A DNA stretch of 64,000 nt from positions 61,910 through 125,909 of the forward strand of contig JBHLON010000004.1 of assembly GCA_048940445.1 (NCBI GenBank), written 5' to 3'. Within the stretch, counting starts at the first letter, position 1, and each line of letters opens with the position of its first letter. The translations under genes were made by a program, and so were the position numbers. This document shows, piece after piece, positions 1 to 64,000 of this stretch. The DNA is from Promethearchaeota archaeon (GTDB lineage: Archaea > Asgardarchaeota > Lokiarchaeia > Sigyniarchaeales > SOKP01). A model generated the notes under the pieces. It made no database searches, had not been told where the DNA came from, and was given only the letters and a program-made list of their open reading frames with translations.

Positions 1-2
1 GA

Positions 3-1160
3 GTTCCTGCGGGTATAATAATAACAGGATCTCATAATCCACAAGAATGGAATGGCCTAAAACTGCTATCGGGTCATTCTTTTTTAAGTAATATAGAATT
101 AGAACAAATAAGTAAAAATATAAATCAAAATGATTTAGTTGATCCAAAAATCAATTTTGAAAACCTACAAAATAATATCGTCGAATTAAATCCTATTCCT
201 GATTATATTACACAGTTGTATGAAAATATAGATTATAATAAAGTTAAGGATAATAATAATTTACGAGTAGTGGTTGATACTGGAGCAGGTGCAGGTAAAT
301 ATGTCACTCCTCAGATTCTTGAAGGGCTAGGGTGTAAAGTGAAAATTATAAATAACGAGTTTCTGATTAACCAAGTTTTTCCAAGAGAGATTGAACCTAT
401 AGCACAAAATCTCCGTGATTTAATAATGGAAGTATGGCAAGGAAAATATGACATTGGTTTTGCACACGACTCTGATGCCGATAGATTAGCATTAATAGGA
501 GACACTGGTATTTGTTATCCCGAAGATGTAGGATTAGCTATAATAGCAGATTATTATCTAAAAAATTTCAGTCTTCAATATGAGAAAGCGATATTTGTTA
601 CTAACTTAGCATCCTCACTTATGTTTGAAGTTTTAGCCAAGAAGTATAATGTTCAAATAATAAGGACTCCAATAGGAGAAAAATTTCTAATGGAAGAGAT
701 TAATAAAATAAGACAAAACAACGAAAATTGTTTAATTTTAGGAGGAGAGGGTTCTTGTGGAGGTATAATGTTGCCAAGTTTCAATAATACCCGAGACGGA
801 ATTTTTGCAGCAGCTAAAATTGTTGAGATTTTAGTTTTAACTCAGCAAAGAATATCAACATTAGTTTCTCAGCTTCCAAAATATTTTTCATATAGGAGAA
901 GTATCGCAATTAAAAATGGTGATGTATCCAAAATAATTAATGGTATTAAAAACGAATTAAGTGATGAGGGCGAAAAAGTTATCAAGGTCAATAATGATTT
1001 AAGATTTGGTGAAGGAATTGAGTGGTTTGTATTAATTCATCCCTCTAATACTGAACCTATAATTAGGGTTATTAGTGAAGCAAAGACTGATTCTGCAGCC
1101 AGAATGTATTGTGAAGTTACAGCAGAATTAGTAAAATTAGTAATAGCAAGTTTAATCTAA
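3..1160 (+). CDS. Phosphomannomutase/phosphoglucomutase family protein (5'-truncated by window edge)
   Basis: Frame is open from position 3 and reads VPAGIIITGSHNPQEWNG (catalytic SHNP motif); metal loop DSDADR; GGEGS; SNTEP C-terminal motif. Confidence 0.9.
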   Translation, partial: VPAGIIITGSHNPQEWNGLKLLSGHSFLSNIELEQISKNINQNDLVDPKINFENLQNNIVELNPIPDYITQLYENIDYNKVKDNNNLRVVVDTGAGAGKYVTPQILEGLGCKVKIINNEFLINQVFPREIEPIAQNLRDLIMEVWQGKYDIGFAHDSDADRLALIGDTGICYPEDVGLAIIADYYLKNFSLQYEKAIFVTNLASSLMFEVLAKKYNVQIIRTPIGEKFLMEEINKIRQNNENCLILGGEGSCGGIMLPSFNNTRDGIFAAAKIVEILVLTQQRISTLVSQLPKYFSYRRSIAIKNGDVSKIINGIKNELSDEGEKVIKVNNDLRFGEGIEWFVLIHPSNTEPIIRVISEAKTDSAARMYCEVTAELVKLVIASLI

Positions 1161-1605
1161 ATTTTTTATTAGAGATTTTCCTTCCCATTTATTTCCCATT
1201 CTTTTTTAACACTGGAGTCAATATAACAGTAAATTTATAAATTATTATATAATAATTAAATATATTAAAATTTTAGTTGATTTTTCCATGGTAATAAAAG
1301 TAAGAATAAGGATGTGGATTAAAGAGATACAAAATATAGTCCATAGTCCGCGTGTTTATTCGATTACAGCCATGATCACCAATTTATTAGGGTTTATAAT
1401 CTCCATTCCTATTAAATTACGCTTTTAATATAATCAACAATCTTAGACTCTTACTCTTTTGATTTTTATCTTTCTCACTAACAAGTTTTCTTAGAATTCT
1501 CTACTAATTCTTTTTTTCGCAAATTCTCCTAGATTATGCCATTAAAATTTCAAAATCAATGAAATTTTTGATATTTTAAAGTCCAAATTATAGTTATAAA
1601 TAGTA

Positions 1606-2871
1606 TTGGTGGAAAAAATGTCAGTATTAAAAAGGCTGTTAAAAAAACAGCTCCAGTGGCCTCAAAAAGAGGAATTCAGGTTAAATCAATCTAATTTAGG
1701 TCAATGGAAGTTGAATATATGGAAGTCTTATTCATTTCATTTTTTTATGGGGTTTCACTTCATTTCAGGAGTACTATTGCCTTTTTTCATGACTTGGGGA
1801 AAATTAACTTTCATAGAAGTTATGTTCCTTGAAAGTTATTTTACAATGATGATTTTGGTTTTTGAGATACCCTGTGGTGCTATAGCAGATTATTTGAGTA
1901 GAAAACTTTCTTTGACAATGGGAGCAATTTTTTCAGCCTTGGCAGCATTAATTTATGGATGTTATCCACACATAGTTATTTTTGGCGTTGGTGAAACTTT
2001 ATGGGCTTTAGGAGCTGCTTTAATGTCAGGTTCTGATCAAGCTTTTATCTATGATACTCTAAAAAAATTAGGGCAGGAAAATAAAATATCAAATGTAATG
2101 GCTAGAAATAAAAGTTCTATGCTATTAGGTATTACAATTTCAGCACCTATAGGTTCAATTATAGCTTCTTCATTATCAATTAATTTAGTGATGACATTTA
2201 TGGCTATACCATTCTTTATGGCAACATTAATATCAATGACTATGAAAGAACCGTTTTACGAAAATATTAAGAAGAAATCTAAGAGTTATTTGAGTATAGT
2301 AAAAGATGGATTACTAGAACTTAAGAATAACAAAATTCTAAGATTATTAGCTCTAGAAATGGTTATAACCGAATCTATGGTATTCTTCTTAATATGGACC
2401 TATCAAATATATCTTAAAGCTTTAGACGTTCAAATTCTATACTATGGGTTTATAAGCGCTTCTATGACAATAATACAAGTAATTTTCACTAATCTAATTC
2501 CTACTCTTGAAAATAAAATCAATAATAAACGGAGACTTTTGCGATTATTCACAATTATACCCGGAATTGGGTTTATAAGTATAGCATTAATTTCCTTTGC
2601 TCCAGTTAGCATCTTATTAATTCTTTTGATAGTAGGATTTGGGTTTTCACGTAGTATTATTTTTATAAAAGGTATAAATAAACAAATTGAAACAGAAAAC
2701 AGAGCAACAGTTATAAGTGCTATTAGTATGATTGCAAGCCTTCTAAGAACTATTTTATATCCTCTTATAGGATATATTATAACTTGGAATTTAAGTTTTG
2801 GCTTGATTCTTCTTGGAAGCGTAATAATATTAGCTGCTATACTTTCACGAATTAAGAGTGAAGATTTATAG
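1606..2871 (+). CDS. MFS transporter
   Basis: About 12 hydrophobic segments; EIPCGAIADYLSRK MFS motif A; SGSDQA. Confidence 0.85.
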   Translation: MVEKMSVLKRLLKKQLQWPQKEEFRLNQSNLGQWKLNIWKSYSFHFFMGFHFISGVLLPFFMTWGKLTFIEVMFLESYFTMMILVFEIPCGAIADYLSRKLSLTMGAIFSALAALIYGCYPHIVIFGVGETLWALGAALMSGSDQAFIYDTLKKLGQENKISNVMARNKSSMLLGITISAPIGSIIASSLSINLVMTFMAIPFFMATLISMTMKEPFYENIKKKSKSYLSIVKDGLLELKNNKILRLLALEMVITESMVFFLIWTYQIYLKALDVQILYYGFISASMTIIQVIFTNLIPTLENKINNKRRLLRLFTIIPGIGFISIALISFAPVSILLILLIVGFGFSRSIIFIKGINKQIETENRATVISAISMIASLLRTILYPLIGYIITWNLSFGLILLGSVIILAAILSRIKSEDL

Positions 2872-2887
2872 TATAAAAAATTTTTTT

Positions 2888-4732
2888 TTACTTATTTAAT
2901 TCATCTAATATTACTTTAGCTAACTTCTTTCCCACAATCTTTGATAGTTCTTCAAAGGTTGCTTTTCTGATATCTTCAACTGATCCAAAAAATTTTAATA
3001 ATTTATTTCTAGTTGAAGGTCCAACCCCTTTAATATCGTCTAAAATTGATCTCTTTATACTCTTTTTTCTTTGCTTTTTATGTAATCTTATAGCAAAACG
3101 ATGAGCCTCATCTCGTACTTGTTGAAATAGTTTTAAAGCTAATGACTCGCTAGGAAGAAGAATTGGGTTCCTTTTATTAGGAATGTAAACTTCTTCTAGC
3201 CTTTTTGCTAATCCTAAGATTGGAATTTCTTCAATTCCTAATTCTTTTAAAACTATTTGGCCTGCGTTTAATTGCCCCTTTCCACCATCAACAAGAATTA
3301 AATCCGGTAATTCTAAATTTCGCTCTAATAGCATATTATACCTTCGTTTCATAACTTCCTTCATCATTGCTACATCATCAGGTGTGGATTTACTCTTAAT
3401 ATTGTAATGACGGTAAAACCTTTTATAAGGTCTTCCATTCAAAAAGTAAACCATGGATCCTGTTGCATTAGTTCCTTGTATATTTGAAATATCAAACCCT
3501 TCGATAATTCTAGGGGCTTCAGATAAACCCAAAACTTCTTTGACTTCACTAAGAGCTGAATCTATTAAATTTTGATCTTTATTTTTTATCTCTTCCATTT
3601 GAATTTCTTGTTGAACTAACACTTTAGCATTTTTTTCTGCTATTCTCATTAACCCATATTCTTGTTCAAAAGGGAGTCTAATCTGAATGTTTTTCTTGTA
3701 ATCTCTAAGTAGTGCTATGAATATTTCAATAGCTTTGTATTGTTCTGGTATCACAATAATGTCTGGTAAATTTTTTATGGTATCTTGGTAAAACTGCTCC
3801 ATTATTAAAGGGAATATATCTTCCTTTTCAAAAATCTTATCTTTTAAGTTAAAATTGAAAGAACTTTTATTTGTTATCTTTCCATCACGTATGTGAATTA
3901 TAATCATAGCAAAATAATTTTGATTTTCATCATTATGATACCCAATAATATCTTTATTTTCCTTATTATTAAGGAGAACGCTCTGATCAGTTGTGGAGTT
4001 TTCTATTGCTTGTAATTTATCTCTCCAAAAAGCTGCATTTTCAAAGTTTAACTTTTGAGAAGCTTTATTCATTTTACTTTTAATTTGCCTTTGGAGATCA
4101 TCAGTTTCTCCTTTAAGGAATAATTCAATATTTTTTATATTCTCTAAATATAGTTCCTTGGTAATAGCGTTTATACATGGGCCTGGACATAATTTAATTT
4201 GGTAGTATAAACACGGTCGTTCTCTTATTTTTACTTTTTTTTTGCAAGAACAATAAGGAAATAATTTTCTTAAATCGCGTAAAATCCTAATTATTTCTTT
4301 TTTGTCAGTATAAGGCCCTAAAAATAGATTTTTTTGGGAATATTTTTCGGGACCTCTTATTACTCTAATTCTAGGGTATTCCTCAGAATAAAAAATCGCT
4401 ACCCAGGGATAAGATTTTGAATCCCGCATGATGACATTATATCTGGGTTGAAATTTCTTGATCTGAATATTTTCAAGAATATATGCCTCCTTTTCATTCT
4501 CAGTTACAATATATTCAATTGAATTTACTTTTTGGATTAAATCTTTGATCTTTTCTTGGTAATAGGGGTCATTGTAAGTTGATTTTGAAAAATATTGATT
4601 AACTCTTTTTCGAAGATTAGCAGCTTTACCAATATAGAGAGGTGTTTTATCTTTATTAGTGAATATGTAAATTCCCGGTTCATTAGGTAAACTTTTTCTT
4701 TGAAGTTCTAAATCTTTCATGAAATTAGTCAT
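2888..4732 (-). CDS. uvrC: Excinuclease ABC subunit C
   Basis: GIY-YIG N-terminus (PGIY...YIGKA), Cys cluster, FDISN, DGGKGQ, RDEAHRFA, C-terminal HhH. Confidence 0.97.
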   Translation of the reverse strand: MTNFMKDLELQRKSLPNEPGIYIFTNKDKTPLYIGKAANLRKRVNQYFSKSTYNDPYYQEKIKDLIQKVNSIEYIVTENEKEAYILENIQIKKFQPRYNVIMRDSKSYPWVAIFYSEEYPRIRVIRGPEKYSQKNLFLGPYTDKKEIIRILRDLRKLFPYCSCKKKVKIRERPCLYYQIKLCPGPCINAITKELYLENIKNIELFLKGETDDLQRQIKSKMNKASQKLNFENAAFWRDKLQAIENSTTDQSVLLNNKENKDIIGYHNDENQNYFAMIIIHIRDGKITNKSSFNFNLKDKIFEKEDIFPLIMEQFYQDTIKNLPDIIVIPEQYKAIEIFIALLRDYKKNIQIRLPFEQEYGLMRIAEKNAKVLVQQEIQMEEIKNKDQNLIDSALSEVKEVLGLSEAPRIIEGFDISNIQGTNATGSMVYFLNGRPYKRFYRHYNIKSKSTPDDVAMMKEVMKRRYNMLLERNLELPDLILVDGGKGQLNAGQIVLKELGIEEIPILGLAKRLEEVYIPNKRNPILLPSESLALKLFQQVRDEAHRFAIRLHKKQRKKSIKRSILDDIKGVGPSTRNKLLKFFGSVEDIRKATFEELSKIVGKKLAKVILDELNK

Positions 4733-4904
4733 ATATTTTTCTGTTACTTTCTGAATTCACGATAATTCACTTAACCTAAAAAGTTACTGATTCAGTATAA
4801 ATAGTTATAGGGACTAAAAGTTATTTACTATTATGAATTATAGCTAACTATAAATTATACCAATTAAAATATTTTTATCAGATGAAAAAGACAAGTTTAT
4901 AAAA

Positions 4905-5090
4905 ATGGTAAAAATTAGATTATGCCCAAAATGTAAAAAACCGAAACTTAAGAATGCTACTAACGTTTCAGGTTGGTTAGCACCTGATATGTACGAATGT
5001 ACTAATTGTAAATATATTGGATATTTCTATTTGGAAGTTGATTCGGATGATTATGAATCTGAAGATGAAGAAGAAAAAAAATCAATCTAA
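4905..5090 (+). CDS. Small zinc-ribbon protein with acidic tail
   Basis: CPKC...CTNC pair; directly upstream of the R15P isomerase/RuBisCO genes. Confidence 0.7.
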   Translation: MVKIRLCPKCKKPKLKNATNVSGWLAPDMYECTNCKYIGYFYLEVDSDDYESEDEEEKKSI

Positions 5091-5155
5091 TTTTTTATCT
5101 TATATTATTATAAAACGTTTGTTTTATCTTCATTTGAAAAATCAAGGTCATAGAA

Positions 5156-6097
5156 ATGAAAGAATTATTAAAAGATGCCGCAAAAATTAAATCCTTAGAA
5201 ATACAAGGGGCATTGAATGTTGCAGTGAGTGCTATTAGCTTCCTGCATAATTATGCTTATAGAATTGGGAGAGATCTTAGCATAGATGAGCTAGTTGATA
5301 AGCTTCAAGAGGCTAAAGATATTTTATTAGAAACCAGAGCTACAGAACCAGCTATGAGCAATGGTCTTAATTATCTTATGAATAAAATAGAAAAGGAGAA
5401 AAAATCACTTTCAATGAATAAATTATTAGAATTAATCTCTCATTGCAAAGATGAATATAAAATGATGCTCCAAACAGCAAAAATGAAAATAGCAGAAATT
5501 GGCGCAAGAAGATTTCCAGATATAGAAACTGATGAAAACTTTATTGTTATGACACATTGTCATTCGTCTGTTGTAACCGCCATTCTTATAGAAGCAAAGA
5601 GACAAGGAAAGGAATTTAAAGTTATAAATACTGAAACTCAACCAAGGTTGCAAGGAAGAAAAACAGCTAAAGAACTTTTGGATGCTGGAATTGATGTTAT
5701 TCACGTTGTGGATAGTGCAATGCGATGGGCAGTCAATCATTTTGAGGTTGATCTAATTTTAATTGGAGCAGATAGTATTACTAGTGAAGGTACAGTATTA
5801 AACAAAATTGGTTCACGATTATTAGCTCTTGTAGCCCACGAAGAACATGTCCCTTTTTATGTCGCATCACCCCTATTAAAGTATAACCCACAAACATCGT
5901 TTGGCATATTGGAGAAAATAGAGATGCGTGATCCAGAGGAAATTTGGGAAAATGCTCCTAAAGGCCTTACTATAATAAATCCAGCATTTGAAACTGTAAG
6001 TAGGAGATACATTGACGGTTTACTAACAGAGGCTGGTTTATTTGCTTCAAGTCATGTTCATTATTATTTTACTCAATTATATCCAGAATTAATATGA
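5156..6097 (+). CDS. Ribose-1,5-bisphosphate isomerase (eIF-2B alpha/beta/delta family)
   Basis: IQGA, MTHCHS, ETQP, GAD, NKIGS, NPAFE motifs; adjacent to form III RuBisCO. Confidence 0.9.
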   Translation: MKELLKDAAKIKSLEIQGALNVAVSAISFLHNYAYRIGRDLSIDELVDKLQEAKDILLETRATEPAMSNGLNYLMNKIEKEKKSLSMNKLLELISHCKDEYKMMLQTAKMKIAEIGARRFPDIETDENFIVMTHCHSSVVTAILIEAKRQGKEFKVINTETQPRLQGRKTAKELLDAGIDVIHVVDSAMRWAVNHFEVDLILIGADSITSEGTVLNKIGSRLLALVAHEEHVPFYVASPLLKYNPQTSFGILEKIEMRDPEEIWENAPKGLTIINPAFETVSRRYIDGLLTEAGLFASSHVHYYFTQLYPELI

Positions 6098-6107
6098 AGT
6101 GAATTAA

Positions 6108-7382
6108 ATGAAATATGAGGATTTTTTGGATCTAGAATATATTCCTAATGATGATGATCTTATATGTCTATTTAAAATTAAGCCCGCAATAGGATTCAAA
6201 CTAGAAAAAGCGGCTATTAGGGTCGCTGCAGAAAGTAGTAACGGAACATGGACCACTCTAAAGATTCCAGATCATATCACTCAATTAAGCGCTAAAGTTT
6301 ATCATATAAACGGAGATTATGTTAAAATTGCGTATCCAAATGATTTATTTGAAGAGGGAAATATGCCTCAAATCTTAAGTTCTATAGCAGGGAATGTATT
6401 TGGGATGAAGGCATTAGAAGGACTAAGACTTGTTGATGTAAAATGGCCACTAAACATCTTAAAATCCTTTAAAGGGCCTCAATTTGGTATTAATGGAATA
6501 AGAAAAATTTTAGATATTGATAAACGTCCTATAACGGCAACGGTTCCAAAACCTAAAGTTGGCTATTATGCTGAAGAACACGCTCAACAGGGGTATGACA
6601 TTTGGCTAGGTGGCGTAGATCTTCTTAAGGATGATGAAAATTTATCTAATCAGAAGTTTAATAAATTTAAAGAAAGACTTGAATTATGCATGAAAATGAG
6701 AGATAAGGCTGAAAATGAAACCGGAGAACGTAAAAGTTATTTAATAAATATAACTGCTGAAGTAGAAGAAATGAAGAAACGTGCTCAATTAACAAAGGAT
6801 TATGGGAATGAATATGTAATGGTGGATATTTTTACTACGGGATGGGCATCTATACAAACAATTAGGAATGTTTGCGATGAGTTAGAATTAGCAATACATG
6901 CTCATCGAGCCTTTCATGCCGCATTTGATCGTAATCCGGATCATGGTATCTCTATGAAAGTTCTTGCTGAAATTGCTAGAATGCAAGGTGTTGATCAACT
7001 CCATATTGGAGGACTGGGAAAGTTGGCAGGAGGAAGAACAGAGGTCAAAGATAACTATATAAAATGCTATTCCGAATTTAATAAAGATGGATTTGAAATG
7101 CTTGAACAAAATTGGTATGGGATAAAACCCGTGTTTGGAGTTTGCTCTGGAGGTTTACATCCTGGGATAATGCATAGATTGATGGAACTTTTGTCAACTG
7201 ATATCGTTGTACAAGCAGGAGGAGGTGTCTTAGGTCATCCAGGAGGTACTGAAAATGGTGCAAAGGCATTAAGACAATCTATTGATGCATATATGAAAGG
7301 ATTCACCCTAGATGATTATGCTAAAAGTCATCCAGAGTTAGCAGAAGCACTAAAACTTTGGAGTAATAAAACCCCTATTTAA
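6108..7382 (+). CDS. rbcL: Form III ribulose-1,5-bisphosphate carboxylase large subunit
   Basis: AAESSNGTW, KPKVG, GVDLLKDDE carbamylation motif, HAHRAFH, GKL, SGGLHP, QAGGGVLGHP. Confidence 0.95.
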   Translation: MKYEDFLDLEYIPNDDDLICLFKIKPAIGFKLEKAAIRVAAESSNGTWTTLKIPDHITQLSAKVYHINGDYVKIAYPNDLFEEGNMPQILSSIAGNVFGMKALEGLRLVDVKWPLNILKSFKGPQFGINGIRKILDIDKRPITATVPKPKVGYYAEEHAQQGYDIWLGGVDLLKDDENLSNQKFNKFKERLELCMKMRDKAENETGERKSYLINITAEVEEMKKRAQLTKDYGNEYVMVDIFTTGWASIQTIRNVCDELELAIHAHRAFHAAFDRNPDHGISMKVLAEIARMQGVDQLHIGGLGKLAGGRTEVKDNYIKCYSEFNKDGFEMLEQNWYGIKPVFGVCSGGLHPGIMHRLMELLSTDIVVQAGGGVLGHPGGTENGAKALRQSIDAYMKGFTLDDYAKSHPELAEALKLWSNKTPI

Positions 7383-7485
7383 TTAGAATTATAACCCTTT
7401 ATCCATGAGTGAATTTTTAATCCTAGTTTATTAAAAAGAAAAAAATTTTATATTTTCATATATTCTTCTATTAAGTGATTAAACC

Positions 7486-7809
7486 ATGAGTAAAACTGAA
7501 ACTAAACAAATAATTATAGATGTAAAAGAGTTAATTTTAGCTCCAAAAGTTGGTAAAGAACAAAATGCAGAAGATTTACTACGATTTATGGTCGAACAAT
7601 TACCCCAAATTGAAATTAATCGTAATGGAAATAATCTTGAAGTTAAAATGCCTAAACAGATGTCCAAAAGGGTTGTAAGATTAAGAATCAAGAAATTCCT
7701 ACATCAAAAAAATCTTTTTAATGAATTTAGACCTATTTTATATAAGAGCCATGAATTAGAAGGATATATCATAAAAAAGAGAAAAATGTTGGAATTATCC
7801 TATTATTAA
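7486..7809 (+). CDS. rpl22e: Ribosomal protein eL22-like
   Basis: 107 aa basic protein; SKRVVRLRIKKFLHQKNL...FRPI...Y resembles the eukaryotic eL22 SKRYLKYLTKKYLKK segment. Confidence 0.75.
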   Translation: MSKTETKQIIIDVKELILAPKVGKEQNAEDLLRFMVEQLPQIEINRNGNNLEVKMPKQMSKRVVRLRIKKFLHQKNLFNEFRPILYKSHELEGYIIKKRKMLELSYY

Positions 7810-7850
7810 TTGAAGATAATTTTTATTAAATTGAAATTTCTATTTTAAAT

Positions 7851-8813
7851 GTGAATTTAGAAGAAATTAAAATTAGATCTATTAATGATATAACTACTTG
7901 TATAAATTTAGCAAGTTCCTTAGAAATAGGAGGATGGCCAAAACCTGGAAATGTTCATAGGACAAAAAATTTCAATAAGACTCGATATGAACATTTTCTT
8001 TCTGGAATTGCCGCTATACAACCAATTTTTCGACGATTCTGTATTAGAATAGTTAATAAAACTAATGACAACGTTCAAAATTATTCTTTTGTGGAATTAG
8101 GCAAATTTTTTAAAGTTGCAGTTAAAGCAATGATGAAATGGCAATCTGGTGGCAATATCTTACTTGGTCATATTCTCATTTTAGCACCTCTCAGTGCAGC
8201 AGTTTGTATTTGTAAAAAACTTAATAAATTTTCATTAAAAGATTTTAAAACTATCCTTCAAAACATTATAAGAGATTCAACAGTTAAAGATACTGTAAAT
8301 CTTTATCAAGCTATAAAATTATGTCGCCCTGGAGGATTAGGTAAAATTGCAAAATATGATCTTACTGAAAATAATTCTATTAGCGAAATTCAAAAAGATA
8401 ATATAACTTTAAAAGAAATTTTTCAATTATCAAGAGATTATGACTTAATCAGTTCTGAGTATACAACAGGATTTCAAATAATTTTAAATGAGGGGCTCCC
8501 GTATTTCATGGAGCATTTTAATAAACATAATGATATAAATGTTGCTATAGTAAACACTTATTTAAATTTTCTTAGTAATCATCCGGACACGTTAATAATT
8601 AGAAAATCTGGCAGAGGTGCGGCATACTTTGTCTCTCAGGCAGCCTCTAAAGTAGTTCATCAGGGGGGAATTTCCACAAAGAAAGGATTGCGCTTAGCTA
8701 TAAAACTTGATAATAAACTTCATAAAGCTAAAGGAAAATTGAATCCTGGTACAACTGCAGATCTTATTGCGGGTGTGATATTCTCTGCTTTGATATTTGG
8801 TTTAAAGTTTTAG
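7851..8813 (+). CDS. Triphosphoribosyl-dephospho-CoA synthase (CitG/MdcB family)
   Basis: LE..PKPGNVHR, DTLIIRK, LNPGTTADL motifs. Confidence 0.85.
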   Translation: MNLEEIKIRSINDITTCINLASSLEIGGWPKPGNVHRTKNFNKTRYEHFLSGIAAIQPIFRRFCIRIVNKTNDNVQNYSFVELGKFFKVAVKAMMKWQSGGNILLGHILILAPLSAAVCICKKLNKFSLKDFKTILQNIIRDSTVKDTVNLYQAIKLCRPGGLGKIAKYDLTENNSISEIQKDNITLKEIFQLSRDYDLISSEYTTGFQIILNEGLPYFMEHFNKHNDINVAIVNTYLNFLSNHPDTLIIRKSGRGAAYFVSQAASKVVHQGGISTKKGLRLAIKLDNKLHKAKGKLNPGTTADLIAGVIFSALIFGLKF

Positions 8814-8897
8814 AAAAAGGAAAAATTTTTGATTAAAGGATAATAAATTAAAACTGAGACAATAATTATTTTAACAATTATTTAGCTGGTAGCTTTT

Positions 8898-9248
8898 ATG
8901 GAATTTTGTGATGAGTGCGGTAGCATAATGCTACCTTCGGTAGTTGATGGAATAAAAGTTTTTAAATGTAAGTGTGGCGCAATAAAACCATTTTCAGAGG
9001 AAAAATCTGAATCCTATAAGGTTAACACTAAAATCACACATCCTATTCGAGAAGAAGTTACAAACCTAGCAGAAGTAATGGATTGGAAGGAAAAAAATCT
9101 TAGAAGTTCTATAAAGAATTTCAAATGCTCACGTTGTGGTTATACAAAAGCACATCTAGAAACAAGGCAAACACGGAGAGCAGATGAGGGTATGACTCAT
9201 TTTATCACTTGTCTTAAGTGTGGCAAAATGAAAAAAATTGGTAGTTAA
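8898..9248 (+). CDS. tfs: Transcription factor S (TFS/RpoM family)
   Basis: Two Zn ribbons (CDEC..CKC; CSRC..CLKC) and QTRRADEG acidic hairpin. Confidence 0.9.
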   Translation: MEFCDECGSIMLPSVVDGIKVFKCKCGAIKPFSEEKSESYKVNTKITHPIREEVTNLAEVMDWKEKNLRSSIKNFKCSRCGYTKAHLETRQTRRADEGMTHFITCLKCGKMKKIGS

Positions 9249-9251
9249 GCT

Positions 9252-9554
9252 TTAATTTAATAATTTGTCCAAAATCTCTTTTTCTTCTACTTCTTTATTA
9301 AAGTTAACTTGAATCACTTTATTGATACTCCTTAGACCAGACTTGAATTGAATTTGTTCAGCATTTATTTTAAGGTGCCTTTTTAGTAATTGAATTAACT
9401 CTTTATTTGCTTTATTTTGAATAGGTTTGGATTTTAAACTAATTCTAATAAAGTCAAAATCGTTATCTATTTTAATTTCTTGAGCCTTTGAATTAGGTTT
9501 TACCTTAATTCTTAGGATAAAAATGTTATTTAATTTTTTCTCAATTATTTTCAT
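9252..9554 (-). CDS. UPF0235/DUF167 (YggU-like) protein
   Basis: VKPNS...KANKELI...SG..S..K pattern; 100 aa. Confidence 0.85.
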   Translation of the reverse strand: MKIIEKKLNNIFILRIKVKPNSKAQEIKIDNDFDFIRISLKSKPIQNKANKELIQLLKRHLKINAEQIQFKSGLRSINKVIQVNFNKEVEEKEILDKLLN

Positions 9555-9569
9555 ATCGAAAAGTCTATT

Positions 9570-10961
9570 TTATTCAAGAAAATGGTCAATATCATGTTTT
9601 AATCTGTTAAATGAAGGTATGGATAGACGAATACCCCCTGCTAGTTTATGACCCCCTCCATTCCCCCCTAATTCATCTTTTATTTTTTTTATCACTTTAT
9701 TTACACCAGATTGTTGATTAAGTTCTAGAAAATTTCTTGAACATCTTATACTGAGTTTAATCATTTGAGTCTTTTTTTCCAAACCTCCTAAAAATAGTAT
9801 TTTTTTAGGGTTAATTAATTCATTAACCATAGTAAAGCTAGCAGTATCTGACCAATTACTAGGGGGGATAAGCCCATTACCTGCATTAATAAATACAGCT
9901 CTTTCTGTTTCATATCTACTAATTTCATTAGAAACCAATTTTAAATCTCTAGTTATATTATGGATATAATCATTATAGAGTGTTTTGGCATAGCGAGTAA
10001 TAGAATTTTGTTGGATTATTGATAAAGCAGCACTTATGTTCTTAAAGGATAAAATATTTAATAATAGAGCATGTTCAAATACAAACTGTAACAAACCCTC
10101 TTTTTGAGGTAATATTGCATAACTTCCTTGGTACAAGTTAGTAGCTTGCTGGATTCTTTCCATTTCTGATAAATTTATTTCATTAACTTTCTTATTTGGA
10201 TTTATTTGCAATTTGCTTAAGAAAGAATTAATAGTTGAGTCACTCTCACCCCCTAGATTTTTTACAAAAGGTAGAATGCTATTTTTTAATCCATTTTTGA
10301 TAGAATTATGCATTCCTCCAAAAAGGATAAGTCCTTTTTTATCTTCTATTAATTCTTCATCAACTAATTCTTGATATATTTCTTTATTAAACGATTTTAA
10401 TCTATCCATTGATTTCAAGGAATCTCCTGCTATTCCAATAACCGTTAACCAAGCTTGCCTTGTAATAGCAGGGATTATTAGCTTCGAAAACATATAAGTT
10501 AAAGTTGCACCCGCAATATGGTCAAGACCGTCATATCCATAAAGAGTTGGATTTACAAAAATTAAATTTTCAGGAAAATCATTAAAGTTTGTATCATTTT
10601 CAACTTCATGGTGATCTAATATAAAAAAATGCTCTTTTCGTTTTACTATAATAGGAATTAATTCCGTCAAAGTGGAGCCAATGTCAGTAAAAATTAAAGC
10701 AGTCTTCTCATTTTGTCTTTTAGGCAAAATTCCTTCCAAATAAGTTGCCCATGAAGAAGATCGATTATATATGAAATAATCATAATTTAAACCTAATCTG
10801 TGAAGCAGATTTTGGATAATTAGTAGACAACTAATTCCATCAGCATCGTTATGAGAAATGGCAATTATATTGTTATAAAGATTCTTAGAATTATCATTGA
10901 ATACGTTAGCAGCATTCTCAAGAGTATCTAAAAATTTTATTCGATCCAGTTTCTGTTTCAT
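9570..10961 (-). CDS. DHH-family phosphoesterase, RecJ/GAN/Cdc45-like
   Basis: HNDADG, TDIG, LDHH, IAGD and DHHA1 GGGHKLAGG motifs. Confidence 0.85.
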   Translation of the reverse strand: MKQKLDRIKFLDTLENAANVFNDNSKNLYNNIIAISHNDADGISCLLIIQNLLHRLGLNYDYFIYNRSSSWATYLEGILPKRQNEKTALIFTDIGSTLTELIPIIVKRKEHFFILDHHEVENDTNFNDFPENLIFVNPTLYGYDGLDHIAGATLTYMFSKLIIPAITRQAWLTVIGIAGDSLKSMDRLKSFNKEIYQELVDEELIEDKKGLILFGGMHNSIKNGLKNSILPFVKNLGGESDSTINSFLSKLQINPNKKVNEINLSEMERIQQATNLYQGSYAILPQKEGLLQFVFEHALLLNILSFKNISAALSIIQQNSITRYAKTLYNDYIHNITRDLKLVSNEISRYETERAVFINAGNGLIPPSNWSDTASFTMVNELINPKKILFLGGLEKKTQMIKLSIRCSRNFLELNQQSGVNKVIKKIKDELGGNGGGHKLAGGIRLSIPSFNRLKHDIDHFLE

Positions 10962-11226
10962 TTATATCATATTTCAATTGTAGAGTAATTTAATTAACCA
11001 AAATTCTATACAAAATCACAAATAAAAATATCTTTCTAATATCATTTAATAGATATTTAATATTTTCTTTTAAAGAGATTTTAAATAAAATTAAAATAAA
11101 TTCAATAAATATAAATATTCCTATAATATCAGAACAGAAGAAGCAATTGAACTAAAATTTAAAAGTTAAGGAAAAATTATTTAATTTTAAATAATTTTCA
11201 CTCTAAAATAATCCTTATATTTAAGA

Positions 11227-12924
11227 ATGCTGAAAAAAAAAGCTCAAATTGTTACAGTTGTATTGTTTATTTTGAGCATTTGTGTAATATCAATTTATCA
11301 GACTTATCCTAATCCACAAGTTGGTTTTCTAGATAAAAATACTGATGTAAAATCTCAAATATTCTCTAAAGAAGATTATTCACCTATTATTAAAGAAGAG
11401 AAACAAGCATTAGGAAATATAAGTGTAATAAGCCTCAATTTTAATCAAAAAGGTTTTTTTAATAACTCCAAAAAGTACCCCAATCTTGATGATGATTTAA
11501 CTTCTGGAGCTCTCAATATGTCCTTTCTTGGGATTAATTTTATTGAAACGAAGAATCCAGCTCAAGTTGACAATCTGGATAAAGAGATTCAAGATTCAAA
11601 TCGTATTACGGTTATATTAAACGAATCCATTAATGTGGTTTATGATATCTCTATTCCCAATGCAGAAGGATACTTAGTCTATGGCTCTAGATTGTTTCCC
11701 TGCAAATTGAAACAATTATGGTTAACAAATGAATCCATGAGTACTCAAGAGGTTCCTAATAAAGATTATTCCACGGATTCATTTAATTTCTTGGTTTTTG
11801 ATTATCTTCAATATTTTGGCACCACTCGTAATAATTTCACAATGCACCTTATATGGGAATACAATTTAACGGTTAGAGATTGGGTATTATATCAAGACTC
11901 AGAAGATATGATCTTAGTTAAATATCAACAACAAGAAATCAAATCCTTATTCTATTACAATTTCAGCATTCTTGGTCAAAAACTTACGAACCTCACAGTT
12001 AAGAAAAGTTCTGATAACCTTGATGTTAAATTGAAGTTAAACCTCCCAGACAAAGATGATCTCTATGGACACACTCTAAAAGTCGGTCCTGATAATATTA
12101 ACAATTTTTTAAATACAGATAATTCAATCAATATATCAACCGTAGCAGATCGAAAGCTAGTAAGTCTAACATTTAATGCTAACTATACTATTGAATTTAT
12201 TAACTCCGTTGAAAATACATGGGCAATAGACCGATTAGTAAAAGATACTAATATACGGGAACGAATATATTTCCCTTCCTTAATTGGTGGACCAAAACAT
12301 ATCCTGTTAAAATATCTCATGATTCATGAAGATACAATTACCGTGGATCAAGTAGTCTCAAATTCCTCTTTATTTTCAAGAGAAGTTCAATATTTTGATC
12401 TTAATGTATCAAATGTAATGGAAGATTTTCAAAAAAGTTTAATATTTACACAAGATGCTGTAAAGAAACTTGGATTAAAGATAATACTTCCTTATCTCAT
12501 TTTAGGAGAAACTGATCCTGTAATAATAAGATATGATGCTTCCAACGATCTAATTATTAGAATTACAGATAATATTAATATGCCTTTAGTGGGAGTTAAC
12601 ATTGAATTATATTATTACCAAAAAAGTTATGGTACATATATATCTAATGATTTAAATCAGAAGATTTCACCCCAATTTACAGATGAAAATGGAGAGATAA
12701 TAATTAGAAATGTTCCTAATGGTAATTATATTGTTAGAATATATGACTCTTCGAGACTTATAAAAGAGGCTACTGTAAGTGCTAATAATGAAATTAATGT
12801 GGTTAGAACTGATGAAATCCATTTTCCATTAATTATTTTAATATTTCTTTTAATCAGTGGTATATTTGTATTATTAGGTTTGATTTCTTATATTCAACAA
12901 AAAAAACGTCGAAATCTTAAATGA
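11227..12924 (+). CDS. Secreted, C-terminally membrane-anchored hypothetical protein
   Basis: N-terminal signal-like segment, many N-x-S/T sequons, TDENG..P.G.Y beta-sandwich motif, C-terminal TM plus basic tail. Confidence 0.7.
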   Translation: MLKKKAQIVTVVLFILSICVISIYQTYPNPQVGFLDKNTDVKSQIFSKEDYSPIIKEEKQALGNISVISLNFNQKGFFNNSKKYPNLDDDLTSGALNMSFLGINFIETKNPAQVDNLDKEIQDSNRITVILNESINVVYDISIPNAEGYLVYGSRLFPCKLKQLWLTNESMSTQEVPNKDYSTDSFNFLVFDYLQYFGTTRNNFTMHLIWEYNLTVRDWVLYQDSEDMILVKYQQQEIKSLFYYNFSILGQKLTNLTVKKSSDNLDVKLKLNLPDKDDLYGHTLKVGPDNINNFLNTDNSINISTVADRKLVSLTFNANYTIEFINSVENTWAIDRLVKDTNIRERIYFPSLIGGPKHILLKYLMIHEDTITVDQVVSNSSLFSREVQYFDLNVSNVMEDFQKSLIFTQDAVKKLGLKIILPYLILGETDPVIIRYDASNDLIIRITDNINMPLVGVNIELYYYQKSYGTYISNDLNQKISPQFTDENGEIIIRNVPNGNYIVRIYDSSRLIKEATVSANNEINVVRTDEIHFPLIILIFLLISGIFVLLGLISYIQQKKRRNLK

Positions 12925-13250
12925 TTGTTATTTTTATTGATAATCTAGAGAATTTCATTGAATTTTTAAAAAATAGGATAATGGATGAGATTTTCTTTGA
13001 ATTTAAACAGAATAATAGTCAATCAGATTTAAGTAGTGAAGTGAAAATTGATATAATCCTTCATTTTTTGGCTAAAATTGATGGTAGTTTAATGTTATAT
13101 GAGACAAAATTAATATTAAATAAACCAATTAGTTCCAATATTGATGAAGAGGTTTTGAATTCATTAAGGTCTATTTTTAATCAAGTAGATCCTTCGATAA
13201 CGCTTGTTAAAGGGAAAATTAGAGAAATTTTTCTATCCTATTCTTCTTAA
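12921..13250 (+). CDS. Hypothetical protein
   Basis: 109-aa ORF overlapping the upstream stop codon (ATGA), suggesting translational coupling. Confidence 0.65.
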   Translation: MIVIFIDNLENFIEFLKNRIMDEIFFEFKQNNSQSDLSSEVKIDIILHFLAKIDGSLMLYETKLILNKPISSNIDEEVLNSLRSIFNQVDPSITLVKGKIREIFLSYSS

Positions 13251-13256
13251 AAAGGT

Positions 13257-14825
13257 TCATGAATTAGTATTTACTAATTCTCCATAACCTATCAATCTAT
13301 ATCTTCGATTTATTATCCTTGAAATTGCAAAGACAAAATCTTTAGGAACACAAATTGGAGGATTCAATTGTAAGATATAAGAATTTTTTAGAATTTTAGT
13401 TATTGTTCCACCTGTTTTCTCAGTACCGACGACAAGTAGGAGCTTTTCGTTATGTTTAAGCTCGGTAACTTTGATTTGCATTTCTGAACCTATAACTCTC
13501 TCAAGTAAATGGACTTTAAGCTCGACTTCTGAAATTACATCCGGCAATGTACCAGGTATTCCGACTAAATGCCCTATTAGTGAATCTCCTTTAGTTAATG
13601 CTGGATCCAGCTTTGTTCCTAAACCAATTAATCCTCCAGGCTTAGCTTCATTTAAAAGATTCATTCCCTGACTTATACTGACTATTTTAGACTTAATAGG
13701 AGAATAACTGTTTTTAATTTTTATACCGGGTCGAATCTCGATCTCATCACCGACATTTACCTTTCCTTTTAATACTGATCCTCCAATAACTCCACCCCTT
13801 AATTTTTCTATATCTGTCCCTGGCTTGTTAATATCAAAAGATCGGGCTATTAGAAACTCAAAGTCCTCATCTTTGCTTAATGTTGGAGTTGGAATTACTT
13901 CTTCAAATGCCTTAACTACTAAATCAATATTAGAGCCAAATACAGCTGAGACAGGTAAGATCGGGGCATTTTCAATAGGTGTTCCATTAAGGAATTTTTT
14001 AATTTGTTTATAGTTTTCTAATGCTTTTTCTTTAGATACCGCATCAATTTTATTCTGAATTACAATTACATTTTCTATTCCAGCAATATTCAAAGCAGCA
14101 AGATGTTCTCGAGTCTGAGGTTGAGGACATGACTCATCAGCTGCTACTAATAAACAGGCTCCATTCATTAGGGAAGCTCCACTGAGCATTGTAGCCATCA
14201 ATATTTCGTGTCCAGGAGCATCAACAAATGAGATATTTCTTTTGAATTCTAAGTTTCCTTCGCATTTATTACAACTATAAGCAGGTTGTCCTTCCTTATG
14301 ATTTTTTTCTGCCATATAGGACGTTAGGTACTCATCACATTCAGGACAATATAAAATTGTTGCATTAGAATAGCCCAATTTTATAGATATTCCTCTCTCC
14401 TTTTCCTCAGAATGTCTATCTGTCCAATCTCCAGTAAGGGATTTTACTAATGTTGTTTTCCCGTGATCTACATGTCCAACTAAGCCGACATTGCATTCTG
14501 CTTGTTGTTTCATTAACTTTACTAACTCTTTTGCTTTTTCGCGGGAATATTTTTTAGAAGGCTTTTTTTCTACTTTCGATTCAGTCTCTAAGGGCACTTC
14601 TTCCTTTAATGTTTCAAGTTTTTCTTTCTCCTTAGAATCTAGTAATTCTTTTGCATTAGAAATGTATTTAATTGCTGTAGATTCTCCTACTCCTTTTATT
14701 TTGATTTTTATTAGATCTTCAGGCCTACATGAAGCTAATTTTTCAACTGAGTCTATACCTGCTGCTTTCATACGTTCAGCAGTAGTTTTTCCTATTCCTG
14801 AAATATCTTCTAAATGCAGCGTCAT
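13257..14825 (-). CDS. eif2g: Translation initiation factor 2 gamma subunit with N-terminal helix-hairpin-helix extension
   Basis: GHVDHGKTT, RGISIKLGY, Zn knuckle, DAPGHE, PQPQTREH, QNKID; about 105 extra N-terminal residues with two HhH motifs. Confidence 0.95.
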   Translation of the reverse strand: MTLHLEDISGIGKTTAERMKAAGIDSVEKLASCRPEDLIKIKIKGVGESTAIKYISNAKELLDSKEKEKLETLKEEVPLETESKVEKKPSKKYSREKAKELVKLMKQQAECNVGLVGHVDHGKTTLVKSLTGDWTDRHSEEKERGISIKLGYSNATILYCPECDEYLTSYMAEKNHKEGQPAYSCNKCEGNLEFKRNISFVDAPGHEILMATMLSGASLMNGACLLVAADESCPQPQTREHLAALNIAGIENVIVIQNKIDAVSKEKALENYKQIKKFLNGTPIENAPILPVSAVFGSNIDLVVKAFEEVIPTPTLSKDEDFEFLIARSFDINKPGTDIEKLRGGVIGGSVLKGKVNVGDEIEIRPGIKIKNSYSPIKSKIVSISQGMNLLNEAKPGGLIGLGTKLDPALTKGDSLIGHLVGIPGTLPDVISEVELKVHLLERVIGSEMQIKVTELKHNEKLLLVVGTEKTGGTITKILKNSYILQLNPPICVPKDFVFAISRIINRRYRLIGYGELVNTNS

Positions 14826-14930
14826 TCCAAATTAACTATGAGTTCTTCTAATTATAGTATCTAAGAATTTATATGTTGTATTTTATAATAAATTAATTGT
14901 TAAATATAAGATTTTTAGAAAAATATCTTG

Positions 14931-15152
14931 TTATAGGGTTGTTATTGTTTTAATTGCACCACTTTTCTTTTCAAGCTCATAATATGAGATTTGTAAGAGA
15001 CTATCAACATAAAAAGTAGATATTTTGCCACATGTTTCATTATTATGATGAATATATACAGGAGCAGGATATTGAGAACAATCTATATCTTCTTTTTCAA
15101 TTTTAAATATAATTTTTTGATTACAATGAGGGCAAATATAGAATCGAATCAT
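14931..15152 (-). CDS. Small putative Zn-binding protein
   Basis: CPHC...H..C pattern, 73 aa. Confidence 0.6.
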   Translation of the reverse strand: MIRFYICPHCNQKIIFKIEKEDIDCSQYPAPVYIHHNNETCGKISTFYVDSLLQISYYELEKKSGAIKTITTL

Positions 15153-15261
15153 TTTATATTTTAATACCAGTCTTATTTTTAATTATTAATAATATTAGAA
15201 AATATATTATTTACTTTAAAAATAAATAAATATCGAATTGATTTTACTATAATAATCTAAG

Positions 15262-17403
15262 ATGAAGTATTTTAATTTAAAGAAAAACATAAAATTAGTA
15301 GGTATAATTTTAATTCTATTAATTCCCATTTCATTTAGGTTTAGAAACAATTATACTGATAAAAATATAATTTATCCAAACTTAAACCTTTTAAACTCAT
15401 CCAATAACGTACCTAATATAGATCTCTCTAAATTGCCTGGAATTGATTATGAATCTTGGTATAAACCTAAGATTGAAATGTTGGTTATTACTCCCCCTAA
15501 TGAAGACTTTATCAACGCAGTCTCTCCATTAGTGGAATGGAAGAATAGTAAAGGTCTAAAAACCATAATATTAAGTAATTATTCTGAATATCCTGGAAGA
15601 GATGATGCAGAACGAATCAGAAATATGATAAAATATTACTATGAACATGAAAATGTTAAATGGGTTCTTCTAGCAGGTGATGCGAAGAATAATTTAATTC
15701 CCATAAGATATGTCTATAACCCCGATGTAATTGTAGTTGGAGGTGGAGAAAGTGAATACTTAAACTGGGATGATTACTATAAACCTACTGACTTCTATTA
15801 TGCTGATTTAACTGGGTCATGGGATGATGATAACGATAATAATTTTGGAGAATCTGCAAAGTACAATCAGAATGGAATAGATGAAATTAGTTGGACTCCA
15901 GAAGTCTATGTGGGGCGTTTTCCTGCAAATACCGCTACTGAACTCGCAATAATGGTTAATAAGAGTTTAGAATATGAATCCAATCCGTATATTGGAAATT
16001 GGATGAATTCCATGCTATTAGCGGGTGGAATATCTGAGTACACTCCAGATGAAGATGAGGCGAGGCTAACCGAATATATTTGGACAAATTATGTATTATC
16101 TGAAATGAATTTTACAAATCTATATAAGACTACTTCAAGTTTTACACCAACCACTCCCCCATATCCTAATAATCAAACAGAATTAAACACTTCCAATTTT
16201 GATGCTTTATTTGACAAGGGTTATTCTACAGTCATGTTTGCAGGGCATGGAGATCCGACGAAATTTACCAGTTTACCCTCTTATTTTATAGTATATAGTA
16301 ATAATGATGCTACATCAAGCGAAAATATAGGTAAACCTTCATTGGTTTATGCTGATGCATGTACAACCTCTTCTTATGATAAAAATGATAATAGTATAGG
16401 AGAGGTTTTAATAAAAAGAGAAGATGGGGGAGCAATCGGTTATATAGGAGGTCTTAGAGTCACTTGGTATGTGAATAATGATACTAATTTAGAATATCTA
16501 AATCGTGGTAATGCAAAACTATTTTGGAAGACATTCTTTAATGAGAAATATTTTCAACAAGGAAAAGCACTATATGAATCTAAATTAGCGTATATGAATT
16601 CAGATATATTTGTAAATGGTTCTTCGTCTATGTATTTTGAATGGCATCGAAAAAATATATTAAGTTACTGTTTATTAGGAGATCCGGAATTAGATGTTTA
16701 TACAAATAGACCAAAAGAAGCGAGTAACATATTTAATTCATCTTATAGTGAAGGCCATTATATCTCATTAATTGTAAAAGATGTGAATAATAAGTCAGTA
16801 CCATATGCAAGCGTAAATTTAAGAACTCTTGATGGCAAATATAGAACATTCTATGCAGATAAATATGGATTGGTAAATATTAGATTGCCTCCTCAAGCAA
16901 ATGAGGTTTATAATATAACAATCACAGGTCATAATCTTATCCCTACTTCCTTCACCTTTTCAACACATCCAGATAATTCTATACCAGAAATCCGTCACAT
17001 TGATTGGCTTCCAAAATCACCGTCTCTTTTAGATAATATTTGCTTTAATATAACAACTTATGATAATAGTTCTGGAGTTGAAAGTGTTTTTTTACTGTTA
17101 TCTAAAAATAACTTTGAGGATTATACATATTATAAAATTGATAACGATAATATCCAAGATATCATAAATTTTGAATATGAACTTAATAAACTTGATCCCG
17201 GGGAATATCGTTTTGCGATTGTAGCAAGAAATTATGCAAATAATTCTGAAATTTTATATCGTGAAAATTTTCAATTTACCATCCCGAAACCTTTAATGGA
17301 TTACGTACTTATAATAACACTTTTATTAATAATTAGTCTTGTTGGAGTTTCATTTTTTGTGATATTTAAAGGAAACCAAAAGCAGAAAGAAACATTAAGA
17401 TAG
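15262..17403 (+). CDS. C25 (gingipain-like) cysteine peptidase, membrane anchored
   Basis: LLAGD, TDFYYADL, VGRFP, catalytic AGHG and ADAC, LLGDP; signal segment and C-terminal TM. Confidence 0.88.
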   Translation: MKYFNLKKNIKLVGIILILLIPISFRFRNNYTDKNIIYPNLNLLNSSNNVPNIDLSKLPGIDYESWYKPKIEMLVITPPNEDFINAVSPLVEWKNSKGLKTIILSNYSEYPGRDDAERIRNMIKYYYEHENVKWVLLAGDAKNNLIPIRYVYNPDVIVVGGGESEYLNWDDYYKPTDFYYADLTGSWDDDNDNNFGESAKYNQNGIDEISWTPEVYVGRFPANTATELAIMVNKSLEYESNPYIGNWMNSMLLAGGISEYTPDEDEARLTEYIWTNYVLSEMNFTNLYKTTSSFTPTTPPYPNNQTELNTSNFDALFDKGYSTVMFAGHGDPTKFTSLPSYFIVYSNNDATSSENIGKPSLVYADACTTSSYDKNDNSIGEVLIKREDGGAIGYIGGLRVTWYVNNDTNLEYLNRGNAKLFWKTFFNEKYFQQGKALYESKLAYMNSDIFVNGSSSMYFEWHRKNILSYCLLGDPELDVYTNRPKEASNIFNSSYSEGHYISLIVKDVNNKSVPYASVNLRTLDGKYRTFYADKYGLVNIRLPPQANEVYNITITGHNLIPTSFTFSTHPDNSIPEIRHIDWLPKSPSLLDNICFNITTYDNSSGVESVFLLLSKNNFEDYTYYKIDNDNIQDIINFEYELNKLDPGEYRFAIVARNYANNSEILYRENFQFTIPKPLMDYVLIITLLLIISLVGVSFFVIFKGNQKQKETLR

Positions 17404-17621
17404 TTCCCATAGATGTATTGCCCAATTCTACTGGAAAATACTATGCTTTCAACTTTAACTTTTAAATTTAATGGTTTATAATGAAAAAATTTAATTAGTA
17501 GCTTTTATTAAATGTATTAACTTAAAACCATATAAGCAAGGTATTTTGAGAAAAAATAGCCAAGCTTATAAAATGGTCTTAAAGGATTTTTTAACCACAA
17601 AAATCCTATACATTTCGTAAT

Positions 17622-17754
17622 GCGCTGGAAGTTAAACTGTTTTGCGTTGAAATTAGTACTGCAATTGAGATTTGTGGGAACTTTCTAACTGTGGCTTAGG
17701 CTACGGTCATGGTAAAACAGGAAAATACCTGGTCCCATCTGAACCCAGAAGCGC
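17622..17754 (+). other. Bulge-helix-bulge-like RNA processing motif formed between the 5S flanks
   Basis: GCG(17622-24)/CGC(17752-54) outer helix; CUGG(17625-28)/CCAG(17745-48) 4-bp central helix; AAG bulges at 17629-31 and 17749-51. Confidence 0.75.
17631..17750 (+). rRNA. rrf: 5S rRNA, circularly permuted gene (3' half 17631-17695, UUAG linker, 5' half 17700-17750)
   Basis: 5S signatures ACCUGGUCCCAUCUGAACCCAGAA, GUUAA, AGUAC and GGGAA; helices I, II and III all pair across the two halves; total 120 nt. Confidence 0.85.
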
Positions 17755-17882
17755 TAAAATTTTTGTGGTTAAAAGACTATTTCATAATATCTCTACTTCT
17801 AATCAAGGGAAGAATAATTTTTTTAAATGTTCTTTAATAAAATATTATATTATCGAATTATTCTTTTACTGAAAGGTGTGTT

Positions 17883-18425
17883 ATGCCGAAAAATTTAACA
17901 GTAATTTTAAAATCAATTGGAAGGAAATGGTTTTTCATTCTAGTTATCATTATCATTATAGTTGCTGTATTCGATCTTCAATTAGGTATCTGGATAACAG
18001 TAATTACATTGATCTTATATGGACTTTCATATATTCCGAATTTGTTATTTAGTAATAAACTTAAAAGATTTCTTAAGAACCAGAACACTATAGATGATAA
18101 GATGATTTCAAGACAATTAAAAAGGAAGTATGAAGAAATACAGAAAAGGTTGTTTAAATTATCCCAAAATCAAAAAAAGGAAAGTTGGTTAATAGTATTT
18201 CTAAACAAGCAATACATATTTTACAATGGAAAAATAATTGAGACATTTAAAGAACTTTATGAAAAAGGATTTGGAGAAAAAGAGATTTTAGAGGAACTTC
18301 AAAAAATTAACGTTAATACTCGTGCGGAAATTAAAGCGATAGAAGAAACTCTCATTAAAAATGATAGATTAAACGAGAGAATTGTTTCAGTTAAAGAATT
18401 TAGAGATAAAAAGAAATTTGGTTGA
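17883..18425 (+). CDS. Hypothetical membrane protein
   Basis: Two N-terminal TM segments and a basic cytoplasmic domain; GGTG SD-like element upstream. Confidence 0.7.
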   Translation: MPKNLTVILKSIGRKWFFILVIIIIIVAVFDLQLGIWITVITLILYGLSYIPNLLFSNKLKRFLKNQNTIDDKMISRQLKRKYEEIQKRLFKLSQNQKKESWLIVFLNKQYIFYNGKIIETFKELYEKGFGEKEILEELQKINVNTRAEIKAIEETLIKNDRLNERIVSVKEFRDKKKFG

Positions 18426-18430
18426 CATTT

Positions 18431-20089
18431 TTAATCTAATTTTTTAGTTTTTAGATTTCTTAGTATCAGAACGGCCAATTCTGTTCTACCATCAAGATTT
18501 TGAGCGGCACTACTGGAGGTGCACCAGGCAAAAAAGTTATCTCCGGTAACATCTTTTAAATTTAGTTCCCTCTCGTGAATTTTACTATCAATGAAAGTTT
18601 TTTCAGCAATACACATTTTGCATTTATTTTTTAGATCCATCAGAGCTTCATAGCATTTCTTTCCAACTGTTTTTGACCCAAATTTACTTTTTGCCACATT
18701 ATTGCACCAAACAATATTAAAACCTTTATCGATTAAACATATCGGATCTGTTAATGAAGTAATTATCCCCGCTAATAATTGATTACTATTTTTTAGCGTT
18801 TCTTCAGCCCATTTACGTTCCAATGCACCTCCAATAATTTCAGAGGATGTTTTAAGTAAAGAAAAGTCTTCTTTATTCCAAATTTTCATTTTTTCCATAT
18901 TATCAAATCCTATAAATCCATATAATTCCCCCTTAATGGTTACAGGAAAAGCTAAAAAAGACTTAATTTGTAAACTCTCTAACTTTTCCTTCGTCGACAA
19001 AGCATCATCAGTAAGGATAGAAGTATCAGGGATATAAACAAAACCTTGTTCTCTGCATTGAGAAAGACACCAAGGATATTGTTCAATATGTATAACTATT
19101 GAATCTAAATGTTTAGGTTCGGTATTTTCAATACACCACTGTTGAGTAAAAAATTCTAATGAATTTTCTTCATTAAACAATAGGAGATAAGCACGGTTTG
19201 CTTCTAACAATCTTCCCATTTCTATTAATGATAAATTAATAGTCATATCGATATCAACATTCCCTATAAGTCTAGAAGAGATGGTCGATAAGAAGGATTC
19301 AATTTCTAATTTTCTTTTGATTGTCTCATCAAATTTCTTTTGTTCAGTAATGTCATTAATAATTGATTGTAGCAATTTTTTTTTCCCTAATTTAAGAATT
19401 GATAAATTAGATAGAATCCATGCATCTTCACCATTTTTTTTTGTAATTTTAAGCTCAAGCGGCTCTAAAAATTCACCATCTAATGTATTTTTATACCTTG
19501 ATTTGAGAATAGAGAGAAATTTTTTCCCGTACATTGTTAATTGCAAATAATTTTTCCCAATCAGATCTTGTTTCTCATATCCAAATAATCTAGTAGTTGA
19601 GATATTACAGTCTAAGATTTTGCCCTTTAAATCGATTAAAATAATTCCATATGGTGATTTTTGGAAGAGATGTCTGAATTTTTCTTCTGATCTTTTGAGT
19701 TCCTTCTCGATCCTTTTTCGATTAGTTATATCTTCTGTATGAACTACAACTAAATCAGGAGCTACAAAATAGTATCTAATAGATAAATATAGTCTCTTAT
19801 TAGTACTTTTCATTGTATACTTTAACTCTTTTACACTTCCCTTCTGTTCTGTTATACATTTTTGGAACTCTTTTAAAAGCTCAGGTTTATTCTCATAAAA
19901 GAATGAAGCTTTCTCACCTAAGAAGTTTTTTATTTTACCATTAGTGGCTTTTTCGGCAGCTATATTGTATTCGATAAGGATAAACTCATCTCCTACTTTC
20001 TGCCAGACATAGGTAGGAATAGGGAGGTTATTAAAAAAGTCTTCTATTTTTATTTCTGTTGCAAAAAGTTTGCTTTCAATAGATTCCAT
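18431..20089 (-). CDS. PAS-PAS-GAF-PAS sensor protein without kinase/output domain
   Basis: EDITNRK and NDITEQK PAC ends, GAF (FPV...LYGFIGFD...W..ED), final PAS with GKKCYE..C..C. Confidence 0.8.
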   Translation of the reverse strand: MESIESKLFATEIKIEDFFNNLPIPTYVWQKVGDEFILIEYNIAAEKATNGKIKNFLGEKASFFYENKPELLKEFQKCITEQKGSVKELKYTMKSTNKRLYLSIRYYFVAPDLVVVHTEDITNRKRIEKELKRSEEKFRHLFQKSPYGIILIDLKGKILDCNISTTRLFGYEKQDLIGKNYLQLTMYGKKFLSILKSRYKNTLDGEFLEPLELKITKKNGEDAWILSNLSILKLGKKKLLQSIINDITEQKKFDETIKRKLEIESFLSTISSRLIGNVDIDMTINLSLIEMGRLLEANRAYLLLFNEENSLEFFTQQWCIENTEPKHLDSIVIHIEQYPWCLSQCREQGFVYIPDTSILTDDALSTKEKLESLQIKSFLAFPVTIKGELYGFIGFDNMEKMKIWNKEDFSLLKTSSEIIGGALERKWAEETLKNSNQLLAGIITSLTDPICLIDKGFNIVWCNNVAKSKFGSKTVGKKCYEALMDLKNKCKMCIAEKTFIDSKIHERELNLKDVTGDNFFAWCTSSSAAQNLDGRTELAVLILRNLKTKKLD

Positions 20090-20275
20090 TTAAAATCTTA
20101 TTTAGGTTATTCAGTTTTTTTATAATTTTAATGAATTAGAATTATGTAGCATTTAATTTAATTTTATATGCACTTATTTATTACTAGCTTTGGATATTTA
20201 AGAATTTCTAATTTGAATTTTTTAGTATAAAAAAAATGGTTGAATCTCAATATTATAAGGAAAAAAAAGTCAAAA

Positions 20276-20563
20276 TTAGATATCAAGATCTCCAAATGTG
20301 TAGTGTTTTCTTATCGGTTTCTTAACATTCCATACACATTTTAAACCTTTTGGAAATTGGACTAAATCTCCTTTTTTAAACTCAATTTTTTCTCCTGTTG
20401 ATGAATCTGTGACCTCAACTTCCCCATCTAATATATAGCAGGTTTCCGTATCTTTATATGACCAATCAAAAACACTTTTTTCTTTTTCCCAGATCTCCCA
20501 AGATTTGACTTTTAGATTGTTTAATTCTTCTTCTGTTGGTTTCTTTTTTTTCATATATATCAC
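20276..20563 (-). CDS. Cupin (DUF861/EutQ-like) protein
   Basis: W..WE....FDW.Y...ETCYIL.G...GDLV.FPKG..C.W pattern; probable start at the second Met behind a GGTGA SD. Confidence 0.88.
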   Translation of the reverse strand: MIYMKKKKPTEEELNNLKVKSWEIWEKEKSVFDWSYKDTETCYILDGEVEVTDSSTGEKIEFKKGDLVQFPKGLKCVWNVKKPIRKHYTFGDLDI

Positions 20564-20690
20564 CTTGACATTTATTTATACTATTAGTATGAAACTTATA
20601 TATCAAAATCTTTATATTTTACTTTTTTACTTAAATTTTGAATTTTAATTTATATGTAAACAAATCCAAAAAATAAAAAATAAAAATTTT

Positions 20691-20718
20691 TATCTAATAT
20701 CTAATATCAAATATCTAA
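20691..20718. repeat. Short tandem repeat (TATCTAA)x4 with one variant copy
   Basis: tatctaa tatctaa tatcaaa tatctaa in a divergent intergenic region. Confidence 0.6.
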
Positions 20719-20895
20719 CAAAATAAGTATTAAACTTTAAATCAATAAAAAAGTAAATAGTCATTGAAGAATTAAATTTCAAATTGTAAAAGGAGTAAGA
20801 TATAAGATTCTTTAAATTAAAATACCACCCAAATTAAAAAAGTAAGCAAAACATAATAATACTTCATATAAAATATGTGAATAGGTTAAATAGTC

Positions 20896-21417
20896 GTGCC
20901 TAAAAAATTTATACTTAAGATTCTGACAGCTGGAGAAGGAGGTGTAGGGAAGACAACTCTTTTACATCGTTATGTTGAAGGAAAGTTTTCAGCTGAAACT
21001 AAAATGACGATCGGAGTGGAATTCTTCCTTAAGGAAATTGAAATCAATGGCCAACATTGTACACTTCAACTTTGGGATTTTGGAGGCCAAGAACGCTTTC
21101 GATTTTTATTAGAAAGTTATGTATTAGGAGCAAAAGGAGCGTTGCTCATGTTCGATTTAACTCGCCCGATCACTCTCGAAAATTTAGAACAATGGGTTAA
21201 TATTTGTCGAAAAGGGAATCCAGAGCTTCCAATCTTATTTTTAGGTACAAAAAATGATTTAGAGGATGAAATTATGGTCAACGATGAATATGCATTGAAT
21301 TTTAAGATTGACTTTAACTTATTTGACTATTTACGAATTTCGAGCAAGTCAGGAGAAAATGTGAGGTTAGCTTTCGATTTATTAACAAAAAGAATATTAC
21401 AAAAACAAATTTTTTAA
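20896..21417 (+). CDS. Rab-like small GTPase
   Basis: G1 GEGGVGKT, G2 TIGVEF, G3 WDFGGQERF, G4 TKND, G5 SSK; no C-terminal prenylation Cys. Confidence 0.92.
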   Translation: MPKKFILKILTAGEGGVGKTTLLHRYVEGKFSAETKMTIGVEFFLKEIEINGQHCTLQLWDFGGQERFRFLLESYVLGAKGALLMFDLTRPITLENLEQWVNICRKGNPELPILFLGTKNDLEDEIMVNDEYALNFKIDFNLFDYLRISSKSGENVRLAFDLLTKRILQKQIF

Positions 21418-21431
21418 CTCTAATTTATAAA

Positions 21432-21863
21432 ATGTTTAAAAATGCTGTAGTCATAGATTCTAACTTCATTTTACTTCCATTTCAATTTAAAATTGATTAT
21501 TTCAATGAAATAAATTTGATGTTGGAAGGTAAAACTTGTTTTATTATTTATAAACAAATATTAGATGAATTGGAAGCAAAAAGTAGGCGTCATTTAAAAA
21601 CTACTAAATTTCAACTTGAATTAAATTCAAGTTTAAGATATATTGATTCAAATCAAGAGAGATTTAATATTAAAATTATAAATAAAGTAAAATCTGAATT
21701 TGTAACAACAGATGCATTTTTGATCAAGCAATGTATTGATTTGAAAGAAAAAGAATGGCGTGTTTTTTTAGCTACAAATGATTCTAAGTTACGTAAGGAA
21801 GTAAATAGATTAGGAATTAGCACCATTTTCTTAAGACAAAAAAAGTACTTAACTTTTGACTAA
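21432..21863 (+). CDS. PIN-domain protein, Fcf1/Utp24-like
   Basis: IDSNF, ILDEL, TDAFL, ATNDSKL acidic PIN motifs. Confidence 0.85.
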   Translation: MFKNAVVIDSNFILLPFQFKIDYFNEINLMLEGKTCFIIYKQILDELEAKSRRHLKTTKFQLELNSSLRYIDSNQERFNIKIINKVKSEFVTTDAFLIKQCIDLKEKEWRVFLATNDSKLRKEVNRLGISTIFLRQKKYLTFD

Positions 21864-21934
21864 ATAAAGAAAAAATTTATTACCTTTTGATATTTCAAAT
21901 ATATACAATTAACAATCTGTAGGAATGCTTAGGA

Positions 21935-22459
21935 ATGTCCAAACCTAAAGTTTTTAAAATAATTATCGCCGGAGATGGAGGAGTTGGGAAAACAACTCTG
22001 CTTCACAGATATATTGAGGGCAAATTTATTGAAAATTTGCGAATGACTATTGGTGTAGAATTTTTTTTAAAAACATTAGAGATTGACGGCCTTGATATCA
22101 CTTTACAAATATGGGATTTTGGGGGTCAACAAAGATTCCGTTTTCTTCTTAAAAATTATGCTAGGGGAGCAAAAGGATCGCTTTTATTATTTGATCCTAC
22201 TCGCCCTATTACATTGAAGAGAGTCGGAGAATGGGTAGAAATATGCAGATCTGAAGATCCTAATTTGCCAATCTTATTTATTGGTTCGAAATCGGATTTA
22301 GAGGAATCAATAATTCTTTCTGATGAGTTTTTTGCTAATTTTAGGCAAACATATAACTTTTTTGACTATTTGAGAATATCTAGCAAAACTGGAGAAAATG
22401 TAGATTTAGCATTTAGATTATTAACAAAAAAGATAATTCACCATGTGAAGCTATATTGA
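21935..22459 (+). CDS. Rab-like small GTPase (paralog of 20896-21417)
   Basis: GDGGVGKT, TIGVEF, WDFGGQQRF, SKSD, SSK. Confidence 0.92.
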   Translation: MSKPKVFKIIIAGDGGVGKTTLLHRYIEGKFIENLRMTIGVEFFLKTLEIDGLDITLQIWDFGGQQRFRFLLKNYARGAKGSLLLFDPTRPITLKRVGEWVEICRSEDPNLPILFIGSKSDLEESIILSDEFFANFRQTYNFFDYLRISSKTGENVDLAFRLLTKKIIHHVKLY

Positions 22460-22460
22460 T

Positions 22461-23714
22461 TCAAATGCGAGATTTAACAATTTTATAGATATCTTCTTTG
22501 CTTAACATCACAGGGTTATTTTTTAATCCAGTTATACTCACTATTTTCTCAATATCCTTTACTTTTATGCCAAAATTTCCTAATCTCTGAATATCAAGGT
22601 CGTTGATCCATCTTTCTAAATTTTTAATTAGTATTGAACAATAGCTATCAATTTGAGTCAGATTAATCGATTTTTTACCATTAAGTAAGGCTCCAATACT
22701 AGCATATTTTTGTAATGCTTCTGTACCAGAGGAGCCCACGTTTTTTAAATTCATAATATTAAATTTAGTACTTTCAGCTAAAAGAGTTCCACATACTATT
22801 CCATGAGGAACTCGGAAAAGGCCCCCAATAGATGATGCTAATCCATGTATTATTCCCAATCCTGCATTTGCTAGACAAATTCCTGATATCAATGATCCAT
22901 ATGCCATTTTTGATCTCAGATTCAAATCAGAAGGACTTGTTGTAGAAACGGGTATTATAGAATCTTTCATATATTCCATACCATTATAAGCCAGAGAATC
23001 CGTTATCGGATTTGATTTATTCGAAGTATAAGCTTCTAGGAGTTGTGTAAAAGTATCTAACCCGCATGCAGCTGTAATTGATTTAGGACATGAAATTGTT
23101 AGTTCGGGGTCTATTATAGCATAATCGGGAATAAAATTATCATGACGAAGTGATTTTTTAAAACCCTTAGGTCCTACCTCACTAAGAACAGCATTTTTTG
23201 TCGCTTCACTCCCTGTACCAGCAGTTGTTGGAATTGCGATATAAGGAATTTTTATGCCATCATGTTTTTTTGTCCCAACACCCTCTAAATAGTCTTCGAC
23301 TGAATCCATTTTTAATAGCATTGCTGATATAGCCTTTCCAGCATCCATAACACTCCCTCCTCCTATTCCAACAATTAGATCGATCTTTTCATTCCTATAT
23401 TGATCTACAAAACTATTAATTTGGTGTGGTGATGGTTCCCCAGAAATAGACACAATAAAGTAATTGAGTGAATATTTATCGGATTCTTCTGTGATTTTTA
23501 TCCATTTTTTTGACTTTTTAAGCGAGCTTTCTCCTATAACATATAAAAGATTCTTACCATACTGAGGAACAATATCAAAGATCTGATTAATCATTCCAGG
23601 TCCAAATCTAATTTGTGGAATTGTAGAAAAATTAAAACTTAGAATCATAATTCTATCTCTTTTTCGTTTTATGGGAAGATTTTTTTTTATATTATAATCA
23701 AAATCAATATACAA
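22461..23714 (-). CDS. Iron-containing alcohol dehydrogenase
   Basis: GGGSVMD, PTTAGTGSE, GIIHG...HG; true start probably at MILSF. Confidence 0.92.
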   Translation of the reverse strand: MYIDFDYNIKKNLPIKRKRDRIMILSFNFSTIPQIRFGPGMINQIFDIVPQYGKNLLYVIGESSLKKSKKWIKITEESDKYSLNYFIVSISGEPSPHQINSFVDQYRNEKIDLIVGIGGGSVMDAGKAISAMLLKMDSVEDYLEGVGTKKHDGIKIPYIAIPTTAGTGSEATKNAVLSEVGPKGFKKSLRHDNFIPDYAIIDPELTISCPKSITAACGLDTFTQLLEAYTSNKSNPITDSLAYNGMEYMKDSIIPVSTTSPSDLNLRSKMAYGSLISGICLANAGLGIIHGLASSIGGLFRVPHGIVCGTLLAESTKFNIMNLKNVGSSGTEALQKYASIGALLNGKKSINLTQIDSYCSILIKNLERWINDLDIQRLGNFGIKVKDIEKIVSITGLKNNPVMLSKEDIYKIVKSRI

Positions 23715-23795
23715 TCATTAAACTTTTTATAATAAGATTTTTAACTTAATTTAAATAAATTGCAATAAAAAAAGAAAGTCCATAAGGAATTTAAA

Positions 23796-24134
23796 ATGAA
23801 AAAAGTCCATGAAAATGATTTTGAATATAGAAAAGGAGATAGCGGTGTAAAATATTTGATGCGAGGTCCAAGCATCGATTGGGGATTAATCTTACTCAAC
23901 CCAGGTGAAAAGATGGGAGATAAAGCTCATGGTCACAACATCATAGATGAAACATTTTACTTTATCGAAGGTGATGGTATCATGATAATTGATGATAAAG
24001 AATATAAAGCTCCCCAAGGTAGTGTGTACCTTTGTGAACCAAAAGAAATGCATAATATCAGAAATGATTCTAATCAACCTATTAAAATTGTATTTATCAA
24101 AGGAGAATACGAACCAGATGATAAGATTGAATAA
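23796..24134 (+). CDS. Cupin domain protein
   Basis: HGH...ETFY..EG and P.EMH.I.N motifs. Confidence 0.85.
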   Translation: MKKVHENDFEYRKGDSGVKYLMRGPSIDWGLILLNPGEKMGDKAHGHNIIDETFYFIEGDGIMIIDDKEYKAPQGSVYLCEPKEMHNIRNDSNQPIKIVFIKGEYEPDDKIE

Positions 24135-24159
24135 TCTAGAATCACTATAGGTAATTAGT

Positions 24160-24540
24160 ATGGCAAAAAAAAGTAAGAAAAAAAAAAAAGGTAAAGGAGG
24201 AAGCAATGTACCTCCAGTAATTACTCGAGTTAAATTTCCTAGTAAAGAATTAGGGGAAATGTTTGGAAGAGTAGTCGAAATATACGGAAATGATCGTATG
24301 GGAGTATTCTGCGAAGATGGAAAGCATAGAATTGGTAGAATTCGAGGTAAAATAAAGAAGAGAGTATGGATACGTAAAGGTGACCTTGTGATCGTGAATC
24401 CGTGGGATTGGGAAACAGAAACGAATGATGAATCTGGCAAGTGCGAGATAACTTGGAGATATACAAATGCAGAAATAGGATGGCTGGAACGTAAAAACAG
24501 GATACCTGAAATTTTGGATGTCAATAATATCCCCCTATAA
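24160..24540 (+). CDS. eif1a: Translation initiation factor 1A
   Basis: Basic N-terminal tail; RIRGKIKKRVWIRKGDLV..W; WRY. Confidence 0.95.
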   Translation: MAKKSKKKKKGKGGSNVPPVITRVKFPSKELGEMFGRVVEIYGNDRMGVFCEDGKHRIGRIRGKIKKRVWIRKGDLVIVNPWDWETETNDESGKCEITWRYTNAEIGWLERKNRIPEILDVNNIPL

Positions 24541-24692
24541 ACTAAATGATTTCATGGAAATTTAAATTGTAAAATATATTGTTGAGATTAAAAGCAAAAT
24601 TTTAAAATTTAGAAATCCCTTATTATCTTAGACTTTTTTTTCCAAGTTTTTTATTAAAAATTAAAATAATGGAGAATTCAAATAAGGATTAA

Positions 24693-25466
24693 GTGAGAAA
24701 TTTGGTAGATCAAGAAAATAGAGTAAAGGAGGATGAAGAACGAGATACTGATGTAAACAATGCGAGTTTACCAAGTGATCTAATAGATGAGGATGTTTCT
24801 ACCACTTTATTTGCAGTCAGAACCACGATTAATCAAGAAAGTAATATCTTAAAGCAAATCTTTTATAGGTTTAAAATTTTAGATGTCGTTCCGGATATAA
24901 GAGCTATGTTAATTAGTCCTTTATTACCAGGCTATATCTTCTTCGAGGCTCCTCAAAAGAGAGCTGTGCAGCTTGCTGTGCAAGGCATCCCTCATATTAA
25001 AGGTAGAATTGTTCAAAATATAAAATTGAAGGAGCTAAAGCATGTATTACTTCCAAGGAGTGTAACAGAATATTTAGAGGAAGGAGATACTGTTGAAATT
25101 ATTAGTGGCGTTTTTGAAGGGGCACGAGCAATTGTGATGCGTATGCCTCATGATACTTCAAGTAGCGAAGAAGTGGTTGTTAGATTATTACAAGAAGAGA
25201 CTCCTATTACAATAAAAATTCATGGAGATTATTTAAAATTAGTAGAAAAGAAAGCTCCTGAAAAGAAAGAGATACCAAGAGTAAAAGTTACCCAAGCAGA
25301 AATTTCAACAGATCTAGAAAAATCAATTACTTTTGATGATGAATATGGAGAAGCTGAAGAAGAGTATGCTGTTCGTGAAGCTCAAGATAGAATTGAAGAA
25401 TATGAAGAAGAAGAGGAAGAGGAGTTCGAAGAAGACGATGAATGGGCTAAATTTGATGGATTTTAA
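24693..25466 (+). CDS. spt5: Transcription elongation factor Spt5 with acidic extensions
   Basis: NGN domain (FAVRTT..QE...GYIFFEA), KOW (GDTVEIISGVF.G), long acidic C-tail. Confidence 0.88.
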   Translation: MRNLVDQENRVKEDEERDTDVNNASLPSDLIDEDVSTTLFAVRTTINQESNILKQIFYRFKILDVVPDIRAMLISPLLPGYIFFEAPQKRAVQLAVQGIPHIKGRIVQNIKLKELKHVLLPRSVTEYLEEGDTVEIISGVFEGARAIVMRMPHDTSSSEEVVVRLLQEETPITIKIHGDYLKLVEKKAPEKKEIPRVKVTQAEISTDLEKSITFDDEYGEAEEEYAVREAQDRIEEYEEEEEEEFEEDDEWAKFDGF

Positions 25467-25654
25467 GATTCAAATAATCATTACATTTATTCTTATTTTT
25501 TAATACAGAATTTGACTTCTTCTATTTATTCAAATTAAGATTATCAATAAATCTGAATTTCTTCTTAAACAATTATTTTCATATTTAAAAGAATTTTTAT
25601 AGAAGGATTTTCATAAATGATGTAGAAAGGTATTTTTTAGGAAGAAATTATTTT

Positions 25655-26410
25655 TTGATGACAATGATTAAGAATATCTTCATAATGAAATCGTCTGGAG
25701 AATTGATCTTTTATAAAACATATGAGGATATTTTCAATATTAAGCTTACTAGTAGCTTTTTAAGTGCAATTTTTTCTTTCGTTCAACAAACTCTAAGAAC
25801 AAAAGAGCTGTCAGAAATTGAAGTCGGGCCATTTAGATTTATTTTCGAAGTAGAGAAGGCTAATTCTAGTGAACTGATGTTTGCCTTATTTAGTGATCGT
25901 ACAGATAATTTAGTTGAATTACGAAATCAACTTAAAGAGATTAAAACTCAATTTTTAGAAAAATTTGATCTGAATCTAATCACAGAAAACTTTGATGGAG
26001 AAATTTCTAAATATCAAGGGTTTGAGGAAAATATTCATGATATTATGGAAAGAAGTAAAAGACTAATATCTGAAGAAGTACAGAGAGATTTAGTCGATGT
26101 ATTCCAAGAGTTACATACTTTCTCTTCCTTTGTAATCTCATCTGCCTTGCTGACTCAAACTGGAAGAGTTATTCTCTCGTATTTAGATACAAATGTTTTA
26201 TCTGAAATCATCCGACTTCTAGAAAGTCGATTTATTATAGGTAATTCCAGAATACACGAGTTGATATCCCTCGAAGATTATGGAATCCTATCCTTAGTAG
26301 GAATAGGCAATTTTATTTCAATTATTCAATTTAAAAAAAATTGCCCATTTGAGTCGGCTCTTATAATCTCTAAGAAATTTTCGGCGAGATTAAAAAAGCT
26401 TATAACATAA
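25655..26410 (+). CDS. Longin-like plus roadblock-like two-domain protein
   Basis: N-terminal IFIMKSSG.LIF...SSFLSAIFSF pattern typical of Asgard longins; C-terminal SALLTQTGRVILS resembles the roadblock fold. Confidence 0.6.
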   Translation: MMTMIKNIFIMKSSGELIFYKTYEDIFNIKLTSSFLSAIFSFVQQTLRTKELSEIEVGPFRFIFEVEKANSSELMFALFSDRTDNLVELRNQLKEIKTQFLEKFDLNLITENFDGEISKYQGFEENIHDIMERSKRLISEEVQRDLVDVFQELHTFSSFVISSALLTQTGRVILSYLDTNVLSEIIRLLESRFIIGNSRIHELISLEDYGILSLVGIGNFISIIQFKKNCPFESALIISKKFSARLKKLIT

Positions 26411-26698
26411 TTACATAATTTTTTGAGCTAAACCTTATTAGATTTGTTATTAGTAAATGATCAAGATCATTAAAAATACAAATTTATGATTAAAATTAAT
26501 AAACAATTTATCTAGAAATACAATTAGATTTGTTTAATTATTACTAAATTATAGCAATTTCTTGTAAAATTCCCAAAATGGACATTTTAAGTTTATATTA
26601 GAAAATGAAATTTCAACAAAATTAAAAAGTCAAATCTTATTTTTCTAATCATAATACTATCCCTATAAAATATTAAAAAATTAAAGAGGAGTTAAAAA

Positions 26699-28000
26699 GT
26701 GGAAGAGAAAAAAACCAAATTTATGAGCCAAGCTATTAATGATGAGATTTTAGATAAATTAAGCTTAAAAAATAGATATCAGTTCCTCAATACAGCCCTC
26801 ATGACTGCATTGGAACCAGAACAACTTAGTTTTCTTAAAAAAACTGAAAAATTTTGTATGAAATTTGAAAAAAAGCATAATGTCACTCATAGAACTGATG
26901 AGGATGTCTACCAATGGATTCCAGAATTCGGAAAAGAAGGTTTAATCTCCAGAGTACATCCATTTGACGAGATTGACCTAAGTTATCCTGAAAATGGAAT
27001 GGCTATAGAATTATTACGGTGCTTAGCACTTAACTTCTTTGATCCTCAATTCAGTATGGCAGGTGGGGCAACCGTATTAGCTATAAATCCAGTTTATTAT
27101 CATCATGAAAATATCCCCATCAGATTGGAAGTTCTAAAAAAATTTGTGACTGGAGAATCTCCAGGTGCAATCTTAATTACCGAACCGGAACGTGGTTCTG
27201 ATGCAGTTCACATGCTTTCATTATGCGAGGAACAACCTGATGGTAGCTTCATTTTAAATGGAGAAAAAATATATAATACTAATGCACCGAAAGCGGGCTA
27301 CGTTGTAGCTTATGCTACTGCAGAAAAGAATAATGGGAATACCATGGCGCAATTCCTTATCGATACTTCCTTAGATGGATGGGTTTGTGAACGAGTTTTT
27401 ATTCCTTGGGTTCCACGAGTTTTCCTTGGACATGAATTTTTTAGAGACTTACATATCCCTAAAGAATTTGTGTTAGGAGGAATTGGAAAAGGCCGTGAAC
27501 ATCTCTTTGAAGGCTTAGTGCCCGAAAGAGTTGGTATCGCATTAGACTCTACATCCCAGTGTTGGAATGCGATTGCTCATGCCGCAATTTATGTTAACAA
27601 TAGAAAACAATTCGACCAAGAAATCCTAAAGTTCCAAGGTGTTGGTTTTCTTTTAACCGATCTATGGGCAAGATTAACTAATGTCACCCTTGGGTTGTTA
27701 CGCTTTGCTGAAAAGTATGATGAGAAAGTAGAAAAGTTTGGCGGTGAACTGCCAAAGAATCTTGCCCAAGCGATGGTCGCATCTGCTTCGATGTTTAAAT
27801 ATCATTGTACGTCACTCTCAATGCAAATTTGTTATGAGGCTGCAAACCTTATGGGTGGAGCCGGGTTATCTGATAATACATTAATGCATGATCTTCTTAA
27901 CATCTCTAGGATTCAGGAGATTGTTGGAGGAAGCAGACAAATACAACAGTACATCATGTCAATGGCTATGAGGACATTATACAAGATGACTGGCATATAG
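26699..28000 (+). CDS. Acyl-CoA dehydrogenase
   Basis: ITEPERGSD, LNGEKIYNTN, RKQFD, MGGAG. Confidence 0.92.
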   Translation: MEEKKTKFMSQAINDEILDKLSLKNRYQFLNTALMTALEPEQLSFLKKTEKFCMKFEKKHNVTHRTDEDVYQWIPEFGKEGLISRVHPFDEIDLSYPENGMAIELLRCLALNFFDPQFSMAGGATVLAINPVYYHHENIPIRLEVLKKFVTGESPGAILITEPERGSDAVHMLSLCEEQPDGSFILNGEKIYNTNAPKAGYVVAYATAEKNNGNTMAQFLIDTSLDGWVCERVFIPWVPRVFLGHEFFRDLHIPKEFVLGGIGKGREHLFEGLVPERVGIALDSTSQCWNAIAHAAIYVNNRKQFDQEILKFQGVGFLLTDLWARLTNVTLGLLRFAEKYDEKVEKFGGELPKNLAQAMVASASMFKYHCTSLSMQICYEAANLMGGAGLSDNTLMHDLLNISRIQEIVGGSRQIQQYIMSMAMRTLYKMTGI

Positions 28001-28203
28001 TCCGAACTTTTTAATATTTTCTTTTTTCTATTTTGTTATTATTGAAGACTCAGAAACTTTATCCAAATTCAGGTCTTTATTATCGTTTTAATTTGCTAAT
28101 TTATATTTTTCTCATTATTTTAATTAGATATCATCCACATAAAAATTTATTAATATTAGTTTATACCATTTATTCAAATTTAAAACAAATGTCTTGATTA
28201 ATC

Positions 28204-28917
28204 ATGGCAAGAGGAAAGGAATATGAATATGATATCTTAAAAAGCCCTACTTTTTCTTATATAGAAGTTCATTTAAATCAAGGGCAGCAAATACAATGTG
28301 AAGGTGGAACAATGATTTATTTCGATCCTACTTTAACAATTTCCACCAAGAAGGCTTCCAAAGGATTTTTAAAATCACTAAAACGTGTTTTAGCTGGTGA
28401 AACATTTTTTATGAACACATTTGAGGCTAATGAAGCGGGGAATCTAGGATTAGCCCCTGCCTTTCCTGGGGATTTAATGCATCTTTCCCTAGAAAAGAAT
28501 AATAGTTGGATACTTTTTAGCGGTTGCTTCATTGCTAGCTCTATGCATTTTGAAACAGAGACAAGTTATCTTGGTTTAAAAAGAGCCATTTTTGGTGGAG
28601 AAAGAGCCTTTTATTTAAAAGTAGATGCTTTAAACGGACCTGGAGATTTATTTGTTGGTGCTATGGGAGCATTTATTGAGACACATTTAGATAACAATCA
28701 ACTTTTTAATTGTGATAATGGGCATTTAGTAGCGATGGAATCAACTGTCACTTTTGATATTAAAAAAGTAGGGGGTTTAAAGTCAACATTTCTTTCAGGA
28801 GAAGGTTTAATAACCCAATTAAAAGGTCCCGGACGAGTTATAATGCAATCAAGAAATCCTCGTGAGTTTGCATTATGGTTGTACAATTTTATGCCTAAAC
28901 CACGAAGCACTTCTTAA
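28204..28917 (+). CDS. AIM24/TIGR00266 family protein
   Basis: GETFFMN, FGGE, DNGHLVA, SGEGL...GPG.V..QSR. Confidence 0.9.
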   Translation: MARGKEYEYDILKSPTFSYIEVHLNQGQQIQCEGGTMIYFDPTLTISTKKASKGFLKSLKRVLAGETFFMNTFEANEAGNLGLAPAFPGDLMHLSLEKNNSWILFSGCFIASSMHFETETSYLGLKRAIFGGERAFYLKVDALNGPGDLFVGAMGAFIETHLDNNQLFNCDNGHLVAMESTVTFDIKKVGGLKSTFLSGEGLITQLKGPGRVIMQSRNPREFALWLYNFMPKPRSTS

Positions 28918-29589
28918 GAGAATCAGTTGAGTGATGACTTGCTAACATTTTTGGAGAGATATTATTATGTTAAAAAATCAGTTATACCTCTCATTTAAAA
29001 TATTAATACTTTATTTTTTTCTTATTAACAGTCTGTATTAATAGCGTTCCATTAAATTATGAAACTAATTAGTTGTTCTGGTAGCTAATTGGAAAAAGAT
29101 CTTTAATAAAAGAAGTATATGAAGCCGATGAAGAGACAATTCATCACTATTTTTTGAAAGAGAATCCATTGTACAACAATTGTAAAAAATGATGAAAATT
29201 ATTGATCGTGAATTTGGGCCAACAAGGCGAGAGCTTATATTATACTTTAAGCATTATCCAGTGTGTCCATAGTCAGTCCTGTGCCCCCTACAAAAAGGGG
29301 GGTTTCACCTTAAAATGTTGCACAAATCGAAATCATTTAAATAGTACTGGATAAAAATTAGAGAAAATGTTGCATTATTTTTAGAAAATGTGCAACAATT
29401 CTAATTCGATTATTTTCTGATTGATATCAACCTGGAAAAGATAAGAAATTTAAGATTCGTTTATTAATCATATAAATCATTCAAAGTACAAGATACTCCT
29501 ACCAGACAATCTTTAAAACTTTAAATTGAATTTATGATAAATGATCATTATACCTTTAACCCGAAACTAATTAAAAATAAAAAATATAG

Positions 29590-29898
29590 GTGAAAGATAT
29601 GGGAAGAGCATTTGGAATTGTGGCTTTAATTTTTGGTATTATTAGTATCCCGTTTGAGATATTCGCTGCTTGGGTAGATGTTTTCGGTGGAGTTTTTGGA
29701 ATGCTTCAGATCGCAAATCTTATAATCATTCTAGGATGGGTATTCATAGTTGTTGCCATCCTCTTTGGAATTATTGGTGCTATCGGAGATAGACCTAAAG
29801 GATTAGCAATAGCAGGACTGATTTTGGGAATTATAGGATTAATTATAAGATTTAGTTTTAGGTTTCTATTTATTACGATGCTAAGTATAGTTCCTTAG
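29590..29898 (+). CDS. Small 3-TM membrane protein (DUF4190-like)
   Basis: Hydrophobic; GLAIAGLILGII motif. Confidence 0.65.
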   Translation: MKDMGRAFGIVALIFGIISIPFEIFAAWVDVFGGVFGMLQIANLIIILGWVFIVVAILFGIIGAIGDRPKGLAIAGLILGIIGLIIRFSFRFLFITMLSIVP

Positions 29899-29983
29899 CA
29901 AATCTAAATCATTATTTTTTTATTAAAAATAAAGGGAAAAAAAAAGGCAGAAATAAAAAAGTTTTAAAAATTTCAGCCTAAAT

Positions 29984-31282
29984 TTAGCCTACGGACATTT
30001 TAAAAAGCGTTCTCAGTGAAAGAGACATAATATACAATTGGATCTGCCTCGAGCCACCCACTATCTCTTGAATTCTGGATATGTTCAAATAATCGTGCAT
30101 TAAAGTATTATCACATAGGCCAGCTCCTCCCATTATGTTAGCACATTCATAACAAACTTTTCTAGATAGTTTAGCAGCGTGATATTTCATTTGTGATGCT
30201 CCAGCGACCATAGCTTGAGAGATATTTTTTGGGATTTCTCCGCCAAATTTTTCGAATTTCTCATCATATGCCTCACAAAATTTGAGGAGTCCAATCGTCA
30301 AATTAGTAGTTTGGGCCCATAGATCTGCCAATAGAAAGCCTACACCTTGGAACTTCAGGATCTCTTGATCAAATTGTTTTCTAAGGTTTGCATAAATAAC
30401 AGCATGAGCTAATGCTCCCCAACATTCACTCATACTCATAATCGCGATAGAAATTCTTTCCGGCACAAGTCCTTCAAAAAGGTGTTCACGACCTTTTCCC
30501 ACTGGGCCTAGGATATATTCTTTAGGGACTCTAAGGTTTGTAAAAGTTTCTTTTCCAAGATAGAGTTTAGGGACCCATGGAATGTTAACCCGTTCAATTT
30601 TAAGGCCGTTCCAATTAGTATTAACTAGAAACTGGGCCATTGTATTTCCATTATTGGCTTCAGCTGCTGCATAGGCTACAACCCATTTAGATCGGGGCGC
30701 GTTGGTATTATATATTTTCTGACCCATTAAAAGGAAACTGCCATCATCCTGTTCAGTACAGGTAGTTAATTGATGAACAGCATCAGAACCACGTTCCGGT
30801 TCGGTGATGAGAATGGCTCCTGGGCTTTTCCCTGTGACTAGTTCTTTTAGTGCATCTAGTCTTTCGGGCACATGGTCATGATGTTCATATACAGGATTTA
30901 TAGCCAATACAGTTGCTCCGCCACCCATGGCAAACTGAGGATCAAACATATCAATAGCAATATTCCTCATAAAATCGGGAGCTAATCCCCATTCATCATA
31001 ATGCACATCACACACGTCAAAGTTATGCTGTCGTGTAATATATCCTTTTTCTCCAAATTCGGGAACCCATTCATAGATATCCTCATCAGATCCGTGAATT
31101 ATGTTGTTCTTTTTTTCGAACCTTAAGCAGAAGCGTTCAACTTCCCGTAAAAAGTTAAATTCTTTAGGGGATAGAATAGAAGTGAGATTATTATTCAAGA
31201 AGGCATAGCGGTTTTTCAAGCTCAATTTATCTAAAATTTCATCATTTATAGCTTGAGTTTTAAATTTTCTTTTTTCGCTCAT
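29984..31282 (-). CDS. Acyl-CoA dehydrogenase (close paralog of 26699-28000)
   Basis: Same motifs; long identical stretches such as SPGAILITEPERGSDAVH and NISRIQEIVGGSRQIQ. Confidence 0.92.
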   Translation of the reverse strand: MSEKRKFKTQAINDEILDKLSLKNRYAFLNNNLTSILSPKEFNFLREVERFCLRFEKKNNIIHGSDEDIYEWVPEFGEKGYITRQHNFDVCDVHYDEWGLAPDFMRNIAIDMFDPQFAMGGGATVLAINPVYEHHDHVPERLDALKELVTGKSPGAILITEPERGSDAVHQLTTCTEQDDGSFLLMGQKIYNTNAPRSKWVVAYAAAEANNGNTMAQFLVNTNWNGLKIERVNIPWVPKLYLGKETFTNLRVPKEYILGPVGKGREHLFEGLVPERISIAIMSMSECWGALAHAVIYANLRKQFDQEILKFQGVGFLLADLWAQTTNLTIGLLKFCEAYDEKFEKFGGEIPKNISQAMVAGASQMKYHAAKLSRKVCYECANIMGGAGLCDNTLMHDYLNISRIQEIVGGSRQIQLYIMSLSLRTLFKMSVG

Positions 31283-31417
31283 TTTTAAATCATCTTTTTT
31301 TAATTTGATTTATAGGTAGAAGATACGTATAATGAGAAGAATATAATGTAATTTTTTAAGTTTTTTTCATGCGTATATTTATCAAACATTAAATGATATT
31401 TTACATTTGAGTACTAT

Positions 31418-32308
31418 ATGAAGCTCTTAATTACTGGAAGTGAAGGATTTATAGGATCTGCTCTTAAAGGTGTGTTAGAAAAAAATGATATCGAAAGTAT
31501 ATCTTATGATATAAGAGGCAATCCAAAAGATGATGTAAAAGATTTACATAACTTAAAGGCAAAGATGAGAGATGTAAATGGTGTTATTCATCTAGCAGCA
31601 GTAAGTAGAGTCAAATTAGCCCAAGAAAATCCATTAGAATGTATTCAAACTAATATTGGAGGCACAATTAACGTTCTAGAAGCAGCTAGGCATGGAACAA
31701 ATAACCATCCATGGGTTATTTTTGGTTCATCAAGAGAGGTATACGGAGAATCACCAATTTTGCCTGTTACAGAGGAATCTCCCCGTAATAGTATTAATAT
31801 TTATGGAGTTTCGAAAGTTACGGGGGAAGACATGTGTAAGATTTATTCAAGTCATTATGGAGTAAAGGCACGAGTATTAAGGTTTTCAAATGTATATACT
31901 GGGCTTAAAGATCATTTAGATAGAGTAATTCCAAAGTTTATCATTCAAGCACTTAATGATGAGGATTTAATCATTAATGGCTCTGGTAATGAGCAATTTG
32001 ATTTTACCTATATCGAAGATACAGTTAGAGGAGTTTATTTGTGTATTCAGGAGGTATTGAAAAGTAACATTCCATTTGATCATTATAATATTTCAAGTGG
32101 TATTCCGATTTCTTTAAGAGGGTTAGCGGATTTGATCATAGAAAAGACAAAAAGTAATTCAAATATTAAATTTGTTAAAGCGAGATCATATGATGTTGGC
32201 AGATTCTATGCTATGCCCATAAAGGCTGAAAAGAAACTTGGGTTTAAAACGAGTATCTCTTTAGATAATGGCATTGATCTAGCAATCAAAGAGTTAAAGA
32301 GATTATAA
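31418..32308 (+). CDS. NAD-dependent epimerase/dehydratase (extended SDR)
   Basis: TGSEGFIG, HLAA, SSREVYG, YGVSK. Confidence 0.92.
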   Translation: MKLLITGSEGFIGSALKGVLEKNDIESISYDIRGNPKDDVKDLHNLKAKMRDVNGVIHLAAVSRVKLAQENPLECIQTNIGGTINVLEAARHGTNNHPWVIFGSSREVYGESPILPVTEESPRNSINIYGVSKVTGEDMCKIYSSHYGVKARVLRFSNVYTGLKDHLDRVIPKFIIQALNDEDLIINGSGNEQFDFTYIEDTVRGVYLCIQEVLKSNIPFDHYNISSGIPISLRGLADLIIEKTKSNSNIKFVKARSYDVGRFYAMPIKAEKKLGFKTSISLDNGIDLAIKELKRL

Positions 32309-32355
32309 ATAAAATAAAAGAAGAATAATTAAAATTTATTAGAAAAAAGTATTAT

Positions 32356-32571
32356 TTAATCCTCGTCCTCTTCATCTTCGCCCATTAGTTCTTCAATTTT
32401 GTCTTCTAGTTCTTCAATTTTATCATCAAGGTCAGAAATCTTTTTATAAGTTTCGCAAGTTTCGCATCCATCATCTTTTTCGCATTGAGGGAGTGTATCG
32501 CATATTTCTTCAAGTTTGTCTCTTTCTTCTAATAACTTTTCAACTTGATCTTCAAGTTCTTCAATACTCAT
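32356..32571 (-). CDS. Small acidic coiled-coil protein with central 4-Cys cluster
   Basis: Heptad-like helices flanking C-x5-C-x5-C-x2-C; GGTG SD-like element upstream. Confidence 0.7.
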   Translation of the reverse strand: MSIEELEDQVEKLLEERDKLEEICDTLPQCEKDDGCETCETYKKISDLDDKIEELEDKIEELMGEDEEDED

Positions 32572-32709
32572 GGTTTACACCTTCAAATGTATTAATATTG
32601 AATAATTCATAATTTAAGTTCTTTTCCATTTTAGAAATTTGTTAAGTGTATAGATACTTATTTTCTAGAAATTTTATTAAAAAAAGATTGAATGAATAAA
32701 TAAAAATAA

Positions 32710-34755
32710 TTAGGTTGGTAATTTTTCCATTTTCTTTTGAATTTGTTTATTCAAAGTGTTAATATCTTTATCCAATTTTGTTAATTCTGTTGAAATCTTT
32801 TCGAATCTATTTTCTTGAAGATCTAACTTTTTAATATATCGTTCTTTTAAGGAGATGGATTGAGAATCTTTTCCTAAGACAGAAATATTTTCTCGAAGTC
32901 TTGCTTGTTCATTTGTCATTAAGTCTCTTTCTTTGTTTAGTTTTTCTCTTTTACTTTTAAGGTCATTTAGCTTTTCTATATCTTCAGCTATTTCTTTTAA
33001 TTGAGTTTCCAGAGCAACATCAATAAACTTCTTTTTCACATAAAATCCGATTCGTTTTAAAAAATCCTCTTTTGACCAATTCCATAAATAATTACTACTA
33101 TAATTTTCTCTTTGTTCTTTTAGAGAGAATCTAATTGCATTCTTAGGTTTTAGAGAAAGCTTAAATCGCCAATAATTTGGAGTCTCTTCAGGTTCAACAG
33201 GTTTTTCGATAAATTTGAAATCAGGAGTTTTAGGATGATCCAAATATAGTTCTTTTTCTTCATCTATCTTATTATTAATTTTGTATGTAGTGGTTATATT
33301 AGTAAAATAATGTTCATAAGAATATCCACTTCCAAATGTAACTCTATGTACACTAAGATTTTCTGACTTTTGTTCATGCATTATGATTATGGCCTGCTCG
33401 ATTGCATAATTTAAGAGTCTTGTATCATCTTTATTAAGAAATGGAATAATTGCTTCTCCAGCAAGGTTATCATCATATATAATTGTTGCAGGTCCTCTCT
33501 CCAAAGTTAAATTAGTATTATTGGTTATTTCTATACAAGCATTAGGATTTTTTTCATGTTCGTTTTTGTTATATAATAGTACTCTCTTTGCCTTAATTGA
33601 TTCTGTTAAGATAGGTACTAAGGCAGATTGTTTTCTCTTAATTGAAATTGGTTTTGCTATGTTATACTCAAATAATTCTCCTAAGTCTTTAGTTTGAATT
33701 TGAGTCTGCGTTTTGATTTTATCCATAAGTGTTTCATCAGATAGCTCACTTCCGGTATAACCAAAACCTCCGCGTCGTTTTGCCATTGGTGCAGGTGCTC
33801 CAGCAACAGCCATTTTTGCTGCTCGTTTGAGACTTCTAGTAGCTAAAGGTTCTTCCGCCATAGCATAATCTTTAAATCTTTCTTTTTCTAAACCTTCTTC
33901 AATTTCTGTGGGTTTTGCACTTAATACTTTAGGCGGTCTAATTACAGGTCTCTCAATAAATATAGGTCGATAAAATTCGTATTTAAAAGAGATGGGCATT
34001 CCTGCAACAAGACTCAATTCTATTGCTTCCCAATCTTGATTAGTGGTATTTTCAATCAAGCTCCACCCAGATAATAAACATTTGTTCTCTAATGCTTGTT
34101 CTTTACTCATAATAAGGCGATATGATGTTTTCCAGATAGGACTTTCCCGAATATATGATACAAACACATTCCTTTCAATATCATCATCGCCTCCTGATTC
34201 ACAATTAATGATAATTTTTTTGGCATCTTTCTTTTTACCAGATATAACGGTTTCCAAGAAAAAGTTAAGATCTTTCTTTATATCTTCGTTTAAAATATTT
34301 AGTGATTTAATCTCATCAAAACCTATTTTGGTGACAACTTCCTCATCCTGTAATAGTACAAGTTTCTTCTCAAATATTTTCTCGTCTTTAACTACTTTCT
34401 CTATTGTTTCAATTCCCATTATAGTACCTGAAATCTTCTTAGCACCGCCAATAGTTAAATCAACATTTGCCCCTTTTATTTGTGTAACAAGTGAGCTAAA
34501 TGAATCTGTATCTGGAATGTCTAGCATTATTGATTTTAGTAATTGTGAAGTATCCAACGCTGCATCGTAAGATATGGAACTAATATACCCTTTTTTGCTA
34601 GTATCTAATACAAAGAGGGATTTTAAGATATCATCCATCTCATCAATTTTAAACTCAAGCTCAAATGTATCAGTACCTTTTACAACACCCTCAAGAATAT
34701 AATAGGAAACTCCATGTTTAAAAATAATGACTTTCTTTACTTTTAGTTTAACCAT
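32710..34755 (-). CDS. DUF4139/DUF4140-like protein with C-terminal coiled coil
   Basis: IFKHGV, DDILKSL, PIWKTSYRL, ENTT..DW..L.LVAG, GELFEY. Confidence 0.75.
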   Translation of the reverse strand: MVKLKVKKVIIFKHGVSYYILEGVVKGTDTFELEFKIDEMDDILKSLFVLDTSKKGYISSISYDAALDTSQLLKSIMLDIPDTDSFSSLVTQIKGANVDLTIGGAKKISGTIMGIETIEKVVKDEKIFEKKLVLLQDEEVVTKIGFDEIKSLNILNEDIKKDLNFFLETVISGKKKDAKKIIINCESGGDDDIERNVFVSYIRESPIWKTSYRLIMSKEQALENKCLLSGWSLIENTTNQDWEAIELSLVAGMPISFKYEFYRPIFIERPVIRPPKVLSAKPTEIEEGLEKERFKDYAMAEEPLATRSLKRAAKMAVAGAPAPMAKRRGGFGYTGSELSDETLMDKIKTQTQIQTKDLGELFEYNIAKPISIKRKQSALVPILTESIKAKRVLLYNKNEHEKNPNACIEITNNTNLTLERGPATIIYDDNLAGEAIIPFLNKDDTRLLNYAIEQAIIIMHEQKSENLSVHRVTFGSGYSYEHYFTNITTTYKINNKIDEEKELYLDHPKTPDFKFIEKPVEPEETPNYWRFKLSLKPKNAIRFSLKEQRENYSSNYLWNWSKEDFLKRIGFYVKKKFIDVALETQLKEIAEDIEKLNDLKSKREKLNKERDLMTNEQARLRENISVLGKDSQSISLKERYIKKLDLQENRFEKISTELTKLDKDINTLNKQIQKKMEKLPT

Positions 34756-34836
34756 AGGATTATTAAAGCTTCCTATTAATTTAAATGTTGATTAGTAAAA
34801 TAGAATCCTCTAACTTAGGAAAAATAGAAGAAAAGA

Positions 34837-35400
34837 TTAGAGGTTTTCTTGAAGTATTTCGAGTATATCTTCTTCAATAGTTGATCCATCTTTCGGATTT
34901 TCGATAATAACACCTAAAAAATTATCCTTTTTATTAAAGAAATAGATTGTAGGGATCGCTTTTAAGTTAAATTTAGGACTTACTGCTTCTTTAGGGGACC
35001 GTTTTTTATGCCAAATTGGTTCACCAGGCTTATGGAATGCGTTTTTCATAATTCCATATAAAATTTTAAATGTTATTTCTTTATTATCTAGCATCTTAAT
35101 AATTTTGATTAGTCTTGGGATATTTCTGTTACAATCAGGACACCACTCAGCTCCTAAGGCAAGGATTTTTAATCCTTCCTCTTTTATCTCTAACAACTTA
35201 TTGATTTCATCAAGGATGTTTAATTTTGGTTCATAAGTTTTGTAATTAATTGCTATTTTCTCTTTATTGGTATTTAGATATTCATCTGGAGAAATTGTTG
35301 GTGATACAAGATCAGTCCATTTTAATTGATTTTTAGATGCCATAATACAAATATAAAGAACCATAATTAAAAAAAATTCTTTTAATGAACAATCTGTCAT
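34837..35400 (-). CDS. Thioredoxin-fold protein
   Basis: WCPDC and IPT cis-Pro motif; true start likely MASKNQ (35343). Confidence 0.85.
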   Translation of the reverse strand: MTDCSLKEFFLIMVLYICIMASKNQLKWTDLVSPTISPDEYLNTNKEKIAINYKTYEPKLNILDEINKLLEIKEEGLKILALGAEWCPDCNRNIPRLIKIIKMLDNKEITFKILYGIMKNAFHKPGEPIWHKKRSPKEAVSPKFNLKAIPTIYFFNKKDNFLGVIIENPKDGSTIEEDILEILQENL

Positions 35401-35493
35401 GTGGATTTATAGATTTTAAACGTAATTAAGATAAATAAGATATTAATTAATAAGTAACAATTGAAAGTAATTTTTTGATAAAGTTGTGATAGT

Positions 35494-37329
35494 ATGACAC
35501 TAAAAGGATTTAGGGGAAAATTATTGAATGTAAATTTGTCTACCTCAAAAATTTTTATAGAACCTTTAAATGAAGATATCGCTAAAAACTTTTTAGGAGG
35601 AGCTGGATATGCTTGTCGTTATTTATATAATAAAATAAAAAACTCAACTGATCCACTTTCACCTAACAATATAATAATGATAATGAATGGTCCATTAAAT
35701 GGAACTTTTGCACCAAATACAGGAAGATGGGTTGTTTGCTCAAGATCACCATATACAGGAATTTGGGGTGAATCAAATTGTGGGAGTTGGTTTGGAGCAG
35801 AAGTTAAAAAAGCTGGTTATGATGGGATAATAATTTCAGGCAGTTCACAAAAACCCGTTTATCTTAAAGTAAATGATGATGAGGTAGAACTCAAAGATGC
35901 TGAGGAATTATGGGGAAAAGGCACGTACCAAACAACTATTCGTTTAAAGGAATTAATTGGAGATATAAAATCACATGTAGCATGCATAGGACCTGCAGGA
36001 GAAAATTTAGTTAAATATGCAAATATCATTTCAGAAGAGAGAGCAGCGGGTCGAACTGGTATGGGTACAATTTTTGGGTCTAAAAAGTTAAAGGGAATAG
36101 TTGTAAAGGGGAGTAAAACTAAATTAGAAGTTGATAATCCTGAAAAACTTAGAGAGATAATAAATATAACGAGGGATACTGTGAAATCATCATTTGCTAC
36201 ACAAGTTTTGAGAGATTTAGGGACATCTGGTGCCATGGATATGTATAATGTAACTGGAGAATTACCAATTAAGTATTTTACAATTCCGCAATGGGATGAA
36301 GCCTACAATATCTCTGGAGCAACAATGGCAGAAAAAATTTTAGTGAAGAATAGGTTTTGCCACTCATGTGTTATAGGTTGCGGAAGAAGGATTGCAGTAA
36401 AAAATGGTATTTATAAAACTGATGAAATTGAAGGCCCGGAATATGAGACTCTAGTTAGTTTCGGCTCTTTATATTTGAATGATAACTTAGAATGGATTAC
36501 CCATATAAATAGAAAATGTTTTGACTATGGAATCGATACGATAAGCTCTGGGAGCATAATCTCTTGTTTAACTCATCATTTCAAGAAAGGAAAAATCAAA
36601 AACAGTGATTTAGATGGATTGACCCCTGACTGGGGAAATGTCGAAGTTGCTGAAAATTTATTGGAAAAAATTGTTTATAGAGAAGGTATTGGTGATTTGT
36701 TAGCTGAAGGATCTATTGCTATAGCCAAAAGATTTAGTATCTCTCCAGATGAGATTGCTACTGTCGATGGAATGGAAGTGACTTACCATGATCTTCGCTC
36801 TAATTATGGTATGGCAATTGCATATGGAATGGGTTTAAAAGGGCCATCTCATAATCTCTTGGATGCTTATTATGTTTTAGTTGGTGTTCCATTCGAAGAA
36901 ATTGGAATTAAAATAATAGATAAATATTCTAATAATGAAGACATGGCTGAATTTTGTTCTTTACTCATGGATTATAGAGCCTTATATAGTTCGATAATTA
37001 TGTGTTCTTTCTGTAACCCACTTCCATCTCAAATTGCCCAACTAATTGAATACGCCACAGGGTTGAAATTTGGGTTAAATGAAGTAAAAATATATGGAGA
37101 GCGAATTGCAAACCTTAAACGTTTATTTAACATCAAAATGGGTTTAACTGCTTCTGATGATAGACTTCCTAAAATTTTAACAAATCCTTTCACTGATGGG
37201 GAGTCTGCTGGTAAAAGCCCAAATTTTGAAAAGTTAAAATCACTATTCTATAAATTTAGACAATGGGATCCCACTACAGGTGAACCAAGTCTTAAAAAAT
37301 TAAGAGAATTAGGTTTAGCGAAATTATAA
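35494..37329 (+). CDS. Tungsten-dependent aldehyde:ferredoxin oxidoreductase family
   Basis: SPYTG..ESN, IGPAGE, AAGRTG.G..FGSK.LK, C..C..GC, EYE, GIDTIS, DDRLP. Confidence 0.93.
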   Translation: MTLKGFRGKLLNVNLSTSKIFIEPLNEDIAKNFLGGAGYACRYLYNKIKNSTDPLSPNNIIMIMNGPLNGTFAPNTGRWVVCSRSPYTGIWGESNCGSWFGAEVKKAGYDGIIISGSSQKPVYLKVNDDEVELKDAEELWGKGTYQTTIRLKELIGDIKSHVACIGPAGENLVKYANIISEERAAGRTGMGTIFGSKKLKGIVVKGSKTKLEVDNPEKLREIINITRDTVKSSFATQVLRDLGTSGAMDMYNVTGELPIKYFTIPQWDEAYNISGATMAEKILVKNRFCHSCVIGCGRRIAVKNGIYKTDEIEGPEYETLVSFGSLYLNDNLEWITHINRKCFDYGIDTISSGSIISCLTHHFKKGKIKNSDLDGLTPDWGNVEVAENLLEKIVYREGIGDLLAEGSIAIAKRFSISPDEIATVDGMEVTYHDLRSNYGMAIAYGMGLKGPSHNLLDAYYVLVGVPFEEIGIKIIDKYSNNEDMAEFCSLLMDYRALYSSIIMCSFCNPLPSQIAQLIEYATGLKFGLNEVKIYGERIANLKRLFNIKMGLTASDDRLPKILTNPFTDGESAGKSPNFEKLKSLFYKFRQWDPTTGEPSLKKLRELGLAKL

Positions 37330-37445
37330 AAATATAATGATTAAAAATTTTAAATTTTGTTTTAACTATTATTAATTAAAAGATACTTTAAATTCTAAAC
37401 TAAGAATTGTATTAATACTTTTAAGAACAGTTTTGTTGAGAAATT

Positions 37446-39182
37446 ATGAGTCGAATAATGAAACTAATTTATTTGTTTGGTCCTTTCATTAGATTAGGTA
37501 ACTTAGTCAGAAGGACATTATCTAACTATATTAACCATTTTCATACTTCAAAGCCATCAAATAATACCTTTGAACTTGGCTTATGGAATAATGATGCTCT
37601 TGTACAAACAAAATATGGTTTGATATCTGGTTTAAAAGGTAAAAATTTTTGGTGTTGGAAGGGAATCCCCTATGCAACCCCTCCAATAGGTCCACTCCGT
37701 TGGAAGGCCCCACTTGATCCTATTCCTTGGAGCAAAACGCGTAAAACACGAAGATTTGGAAACTCAGCTGCACAATATATGCCAATATTAGGGCCAATTG
37801 GGTCAGAGGATTGTCTTTACCTCAATATTTGGCGTCCTAAAACTCCAGATATAAAATTACCGGTTTATCTATATGTCCACGGAGGAGGAAACTCAATTGG
37901 TTCATCAGCGGAAGTTGAGTATCATGGTAATGTAGTAGTTGAGAAATCTAACTTAGTGTACGTTTCAGTGAATTACCGTCTTGGAGCAATGGGTTGGTTC
38001 AAACATCCTGCAGTGACAGATAATGGTTCTCCTGAAGATAAAAGTGGTAATTTCGGTACTCTTGATCTGATAAAGGCTTTAGAATGGGTAAGAGATAATG
38101 TTGAAGCGTTTGGTGGTGATCCTGGAAATGTAACAATCGCAGGTGAATCTGGTGGTGCCTTTAATGTCTTCTCACTCCTTATCTCCCCTACAGCAAAAGG
38201 ATCCTTCCATCGTGCTATCGCAGAAAGTGGATTATCTTTAATTTGGAATACTGAAACTGCGGAGACTCAAAGTACTAGCCTTCTTATGAATCTTCTAACC
38301 AAAGACCACAAAATTAAGGATCAAAAAAAGATTGAGCAAATTATCAGTAAAATGTCAGAAAAAGAGATTAATAATTATTTTCGCTCAAAATCTGCGTTTG
38401 AAATCATAAAAAGTATTCCCACTAGGGATTTTGGAATGTCAGAATGGATGACTATTTTCACTGATGGTATTGTAATACCTAAAGAAGGATATTCTGTATT
38501 TTCAATTGGAGATTGGGCAAATAAGGTACCGTTAATCATTGGTTGTAACAAAGACGAAATGAAGCTTTTTGGTAGCTTTAGGAAATATCCAAAAAAAAAT
38601 ACAAGACATTATGACTTGATTTGGGGTTATCGTTCATTGCTTTGGCGCGTAAGTGGTCTTGATTCTTTAGTAAGTCAAATGACTACAAATGCAAATATAC
38701 CCATTTATGCTTACCGTTTTGATTGGGGAAGCCTGAATAATGAAGGTATGAGCGTTCTCCCGAAAGATAAGGGGAGAAACCTAGGTGCTCACCATGCTGC
38801 TGAGATTCCTTTCTTCTTAGGGATGGGTATGGGTAGTTTATCTGTGGTTACAGGAAAAACTCATACTCAGCATAATCATCCTGGTCGGGAAAAGCTAACA
38901 GACTTATGTATGAAGTATCTTGCCAATTTCGCACGAACAGGAAATCCAAACGGAGAGAGCTTACCTTATTGGCCATCTTGGGAGAGTGGTGAAGGAAAAG
39001 ATAAAATTCTCGTTCTCGACGCAAATATTAAAGATTTAAGGCTTTCTTATTTAAAGGATATGATTTCTGTTAAAAGTATTCTTGATCTCATCAAATTTGA
39101 GCTAAAGGAGCCTGAACTAGGAACTATACTATCACTTCTTAATGACACTATACCCTTTGGAATGAATATGTCTGAAAAATGA
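37446..39182 (+). CDS. Type-B carboxylesterase
   Basis: GIPYA.PP.G.LRW, SEDCLYLN, HGGG, GESGG, GAHHAAE. Confidence 0.92.
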   Translation: MSRIMKLIYLFGPFIRLGNLVRRTLSNYINHFHTSKPSNNTFELGLWNNDALVQTKYGLISGLKGKNFWCWKGIPYATPPIGPLRWKAPLDPIPWSKTRKTRRFGNSAAQYMPILGPIGSEDCLYLNIWRPKTPDIKLPVYLYVHGGGNSIGSSAEVEYHGNVVVEKSNLVYVSVNYRLGAMGWFKHPAVTDNGSPEDKSGNFGTLDLIKALEWVRDNVEAFGGDPGNVTIAGESGGAFNVFSLLISPTAKGSFHRAIAESGLSLIWNTETAETQSTSLLMNLLTKDHKIKDQKKIEQIISKMSEKEINNYFRSKSAFEIIKSIPTRDFGMSEWMTIFTDGIVIPKEGYSVFSIGDWANKVPLIIGCNKDEMKLFGSFRKYPKKNTRHYDLIWGYRSLLWRVSGLDSLVSQMTTNANIPIYAYRFDWGSLNNEGMSVLPKDKGRNLGAHHAAEIPFFLGMGMGSLSVVTGKTHTQHNHPGREKLTDLCMKYLANFARTGNPNGESLPYWPSWESGEGKDKILVLDANIKDLRLSYLKDMISVKSILDLIKFELKEPELGTILSLLNDTIPFGMNMSEK

Positions 39183-39199
39183 ATAAAATTTTCAGTATT

Positions 39200-40279
39200 T
39201 TAATTATTTTTTTTACTTTTTCTTTTTCTTGATTTTCTGATATGGCTTTTTTTATATATGAAATGAACAACGAATCCAATTCCCACGAGACTTACAAGTA
39301 AAACAATAGAAAGTATTAATACCCAAAAGAAGTAAGAAATATAACTATATGCTAAGCTAGGTATTTTATATGTGTGACTTCCTTTCTCTAATTCATTATG
39401 GAGATCAAAAACTACTTCGTGGTTGAAATCTCGCTGAATATAAAGATAAATTGTTTGGGTTTTTAAATCAAAAATGTTAGAATATACGGTACCAATGTAA
39501 TCTTCCGTTTCTGGAAGAGATACAGCATTTAATATTGGGATTAAATCTTGTCGATTAATCTCTCCTTCAACCGAGAGTTCTTCAAGGCGGTTTGTAACTA
39601 GTTCGTATCTCTCACATGGATACCATCCTTGGGAATGATCTACAGGATTAAAATTCGTAGAGACAAGATAATCCCCCGTCTTGTTAGTAAATGCGATTCC
39701 ATGATCAGGAGTTGGACTGACAATAACAGCATTTCCTGTTCTATCAGCCCAATGAATTTGATTTCCCCACCATCCCCCCATATTATGAGTTTGATACCAT
39801 TCAATTACTTCTGAAACAGAACCACATTCTCTTAAAGTAATTTCCCAACACGAAATAGAACTCATTATAGGTCCAAGCGATGGTGAATAGTTTACAAAAC
39901 TAGCGGGGAGGATTCCATTAGCATCAAAACAAAGTCCTTCAGTATTAATTCCTCCGATTGCGAGTCCATCTATATCATCACCACCTGGTTCATTCCCATT
40001 AAAACCTAAAAACGCACAACCGTACATTTCCCCATTTGTTGCAGGAGAAAACCGTATTTCAGTATATCTCCGATTTCCGCTCTCATCTTCACTATTTCCA
40101 AAAAAAACATTGTTCTCGTCTGAAATTGTAAAGATTGTACAATTCATAGGCATTACATTCTCATCAGCTTCAACATTAGTAAGATAAGCACTATTAACTA
40201 TTATTATTCCTGTTGAGACAAATATTATGAGTATAAGAATTTGAACTTTGATGGGTAAATAACATTTTATTTTTTGCAT
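39200..40279 (-). CDS. Ntn-hydrolase (C45/C59-like), secreted and membrane anchored
   Basis: Signal segment then CTIF nucleophile, GNSED, GINTEGL, STNF, RY; C-terminal TM plus basic tail. Confidence 0.75.
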   Translation of the reverse strand: MQKIKCYLPIKVQILILIIFVSTGIIIVNSAYLTNVEADENVMPMNCTIFTISDENNVFFGNSEDESGNRRYTEIRFSPATNGEMYGCAFLGFNGNEPGGDDIDGLAIGGINTEGLCFDANGILPASFVNYSPSLGPIMSSISCWEITLRECGSVSEVIEWYQTHNMGGWWGNQIHWADRTGNAVIVSPTPDHGIAFTNKTGDYLVSTNFNPVDHSQGWYPCERYELVTNRLEELSVEGEINRQDLIPILNAVSLPETEDYIGTVYSNIFDLKTQTIYLYIQRDFNHEVVFDLHNELEKGSHTYKIPSLAYSYISYFFWVLILSIVLLVSLVGIGFVVHFIYKKSHIRKSRKRKSKKNN

Positions 40280-40344
40280 ATATTAAAATTATAAGAAGAG
40301 TTGATTATAAAAAAATACTAAATCAATATAATACTCATACTAAA

Positions 40345-41421
40345 ATGCAAGATAATGAAAAGGTATATCGAGATTTACAAAAACATCTCGATAAGATGCC
40401 TATTGGTTTCCCTTCAACCGAAGATGGATCTGATATAAAGGTATTGAGAGCTTTTTTTACACCACAAGAAGCAGAACTTGCCACATTTCTAGATTTTACT
40501 CCCTTACCTCTAAAAGATATTTATTCTAAGACTGTAAAGAGAGGCATGTCATTTAAGGAAACTCAAGAGAAATTGGATGCTATGGTAGAAAAAAAGCTAA
40601 TATCTAAGGAGGTGAATCCTAAAACTAATCAAATTTCATATGAAAATTTACCTTATGCAATAGGATTTTTTGAAACTCATGTTAATCGCTTATCTAAAGA
40701 AATGGCACAAGCAAGCGAAGACTATGGAGTACGGTTTATAAGAGAGTTTTTAGGAGAAGACACCGGTATTCCACAAATGCGCACAATTCCTATTAGTACG
40801 GCAATTTCTCATGAGAATATTATTATGGATTATGATAACGCACGAAAGATTCTTGAGAATGTAGAAGGCCCTTATGCAATAGCACCATGTGTATGTGTTC
40901 AATCCAAAGAGTTAATTGGAATTAAGTGTAAGCATGATTGGCTCGAACGGTGTATGGTGAATAGCCAAGAATATATTGATAGTGGTAATGCAAGGGAAAT
41001 CACTAAAAATGAAGCTTTTAAAATATTAGAAAAAGCAGAAGAAATGGGCTTCGTGATTCAACCAGGAAATTCCAAAAGTGCAAGCGGATTCTGCATATGC
41101 TGTGGATGTTGTTGTGGCATTCTCTCCCATGCTAAAAAGCTTGAAAACCCAGCTAGATTATTTAGTTCTAACTTTTTTGCTGAAGTTGATGAGCAACAAT
41201 GCACTGGATGTGGTACATGCGCACATCTATGTCCAATGGAAGCAATAAACACAAATGATATTTCATCGATTAACAAAGAACGGTGTATTGGATGTGGTGT
41301 TTGTGTGTCCAAATGCCCATCTAAAGCAATTAATCTTAAAAATAAAAAACAAACCATCGTTCCACCTGAAACATCTGCAGATCTAATAATAAAAATTGCA
41401 AATAAGAAAAAAAAGATTTAA
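40345..41421 (+). CDS. 4Fe-4S dicluster-domain protein
   Basis: C.C, CICCGCCC cluster, two CxxCxxCxxxCP motifs. Confidence 0.88.
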   Translation: MQDNEKVYRDLQKHLDKMPIGFPSTEDGSDIKVLRAFFTPQEAELATFLDFTPLPLKDIYSKTVKRGMSFKETQEKLDAMVEKKLISKEVNPKTNQISYENLPYAIGFFETHVNRLSKEMAQASEDYGVRFIREFLGEDTGIPQMRTIPISTAISHENIIMDYDNARKILENVEGPYAIAPCVCVQSKELIGIKCKHDWLERCMVNSQEYIDSGNAREITKNEAFKILEKAEEMGFVIQPGNSKSASGFCICCGCCCGILSHAKKLENPARLFSSNFFAEVDEQQCTGCGTCAHLCPMEAINTNDISSINKERCIGCGVCVSKCPSKAINLKNKKQTIVPPETSADLIIKIANKKKKI

Positions 41422-41430
41422 GATTAAAAT

Positions 41431-41949
41431 TTATATAGTTTTATATTTCTTTTTAAGTGCTACAATTGATACAATAGCTGATACAATGGCTAAAATTGAA
41501 ATGATGATGATTACATTATAACCAGGAATAAGCGCTGGATCAACCGTGAGTGTATAAGTAACTGTGGTATCTTCCTGATCAGGATCCTCATTTGAAAATA
41601 CGAAATAAAATGGTGGAACATTGTTTTCTTCCGACGTATCACAAACTGGCTGTCCTTGTACTGACCAAGAACCGGAATCACTAACATGATCTTCGGAGAC
41701 TATTGTACTCCAACCATGAGAAATATAACAACTCTCTGAATAACTATGTAATGTAATATTCACGTTTGGATTTGATCCTGAAAATGACCAATCGACTCTT
41801 AATTTTGGGTAGATTAGAACAGCTTCTTCTTCATTATATCCGAGAGTTTTACCGCCTGAAACTACTGAACATGTACCGTATGGAATAGCTAGGAGAAAAA
41901 AAAATCCTATGAAAAATAAAATGAAATAAATAAATGGTTTTTTTAGCAT
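41431..41949 (-). CDS. Surface protein with IPGY (Loki-CTERM-like) anchor
   Basis: Signal peptide; C-terminal IPGY + TM + KKK. Confidence 0.75.
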   Translation of the reverse strand: MLKKPFIYFILFFIGFFFLLAIPYGTCSVVSGGKTLGYNEEEAVLIYPKLRVDWSFSGSNPNVNITLHSYSESCYISHGWSTIVSEDHVSDSGSWSVQGQPVCDTSEENNVPPFYFVFSNEDPDQEDTTVTYTLTVDPALIPGYNVIIIISILAIVSAIVSIVALKKKYKTI

Positions 41950-42072
41950 TTTTTCATTCCTTTTTATTAATTTTAATTTTTATGGAAATTAAATCCACAT
42001 TTAAATATGTAACTTAATAATATTTAAATCAATAAGGACCGAATTTAGAACTATTTAATAACAAAAAAAATA

Positions 42073-42681
42073 TCAATCTTTTTGAAAAATATAAGATCCC
42101 CAATTCATTTCTATAAGATCGTTATCCAAATATCCTTTCCTAACAAAATTAAAGGAAAATTGATTTAGTATATGTTTTAATTGCTTGAGAGTGAAGAGAT
42201 ATATTACGGTTTCAATTTTTTCTTGTTTAATTATGTGTCTATTTAGCTTTTGCCCTTCTCCTTCCTGAATAATTAATTCTAAAAATCCCTTATTTTTTAT
42301 TAGTTGAGATAATGTCTCAAATAATTTAGGTAACTTTTCATAGGATATGTGTATTATTGATCCACTTGAAAAAACACCATCAAATAAACCTATACTTTGA
42401 TCAAGCTCAAAATAATCCTTTAATAAGAAAATACAATTAGGATTTCTTGCTCGAGCGATTTTTATTGATTCTGGACTAAAATCTACTCCTACCACCTCAA
42501 CACCTAAAGACTGTATCCTCATTGTCTCATGTCCTGGACCACATCCTAAATCCAAGATTCTTGGTTTAACCTTAAAATTAGATAAAAAATCTTTAATTGT
42601 TGGCATTAGAATTTCATTTGGATACCACTTTTCTGCTGTTTCTTCAGCTACTAAATCGTAAAATCTTCTTATTTGATCCAT
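42073..42681 (-). CDS. Class I SAM-dependent methyltransferase
   Basis: ILDLGCGPG, GVDFS. Confidence 0.9.
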   Translation of the reverse strand: MDQIRRFYDLVAEETAEKWYPNEILMPTIKDFLSNFKVKPRILDLGCGPGHETMRIQSLGVEVVGVDFSPESIKIARARNPNCIFLLKDYFELDQSIGLFDGVFSSGSIIHISYEKLPKLFETLSQLIKNKGFLELIIQEGEGQKLNRHIIKQEKIETVIYLFTLKQLKHILNQFSFNFVRKGYLDNDLIEMNWGSYIFQKD

Positions 42682-42899
42682 TTAGTCACCCATACTATTA
42701 AATTTTGAAATATCATTGTCTACTATTGTTTATTTAAGACTATTAAATTATAATTTCATATACATTTTTATAATTTTTATGGGTATATCTCTGCTTTAAA
42801 GTAATTCTACCCTAAATTTTCATTGAACTCGGGAAAAAGTTAGCTACTCTGATTAAGAATAGATTTTATCGGGTAAGTTTTATTATATGTAATATAATA

Positions 42900-44525
42900 T
42901 CATGATAAATTTCTGTTCAATAACTTTATTACGCTTTTTACACCCATTGTAGAAATATAGGAACCTAATTTAGGTCCTCGGTTATTATTTAGTAGTATTT
43001 GATATAATAATTTAAAAAAGTCTCTGGGCTTTATATGATTGGTTTTAGCAGTTTCAAAAATTGCCGTTTGGATAGATTCAGCATCTGTCATATTTTCAAT
43101 TCTTTCAATTAACATTTTTATAGCCACTTTTTGCTTATTAGATAATTTGATATTTTTTTCTTCTAAAGATTTGAAATCATCAACCCAATTTGATGTAAAA
43201 ATAATTCTATCTGCAATTTTGTCTAGAGCCGTATTCTCTTTTAAATAACCATATAATCGTAACCTTGATTCAATGAATTCTTCTCGAGCATTATTAGGCG
43301 CAACCGAAATAAGATTTACTAAAATATTATATGGGACATGAATTGAAGGTTGTTCAGGTGGCTTCAGATGCCAACAATATTCAAATAGCCCCAATAAACT
43401 TCTTTTGCGAGAGGGGTTCTTTTCTTTGATTCTACCAAAGTATATATCTTCTAAATCATCTAATTCAGTCATATAAACCGGTATATCAGCTACTGATAAA
43501 GTTCTAGTTCCTATCATCCGCTTATATGTTAAAAGAGCTAATGATTGGGATGAACCATACCTAAACCAATCTTGTGGAGTAAAAACATTCCCTTTTGATT
43601 TTGAGATTTTTGTTCCTCCCTTATCTAAAAACATTTCATACCTGGCATGAGCAGGTGGTTCATAATTGAAAATTTCACTACAAATTCTATCATTACATTT
43701 TACTGATTCTAAGATATCTTTACCATATGCTTCAAAATCTATTTGCAATAAATCCCACCTTGCTGCAAATTCAACCTTCCAAGTTAATTTTCCTTCACCC
43801 TTGGAAATATCTGACCAGCCATGATAATTACATCCTTCAAGAATTTTTCCTCTAATTTTTTCACCTTCACAGATATATTCGACTTTTCCTTTTTTTACAT
43901 CAAAATTTATGGCTTTAGTGGTATATATTTTACCACATCGCTGACATATTGCGTGGTAAGGGAGTAAATCAAGATATTTTTCTGAACCAGTAGTTTGTTT
44001 TATAATTTCACCTGCTAGATTTGCGTTAGCCAAGAGTTTAATAACTTTAGGTGCCATTTTACCGGAATTATATAACTCATGTGCAGATACAGGAGTAAAT
44101 TCCATTCCTGCTTTTTTTAGGGCATCAATAAGCAATAATGACATATGCTGTCCATAACTATCATGACAACCCCATAAATCAGGAATTATTGAGACAGGTT
44201 TTCCAAGATGTTCCTTTAATTTCGATGGTGTTCCGACTGGAACCTTTCGTAAACCATCCATATCATCAGCAAATGCTATAAATTCTGATTCTCTTCCTAG
44301 GTCTTCTAATGCTAATTTAAAAGCATAGGCTCTTGAAGCATCAGCAAAAGAACCAATATGTGGAAATCCTGAGGCACCTAATCCGCTTTCAGTCCGAATG
44401 ATCGATGGATGATTCCCTTTTAGACTATCTTTCCTATCTAAAACTTTGAGTGCTAATTTATCAATCCAAGTTCCTCGTCCAATTACTTCACTACTATCTT
44501 CCCCAATATTAAAATTCTCTGCCAA
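42900..44525 (-). CDS. lysS: Class I lysyl-tRNA synthetase
   Basis: SGFPHIGS, DGLRKVP, GKLTWKVEFAARW, KISKSKGN, GPKLG. Confidence 0.95.
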   Translation of the reverse strand: MAENFNIGEDSSEVIGRGTWIDKLALKVLDRKDSLKGNHPSIIRTESGLGASGFPHIGSFADASRAYAFKLALEDLGRESEFIAFADDMDGLRKVPVGTPSKLKEHLGKPVSIIPDLWGCHDSYGQHMSLLLIDALKKAGMEFTPVSAHELYNSGKMAPKVIKLLANANLAGEIIKQTTGSEKYLDLLPYHAICQRCGKIYTTKAINFDVKKGKVEYICEGEKIRGKILEGCNYHGWSDISKGEGKLTWKVEFAARWDLLQIDFEAYGKDILESVKCNDRICSEIFNYEPPAHARYEMFLDKGGTKISKSKGNVFTPQDWFRYGSSQSLALLTYKRMIGTRTLSVADIPVYMTELDDLEDIYFGRIKEKNPSRKRSLLGLFEYCWHLKPPEQPSIHVPYNILVNLISVAPNNAREEFIESRLRLYGYLKENTALDKIADRIIFTSNWVDDFKSLEEKNIKLSNKQKVAIKMLIERIENMTDAESIQTAIFETAKTNHIKPRDFFKLLYQILLNNNRGPKLGSYISTMGVKSVIKLLNRNLS

Positions 44526-44851
44526 TTATAAATCAACAATAAAATTTGATTCTATAGAAAATACCTACAATAAATCAATCACTTTTATGCTATAATCCTT
44601 ACTTTAAAGATTTTATTAAATTGAAATTTTCAAAATAATTTAGATTTACTTTAACCCTTAATTTCTTTAATAGTACCATTAGTAGCCATCGTAAATTTAA
44701 CCTTTTAAGGTTTACAAGAAATATTTCGCATTTATCCAGAATATTCTACTTTAAAATCTAATAAATTTTAAATAATCATTATTCATAATAAATTTTGAAT
44801 TCCAATTTTATAATAATAAATTAAAAATGAAATTGATGTTGTGATAAAATT

Positions 44852-45271
44852 ATGCCTCGTGCTGAAAGAAAAATAGAAATTAATGCACCTCCAGAAAGAG
44901 TTTATAGTATTTTGGAAGATTCATTAAGTTACCATATATGGAACATTGTCGTAAATGAAATCAAGGAAATCGGACCAGATAAATATTTTTCAAAAACTAA
45001 TATTGGAGATGTTACATCAACTATTAAGGAACGTGTACCAAATAAAAAGATCTCATCTACTCAGGAAGGAAGTCCAATGACTGCCTATGGGAATATTTTA
45101 GAGCCAAAAGGTGATGGAACTGGAGTTACTTTATGGGCAGAATTTGAAAAAGAAGAGAATGAAAAAATGCTCTTGAAAGCAGGTGAAATTTATTTAGAGA
45201 GTTTAAAAAGATATGCAGAATATCTTGAAGAAGGTGGAGATCCAAGTAAGTACGATAAAAAAAAGAAATAA
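44852..45271 (+). CDS. SRPBCC/polyketide cyclase-like protein
   Basis: IEINAPPERVY...W; GTGVTL; L..LK..E. Confidence 0.8.
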   Translation: MPRAERKIEINAPPERVYSILEDSLSYHIWNIVVNEIKEIGPDKYFSKTNIGDVTSTIKERVPNKKISSTQEGSPMTAYGNILEPKGDGTGVTLWAEFEKEENEKMLLKAGEIYLESLKRYAEYLEEGGDPSKYDKKKK

Positions 45272-45420
45272 AAATCAAAACAATCAGGTTAAATAGTAGA
45301 AAAAAATAAAGAAATCTTTCAATCTTATCCTAACTTCTTATTTTATTTTTTTCGTAAATTTACTTTATAATCTTGTTTATTAAGGTATATTACATTGAAA
45401 TCAGATGCTGTATTTTCCTT

Positions 45421-47736
45421 CTAAGACATATTTAGGAGCATTTTCAAAAGAAAAAGAGCCCCTTTTTTATCAAGAGGTTCATTGTTATTGCCGCACTTAG
45501 GACTCATTATACACATTGGGCATCCATTTGTACTTTTACAAGAACAAGATTCAACTAATTTATAGCTTACCTCTAATAATTGTTCAATATTTTTAAATAG
45601 CAATTCTGATATACCAATACCTCCTTTATAGGCATCATATATATAGATTACAGGTTGTTGTTTAATAGGATCAAAATCTATTGAAACCCCTCCCAAATCC
45701 CATCTTGAGATTTGCGCCAATGCTGGGGAAATTGCTATTATAGCATGTTCAACAGCATGAATAGTTCCACCGAGATCAAATCCTTTTAATTCTAGCTTTT
45801 TTTGATACTCAAATGGGATAGTGAACCAAAATGCTTGACTTTCAAACTCTACTACTGGAATGTTATCTAAGGGATGTCGTGAGAGAATTTCTTGAGTTAG
45901 AGTATCAATTACTTTATAAGAATAATATTCATGCTCAACTTTTACATCACCAAAAAAAGCATCTATTCTTTTCTCAGATCCTAAATTAGATTCTAATAAT
46001 ACTTTAAGTGGAGTAATTTCTGTATGTTTTAAAGATTGAGTGTAGTATTCCACATCAGTTCTCTTAAGAAAGACAATCCTCTCATTTAAGTCCAATTCTT
46101 CAACTACATAAGTTTCTGCTTCATAAAGATATACTGCTCCTGGATGTAGGTCTCTGAATACATAACTCTCATCTTCAACAGTTAATAGTTCCTCATGTCC
46201 ATTAGTTCTTAATATGACTTTATAACTTTTTGAAGTCAAATCATTTAACCCAAATTGTTCATTTGGGAAGAATCCTCCTCTCCAGTAATACTTATCCCCT
46301 CTTTTCATTAGAAGATTTTCTGATATCAATTCTTTAATAGAGTTTTGAAAAATCTCCATGTTTTTAATACCAAAAGCATTATATTCATCCTGTTTCACAG
46401 GAATTTCTTTAGAAGCACAGCAGAGATGATTTTTAAGAATATATTTATTATTGAGTGTTATTAATACATCTTCTTGAATAGGTCCAAATAATTTGTCAGG
46501 ATTATGGATATAAAATAAGTCAAGAGGATTTTGCATAGGGATTAAAGTGGAAATAGATAAATCTGAGCCCCTTCCCGAACGACCAATTTGTTGTCTGAAA
46601 CTAGAGATTGTACCCGGAAATCCAGAGCTAATAGTAGCTTCCAATGATCCAATATCTATACCTAATTCTAAAGCATTAGTGGAACTAATTCCTAAAATTT
46701 CCTTTTTTTTAAACCTTGTCTCTATTTCTCTTCTCTTTTTTTTACTTATCCCGGCTCGATAGCTCTGAATTTTATCCTTCAAGTGTGGGAGGGCTTTTCT
46801 TGTCCAAATAGCTTGTAATTCAGCCATTTTTCTAGATAACGTGAAATTCAAGGTTTGAATTCCACCTTTATAGGTTAGATGGGCAATAAATAAATTTTTA
46901 GTTTCTTGATGAGCAGAATTGTATCTATTTGATACACTATCATAGGGTAGGTCCCATAGTATTACTTTTTTGGGACCAGAAGGAGAATCATCCTTATCAA
47001 CAACAACAAATTCTTCACCGATTAATTTTTCACAGAACTCTTTTGCATTGTGAATTGTGGCACTCGATAATATCCAAACTGGTTTTACGTTAAAACTGTC
47101 AAGAATTCTCTTTAATCGTCTAATTAATAACGCAAAATTAGATCCGAATATCCCTCGATAAATATGGATCTCATCCAGAATAATATACTTTAAGTTTATA
47201 CACACTCTTCTCCAATTTTGTTTAAACCAAGGTAAATAGTAATGAAGTCCATAAGGATTTGTAATTAAAATGTTTGCATTTGCTAGTACCTTCCTTTTTT
47301 CATTTGATTCAACATCCCCATCATAAACTCCGACTCTTTGCTGTTTAATATTTGTATCTTCCAAAAATTTTATTAAAATACGATATTGGTCTCTGGCTAA
47401 TGCCTTTGTTGGGAAGACGTAAATCGCTGTAGTTTTTTCGTTATTTAATATCGCATCAAGAACCGATAAATTATAACATAAAGATTTTCCCGAAGCTGTG
47501 GAGGTCACAATAACAGTGTTTTTCCCTTGTCTGATATAATTTATAGCTTCTGCTTGATGATGCCATAATTTTATATTATTTATACTTGACAACCAACGTT
47601 CTAGTCTCTTGTTTAATGGTTTGTTTAATTTTTCATATCGAGATTTTAGTTCGGGAATATGTTCTATATGACAGATTTGATTAGAATAAAAGTCTTTTGA
47701 TTTGATGAAAGTGATAAAGTCGTCAAAATCAAACAT
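45421..47736 (-). CDS. DEAH-box helicase with C-terminal DUF1998 (Hrq1/MrfA/SftH-like)
   Basis: TASGKS, PTKAL, DEIH, SAT, ALELGIDIG, GRSGR, C-terminal C.C...GCP.C. Confidence 0.92.
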   Translation of the reverse strand: MFDFDDFITFIKSKDFYSNQICHIEHIPELKSRYEKLNKPLNKRLERWLSSINNIKLWHHQAEAINYIRQGKNTVIVTSTASGKSLCYNLSVLDAILNNEKTTAIYVFPTKALARDQYRILIKFLEDTNIKQQRVGVYDGDVESNEKRKVLANANILITNPYGLHYYLPWFKQNWRRVCINLKYIILDEIHIYRGIFGSNFALLIRRLKRILDSFNVKPVWILSSATIHNAKEFCEKLIGEEFVVVDKDDSPSGPKKVILWDLPYDSVSNRYNSAHQETKNLFIAHLTYKGGIQTLNFTLSRKMAELQAIWTRKALPHLKDKIQSYRAGISKKKRREIETRFKKKEILGISSTNALELGIDIGSLEATISSGFPGTISSFRQQIGRSGRGSDLSISTLIPMQNPLDLFYIHNPDKLFGPIQEDVLITLNNKYILKNHLCCASKEIPVKQDEYNAFGIKNMEIFQNSIKELISENLLMKRGDKYYWRGGFFPNEQFGLNDLTSKSYKVILRTNGHEELLTVEDESYVFRDLHPGAVYLYEAETYVVEELDLNERIVFLKRTDVEYYTQSLKHTEITPLKVLLESNLGSEKRIDAFFGDVKVEHEYYSYKVIDTLTQEILSRHPLDNIPVVEFESQAFWFTIPFEYQKKLELKGFDLGGTIHAVEHAIIAISPALAQISRWDLGGVSIDFDPIKQQPVIYIYDAYKGGIGISELLFKNIEQLLEVSYKLVESCSCKSTNGCPMCIMSPKCGNNNEPLDKKGALFLLKMLLNMS

Positions 47737-47900
47737 AATAACAATTTCAATAATGTACTATAAAAATTAAAAATTTCAAAGAGAGATGATTTATTCATTT
47801 CTGAAAAAGATAGGAATAAAGGTACTAAAATATAAATATCAAAACCCTTTAATGAGATTAAACGAATTTTATATAAAAAATTTAAATTTTATCTTAAATT

Positions 47901-48908
47901 ATGTCTGATTCTGAGTGGCACTACCTAGATTTCCAAGAGTTTATTAATAAATTTAATAAAAAGATCGTAATTGATTCAGCACCAACCATATTATATTCAA
48001 AAAAAGATAAAGAACCCGAAGCCTATAATGCCTTAATTGCTTTTTTCTTTATTGCTGGATTTATACTCATCTATATCTCATTATCTATAATCTTCATTGA
48101 CTTCTATTTTAATCTGATATTACTTTTAGTGATAACGGTAATTGCAATACTTGCTGCAGTAATATTATTGATAATTTATATACGATCAAATGTTAGGATT
48201 AGACCAATTGAGTGTTGGATAGAAATATATGAAATTCCAATCGGAGTGTCCGAAACCCATTATTGTTTTTCTTATTATCCTGTTTTTTCTGGCAAATCTC
48301 ATCCAAATAAAGCTAAAAATCTTATATATAAACTTTATCAAGAATATCTACTTGGGAGTAAAATTGATATCACACAAATTGAAATTTATTTGAAAAAAGA
48401 GCAAGAACACCCCAATAAATTAAAAATTGTAGGTTACTTTTTCCAGTACGGAGAAGGAAAGCCTTTTAAAAGTGAAAACATTGATAGAAATTCTTGGAAA
48501 TTTTTTCTATATAATAAAAATCTTAATAATAATTTTCTAGCTATCGCAAACTGGGATCACCAATTCGAATGGAAGAATGATTTAGAACTTGATTATGACA
48601 AATTACACGAGTATGCTCCTTGGGTAATAATGGCTTGGAATGAGACTAACTTAAAGCCTTTAACAGAACATTACAAGCGAAATTTAAATTGGGATTTAAG
48701 ACAGATTGAATCACTGCCTAAATTAAAACCTTGGTTAGGCAATTTTGAAACTCAAACCTTTGAAAGCTTTAAATCTTATAAAGATCTTCAATTTATAAAT
48801 GAAGCTATAGAAAGTGTAATCGGTTCTGATAAACAAATAAGTAGATTAAGAGATTTAAAAGATTATTTGCCAAGGATAAAATCTTTTTTTAGAGATTTAA
48901 AGCGTTAA
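47901..48908 (+). CDS. Hypothetical membrane protein
   Basis: Two TM helices near the N-terminus followed by an aromatic-rich soluble domain. Confidence 0.7.
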   Translation: MSDSEWHYLDFQEFINKFNKKIVIDSAPTILYSKKDKEPEAYNALIAFFFIAGFILIYISLSIIFIDFYFNLILLLVITVIAILAAVILLIIYIRSNVRIRPIECWIEIYEIPIGVSETHYCFSYYPVFSGKSHPNKAKNLIYKLYQEYLLGSKIDITQIEIYLKKEQEHPNKLKIVGYFFQYGEGKPFKSENIDRNSWKFFLYNKNLNNNFLAIANWDHQFEWKNDLELDYDKLHEYAPWVIMAWNETNLKPLTEHYKRNLNWDLRQIESLPKLKPWLGNFETQTFESFKSYKDLQFINEAIESVIGSDKQISRLRDLKDYLPRIKSFFRDLKR

Positions 48909-49057
48909 TAATTTTTCTTCTTAAAACTGTTCATTATAAATCAAGTTAAGAACTTTTTATTTCCCAAAAGATTCAGAAAAATTCATAAACATTATAGTTC
49001 TTATAATTCTTATAATTATAGATTAAAGAATAAATGCTTTAAAGATGAAAAGTAATA

Positions 49058-50404
49058 ATGGAAATATTACAAGCGACTGACAATTTAGAAATCGAAACTA
49101 ATAAGATCTTTTATGATAAAAAAACTGAAGTATTATCTATCTACATTTATGATTTTGTCTTCATTGGAAATTACAAAAAGTCAACGAGATTAAGCAAAGT
49201 ATTAGATGATTTACATAATTCATTTGGAGATATTTCACGATTGTCTCGTGAAAATATCTTTATCGTGGACTTTGTTACTCACAGCCCAATAAAAGAAAAC
49301 ACGAAATTGAAGAATCTAAAATTAATGTCAAAAAGAGAAATTGAGAAAAAGAAGGAAAAGCCTTTAAAAGAGAAAAAACTAGCACCCCTCGAAGATAAAG
49401 AAAGAAAGAAAGCGAAAAGAGCAGCTGAGATTAAATCAGAGGTAAAAGAGGAGATAGTGGAAAAGTCTGAGGATGTTGAATTTAATTTTGAAAATGAAGA
49501 AATATTATCTGAAGAATTAGAAGAAGAAGCCTATTTTGGTGAATCTAGACGTATGCGGGAACCAGAACCTAAGCCTTCTATGGCTCCAGCTGCTCCTAAA
49601 GCTGTTCCGCCACCACCTCCCGGAGCAGGAGCTGCTCCTGCGAGAGCTTTAATGGATGATGAGGAGGCCGTAGCAGGTTTAATTGCTGAGCCTCCTAAAC
49701 CAACTGTATATGAAATCAATATGGGACTCCAGTATTATTCTGTAATGATGGAACAAATGAGTTATTTGTTTTATGTTTACTTTTCTCATAAAGAATTGAA
49801 AATTGTAGATGAGGAGGGTAAAACTATATTTGAAACGACTATTAGGATTGAGACTCTCAAAAAAGAACCTCCTATACTAAATTTGAGGGTGGAAGGCGAA
49901 GGTTTTGAAGTACACCCCTTTTATGGGCGTGTTGAAGTAAAGAAAGATGCCGTGAATCCTCCAGTCATGATCTTTTCGATCTTACCAATTAAAAACAAAA
50001 ACAAAACAAAAAAGGAAAAAAAAGAAGGAGAACGCCGATTTTTACATGTATATATTGATTATGAAGAAAAAACGATCAATCACACAATCCTCTCAATAAT
50101 CGTACAACCTAAACATTTTCACTTAGATATAGGACCTATACATCTAAATGTAAGTAAAAAGGTAGCAGTTACAATTTCATTTTTGTCCATAATCGTGGCA
50201 GTTGCTTCTTTAATTTTCACTATTTTTTCTGTTGATACTTCTTCCACATTTGTAGATGTGGTTACAAACTTTGCTCCAGGATTAGGATCTATAGTTTTTA
50301 TTGCAATTTTTTTAATTACACTCTTCAAGGAAGGTATCTATCCTCTTAAAGAAAAAATCAGTTATTTTCTGAATTTCGATAGAACTGGGATGTTAATAAA
50401 ATAA
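49058..50404 (+). CDS. Hypothetical protein with charged/proline-rich linker and C-terminal TMs
   Basis: 448-aa ORF; K/E-rich region, APKAVPPPPPG, two C-terminal TM segments. Confidence 0.75.
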   Translation: MEILQATDNLEIETNKIFYDKKTEVLSIYIYDFVFIGNYKKSTRLSKVLDDLHNSFGDISRLSRENIFIVDFVTHSPIKENTKLKNLKLMSKREIEKKKEKPLKEKKLAPLEDKERKKAKRAAEIKSEVKEEIVEKSEDVEFNFENEEILSEELEEEAYFGESRRMREPEPKPSMAPAAPKAVPPPPPGAGAAPARALMDDEEAVAGLIAEPPKPTVYEINMGLQYYSVMMEQMSYLFYVYFSHKELKIVDEEGKTIFETTIRIETLKKEPPILNLRVEGEGFEVHPFYGRVEVKKDAVNPPVMIFSILPIKNKNKTKKEKKEGERRFLHVYIDYEEKTINHTILSIIVQPKHFHLDIGPIHLNVSKKVAVTISFLSIIVAVASLIFTIFSVDTSSTFVDVVTNFAPGLGSIVFIAIFLITLFKEGIYPLKEKISYFLNFDRTGMLIK

Positions 50405-50503
50405 CTTAAAATTTTTATTTTTTAATTTAAAAAAATTAAGGATTAGCTATTTATTCATTTTAGAATTAATTTTGTTAATCAAAACTTAATTAAGAGGATA
50501 AGA

Positions 50504-51250
50504 ATGAAAAAATTTGAAAAAGGTATTGAAAAGCTTTTTTTCAAGGGAAAAGAATCTAAATGGAGCAAATGGCTCAGTTACATGATTATAGATGTTGTTT
50601 TAATGTTAGTAATATTTTATCTTCTTTTAAATACCATAATTTATAATATTACAGGAAGTCTTTATCCTCCAGGATCAGGATTCCGATTGAATTTTTTGGG
50701 AGATGATTACATCCCATTTATACCAGAAATGGTGATTTTCTACATTTATTTATTTTACTCAATGGTGATAATCTCAATGATCTATTTTGCATTTGTTAAA
50801 TCGGAGAAAGGTTATGCGTTTGCGTGGTCATTAGTTATTATTAATCTGATTGCAGATATTATTTACATTTTCTTCCCCGTTTCTACATATGTTTGGAGGG
50901 TGCAATTAGAGAATGCAAGTCAATATCAAGGAAACTTCTTTGCTCAAATAGTTTTTGGTTATTTTAACTCAGATACTTCATTTAACTGTTTTCCAAGTCT
51001 TCACGCTGCGGTATCGACTATTACGTTTTACGCATGGTATCGTTATTATAAAATAAAGCCTAATTTAAAGAAACTCTCGATAACTGTCATTACATTTATC
51101 ATAGCAGCCGGGGTTATTTTGTCGACACTATTTGTAAAACAACATTATATTCTGGACGAGATTGCAGGTATATTACTAGCATATTTAGTAGGAAGATTTA
51201 TATTTAATCGAATTTGGAAATCCCCTAAAAAACAAGAAAATACATCTTAA
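50504..51250 (+). CDS. PAP2-superfamily membrane enzyme (Aur1/IPC synthase-like)
   Basis: NCFPSLHAA and KQHYILD motifs; 6 TMs. Confidence 0.82.
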   Translation: MKKFEKGIEKLFFKGKESKWSKWLSYMIIDVVLMLVIFYLLLNTIIYNITGSLYPPGSGFRLNFLGDDYIPFIPEMVIFYIYLFYSMVIISMIYFAFVKSEKGYAFAWSLVIINLIADIIYIFFPVSTYVWRVQLENASQYQGNFFAQIVFGYFNSDTSFNCFPSLHAAVSTITFYAWYRYYKIKPNLKKLSITVITFIIAAGVILSTLFVKQHYILDEIAGILLAYLVGRFIFNRIWKSPKKQENTS

Positions 51251-51476
51251 GAATTATATTTTTAATTAAAATTTTAGTCTTTTTATTTCAAAATTTAAGT
51301 TTTTTAATAAGATAATATAAGAGAAAACAATAGAGCTTATTCCGGTTTTAATTTTTTGCTTCATTTTGTTCATCAATTAGAGCAAAATTTCCCACTTTCT
51401 CAAGTGTGTTAAGCCAATTTATAAAGCAAGACCAAATTAGATCAGGTAATTCTACATTCTCTTCATTCATGATGTT

Positions 51477-52289
51477 TCAATTTCCTGAAGATTTTAAGGA
51501 TCTATTGAAAAAGTTCAGAGCCATTTGCCAAGCATCCTCTGCTGCTACTTTATCATATATAGAACTAGTTTCATTAAAGAATGCATGTTGTACCCCTTTA
51601 TAGAGTTTCATAGCAAAGGTTTTTTTATGTTTGATCATGGCTTGTACAAGTGTTGGAATCCCAGCATCGACCATTTCATCCTCACCAGCATATATTGCCA
51701 GAACGGGGCCTTTTATATTTGATATAGAGTCAATTGACTTTGGGTTGGCCCCATAAAAAATTACAGATGCATTAAAAGAAAGAACAGTTGAAAGATGGAG
51801 CGCAAGACCTCCTCCAAAACAAAAACCAGTCACTCCAATTTTTTCATTCTTAATGATAGGTAGATTAACAAGATATTCATAGCAATCTTGTGCTTCACGG
51901 ACAATATTTTGCTCTAGAGACTGCCTTTCAAGGAAGAGAAGCTGAACAACTTCTCGATCATTATTTGACATATTTTCCATAAGGGCTTTCAATGAAGAAG
52001 GATCACTTCTTTTTTCTCTTGGGATGGAAAAAACTGGGCCCATTGCTTTTCGGATATTGTTCTCATTAAGAATCTTGCCATGGCTGCTAAAAAGATGGGG
52101 AGCTAATGCCACATATCCTTGTTCTGCATAACGCCTTGCTACCCCCTTAATTTGATCATTTAGACCCCATATTTCATGAATCACAAGGAGTCCTGGATAT
52201 TGACCAACTTCCTGAGGGTGTGCAATATAGGCGGTTATATCTATCCCATCAGAGCATTTAATTGTAAAGTTTTCTTCTATAATTTTCAT
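51477..52289 (-). CDS. Dienelactone hydrolase family
   Basis: HEIWG, GFCFGG, HAFFN. Confidence 0.92.
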   Translation of the reverse strand: MKIIEENFTIKCSDGIDITAYIAHPQEVGQYPGLLVIHEIWGLNDQIKGVARRYAEQGYVALAPHLFSSHGKILNENNIRKAMGPVFSIPREKRSDPSSLKALMENMSNNDREVVQLLFLERQSLEQNIVREAQDCYEYLVNLPIIKNEKIGVTGFCFGGGLALHLSTVLSFNASVIFYGANPKSIDSISNIKGPVLAIYAGEDEMVDAGIPTLVQAMIKHKKTFAMKLYKGVQHAFFNETSSIYDKVAAEDAWQMALNFFNRSLKSSGN

Positions 52290-52508
52290 GATTTTTTACT
52301 CAAATTTAGATGAATTCTATCATCTTTTATTTAAAAACGTTTTATCTATAAATTATTTGTATAAATTCTTTGTACCTAAAATATTGAATTTTAAAAAGTG
52401 TAAAGAGATATAATATTTTTAAGAGTATCTCCAACGTTCAAGTTAAATTGTTTATTATTTTTAAATTTTAAGGGAAGAATTTATTATTCTCAACGTCATC
52501 AATAAATT

Positions 52509-53792
52509 ATGGAATTAAGTTTACAAGAATGCCTAGCAACCCGTAAAGATTGCTCAGGTATAGGTCGTATTTTACCTTTTTCTGACATTTTAGAGCTTTG
52601 TAAGGCTGCACATGAAGGAGCCCCTTCAAAATTATTATATGTTATACTACCACAGGGAGAAGATTATGAAGGGGGTCTTTACACCTATAATGGTAAGGAA
52701 CTTGCGTTATTATCTGGTGCTGAGAAGACAACGTTTACGATGGAGTTATATCCTGAGTTAAATCATAAAGAAATAATGAATTTAGAAGACCTAATTAACG
52801 TGGGTCTTGTCTGGCAGTACCTATCTCTGAGAGCAGAAAATATAGGACTAGGAGTATCACAACGAGCTCGTGGACCTAAAAAGATCAATAAACTTGTAAA
52901 TTCTCTCACACATGAAGATCAAATCTTCTTATATTCAGTTGCAGTTCGAGAAGATAACGATAATACCGTGATTAAAGATACATCAGAACCACTCCAAAAG
53001 CAATTGGAAAATGGAACTTACCTCCTCAATACACCAGCCTGCTATGAGGATCAGGCTTTTTATAAGGGTAATTATAAAGGTATTTCTTTACATGATGCTA
53101 TTTTTAATAATGTTGAAAAGAGTACTATAGGTACCCGTACATTATATGAACTCTCACAATTACTCTGGGCATGTGAAGGGGAAAATGATCATGCCACTCA
53201 TGGAAACCGTGATAATTTGGAGAAAAATGGATTTGGCCGAGTTCATGCTTCTGGATGTGCAGGGTATTCCGTATATCCCCTTGTTCTTGTTAATAAGGTC
53301 GATGATTTACCTAAAGGTGCTTATATTTACAATCCAGTCGGATTTTCAGCATTAAAGCGATGGATTAGAGTAGATAATAACATATTTTATGATCATTACT
53401 TACAACAATATAGTTCTGAAAATATTTTTGATGATGTGAAAAATGAATTTGATGTTGATAGTTCTCAGTTTATTGTTCTTTTATGCATTGATAGATTGAA
53501 ACCTTGTTCAGGCTTTCTGCATCGTAAAATCATGGATACTACAAATTGGGCAGAAGTAGAAGCGGGTATGGCATTAGCAGGGCTACAATTACAAGCTAAC
53601 GCTTTAGGTTTGCGGTGGGAAAAAAAAATTATTTCATCTCCTGATAATCCTAAATATCGTGATATGTTTAAGTTAGATTATGCAGAGACGTCAATTAGTA
53701 AAATGGCTCAAACATTAGAAAATCTCCCGAAAAATGAACATTTATCATTAGTGGGAAAACTCATACCAATTGTTCTTTTTTATACAAAATAG
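52509..53792 (+). CDS. Nitroreductase-fold / SagB-like protein (divergent, two repeats)
   Basis: ELSQLLWA..G, R..ASG.A.Y..YP, G.Y.YNP, EAG....LQLQA.ALGL; an N-terminal degenerate copy is present. Confidence 0.65.
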   Translation: MELSLQECLATRKDCSGIGRILPFSDILELCKAAHEGAPSKLLYVILPQGEDYEGGLYTYNGKELALLSGAEKTTFTMELYPELNHKEIMNLEDLINVGLVWQYLSLRAENIGLGVSQRARGPKKINKLVNSLTHEDQIFLYSVAVREDNDNTVIKDTSEPLQKQLENGTYLLNTPACYEDQAFYKGNYKGISLHDAIFNNVEKSTIGTRTLYELSQLLWACEGENDHATHGNRDNLEKNGFGRVHASGCAGYSVYPLVLVNKVDDLPKGAYIYNPVGFSALKRWIRVDNNIFYDHYLQQYSSENIFDDVKNEFDVDSSQFIVLLCIDRLKPCSGFLHRKIMDTTNWAEVEAGMALAGLQLQANALGLRWEKKIISSPDNPKYRDMFKLDYAETSISKMAQTLENLPKNEHLSLVGKLIPIVLFYTK

Positions 53793-54498
53793 ATTATTGA
53801 AAATTATGCCCATCATCAATTATTATATTTCAATTATTAGTATCATTACTTACATATTTAATATAGTTAGTGCGCTTTTATTTGCTTCAATAATAATTGA
53901 TCGGTTATATATTTCTAAAAAATTCAGTAAAGAGAATAATTTTGATTTCTATAATGATTTATTTTCTTGGGAAATTTTTTTCATTGCAATTGGATTTATA
54001 AACATAATGGAAATTATCCTACTATTTATGATGATTGATGAGTTCCTTTCTTATATTTTGTTTAAAATCATCATTCTAATCATGTTTTCTGCATTTTTTA
54101 TGAAAGTTTTCCATGTACAGAAAATAATGAGAGTAATCACATACGAAAGACATTATTATATGGGTTTTATTCTTTTCCCAATTATTTTGATCTTCTTAAT
54201 ATTCAATATTCCAATCCTATCTTTAATTTTGATATTTATTTTTGCTTCCTTATTTCCGTTTTTACTTTTTTTTTCATTCTTGAGAAATAAAGAGATAACA
54301 AAAAAAAATTCAATAAAAATATGCATAGGGGCAATATTTCTTGCATTTGGGTGTGCCATAACAGCAGAATATACAGAGAGCTTTATTGTATTTAACGAAT
54401 TTTTAAATTATCTATACAGTATAATTAGTATAACTATTCCTATTGTTTTTATTCTCGGTTCATTCCTTATTTATGATAGCATTCGGAAATACTTGTAA
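53770..54498 (+). CDS. Polytopic membrane protein
   Basis: About 7 TM segments; probable start MPIIN. Confidence 0.65.
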   Translation: MFFFIQNRLLKIMPIINYYISIISIITYIFNIVSALLFASIIIDRLYISKKFSKENNFDFYNDLFSWEIFFIAIGFINIMEIILLFMMIDEFLSYILFKIIILIMFSAFFMKVFHVQKIMRVITYERHYYMGFILFPIILIFLIFNIPILSLILIFIFASLFPFLLFFSFLRNKEITKKNSIKICIGAIFLAFGCAITAEYTESFIVFNEFLNYLYSIISITIPIVFILGSFLIYDSIRKYL

Positions 54499-54522
54499 TA
54501 TAATATAAAATTTAGAAATGAA

Positions 54523-55440
54523 CTATTTTATATGAAAACTCTTTTTTGATTGTCTTAAAATGTAATTCCAAAAACTAGTTTTTAATTCACTTGACTCTTC
54601 TTCTCTTCTTCGGATGAAGAATAAGGGTCTTTTAACAATGATAGGATGACTTTTTATCTCTAATATTTTGATTAAGCCGGCATTTTCAGCTTTTATTGCC
54701 ATTATTTCACTCATTATGCTAAGATAATTTGATTCGCTAACTGTAGAAATAATGGAATCATTATCATTAATCTCTAATTCGATATTTAATTTGTTATAAT
54801 CAGGAAATTGTTGGCAAAAAGTATCTCGCGTCCCAGAGCCTTTTTCTCTCCAAACGAAAGGATACTTTAATATATCTTCAAATTTTACTATATTATTACC
54901 GCGTTTTACTAACTCATGATCGGGAGCACATATAAATTTGAGTTGATCTTCTCCAATTTGTACATATTCAAAATCATCCTTGTTGTAATTGAGAAAGCTA
55001 CCTATACCTGCAAACTCTGCTATTTTTTTGTTTAGATTCTCAATTGATTTTTGAGAATTATTTATCAAAATCTTAAAATTAACATTAGGATTCATATTTC
55101 GAAATTCAGCAATAAATTTAGGCAATATGTGAGAACCTGGGGTAGTAGAGGCTGAAATAACAATTTCTTCAAGTTTTTGCTCACTAAATTTAATTAATTC
55201 TGCCTCACATCCATCATAAAGATTTACTATTTGTTTAGCATAATTTAAAAGAATCCTACCCGGTTCTGTTAAATTAAACCTTTTTGTGGATCGTTCAATT
55301 AGAATGACACCAAAATCTTTTTCTAATTGAGAGATTTGATGTGATAGGGTACTTTGAGAAATAGGGATATCTTTCGCTAATTCTGAGAAACTCTTATACT
55401 GTGTTAATTTTATAAAGTTCCTTAAATACTCAATATTCAT
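54523..55440 (-). CDS. LysR-family regulator (CysL/HrsM-like)
   Basis: SFSE.A....SQSTLS.QI.QLE HTH; ASTTPG; REKGSGTR. Confidence 0.9.
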   Translation of the reverse strand: MNIEYLRNFIKLTQYKSFSELAKDIPISQSTLSHQISQLEKDFGVILIERSTKRFNLTEPGRILLNYAKQIVNLYDGCEAELIKFSEQKLEEIVISASTTPGSHILPKFIAEFRNMNPNVNFKILINNSQKSIENLNKKIAEFAGIGSFLNYNKDDFEYVQIGEDQLKFICAPDHELVKRGNNIVKFEDILKYPFVWREKGSGTRDTFCQQFPDYNKLNIELEINDNDSIISTVSESNYLSIMSEIMAIKAENAGLIKILEIKSHPIIVKRPLFFIRRREEESSELKTSFWNYILRQSKKSFHIK

Positions 55441-55601
55441 TTATTTCCCATTTCTATTATGAGTTTATCTAAGAAAAATGAAATCTTCAATAATAATTAA
55501 CAATTTACATTATTTAATCTTTTATCCAAAAAATGAATATTTAATTTCGAAAAAACTAATAAATCATTATTCTTTCAAAATCATAATTATTTTAAAAATA
55601 T

Positions 55602-55976
55602 ATGAAGTCAATAAAGATGGCTGAAAAGAGTAAAATATTTACTGTTGTTATCGGAGATGGACCTTATACCAAAGAACGCCCTTATACATTGTTAAGATTC
55701 GTTTATACTGCCTTGTTAGGGGGTCATAAAGTAAATATCTTTTTAGTAGAAGATGGAATATTTACAGGAAAAAGAAACCAAGACCCAGCAAGTTATGATA
55801 ACATCGGAAAATGGATGGCAGATGTTATTGAAGAAGGCGCAAAAGTAGAAGCATGCTCAGTTTGTATGAAAGCTAGAGGTGTCTCCGAAGACGAGTTGAT
55901 GGAGGGTATTTCTCCCACTACTATGCATAGATTTGTTGATATGTGTGCTGAAGCAGATAATATATTATTTAGTTAA
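55602..55976 (+). CDS. DsrE/DsrF-like sulfur relay protein
   Basis: GPY, FLVEDG, CSVCMKARG. Confidence 0.88.
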   Translation: MKSIKMAEKSKIFTVVIGDGPYTKERPYTLLRFVYTALLGGHKVNIFLVEDGIFTGKRNQDPASYDNIGKWMADVIEEGAKVEACSVCMKARGVSEDELMEGISPTTMHRFVDMCAEADNILFS

Positions 55977-55991
55977 AATTTAATAAATTTA

Positions 55992-56228
55992 ATGAGAATT
56001 ATGACTAACACTCATAAATTAAATTGTACTGGTTTAGTATGTCCTTTACCAGTGGCAAAAACGAAAAGGAAATTAATGGAATTAGAATCAGGTGACATTC
56101 TAGAAGTTTCTGGTGATTTTGCTGAAGCTGGTGAAAATATTAAAAGATATATCTCTAAAACAAAACACAAAATAGTCGATTTTAAAATTGAAGGAGAAGA
56201 TTTTAATATAAAAATACAGAAAGAATAA
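55992..56228 (+). CDS. TusA/SirA sulfur carrier
   Basis: L.C.GLVCPLP motif; GDILEV. Confidence 0.9.
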   Translation: MRIMTNTHKLNCTGLVCPLPVAKTKRKLMELESGDILEVSGDFAEAGENIKRYISKTKHKIVDFKIEGEDFNIKIQKE

Positions 56229-56319
56229 GATCCTTTTGTCTCTTTAACCAAAATTGAAATAATCTTATATGATCCCCTAATTTAATAGATCTTATAGTAG
56301 ATCAAATAGGAAAAAAATT

Positions 56320-56526
56320 ATGCCAGTTATTCATGTAAATATGTGGAAAGGAATCTCAAAAGAAAAGGTAAAGCAAATAATATCGGGAATAACTAAGGTC
56401 TTTATTGATATGGGAATACCTGCTCGAGCAGTAGAAGTCATTGTTCATGAAATCCCTAAAAGTCATTGGGGTATAGAAGGAAAACCAGCTACAGAGTCTC
56501 TTCCTGACGAACAACCTCCAGTATAG
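56320..56526 (+). CDS. 4-oxalocrotonate tautomerase family
   Basis: N-terminal Pro (MPVI), HWGIEG; 68 aa. Confidence 0.9.
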   Translation: MPVIHVNMWKGISKEKVKQIISGITKVFIDMGIPARAVEVIVHEIPKSHWGIEGKPATESLPDEQPPV

Positions 56527-56867
56527 CATTATTAAAATGATGAATAAAGAAGTTGAAATCATTAATTAAACGACTTTAAATCTAACTAGTTATCTAAAAA
56601 AGAGACTTCCAATAATAATCATCAAATAACCTAATACGAATAGAGCGGAAAATCCTATAATTGTAAGGATATAAGTATAATATTTTGTAAATCTCATTTT
56701 AATTTCCCCCGTATTAAATTATCTTATTCATTATAATCTAGCTAAATAGATTATATAAAAATTATGAATATAGATTATAATAAATTGTATAATTTGAATT
56801 AATTTAGAATCATTATATTTGAATAATAATAAGAAAAAGTAAATTTATAAAATACAAGAAATTAAAA

Positions 56868-58019
56868 CTAGCGTTTTATACGAGCTGATACCCAATCGTA
56901 ATACCCTTTATCTTCCATCTCTTTTGGGATTTCAGCAAAGAATTGAGCTGTAATGTCTTTAAGGTGTCTTGCTGCAACTGGATGGAACATCATAGCGAGA
57001 TCAAGCCCTACCAATGAGAGTGCTAAGGCATTTATAACTTCCCAAATTGGGCCTCTGTACTCTCTTGGACCCCATTCAGGGGCTAGCTTCTCACTCATCC
57101 ATGCTTCCCGAGCACCCCATGCATTTGTGGTTCCCCCACTAATTGGATAAGCTAGGTCTTCCTCACCTAATAAGCCTGCAATGCGCATTCTCTGATAAAT
57201 ACTGAAACTATATTCCATACCATATCCCAAAGTTGCGCACGTGGGGTCCATTACGATTCGATTTCTAGGTAATCCTAATTCAATTGCATCTTTATTCATT
57301 TTAATTTGATTGTTCAAATCCAAACTTGTCCAAAGCAGACAATTATGATCATATTGTACAGCTAAGGGAATCACTTCTTCCCACGTAGCTTTATCTGCTG
57401 CTGATAGCATTAAAACATCTGCTTCTGCAACTTCGGCTAGTACTTTAAACATTTCTACATCTTTCTTTTTATTGCCAGAACACCCAATGATTACTGGTAC
57501 ATCAACAGCTTGAAGTATTTCTTCAAATAATTTTTTCGATTTTGTAACTGGCCAATCTAAAGTACCAGGATCAATCCCTAAAGAGTGAAAAGTAATGCAT
57601 TCTGCACCAAATTTATCAACGGCAAATTTTGCCCATTTTGCCGGATCTGCTAAAACATCTTTATATTCTTGTTTAATGGGTTTTGGAAGGATCATCTCAG
57701 ATCCCATATCAAATACATCATATGTAACTAAAGGTGGATGTGGATTACGTTTATCAAGTCCAAGGAAGTTATAGAAAGGCGGGACAACTTCTCCTCCGAT
57801 GATTGCCTTCTTACCATTAGCTCGTATAAATTCAATTGTTTGGATTTTTCCAGGATAAGACACATCAAGGGAAAATTTTGTTGATGTCCATTCTGCTTTT
57901 CCAATACCAGGAAGAGCAGCTTGAGCAGCAGTCTGAACGATACTTGGGAGCATTTGAAATTCCAAATATTCAGCAAAAAGATCGACATCTTTAAGTTCTA
58001 AAGATTCTGTATCTTTCAT
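56868..58019 (-). CDS. cdhD: Acetyl-CoA decarbonylase/synthase delta subunit (corrinoid Fe-S protein small subunit)
   Basis: IGGE..PFY, DP..WAK, VDVP.IIG.SGN, MDPT...LGYGMEYS, NAWGAREAW, MMFHP. Confidence 0.93.
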   Translation of the reverse strand: MKDTESLELKDVDLFAEYLEFQMLPSIVQTAAQAALPGIGKAEWTSTKFSLDVSYPGKIQTIEFIRANGKKAIIGGEVVPPFYNFLGLDKRNPHPPLVTYDVFDMGSEMILPKPIKQEYKDVLADPAKWAKFAVDKFGAECITFHSLGIDPGTLDWPVTKSKKLFEEILQAVDVPVIIGCSGNKKKDVEMFKVLAEVAEADVLMLSAADKATWEEVIPLAVQYDHNCLLWTSLDLNNQIKMNKDAIELGLPRNRIVMDPTCATLGYGMEYSFSIYQRMRIAGLLGEEDLAYPISGGTTNAWGAREAWMSEKLAPEWGPREYRGPIWEVINALALSLVGLDLAMMFHPVAARHLKDITAQFFAEIPKEMEDKGYYDWVSARIKR

Positions 58020-58265
58020 TATTTCAGCAAGTTTTTTACTAATCTCTTCAAATGAAATTTTATCTCACTTTTATTTTCTGGATATAAGATAGGTAGGGAA
58101 TTGATGAATTGAATTTAAAATTATGTGATGCAAATGGATCAAGGATCAACGAACTTAATGTTTTTTAAACCATTTTGAAAGGAAACAAAATGAAAATTTA
58201 TCGAAATTGATAATTCTTTAAATAGAATGAATGTCGAATTTCGTAATTTTATTCAAAAATCAAAA

Positions 58266-59939
58266 TTAATCACCATAATATTTTCCTGCAGCTTTTAGTT
58301 TATCTTTTTCTTGTTCTTCTAACTTTTTAAAATCTATTTTTCCAACAAGTGTTTTAGGTAATAGTCTACAAAATTCGATTTCTCGAGGGCAACTCCACCT
58401 AATTAGATTTTCATTACAAAAATCAATTAACTTTTCTTCCATTTCCTTGGTTTCTTTGTCAGGATCTTTTAAAACCACAAAAGCCTTTACTTTTTCTACT
58501 TGCTTTTCATCAGGTACACCAATAACGCACGATTCAAGGACGTCTGGATGTTTATAAAGAACATTTTCGACTTGAACAGGATAAACATTAAAACCAGATG
58601 ATTTTATCATACGTTTTAATCTGATTTTAAAATAGAAAAATCCATCCTTATCCATTGTCGCAATATCTCCAGTATGGAGCCATATTCTTCCATCTTCATG
58701 CTTTTTTAATGTTTTTGCAGTTTCTTCTGGGTTATTTAAGTAACCTAACATTACGGCGGGACCTTGAACACATAATTCGCCTTCTTGACCAATAGGTGCT
58801 TCTTTTATAGTTTCAAGCTCAACAATCTTCATCATCATATCTGGAAGAGGAATTCCAATGCTTCCTTCTCGATATTCACCTAAGGGCATGGCACAAATTC
58901 CAGTAACAGCTTCAGTCAAGCCATATCCTTCTCTTAGTTGAACGTTGGAACCATTGTTTCTACAGATTTCTTCAAATCTTTCTTTCGTAATACGGGGTAG
59001 AGTATCGGCGCCGCAGAAAGCAGCCTTTAGAAAGCTCAAATTAATGTTTTGGAATTTTTGATTTCGATTAAGGGCTTCATATAACGTTGGCACTCCAAAA
59101 AGCAAGGTAGGCTTTTTAGTTTTGATTAACTCTGCAACCTGATCCGGAGTAAATGATGGTACTAGGATACTTTTTCCTCCTCCCATGAATACTGCATTAA
59201 CACATACACCAAGTCCAAATCCATGAAATATTGGTAAAATTGCCAGAGCAGAATCTTTATCCGACATATCCATCCATGTAGCTACTTGCGTTCCTTCAGC
59301 TATAAAATTGTAATTAGAAAGCATGATTCCCTTTGGAATACCAGTAGTACCTCCTGAATATAAAATCACAGCCATGCCATCAGGATCCATCTCAAAAGTA
59401 GGTATTTCAGAGTAAGATTTAGCCATTATATTTTTCCACCATTGGATTTTAGGGTCTTCAATAATGCTTTTTCCTTCTTGGCCTAATTGGGTTAAAATAG
59501 CTATTTTTAATGGTGTTTTGTCTATTATTTTCTCTACATTTGCATAAGCTTTATCAATAGTAAGCATAAATGAACTATTACTGAGGTTCAAAAAGAATTC
59601 AATCTGTTTTGGGGGACTTAAAGGATGAATCATACTTGCAATTGCTCCAATTTTATTAATTGCATAGAAGCAAACAACTCCTTGAGGTGTTGTGGGCATA
59701 GATATTGTCATTCGATCTCCTTTGTTCAATCCTAGACTAAAAAGAGCTTTAGCACATTGATCAACTTGGTCCACCAATTGTCTATAAGTAGATTCATATC
59801 CCATAAAATCATAAGCTATTGAGTCAGGGTATTTCTCAGCAGTTTGTAATACTGCATTATACATGGTAGTTCTAGGATAGTCTATCTTATCAGGTACGTG
59901 CGGATCATAAAATTTTAACCATGGCTTTTTTTCATACAT
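58266..59939 (-). CDS. Long-chain fatty acid-CoA ligase
   Basis: YSGGTTGIPKG, EGYGLTE, HTGD, LPKTLVGK. Confidence 0.93.
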   Translation of the reverse strand: MYEKKPWLKFYDPHVPDKIDYPRTTMYNAVLQTAEKYPDSIAYDFMGYESTYRQLVDQVDQCAKALFSLGLNKGDRMTISMPTTPQGVVCFYAINKIGAIASMIHPLSPPKQIEFFLNLSNSSFMLTIDKAYANVEKIIDKTPLKIAILTQLGQEGKSIIEDPKIQWWKNIMAKSYSEIPTFEMDPDGMAVILYSGGTTGIPKGIMLSNYNFIAEGTQVATWMDMSDKDSALAILPIFHGFGLGVCVNAVFMGGGKSILVPSFTPDQVAELIKTKKPTLLFGVPTLYEALNRNQKFQNINLSFLKAAFCGADTLPRITKERFEEICRNNGSNVQLREGYGLTEAVTGICAMPLGEYREGSIGIPLPDMMMKIVELETIKEAPIGQEGELCVQGPAVMLGYLNNPEETAKTLKKHEDGRIWLHTGDIATMDKDGFFYFKIRLKRMIKSSGFNVYPVQVENVLYKHPDVLESCVIGVPDEKQVEKVKAFVVLKDPDKETKEMEEKLIDFCNENLIRWSCPREIEFCRLLPKTLVGKIDFKKLEEQEKDKLKAAGKYYGD

Positions 59940-59965
59940 ATAAAATCAACTTGTTTCTGCTTTTC

Positions 59966-60484
59966 CTATATTTTGATATTACTTTTTTTCATTTTGAATA
60001 CCAATAATCCTGTGATCATAATGATAGATGCTAAGATAAAAAACGAATCATATCCCGGAATGATGGGAAGGTAATACCGGGTTAATTCTTTGTTACAATA
60101 AATAAAATACGTATCTGGTCCATAATCAAGTAAGATAATTTGAAAATAATAAATTTTAGATTCTGTTGCATTGTAATATAGGTAAGGATTTTCGATCAAG
60201 CTGTAATTGATAGCTGCAGTAAAAATTTCTCGGTTTAAAGTTTTATCCAGATTAACGTAGGTATCCATAGGACGCTGATCAAAGAGAAAAAGAGTAAAGT
60301 TCCCAGAACCCGAGTGGGTTACACTTATTTCAATAGTTTCTCCCTCATTTAATGCTGTTAAAAAAAATGCTGAAATGCCCTCATTTATATTATCAGAATA
60401 TTGATAAGCTCGTGCTGAAGGTAGGCATAATAACACAATCAAGATTGAAAATGGTAAAATAAGTACTTTCTTTTTCATTGTCAC
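59966..60484 (-). CDS. Surface protein with IPGY (Loki-CTERM-like) anchor
   Basis: Signal peptide (ARA); C-terminal IPGY + TM + KMKK. Confidence 0.75.
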   Translation of the reverse strand: MTMKKKVLILPFSILIVLLCLPSARAYQYSDNINEGISAFFLTALNEGETIEISVTHSGSGNFTLFLFDQRPMDTYVNLDKTLNREIFTAAINYSLIENPYLYYNATESKIYYFQIILLDYGPDTYFIYCNKELTRYYLPIIPGYDSFFILASIIMITGLLVFKMKKSNIKI

Positions 60485-60653
60485 TAGATTATGAATCTTT
60501 CAAATTGAATATATAATTATAATTTTAAGCTTTATTTAGATTTTTCAAAAAAGAGGTTTAAAATTAATTAAAAGAGAAATTTTTTTCAATGAAGGTTAAA
60601 TCTTAATTATTATTCGATCTAAGAAGTATTAAATTCCCTATAACCGAATAAAT

Positions 60654-61526
60654 ATGAAGCTTGAAAATTTAGATTTTGAAAAACAACACGGTTTAGGTAA
60701 TGATTACATAATTATTGATAATCTTAAATGGAAAATTCCAGAGGATAAACTGAGTCAGTTAGCTAAGAAATTGTGTAAGCCACATTTTTTTATAGGAGCT
60801 GATGGATTATTGCTTGTTTGTTATTCCAATAACGCAGACATAAGAATGAGAATGTTCAATCCAGATGGAAGCGAAAGTGAAATGTGTGGCAATGGAATAC
60901 GATGTTTTTCAAAATACATCTATGAAAATAATATTTGTAAAAAAGAAACTATTGCAATTGAAACTATGAAAAGTGTTATCATAAATGAATTAAAAATAGT
61001 AAACAGTAAAGTTAATACAGTTAAGGTTGATATGGGATATCCAATTTTAGATTGCGATAGTGTTCCAGTTATATTAGATGACGATGTGGACCGATGTGTA
61101 AATGAACAAATTGTTGTTTTAGATAAAATTTTTAATTTTACAGCAGTTTCTATGGGAAACCCTCATGTTATAATTTTTACGAAAGATATCATCAATAATA
61201 ATGATTTAAATAAATATGGTGCCGCAATTGAATCAAATAAGCATTTTCCAAATAGAACTAATGTTGAATTTGTGAAGGTTGTGTCTAAAACTGAGGCATA
61301 TTTAAGGGTTTTTGAGAGAGGGGTAGGAATTACATTATCCTGTGGGACTGGAACATGTGCTGCTGTTGTGGCAGGAACAATATTAGGATTATTTGAAAAA
61401 AATACTCCAGTTTTAATGCATAATGATGGAGGGGATTTAACAATTACTTTTAATGGAAAAAAGGTCTTCATGGAAGGTCCTATTGTTAAGGTATTTAACG
61501 GAGTTATCGATAAAATTGAATTCTAA
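60654..61526 (+). CDS. dapF: Diaminopimelate epimerase
   Basis: HGLGNDY, GADG, EMCGNG, GNPH, ERGVG.T..CGTG. Confidence 0.96.
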   Translation: MKLENLDFEKQHGLGNDYIIIDNLKWKIPEDKLSQLAKKLCKPHFFIGADGLLLVCYSNNADIRMRMFNPDGSESEMCGNGIRCFSKYIYENNICKKETIAIETMKSVIINELKIVNSKVNTVKVDMGYPILDCDSVPVILDDDVDRCVNEQIVVLDKIFNFTAVSMGNPHVIIFTKDIINNNDLNKYGAAIESNKHFPNRTNVEFVKVVSKTEAYLRVFERGVGITLSCGTGTCAAVVAGTILGLFEKNTPVLMHNDGGDLTITFNGKKVFMEGPIVKVFNGVIDKIEF

Positions 61527-61544
61527 GAAAGAAGGGAAATTTTT

Positions 61545-62858
61545 ATGGAAATTAGTGATTGGTTAAAGTATAAAGAACTAGAATATCAAAATAATGTCTT
61601 GTATTTTGATAATGTAAATACCATAGAATTAACGAAAAAATATGGTACTCCAATCTATATCATATCTGAAAGAATAATTCGAGCAAAATACAGAACTTTG
61701 AAAAGTGTGCTTAATTCTGAATATAAGAAGAATCAAATCCACTATGCAGTTAAAGCAAACTCAAATATCTCGATTTTAAAAATCCTAAAGAGTGAGGGAG
61801 CTTTTTTTGATTGTACCTCTCAAGGCGAAATTAACATGTGTTTTTCAGCTGGGATTGCTCCCGAGAGGATAATTTATACAGGGAACATGTTTACAGACAA
61901 TGACTTTCAATTTGCTGTTAAAAATGACATTTTAATTAACTTAGATAGTTTCAGTCAATTAGAGCGATTAGTAAGAGTATATGAGGACCTAGGTAAAGAG
62001 AAAAAGATAATTTCATTTAGAGTAAATCCAGAATTTGGAGCAGGTCATCATGTTCATAATATTACTGCTGGAAAGGATATAAAGTTTGGGATATTAGAAA
62101 GTCAAGTTATCGATGCCTATAAAAAAGCAAAAGATTATGGCTTTCTAAAATTTGGTATACATCAACATATTGGGTCTGGTATTATAAATCCACATGATTT
62201 TGAAAAAGCAACTGAAAAATACTTATCAATTATAAAGAAATTAGCAGATTCATTAAAGATAGAATTGGAATTCATAGATTTTGGAGGAGGTTTAGGAATA
62301 CCTTATCATCCAAACACAGAACCCTTAGATTTAGAAACCTATAAATCTATTGTTTTACAATCCTTTAAAAAGTTTTCATATACAGAGAGTATTGGAGAAC
62401 CTAACTTTAAAATTGAACCGGGAAGATATTTAGTTGCTGAATCATGTATATTGATAACGCAAGTGAATACAATTAAAGATAATGGATATAAATTATTTGC
62501 GGGAGTGGATGCAGGATTTAATACCTTAATCCGTCCTACAATGTATGGCTCTTATCATCATATAATTCCTTGTAAAGAAAAAGAAAATAAGAGTTTGTTA
62601 AAATATGATATTGCCGGTCCAATTTGTGAATCTGGAGATATTCTTGGGAGAGAGAGGGAACTTCCAAAATTGAAAGAAGGTGATTACCTTACGATTCTTG
62701 ATACTGGTGCATATGGATATGTAATGAGTAGTAATTATAATTCGAGACCCCGCCCAGCTGAAATTTTAATCAGTGATGGAAATATTTTTAAGGTTAGAGA
62801 AGCTGAGAATTTTGATGATTTTTTAAAGAACCAGACTATACCAAACCATCTAAAATAA
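61545..62858 (+). CDS. lysA: Diaminopimelate decarboxylase
   Basis: YAVKAN, KFG, HIGS, DFGGG, EPGR, CESGD, GAYG..MSSNYN. Confidence 0.96.
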   Translation: MEISDWLKYKELEYQNNVLYFDNVNTIELTKKYGTPIYIISERIIRAKYRTLKSVLNSEYKKNQIHYAVKANSNISILKILKSEGAFFDCTSQGEINMCFSAGIAPERIIYTGNMFTDNDFQFAVKNDILINLDSFSQLERLVRVYEDLGKEKKIISFRVNPEFGAGHHVHNITAGKDIKFGILESQVIDAYKKAKDYGFLKFGIHQHIGSGIINPHDFEKATEKYLSIIKKLADSLKIELEFIDFGGGLGIPYHPNTEPLDLETYKSIVLQSFKKFSYTESIGEPNFKIEPGRYLVAESCILITQVNTIKDNGYKLFAGVDAGFNTLIRPTMYGSYHHIIPCKEKENKSLLKYDIAGPICESGDILGRERELPKLKEGDYLTILDTGAYGYVMSSNYNSRPRPAEILISDGNIFKVREAENFDDFLKNQTIPNHLK

Positions 62859-62968
62859 TATAATACACCTTTTCTATACTTATGAAAAAAGTTAAAATTT
62901 GAGGTAATTTCTATTATAACGAGATAGAATTATAAAATTATTAAAGGTTAAAGTCAGGATACCCTTTA

Positions 62969-63044
62969 ATCTTTTAAATGAAGAGTTGGCGTTATGAAAT
63001 CTTGTTAATTCAGATTGATGAAAATACTGATCTGCTCTGAGATA
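62969..63044 (+). ncRNA. Candidate C/D-box guide sRNA
   Basis: C-like ATGAAGA (62978-84), D'-like ATGA (62994-97), C' TGATGA (63016-21), D CTGA (63037-40); hairpin between D' and C'; intergenic between convergent genes. Confidence 0.4.
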
Positions 63045-63181
63045 TTTTATAATTTTATCTCATCCTAAAACATAAAAATAAGAACTTTCAGTCATTTTCA
63101 ATCTAAAAGCGTGGATAATCAAAAATGTAGCCTTATTTTTAAACTAGGTAAATATAAATATTAGACATTTGGATTTTTGTG

Positions 63182-63715
63182 TTATATATAACGACTTTTT
63201 AGGAATCCTATAACTGACATGTTAATAACACCAATAACGTTTAGCAAGATTTCAAAAGTGATAATTGAGAAGAATTCCGAAGGGAAGTATCCTATTGTAA
63301 GGGGCATTATAATCCCAATAACAATATAACAGATCCATGTAACAAAGTAAATATACCAAAAATATCTTCTGTATTTGGACATAGTCATTGATTGATCTGT
63401 CTTTGTAAGAAGATATAAAGCAGCTCTTCCAATCTCGGACAGGGTATATTTAGATTTTTTTTGAGTAACAAAGGATCTCATGCTTTTAAGATGGTAGGAA
63501 AGGGTAGGACTGTCAATTTCTAAAATCTTTTTAATTTGTGAGAATGTTAGATCTTTTTCTCCCAATACTTTTATGATATTTCGACGAGTTTGATGGGTTA
63601 ATAATTTAAATATTTCATCTTCCTTGGAAGTAGGAATTTCCTCTGGCTGTGATTTATTTTTAATCATTATACTCATTCTAAAGATTCGAATGTTTAATAA
63701 ATTATATGGGTACAA
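63182..63715 (-). CDS. ArsR-like winged-HTH protein with two C-terminal TMs
   Basis: IFK.L.H.TRR.I, LSYHLK, Y.LS..G, then two TM helices. Confidence 0.82.
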   Translation of the reverse strand: MYPYNLLNIRIFRMSIMIKNKSQPEEIPTSKEDEIFKLLTHQTRRNIIKVLGEKDLTFSQIKKILEIDSPTLSYHLKSMRSFVTQKKSKYTLSEIGRAALYLLTKTDQSMTMSKYRRYFWYIYFVTWICYIVIGIIMPLTIGYFPSEFFSIITFEILLNVIGVINMSVIGFLKSRYI

Positions 63716-63790
63716 GTTTTTAAAGAAAGGATATATTGAAAAAGAGAGAAATTTTAAAATTAATTGATAAAAGATTTTTCTATTTGATAA

Positions 63791-64000
63791 CTAAGTGTAA
63801 CGGTTTCTTAGTTGTCCAAGAATAATCAAATTGATTGTACAAATTACATTTATCGTTATTTGAATTATTAAATAGGAAAGATTTTTAGGGAAAATGAACC
63901 AAAAGGCAATAGGAGTTAATATCTCTGCAGCTATCCAACAAAACAGTGTTATTACATAAGCATTAACGAAATTTCTTCTATATCGTGACATTTTTATTGA
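63791..64000 (-). CDS. C-terminal part of a paralogous HTH-TM protein (truncated by window edge)
   Basis: MSRYRR..two TMs..LRNRYT aligns with MSKYRR..two TMs..LKSRYI of 63182-63715; frame is open to the window end. Confidence 0.7.
   Translation of the reverse strand, partial: SIKMSRYRRNFVNAYVITLFCWIAAEILTPIAFWFIFPKNLSYLIIQITINVICTINLIILGQLRNRYT

What the first reader, a model, noticed from the sequence alone, without database searches (positions are those of the whole stretch)
17631..17750. Circularly permuted 5S rRNA gene: 3' half precedes 5' half
Seen in sequence: 17700-17750 (GCUACGGUCAUGGUAAAACAGGAAAAUACCUGGUCCCAUCUGAACCCAGAA) matches the 5' half of a 5S rRNA. 17631-17695 (GUUAAACUGUUUUGCGUUGAAAUUAGUACUGCAAUUGAGAUUUGUGGGAACUUUCUAACUGUGGC) matches the 3' half but lies upstream of it. 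The halves pair as 5S requires. Helix I is GCUACGGU(17700-07)/ACUGUGGC(17688-95), 8 bp with G-U pairs. Helix II is GUAAAACAG(17712-20)/CUGUUUUGC(17637-45), 9 bp. Helix III is AC-CUGG/CCAG-AA-GU with the canonical AA bulge. Loop C is UCCCAUCUGAAC and loop E is AGUAC/GGAA. The normal 5' and 3' ends are joined by a cUUAGg tetraloop and the unit is 120 nt. Established knowledge: permuted tRNA genes (Thermofilum, red algae) and permuted SRP RNA genes (Thermoproteus) exist. Inference: this is a functional permuted 5S gene in an Asgard archaeon. I do not know of a described case, and linear covariance models would find only fragments of it.
Basis: partly seen in the sequence, partly recalled or inferred. 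Interest (0 to 1): 0.97.

Follow-up and report, generated by a model that had tools for sequence, protein, structure and literature searches.

The report
Back-to-front, cut-and-rejoined 5S rRNA gene
This Loki-type Asgard archaeon encodes its only detectable 5S ribosomal RNA with the back half first, between tRNA-splicing-type cut signals, so a normal 5S can form only if the transcript is cut and its ends are joined (probably into a 120-base ring), which explains why gene finders report no 5S here.

Summary
Window 17631-17695 is a 5S 3' half, 17696-17699 a UUAG cap, and 17700-17750 the 5' half. Rfam maps the two pieces to model positions 52-120 and 1-51. The native order scores only 19.7 bits. 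The re-ordered sequence gives one full-length hit (40.5 bits, E 2e-13) to a profile of canonical 5S from the sister family.

No canonical 5S was found in this genome or in 34 genomes of its family. A model of the permuted gene finds one copy in 52 of 60 family genomes. Covariation is strong: 94% of cells paired and 23 of 41 pairs with double changes.

Its predicted cuts fall at 17630|17631 and 17750|17751, and joining them restores the canonical sequence. RtcB and two EndA paralogs are encoded.

Within the same genus some species carry 30-nt BHB mini-introns. Three species have the same ring "opened" 16 nt away, in loop C.

No RNA data could be obtained, so cleavage, ligation and the ring are inferred. 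I found no published archaeal case. This scan has already flagged the same phenomenon on other Asgard DNA, including this genus.

The parts
17565..17574 (+). TATA-like box, the putative promoter of the stand-alone 5S transcript (inferred)
   Evidence: Conserved CTTATRARATGG-like element about 20 nt upstream of the outer stem in the genus. Not tested.
17590..17604 (+). Leader strand of the outer processing stem
   Evidence: Pairs with 17759-17773 (15 bp) in the minimum-free-energy fold of 17590-17775. 91.7% of cells are paired against about 40-48% in slid controls, and 5 pairs have double changes.
17609..17619 (+). Small leader hairpin (3-bp stem, 5-nt loop)
   Evidence: Present in the minimum-free-energy fold. 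Relatives have 3-5 bp stems of different sequence at the same place.
17622..17624 (+). BHB outer helix A, leader strand (GCG)
   Evidence: Pairs with 17752-17754. All 3 pairs covary and 96% of cells are paired.
17625..17628 (+). BHB central 4-bp helix, leader strand (CUGG)
   Evidence: Pairs with 17745-17748. This helix is 4/4 paired in all 24 genus loci tabulated. Its second pair is C-G 16, U-A 14, U-G 4, with no mismatch.
17629..17631 (+). 5' cut-site bulge (AAG); predicted cut 17630|17631
   Evidence: These are the 3 nt that follow the central helix. Cutting after the second bulge nucleotide is the established rule for the archaeal splicing endonuclease.
17631..17695 (+). 5S rRNA 3' half: 3' strand of helix II, helices V and IV with loop E, 3' strand of helix I
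   Evidence: RF00001 model positions 52-120.
17696..17699 (+). UUAG tetraloop joining the normal 3' and 5' ends of 5S
   Evidence: Among 36 family loci the cap is UUCG 21, UACG 4, UUAG 3, other 4-nt loops 5, and an insert of about 30 nt in 3.
17700..17750 (+). 5S rRNA 5' half: 5' strand of helix I, loop A, 5' strand of helix II, helix III, loop C
   Evidence: RF00001 model positions 1-51, 27.8 bits.
17745..17748 (+). CCAG: the 3' strand of helix III in the mature fold and the trailer-side strand of the BHB central helix in the precursor (the two pairings exclude each other)
17749..17751 (+). 3' cut-site bulge (AAG); predicted cut 17750|17751
   Evidence: A clean 3-nt bulge between the central helix and helix A.
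17752..17754 (+). BHB outer helix A, trailer strand (CGC)
17759..17773 (+). Trailer strand of the outer processing stem

Best explanation
This is the genome's functional, single-copy 5S rRNA gene, encoded circularly permuted.

Proposed pathway:
1. A stand-alone transcript of roughly 17590-17775 folds so that leader and trailer pair. This gives a 15-bp outer stem, a 3-bp helix A, and a 4-bp central helix in which the leader's CUGG takes the place of the 5' strand of helix III.
2. That fold presents two AAG cut sites in a relaxed bulge-helix-bulge motif.
3. The tRNA-splicing endonuclease cuts after A17630 and after A17750.
4. RtcB joins A17750 to G17631, which restores the canonical run CCAGAA-GUUAAAC between helix III and helix II.
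5. Once the leader is gone, CCAG re-pairs with its own helix III partner.
6. The product is a covalently closed 120-nt 5S whose helix I is capped by a tetraloop, and it most likely enters the ribosome as that ring.

Shown here: gene order, structure, covariation, the motif, its exact register, and the presence of the enzyme genes.

Inferred: transcription, cleavage, ligation, and that the ring is the final form.
For: Identity as 5S:
- The two Rfam half-hits abut at model position 51/52.
- A full-length profile hit appears only after re-ordering.
- The re-ordered sequence has the canonical minimum-free-energy fold.

Function:
- The permuted model finds exactly one copy in 52 of 60 family genomes. 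These cover 12 of 13 genera and 33 of 34 high-quality genomes.
- 94% of cells are paired against about 40% in slid controls. 23 of 41 pairs show double changes, and 0 of 500 shuffles reach the observed values.
- No canonical 5S was found in the own genome or in 0 of 34 family genomes.

Cut-and-join:
- The central helix is 4/4 paired in all 24 genus loci tabulated. Helix A covaries, for example GCG/CGC, ACG/CGU and CCGC/GCGG.
- The predicted cuts give exactly 120-121 nt in every species.
- Three gene layouts collapse to the same product. A locus with the window's break plus a loop C intron, and a locus broken in loop C instead, give products that are 118/120 identical. These two loci lie at the same, syntenic place.
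- The join needed in the window's layout is therefore written contiguously in the DNA of a sister species, and the reverse also holds.
- The 30-nt inserts in loop C and helix V have good BHB shapes and must be spliced out to restore conserved 5S sequence.

Enzymes:
- RtcB is present at 560 bits.
- Two EndA paralogs are present. One keeps the catalytic histidine region and the other lacks it. From general knowledge, that is the alpha2-beta2 type, which accepts relaxed motifs.

Ring retained:
- 33 of 36 caps are 4-nt loops, mostly UUCG or UACG, in an AT-rich genome.
- E. coli ribosomes work with a circularly permuted 5S grafted into 23S rRNA (PMC7283268).
Against:
- The motif is not a textbook BHB. 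There is no inner helix beyond the 5' cut site, or at most a 3-bp GUU/AAC.
- The BHB conformer is not the predicted minimum: -47.1 against -53.2 kcal/mol. It competes with the local helix III hairpin.
- Nothing here excludes re-opening of the ring.
- The covariation alignment A3 was fitted to the model, which biases the counts towards the structure. An independent count on in-silico products gave 10 of 38 pairs with compensatory changes.
- The genome is a 93%-complete MAG, so an unassembled second 5S cannot be excluded for this one genome.
Confidence: 0.6

Rival explanations
1. The RNA is cut and ligated as above, but the ring is only an intermediate. It is re-opened at or near the helix I cap to give a conventional linear 5S, as happens for permuted tRNA genes.
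For: Permuted tRNAs of Cyanidioschyzon mature through a circular intermediate that is then opened (cited in PMC4267664). Circular 16S and 23S forms are usually regarded as intermediates (PMC12918454).
Against: - The cap is a tight 4-nt loop, mostly of the UNCG type, with no spacer and no second cut motif.
- No enzyme is known that would open it.
- Circular SRP RNA of Thermoproteus (PMC4731332) and circular 23S rRNA (PMC12918454) stay closed.
Confidence: 0.2
2. There is no ligation. The permuted transcript is trimmed and serves as a linear permuted 5S with new ends between helix III and helix II, like the permuted mitochondrial 5S of brown algae.
For: Stramenopile mitochondrial 5S is permuted in both gene and product without ligation (PMC4267664). 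The native-order sequence folds stably on its own.
Against: - Sister species would then carry their nick inside the universally conserved loop C.
- The intron-bearing relatives need ligation in any case.
- The leader copy of the helix III strand and helix A covary, which has no purpose without BHB recognition.
- From general knowledge, known archaeal BHB-excised RNAs are ligated by RtcB.
Confidence: 0.12
3. The locus is a rearranged pseudogene or an assembly chimera, and the true 5S is unassembled.
For: The genome is a MAG of 139 contigs at 93% completeness, and rRNA genes often fail to assemble.
Against: - One intact copy with compensatory changes is present in 52 of 60 family genomes from many studies.
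- It is also present in independent JGI contigs of up to 114 kb.
- There are zero canonical hits in 34 family genomes.
Confidence: 0.02

Closest known systems
Permuted SRP RNA gene of Thermoproteus tenax, circularised by the tRNA-splicing machinery (Plagens et al. 2015, PMC4731332)
   Same: A universal structured RNA whose gene halves are swapped. The termini are processed by the splicing endonuclease and joined, and the circular product is the functional form.
   Different: - The RNA is different: 5S rRNA, a ribosome component.
- Here the arrangement covers a whole family of at least 12 genera, with shifting break points and added mini-introns.
- Nothing has been shown at RNA level here.
Circularly permuted tRNA genes (Cyanidioschyzon merolae; Soma et al. 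2007, as cited in PMC4267664)
   Same: The 3' half is encoded before the 5' half. A BHB-type motif sits at the new termini, and maturation goes through a circular RNA.
   Different: The tRNA rings are re-opened by end-processing enzymes. Here the normal ends are sealed by a tetraloop and there is no evident opening signal.
BHB excision and circularisation of archaeal pre-16S/23S rRNA, circular mature 23S (PMC12918454), and RNA-level permuted 23S of Pyrococcus (PMC7758197)
   Same: A leader-trailer processing stem carries a BHB, and cutting by EndA with ligation by RtcB yields rRNA rings.
   Different: Those genes are collinear. That literature states that 5S is not processed this way (PMC12918454). 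Only minor circular 5S species, possibly degradation products, are reported in Sulfolobus and Halobacterium (PMC3326292, PMC12558985).
Permuted mitochondrial 5S rRNA of brown algae (Rfam mtPerm-5S; Valach et al. 2014, PMC4267664)
   Same: 5S whose helix I is closed into a hairpin, with the termini elsewhere.
   Different: - It is organellar.
- Its ends lie at the alpha/gamma junction.
- It is permuted in the final product.
- It has no BHB and no ligation.
Engineered circularly permuted 5S grafted into 23S rRNA in E. coli (Huang et al. 2020, PMC7283268)
   Same: It shows that a circularly permuted 5S is compatible with active ribosomes.
   Different: It is artificial and bacterial, and it is covalently part of 23S rather than a free ring.

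Membership tests
5S rRNA (Rfam RF00001) | Three-domain fold with helices I-V, loop C and loop E sequence signatures | tested here: met
   The half-hits cover model positions 1-51 and 52-120 with conserved loop C and loop E. The re-ordered sequence folds canonically. Covariation occurs in helices I, II, III, IV and V.
5S rRNA (Rfam RF00001) | Collinear gene that reaches the gathering score (38 bits) | tested here: not met
   The native order gives 19.7 bits. The gene is permuted at model position 51/52. The re-ordered sequence could not be given to Infernal, so a sequence profile was used instead: 40.5 bits, E 2e-13.
Permuted non-coding RNA genes matured by the archaeal splicing machinery (Thermoproteus SRP RNA type) | The 3' part is encoded upstream of the 5' part and the normal ends are linked | tested here: met
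Permuted non-coding RNA genes matured by the archaeal splicing machinery (Thermoproteus SRP RNA type) | A BHB-type motif whose cut sites restore the canonical sequence on joining | tested here: met
   The cuts at 17630|17631 and 17750|17751 give the canonical junction. The register is conserved in all 24 genus loci tabulated.
Permuted non-coding RNA genes matured by the archaeal splicing machinery (Thermoproteus SRP RNA type) | Splicing endonuclease and RtcB ligase are encoded | tested here: met
Permuted non-coding RNA genes matured by the archaeal splicing machinery (Thermoproteus SRP RNA type) | Joined or circular RNA is detected and is functional | not testable with these tools
A scan of JGI contigs for the junction found only genomic loci of the loop-C-break layout.
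Canonical hBHBh' motif | Central helix of 4 bp | tested here: met
   4/4 pairs in all 24 genus loci tabulated, with covariation.
Canonical hBHBh' motif | Two 3-nt bulges on opposite strands, each flanked by helices | tested here: inconclusive
   The 3' site is a clean 3-nt bulge between helix A and the central helix. The 5' site has no inner helix, or at most a 3-bp GUU/AAC, so the motif is of the relaxed (BHL-like) kind. The BHB conformer is not the minimum-free-energy fold.
Brown-algal mitochondrial permuted 5S (mtPerm-5S) | Termini at the alpha/gamma junction, with a linear permuted final product | tested here: not met
   The break here lies between helix III and helix II (model position 51/52), and it is flanked by a BHB.

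The most novel reading that the evidence does not exclude
In this whole Loki-type family the ribosome's 5S rRNA is a covalently closed ring made by the tRNA-splicing enzymes. The gene is also repeatedly re-cut at RNA level during evolution: within one genus the ring is opened 16 nt away, in loop C, at the same chromosomal locus, and 30-nt mini-introns come and go. This would be consistent with processed circular 5S RNA being copied back into the gene through cDNA.
Probability: 0.15. Interest if true: 0.9.

Novelty: new variant of a known kind. Interest (0 to 1): 0.8.

Why it matters
5S rRNA is universal and is assumed to be a simple collinear gene giving a linear RNA.

- The literature I read states that archaeal 5S, unlike 16S and 23S, is not matured by excision and circularisation (PMC12918454).
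- Authors of closed Heimdallarchaeum genomes reported that no 5S gene could be predicted (PMC8813620).
- A permuted, BHB-flanked 5S gene answers that "missing gene" problem. In a phylum sample only 47 of 151 genomes have a canonical 5S.
- It makes 5S an obligate substrate of the tRNA-splicing machinery in the closest archaeal relatives of eukaryotes.
- It predicts a circular 5S in ribosomes, which is directly testable in cultures, enrichments or metatranscriptomes.
- Annotation pipelines and MAG-quality standards that ask for a 5S gene will systematically fail on these genomes.

Tried and rejected
- **RNA evidence.** Transcription, cleavage and ligation are untested.
- **Mis-spaced pattern.** My first genome contigs pattern had one N too many and found nothing. 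I corrected it.
- **Junction scan.** A scan of JGI metagenome contigs for the ligated junction found 9 hits. All are genomic loci of the loop-C-break layout, where that junction is DNA-encoded, and none is RNA-derived.
- **Alignment problem.** MAFFT misplaced the loop C intron in alignment A1, so I used that alignment only for the outer stem.
- **Helix II register.** Rfam's register for helix II is off by one for this sequence.
- **Other canonical 5S in the genus.** The single hit, G014:C263, has bacterial-type sequence in a genome with 7% contamination. I rejected it as contamination.
- **Continuous flank helix.** A continuous 5-bp GCGCU/AGCGC helix appears in the window's minimum-free-energy fold. 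I rejected it as the conserved feature because relatives cannot form its last two pairs, whereas the bulged form is conserved.
- **Helix I cap insert.** The insert of about 30 nt in the cap in one genus has only an irregular BHB candidate, so I left it open whether it is an intron or an expansion.
- **Unrun script.** I redid it from files.

Full report
**Observation**

- 17631-17695 carries the 3' strand of helix II, the helix V / loop E / helix IV arm, and the 3' strand of helix I.
- 17696-17699 is a UUAG loop.
- 17700-17750 carries the 5' strand of helix I, loop A, the 5' strand of helix II, helix III and loop C.

The whole window has no Rfam match above threshold and no tRNA. Around the locus RF00001 reaches only 19.7 bits against a gathering score of 38. 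It does so by aligning the 5' half and deleting 36 model positions.

Searched separately, 17699-17750 matches model positions 1-51 (27.8 bits) and 17631-17697 matches positions 52-120 (14.7 bits). The halves therefore abut at model position 51/52.

**Re-ordering test**

Infernal cannot be fed a re-ordered sequence here. I built a sequence profile from nine canonical 5S genes of the sister family and ran nhmmer.
- The native locus gives two fragments in swapped order (18.9 and 2.5 bits).
- The re-ordered sequence gives one full-length hit of 40.5 bits, E 2e-13.
- The same holds for all 24 genus loci tested.
- The re-ordered RNA folds by minimum free energy into the standard three-domain 5S.

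**Is it the real 5S?**

The own genome is 3.64 Mb in 139 contigs, 93.4% complete. Its only RF00001 candidate at E up to 10 is this locus.

The organism is a Promethearchaeota (Loki-type Asgard) MAG, judging from the titles of 29 matching records.
- In the genus, 21 of 24 genomes hold a homologous locus at 76-99% identity.
- The single canonical hit in the genus is bacterial in sequence and lies in a contaminated bin.
- The sister family has canonical 5S at 54-68 bits.
- In a phylum sample of genomes at least 85% complete, 47 of 151 have a canonical 5S, concentrated in a few families. The window's family has 0 of 34.

I built a covariance model of the permuted gene, R1. It finds exactly one full-length copy in 52 of 60 other family genomes. 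These cover 12 of 13 genera and 33 of 34 high-quality genomes.

Covariation on the resulting alignment:
- 94.0% of cells are paired, against 36-43% when partners are slid.
- 23 of 41 pairs have changes on both sides.
- 0 of 500 shuffles reach the observed values.
- That alignment is fitted to the model. An independent count on in-silico products within the genus gave 10 of 38 compensatory pairs, six of them in helices I and II, which span the swapped halves.

The locus sits alone in a 480-nt gap between two + strand ORFs.

Leader and trailer pair as follows:
- A 15-bp outer stem, 17590-17604 with 17759-17773. It is conserved, with double changes.
- Inside it, the leader reads GCG-CUGG-[AAG] and the trailer CCAG-[AAG]-CGC.
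- CUGG/CCAG is a 4-bp central helix and GCG/CGC is the outer helix.
- The two AAG triplets lie on opposite strands, which is the polarity of the archaeal bulge-helix-bulge motif.

Applying the established rule (a cut after the second bulge nucleotide) gives cuts at 17630|17631 and 17750|17751. Joining them gives the canonical CCAGAA-GUUAAAC.

Across the genus:
- The central helix is 4/4 paired everywhere.
- The outer helix covaries (GCG/CGC, ACG/CGU, CCGC/GCGG).
- The excised unit is always 120-121 nt once inserts are removed.

The motif is relaxed, because no inner helix follows the 5' site. The BHB conformer lies 6 kcal/mol above the minimum free energy, since CCAG can also pair with its own helix III partner. 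This implies a fold switch.

The genome encodes RtcB and two EndA paralogs. One retains the catalytic histidine region and the other does not. From general knowledge, that is the heterotetrameric type known to accept relaxed motifs.

**Comparative evidence that the ends are joined**

Relatives show variant layouts of the same gene.
- Eight genus loci and several other genera carry a 30-nt insert in loop C. Two loci carry one in helix V.
- Each insert has a 4-bp central helix, 3-nt bulges and a 7-of-8-bp inner helix. Removing it restores conserved 5S sequence exactly.
- Three genus species and nine JGI contigs have a different break point, inside loop C, with their own BHB: leader CCGG-[AAC], trailer CCGG-[UCU].
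- That layout equals the window's layout with a 16-nt end segment moved from the 3' end to the 5' end, at the same syntenic locus.
- Its predicted product is 118/120 identical to that of its nearest relative, which has the window's break point plus a loop C intron.

The joint that must be made in RNA in one species is therefore DNA-encoded in its sister, and vice versa. This is hard to reconcile with unligated products.

A genome of a third family has yet another break point, after the 5' strand of helix II.

**Ring or re-opened?**

The cap is a 4-nt loop in 33 of 36 family loci: UUCG 21 and UACG 4 among them. I see no second cut motif there.

Precedents for closed or permuted functional forms:
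- Circular SRP RNA stays closed (PMC4731332).
- Circular 23S rRNA is found in ribosomes (PMC12918454).
- E. coli ribosomes function with a circularly permuted 5S grafted into 23S rRNA (PMC7283268).

I therefore favour a closed 120-nt ring as the final form, but this is inference.

**Literature**

Seven full-text searches found no permuted or BHB-processed archaeal 5S gene and no 5S intron.

Known relatives of the idea:
- Permuted mitochondrial 5S of brown algae, which has no ligation (PMC4267664).
- Minor circular 5S species in Sulfolobus and Halobacterium, thought to be intermediates or degradation products (PMC3326292, PMC12558985).
- RNA-level permuted 23S in Pyrococcus (PMC7758197).

Authors of closed Heimdallarchaeum genomes could not predict a 5S gene (PMC8813620).

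**Earlier notes of this scan**

The scan has flagged the same phenomenon many times on other Asgard DNA, including this genus and the loop C mini-intron. Some notes claim environmental RNA holding the rejoined form in other lineages. I did not test those RNA claims. My own tests agree with the DNA-level claims.

A word search of the index did not return a note on a second break point within one genus.

**Verdict**

This is a genuine, family-wide, permuted 5S gene with a BHB-type cut-and-join signal. It is mechanistically a new variant of the permuted-RNA / BHB-circularisation theme. It is of high interest, and proof at RNA level is still outstanding.

Noticed in passing
L051, L052, L064 and L093-L101 (same genus): A second permutation point lies inside loop C, with its own BHB. 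It equals the window's layout with a 16-nt end segment moved from the 3' end to the 5' end, at the same syntenic locus. The predicted product is 118/120 identical to that of the nearest relative with the window's break point.
   Followed up: partly
L040, L044, L045, L047, L049, L050, L066, L085 (loop C); L035, L036 (helix V): These permuted 5S genes carry 30-nt inserts with good BHB shape. Removing an insert restores conserved 5S sequence. One family genome (G188:C4:391533-391733) has a 201-nt match, which may mean two inserts; I did not examine it.
   Followed up: partly
L113, L115, L116 (another genus of the family): The helix I cap carries an insert of about 30 nt instead of a tetraloop. 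Only an irregular BHB candidate exists (AAUU central helix, 31-nt excision leaving a UUGA loop). It could be an intron or an expansion segment.
   Followed up: partly
L012 (G026, a different family of the same order): A third break point. The gene starts in loop B before helix III and ends after the 5' strand of helix II, and the flanks can form a CCGA/UCGG central helix with AAA bulges.
   Followed up: no
window 17526-17579: A block upstream of the 5S leader is conserved across the genus. It holds two TATA-like elements (CATATAAG and CTTATAAAAT). This is more than a minimal promoter would need, and its function is unknown.
   Followed up: no
window 17813-17845: A conserved T7 tract is followed by a TATA-like TTTAATAAAATA downstream of the trailer. 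It is probably the terminator of the 5S transcript and/or the promoter of the ORF at 17883-18425.
   Followed up: no
L011 (G014:C263:6954-7076): The only canonical 5S hit in the genus has bacterial-type sequence (GUGAAAC motif) and lies in a bin with 7% contamination. It is probably a contaminant contig.
   Followed up: partly
L004 (G032:C1, sister family): Three tandem canonical 5S genes lie about 375 nt apart in a closed genome of the sister family. Tandem arrays of this kind are a possible starting point for permutation.
   Followed up: no
L091:1168-1770 and L092:1426-2040 (own genome): There are two splicing-endonuclease paralogs, 36% identical over the C-terminal domain. The second lacks the catalytic histidine region, which suggests a catalytic plus structural heteromer.
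   Followed up: partly

What the first reader, a model, noticed from the sequence alone, without database searches (positions are those of the whole stretch)
17622..17754. BHB-like splice motif predicts a 120-nt circular 5S rRNA with an exactly restored junction
Seen in sequence: the 5' flank GCG-CUGG-AAG and the 3' end CCAG-AAG-CGC form a 3-bp outer helix, a 4-bp central helix (CUGG/CCAG) and two 3-nt AAG bulges on opposite strands. Established knowledge: the archaeal tRNA-splicing endonuclease cuts after the second nucleotide of each bulge and RtcB ligates the ends. Applied here, the cuts fall at 17630/17631 and 17750/17751. Joining 17750 to 17631 gives ...GAACCCAGAA|GUUAAAC..., the conserved 5S sequence with no base gained or lost. 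The inner side is imperfect (U17632 faces C17744, or a 2-nt bulge with GUU/AAC pairing), so the motif is a relaxed BHB/BHL. Inference: 5S maturation here depends on the splicing machinery, and the mature rRNA may remain covalently closed because helix I is capped by a tetraloop.
Basis: partly seen in the sequence, partly recalled or inferred. Interest (0 to 1): 0.93.

Follow-up and report, generated by a model that had tools for sequence, protein, structure and literature searches.

The report
Back-to-front 5S rRNA gene, ring-forming
This Loki-type Asgard archaeon writes its only 5S ribosomal RNA gene back half first, between tRNA-splicing cut signals, so a normal 5S can form only if the transcript is cut and its ends rejoined, most likely into a closed 120-base ring.

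Summary
Window 17631-17750 is a circularly permuted 5S rRNA gene: 3' part, UUAG tetraloop capping helix I, then 5' part. It is flanked by GCG-CUGG-AAG / CCAG-AAG-CGC inside a 15-bp processing stem, behind its own TATA-like promoter.

It is the genome's only 5S-like locus. Rotated, it aligns end to end with the canonical 5S of the sister family.

Of 112 related loci, 105 carry a strict bulge-helix-bulge motif (BHB) whose standard cuts restore the 5S sequence exactly. The junction sits at five different places in different lineages, each with its own BHB. The flank helices covary. The retained third base of the 5' bulge is invariant and the discarded third base of the 3' bulge varies.

In 151 Asgard genomes, 43 match the permuted model and 49 have a canonical 5S. 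No family scored for both.

The genome encodes two EndA paralogs and RtcB. Cleavage, ligation and a circular mature form are inferred; I found no RNA evidence myself.

I found no published description. This scan has noted the same layout on other DNA (145 notes, at least 99 genomes); some of those notes claim rejoined forms in environmental RNA, which I could not check.

The parts
17565..17576 (+). TATA-like promoter element CTTATAAAATGG, about 14-25 nt upstream of the processing stem
   Evidence: The same element (CTTATA[AT]AATGG) sits at the same distance from the AACCAC stem in relatives. Its function as a promoter is inferred.
17590..17604 (+). 5' strand of the 15-bp processing stem (UUUAACCACAAAAAU)
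   Evidence: Pairs with 17759-17773 in both the MFE and the BHB-constrained fold. The AACCAC/GUGGUU core covaries across 32 relatives, e.g. CG to UA in 5.
17609..17619 (+). Small leader hairpin (UAC-AUUUC-GUA), weak here
   Evidence: Predicted. Relatives have a stronger hairpin at the same place (GUAGCAAUUCGCUAC).
17622..17624 (+). BHB outer helix, 5' strand (GCG)
   Evidence: Pairs with CGC 17752-17754. Covaries: outermost pair GC 13 / AU 12 / UA 1; innermost GC 25 / AU 4 / UA 1.
17625..17628 (+). BHB central 4-bp helix, 5' strand (CUGG), a leader copy of the helix III 5' strand
   Evidence: 100% paired with 17745-17748 in 32 of 32 relatives, with a CG to UA swap (21 vs 11).
17629..17631 (+). 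5' bulge AAG; predicted cut between 17630 and 17631
   Evidence: AAG in 68 of 68 loci with this junction type. The third base G is kept in the product and is invariant.
17631..17750 (+). Permuted 5S rRNA body, 120 nt, predicted to be excised and closed into a ring
   Evidence: Rfam 5S matches only the 5' part, 19.7 bits. The rotated sequence folds as a three-way 5S and aligns over full length with canonical sister-family 5S at 58-62% identity. Permuted-core model R1 scores 109.4 bits.
17631..17695 (+). 3' part of 5S: GUUAAAC, helix II 3' strand, helices V/IV with the AGUAC...GGGAA loop E motif, helix I 3' strand
   Evidence: Alignment to canonical 5S; conserved columns.
17696..17699 (+). UUAG tetraloop joining the native 3' and 5' ends of helix I
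   Evidence: Exactly 4 nt in all 112 Loki-type loci (UUCG, UUAG, UUUG, UACG and others). The closing pairs covary: CG 19 / AU 8 / GC 5.
17700..17750 (+). 5' part of 5S: helix I 5' strand, helix II 5' strand, loop B, helix III, loop C
   Evidence: Rfam 5S model positions 1 to about 50 align here with high posterior probability.
17745..17748 (+). BHB central helix, 3' strand (CCAG), which is also the helix III 3' strand in the mature fold
   Evidence: The two pairings are mutually exclusive.
17749..17751 (+). 3' bulge AAG; predicted cut between 17750 and 17751
   Evidence: The first two bases AA are kept and invariant. The third is discarded and varies: G 4, A 32, U 32.
17752..17754 (+). BHB outer helix, 3' strand (CGC)
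17759..17773 (+). 3' strand of the processing stem (AUUUUUGUGGUUAAA)

Best explanation
The locus is the organism's single, functional 5S rRNA gene in circularly permuted order. It is transcribed from its own promoter as a precursor of about 180 nt. A 15-bp stem brings leader and trailer together, and the leader's CUGG pairs with the CCAG that later forms helix III, giving a relaxed bulge-helix-bulge motif. The splicing endonuclease (two EndA paralogs, likely an alpha-beta heterotetramer) cuts after the second base of each bulge. RtcB then joins G17631 to A17750 and restores the conserved ...CCCAGAAGUUAAAC... segment. Helix III can then form, and the product is a covalently closed 120-nt 5S whose helix I is capped by a tetraloop. 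The ring is most likely the form built into the ribosome. Shown here: gene order, motif, conservation, covariation, distribution and enzyme genes. Inferred: cleavage, ligation, and that the ring is the mature form.
For: 1. This is the only 5S-like locus in a 93%-complete genome. Closed genomes of the same family also have only this locus (G102, G104; CP070831.1).
2. The rotated sequence is colinear with canonical 5S and folds as 5S, also when folded as a circle.
3. A strict BHB that restores the sequence exactly is present in 105 of 112 loci, against a background of 0.0015 per position pair.
4. Five junction positions were seen, each with its own BHB: GGAA|ACACCC in loop B; GGUC|CCAUCC in loop C; GAA|GUUAAAC (this locus); AAG|UUAAGC; GGA|AGUUAAGC.
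5. The BHB helices and the processing stem covary. The named structure is 90.1% paired, against 32-43% when the partners are slid.
6. Retained bulge bases are invariant and the discarded base is variable.
7. The same genes in relatives carry 30-nt BHB introns in loop C and helix IV whose removal restores the intron-less sequence.
8. In one 151-genome Asgard sample, permuted-model hits (43) and canonical 5S hits (49) fall in different families.
9. EndA x2 and RtcB are present.
10. The helix I cap is always 4 nt in the 112 Loki-type loci, which fits a retained structural loop rather than a spacer to be removed.
Against: There is no RNA evidence from my own searches. The metagenome scan for the ligated junction returned only unrelated canonical 5S genes, and a search for a ring-spanning ORF product found nothing. 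The inner BHB helix is missing. The BHB conformer of this single sequence is predicted to be 6.1 kcal/mol less stable than the MFE. One distant lineage (L166) caps helix I with about 10 nt rather than 4. Nothing excludes re-opening of the ring. An earlier check in this scan priced the 'ring is the ribosomal 5S' reading at 35/100.
Confidence: 0.6

Rival explanations
1. The ring is only an intermediate. After EndA/RtcB processing it is re-opened in or near the helix I tetraloop (17696-17699), giving a linear 5S with near-canonical ends, as happens with circular pre-16S/23S rRNA and permuted tRNAs.
For: Circular pre-16S/23S intermediates are re-linearised in the studied archaea (PMC10515664; PMC12918454). 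Permuted tRNAs are opened by RNase P and tRNase Z (my knowledge). L166 has a longer cap of about 10 nt.
Against: The cap is exactly 4 nt in all 112 Loki-type loci, mostly UUCG-like stable tetraloops, with covarying closing pairs and no spacer or conserved cleavage motif. Circular 23S within ribosomes is now reported (PMC12918454), and the permuted SRP RNA of Thermoproteus is reported to be restored by circularization (PMC4731332; title and abstract seen).
Confidence: 0.15
2. EndA cuts but the ends are not ligated. The mature 5S is a linear permuted molecule with a nick between helix III and helix II, held together by base pairing and proteins.
For: Exact retention of every base is also expected for a nicked form. 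No ligation evidence was obtained here.
Against: RtcB is present and joins the 2',3'-cyclic phosphate and 5'-OH ends left by EndA (established knowledge). The junction lies in different conserved elements in different lineages (loop B, loop C, the helix III end), which is hard to tolerate as a permanent nick. Earlier notes of this scan claim rejoined forms in environmental RNA for close relatives (not checked by me).
Confidence: 0.08
3. The BHB is incidental. The permuted transcript is trimmed by other nucleases, and the flank pairing merely reflects the leader mimicking helix III or a remnant of a tandem duplication.
For: The leader CUGG resembles the helix III 5' strand. BHB-like arrangements are common by chance in AT-rich DNA (834 candidates in 559,650 position pairs). 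The MFE fold does not choose the BHB.
Against: Five junction positions each have their own 4-bp helix and 3-nt bulges placed so that the standard cuts restore 5S. Outer-helix covariation is unrelated to any 5S element. The discarded base varies while retained bases do not. Bona fide BHB introns occur in the same genes.
Confidence: 0.05
4. The locus is a relic or pseudogene, and the true canonical 5S is missing from the assembly.
For: The genome is a 139-contig draft, 93% complete, and rRNA genes are often unassembled.
Against: There is one copy per genome in 113 of 126 family genomes, including closed ones, with no canonical 5S over cut-off. The two exceptions look bacterial, i.e. contamination. 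All 5S signature positions are conserved and the helices covary.
Confidence: 0.02

Closest known systems
Circularly permuted SRP RNA gene of Thermoproteus (Plagens et al. 2015, eLife, PMC4731332; title and abstract seen)
   Same: An essential structured RNA encoded with its 3' part before its 5' part, undetectable by standard models, and restored by circularization (the paper's title and abstract). That the cut sites are BHB-type and the ring is the working form is my recollection of the paper, not read here.
   Different: A different RNA (5S rRNA, a ribosome component) and a different phylum. Here the junction position has moved at least five times, extra BHB introns occur, and no RNA data were obtained by me.
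Circularly permuted tRNA genes (Cyanidioschyzon merolae; Thermofilum; PMC3978253, PMC3218864)
   Same: 3' half upstream of 5' half, a BHB at the termini, and a circular intermediate made by the splicing endonuclease and ligase.
   Different: Permuted tRNAs have a spacer between the native ends that RNase P and tRNase Z remove to give a linear tRNA. Here the native ends are joined by a fixed tetraloop with nothing obvious to remove.
Circular pre-16S/23S rRNA intermediates, circular or permuted 23S in ribosomes (PMC10515664, PMC7758197, PMC12918454)
   Same: A BHB within a long processing stem formed by leader and trailer, cut by EndA and closed by RtcB. Circular 23S in mature ribosomes is now reported.
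   Different: Those genes are colinear, so circularisation is not needed to create the RNA's sequence order. PMC12918454 states that this route applies to 16S and 23S 'but not 5S rRNAs'.
Permuted mitochondrial 5S rRNAs (Valach et al. 2014, PMC4267664) and low-level circular 5S reads in Sulfolobus and Halobacterium (Danan et al. 2012, PMC3326292)
   Same: 5S permutation exists in organelles. End-joined 5S reads have been seen in archaea.
   Different: The organellar cases have no BHB or EndA route (my reading of the title and abstract only). The Sulfolobus circles come from a colinear gene, were minor and failed RT-PCR validation.

Membership tests
5S rRNA (Rfam RF00001) | Reaches the family's gathering score (38 bits) as encoded | tested here: not met
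   19.7 bits. Only model positions 1 to about 50 are truly aligned. This is expected for a permuted gene.
5S rRNA (Rfam RF00001) | Full-length colinearity with bona fide 5S once the two parts are put in native order | tested here: met
   The rotated sequence aligns end to end with four canonical sister-family 5S genes at 58-62% identity. The only extra is the 4-nt cap.
5S rRNA (Rfam RF00001) | Three-way junction with helices I-V and conserved loop C and loop E motifs, supported by covariation | tested here: met
   Folds. Helix I and II covariation. Invariant AGUAC, GGGAA and ACGGUCAU.
5S rRNA (Rfam RF00001) | Rotated sequence scores above the Rfam threshold | not testable with these tools
Substrate of the archaeal splicing endonuclease (BHB motif) | 4-bp central helix flanked by two 3-nt bulges on opposite strands | tested here: met
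   CUGG/CCAG with AAG and AAG. 100% paired in 32 relatives. Present in 105 of 112 loci.
Substrate of the archaeal splicing endonuclease (BHB motif) | Outer helix (h) | tested here: met
   3 bp here (GCG/CGC), 3-10 bp in the 112 Loki-type loci and up to 16 bp in other lineages, covarying. Backed by the 15-bp processing stem.
Substrate of the archaeal splicing endonuclease (BHB motif) | Inner helix (h') | tested here: not met
   0 contiguous pairs after the 5' bulge in this junction type, so this is a relaxed hBH-loop motif. Such motifs are cut only by broad-specificity (alpha-beta)2 or epsilon2 enzymes (abstract of PMC5829648).
Substrate of the archaeal splicing endonuclease (BHB motif) | Enzymes encoded: EndA and RtcB | tested here: met
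   Two EndA paralogs of about 200 aa (104 and 72 bits), 36% identical over 81 residues; the second lacks the His that aligns with the first's (E-H-S vs E-A-A). The alpha/beta reading is inferred. RtcB 560 bits.
Substrate of the archaeal splicing endonuclease (BHB motif) | Actual cleavage at the bulges and ligation of the ends | not testable with these tools
   My one metagenome scan for the junction gave only unrelated canonical 5S genes.
Circularly permuted ncRNA genes (tRNA, SRP RNA) | 3' part upstream of 5' part in one transcription unit, with native ends adjacent | tested here: met
   One intergenic unit between ORFs ending at 17403 and starting at 17883.
Circularly permuted ncRNA genes (tRNA, SRP RNA) | No colinear copy in the genome | tested here: met
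   and closed relatives.

The most novel reading that the evidence does not exclude
The 5S rRNA inside the ribosomes of this organism, and of a large share of Asgard archaea, is a covalently closed circle made by the tRNA-splicing machinery. This would be the first natural circular 5S rRNA.
Probability: 0.5. Interest if true: 0.92.

Novelty: new variant of a known kind. Interest (0 to 1): 0.86.

Why it matters
5S rRNA is a universal ribosome part whose gene has been taken to be colinear in all cellular genomes. If this reading holds:

- In the archaeal group closest to eukaryotes, ribosome assembly would depend on the tRNA-splicing enzymes.
- 5S rRNA, and an rRNA gene, would join the short list of permuted RNA genes.
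- It would give a concrete reason why gene finders report no 5S in many Asgard genomes (Wu et al. [quoted passage not shown] That omission also counts against these genomes under quality standards that ask for a 5S gene.
- It predicts a ring-shaped 5S that can be tested directly by RNA-seq, RNase R treatment or cryo-EM.
- The moving junctions and added introns make it a natural experiment on how BHB sites migrate.

Tried and rejected
- Rfam at gathering threshold on the whole window: no match. ARAGORN: no tRNA.
- Metagenome scan for the ligated junction (GGTMCCATCYGAACCCRGAAGTTAAAC): 7 hits, all colinear 5S genes on contigs of 41-52% G+C with G+C-rich 5S sequences unlike this one. No ring junction was found. 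The scan may also leave out records very near this genome.
- Search for a gene product spanning the ring junction (the 39-codon ring ORF, padded to 40): no candidates. This is uninformative, because such short ORFs are rarely called.
- Single-sequence MFE of the precursor: it does not form the BHB. It pairs GGAAGUU with AACUUUC instead and is 6.1 kcal/mol better. By inspection of the alignment, that alternative is broken in the CCGG-type relatives (AACUUGC), so I rejected it.
- Pseudogene or missing-canonical-copy idea: rejected on closed genomes and conservation.
- Canonical 5S hits in G072 and G014 of this family: they look bacterial and are taken as contamination.
- Type-B and other-lineage BHBs were tabulated by script only. 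I did not run a separate covariation count for them.

Full report
WHAT IS THERE

The finding lies in a 480-nt intergenic region between an ORF ending at 17403 and one starting at 17883. The window has about 30% G+C.

Read directly, 17631-17750 contains every 5S rRNA landmark, but in swapped order:
- 17631-17695: GUUAAAC, the helix II 3' strand, helices V/IV with AGUAC...GGGAA, and the helix I 3' strand.
- 17696-17699: a UUAG tetraloop.
- 17700-17750: the helix I 5' strand, ACGGUCAUGG, helix II, loop B, helix III and loop C, ending ...GAACCCAGAA.

Rfam finds nothing at its gathering score. At a relaxed threshold it aligns only model positions 1 to about 50, to 17705-17751 (19.7 bits). This is the only 5S-like match in the whole 93%-complete genome.

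Put in native order, the 120 nt fold into the 5S three-way junction, also when folded as a circle. They align end to end with canonical 5S genes of the sister family at 58-62% identity. The only extra is the 4-nt cap.

THE MOTIF

The flanks read GCG-CUGG-AAG (17622-17631) and CCAG-AAG-CGC (17745-17754). This is the strand order of a tRNA-intron bulge-helix-bulge. Cuts after the second bulge base fall at 17630/31 and 17750/51, and joining the ends restores ...CCCAGAAGUUAAAC....

Outside the motif, a 15-bp stem (17590-17604 with 17759-17773) clamps leader and trailer. A conserved CTTATAAAATGG element lies 14-25 nt upstream of it (17565-17576). The unit therefore looks like a stand-alone gene.

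The leader CUGG and the helix III 5' strand compete for the same CCAG, so the cleavage fold and the mature fold are mutually exclusive. For this single sequence the BHB fold is predicted to be 6.1 kcal/mol less stable than the MFE. By inspection of the alignment, the MFE's alternative pairing is broken in the CCGG-type relatives.

COMPARATIVE EVIDENCE

A DNA search found the locus in 21 of 24 genomes of the genus. A strict pattern scan of one genome per GTDB species found 76 contigs. Most are labelled Promethearchaeota or Promethearchaeia, i.e. Loki-type Asgard archaea, including CR_4, Loki_b31/b32 and a closed chromosome, CP070831.1; a dozen are labelled only 'uncultured archaeon', and a few carry other labels (see below).

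I scanned 112 loci by script for a 4-bp helix, 3-nt bulges and an outer helix of at least 3 bp. In 105 of them, such a motif restores the 5S sequence exactly. The background rate is 0.0015 per position pair. Of the seven others, six have the central helix and bulges but a mismatch in the outer helix, and one lies at a contig end.

The junction is not always in the same place:
- GAA|GUUAAAC, as here: 68 loci.
- GGUC|CCAUCC in loop C: 35 loci, including members of this genus.
- GGAA|ACACCC in loop B: the CR_4 lineage.
- AAG|UUAAGC and GGA|AGUUAAGC: other orders and classes.

Each position has its own leader and trailer helices, placed so that the standard cuts give an intact 5S. I regard this as the strongest single argument that the splicing endonuclease processes these transcripts.

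On a 32-sequence alignment:
- The central helix is 100% paired, with a CG to UA swap (21 vs 11).
- The outer helix covaries (GC 13 / AU 12).
- The AACCAC/GUGGUU stem covaries.
- The whole named structure is 90.1% paired, against 32-43% when the partners are slid.

In the 68 loci of this junction type, the 5' bulge is always AAG; its G is kept in the product. The 3' bulge is AAG 4, AAA 32, AAU 32; its third base is discarded. This fixes the cut register.

Several lineages add 30-nt insertions in loop C or at two sites in helix IV. These are themselves BHB introns, and removing them gives the intron-less sequence.

DISTRIBUTION

With Rfam 5S, family f1 has no canonical 5S over cut-off in 81 genomes. 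The two exceptions look bacterial. Sister family f2 has canonical genes, often in tandem.

A covariance model of the permuted core (R1) hits 113 of 126 f1 genomes. All but two have a single hit (one of the two is a locus split between contig ends). Scores are 80-118 bits. The hits include closed genomes.

In one 151-genome sample of the phylum, R1 hits 43 genomes in ten families. These include a 1.4-Mb closed genome whose size suggests an Odin-type genome (inferred). Rfam 5S hits 49 genomes in other families. No family scores for both. 59 genomes match neither, so more divergent forms may exist.

ENZYMES

The genome has two EndA paralogs of about 200 aa and one RtcB. In the alignment, the second paralog lacks the His present in the first. 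This fits a catalytic-plus-structural heterotetramer, the type reported to cut relaxed motifs (abstract of PMC5829648). This reading is inferred.

MECHANISM AND CONFIDENCE

I consider it nearly certain (about 0.97) that this is the functional, permuted 5S gene. I consider it likely (about 0.8) that EndA and RtcB excise and close it.

That the ring itself is the ribosomal form rests on three points. The cap was exactly 4 nt in all 112 Loki-type loci. The closing pairs covary. No spacer or cleavage signal is visible. I put the full chain at about 0.6.

The rivals are re-linearisation at the cap, a nicked unligated form, incidental flank pairing, and a relic. They are listed with their tests.

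WHAT I COULD NOT SHOW

My single metagenome scan for the ligated junction returned only unrelated canonical 5S genes. A protein-database search for a ring-spanning ORF found nothing.

LITERATURE

Five full-text searches found no permuted or BHB-processed archaeal 5S.
- PMC12918454 states that circularisation concerns 16S and 23S 'but not 5S'.
- Danan et al. saw minor, unvalidated 5S circles from colinear genes.
- Wu et al. could not predict 5S genes in closed Heimdall genomes.
- The closest precedents are the permuted SRP RNA of Thermoproteus and permuted tRNA genes.

EARLIER NOTES OF THIS SCAN

The same layout has been noted on other DNA: 145 notes in at least 99 genomes. Some follow-ups on close relatives state that environmental RNA contains the rejoined 120- or 121-nt form. 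I could not test that claim and give it no weight in my scores.

Noticed in passing
window 17524-17577: An imperfect palindrome, AACCATATAAGC ... GCTTATAAAATGGT, surrounds the putative promoter, giving TATA-like boxes in both orientations. It is conserved in relatives. It could be a regulator site or a bidirectional promoter.
   Followed up: partly
L015, L017, L020, L058, L077, L110 (loop C); L006, L007, L045, L049 (helix IV): Relatives carry 30-nt BHB introns inside the permuted 5S gene, at one loop C site and two helix IV sites, with different intron sequences in different lineages. Splicing restores the intron-less sequence.
   Followed up: yes
L029 (G032, three copies about 375 nt apart); L027 (G051): The sister family's canonical 5S genes stand in tandem arrays. 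Tandem duplication is the simplest route between colinear and permuted gene orders in either direction, so these arrays may record such an event.
   Followed up: no
L167 (G163, closed 2.8-Mb genome): The leader holds two copies of CGUGAGAG about 30 nt apart. The copy next to the long outer helix would give a ring about 30 nt too long, so a second BHB-type excision may be needed there.
   Followed up: no
L153, L154 (family f4): Permuted 5S with the central helix and bulges but no adjacent outer helix, and UAA instead of AAG at the restored junction. This is a more relaxed motif.
   Followed up: partly
L102 (DATKTW010000142.1); L058, L061, L066, L069, L107, L118, L121: A contig labelled Nanopelagicaceae bacterium carries a permuted 5S whose junction region and BHB are identical to one of this genus (likely mis-binned). 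Several MAGs labelled Hod-, Hermod-, Thor- or Odinarchaeota carry Loki-family-type sequences, so their labels are doubtful.
   Followed up: partly
L025 (G072), L037 (G014): Bacterial-looking canonical 5S genes in two MAGs of this family, probably contaminating contigs.
   Followed up: partly
L004 and L024 (G019): In one relative the assembly breaks inside the 5S locus, so that its two parts lie at the ends of two contigs.
   Followed up: no
phylum sample, families f10 (0 of 13), f19, f20, f22, f25: These Asgard families, which include closed genomes, match neither the canonical Rfam 5S model nor my Loki-built permuted model. Their 5S may be permuted in a more divergent way.
   Followed up: no
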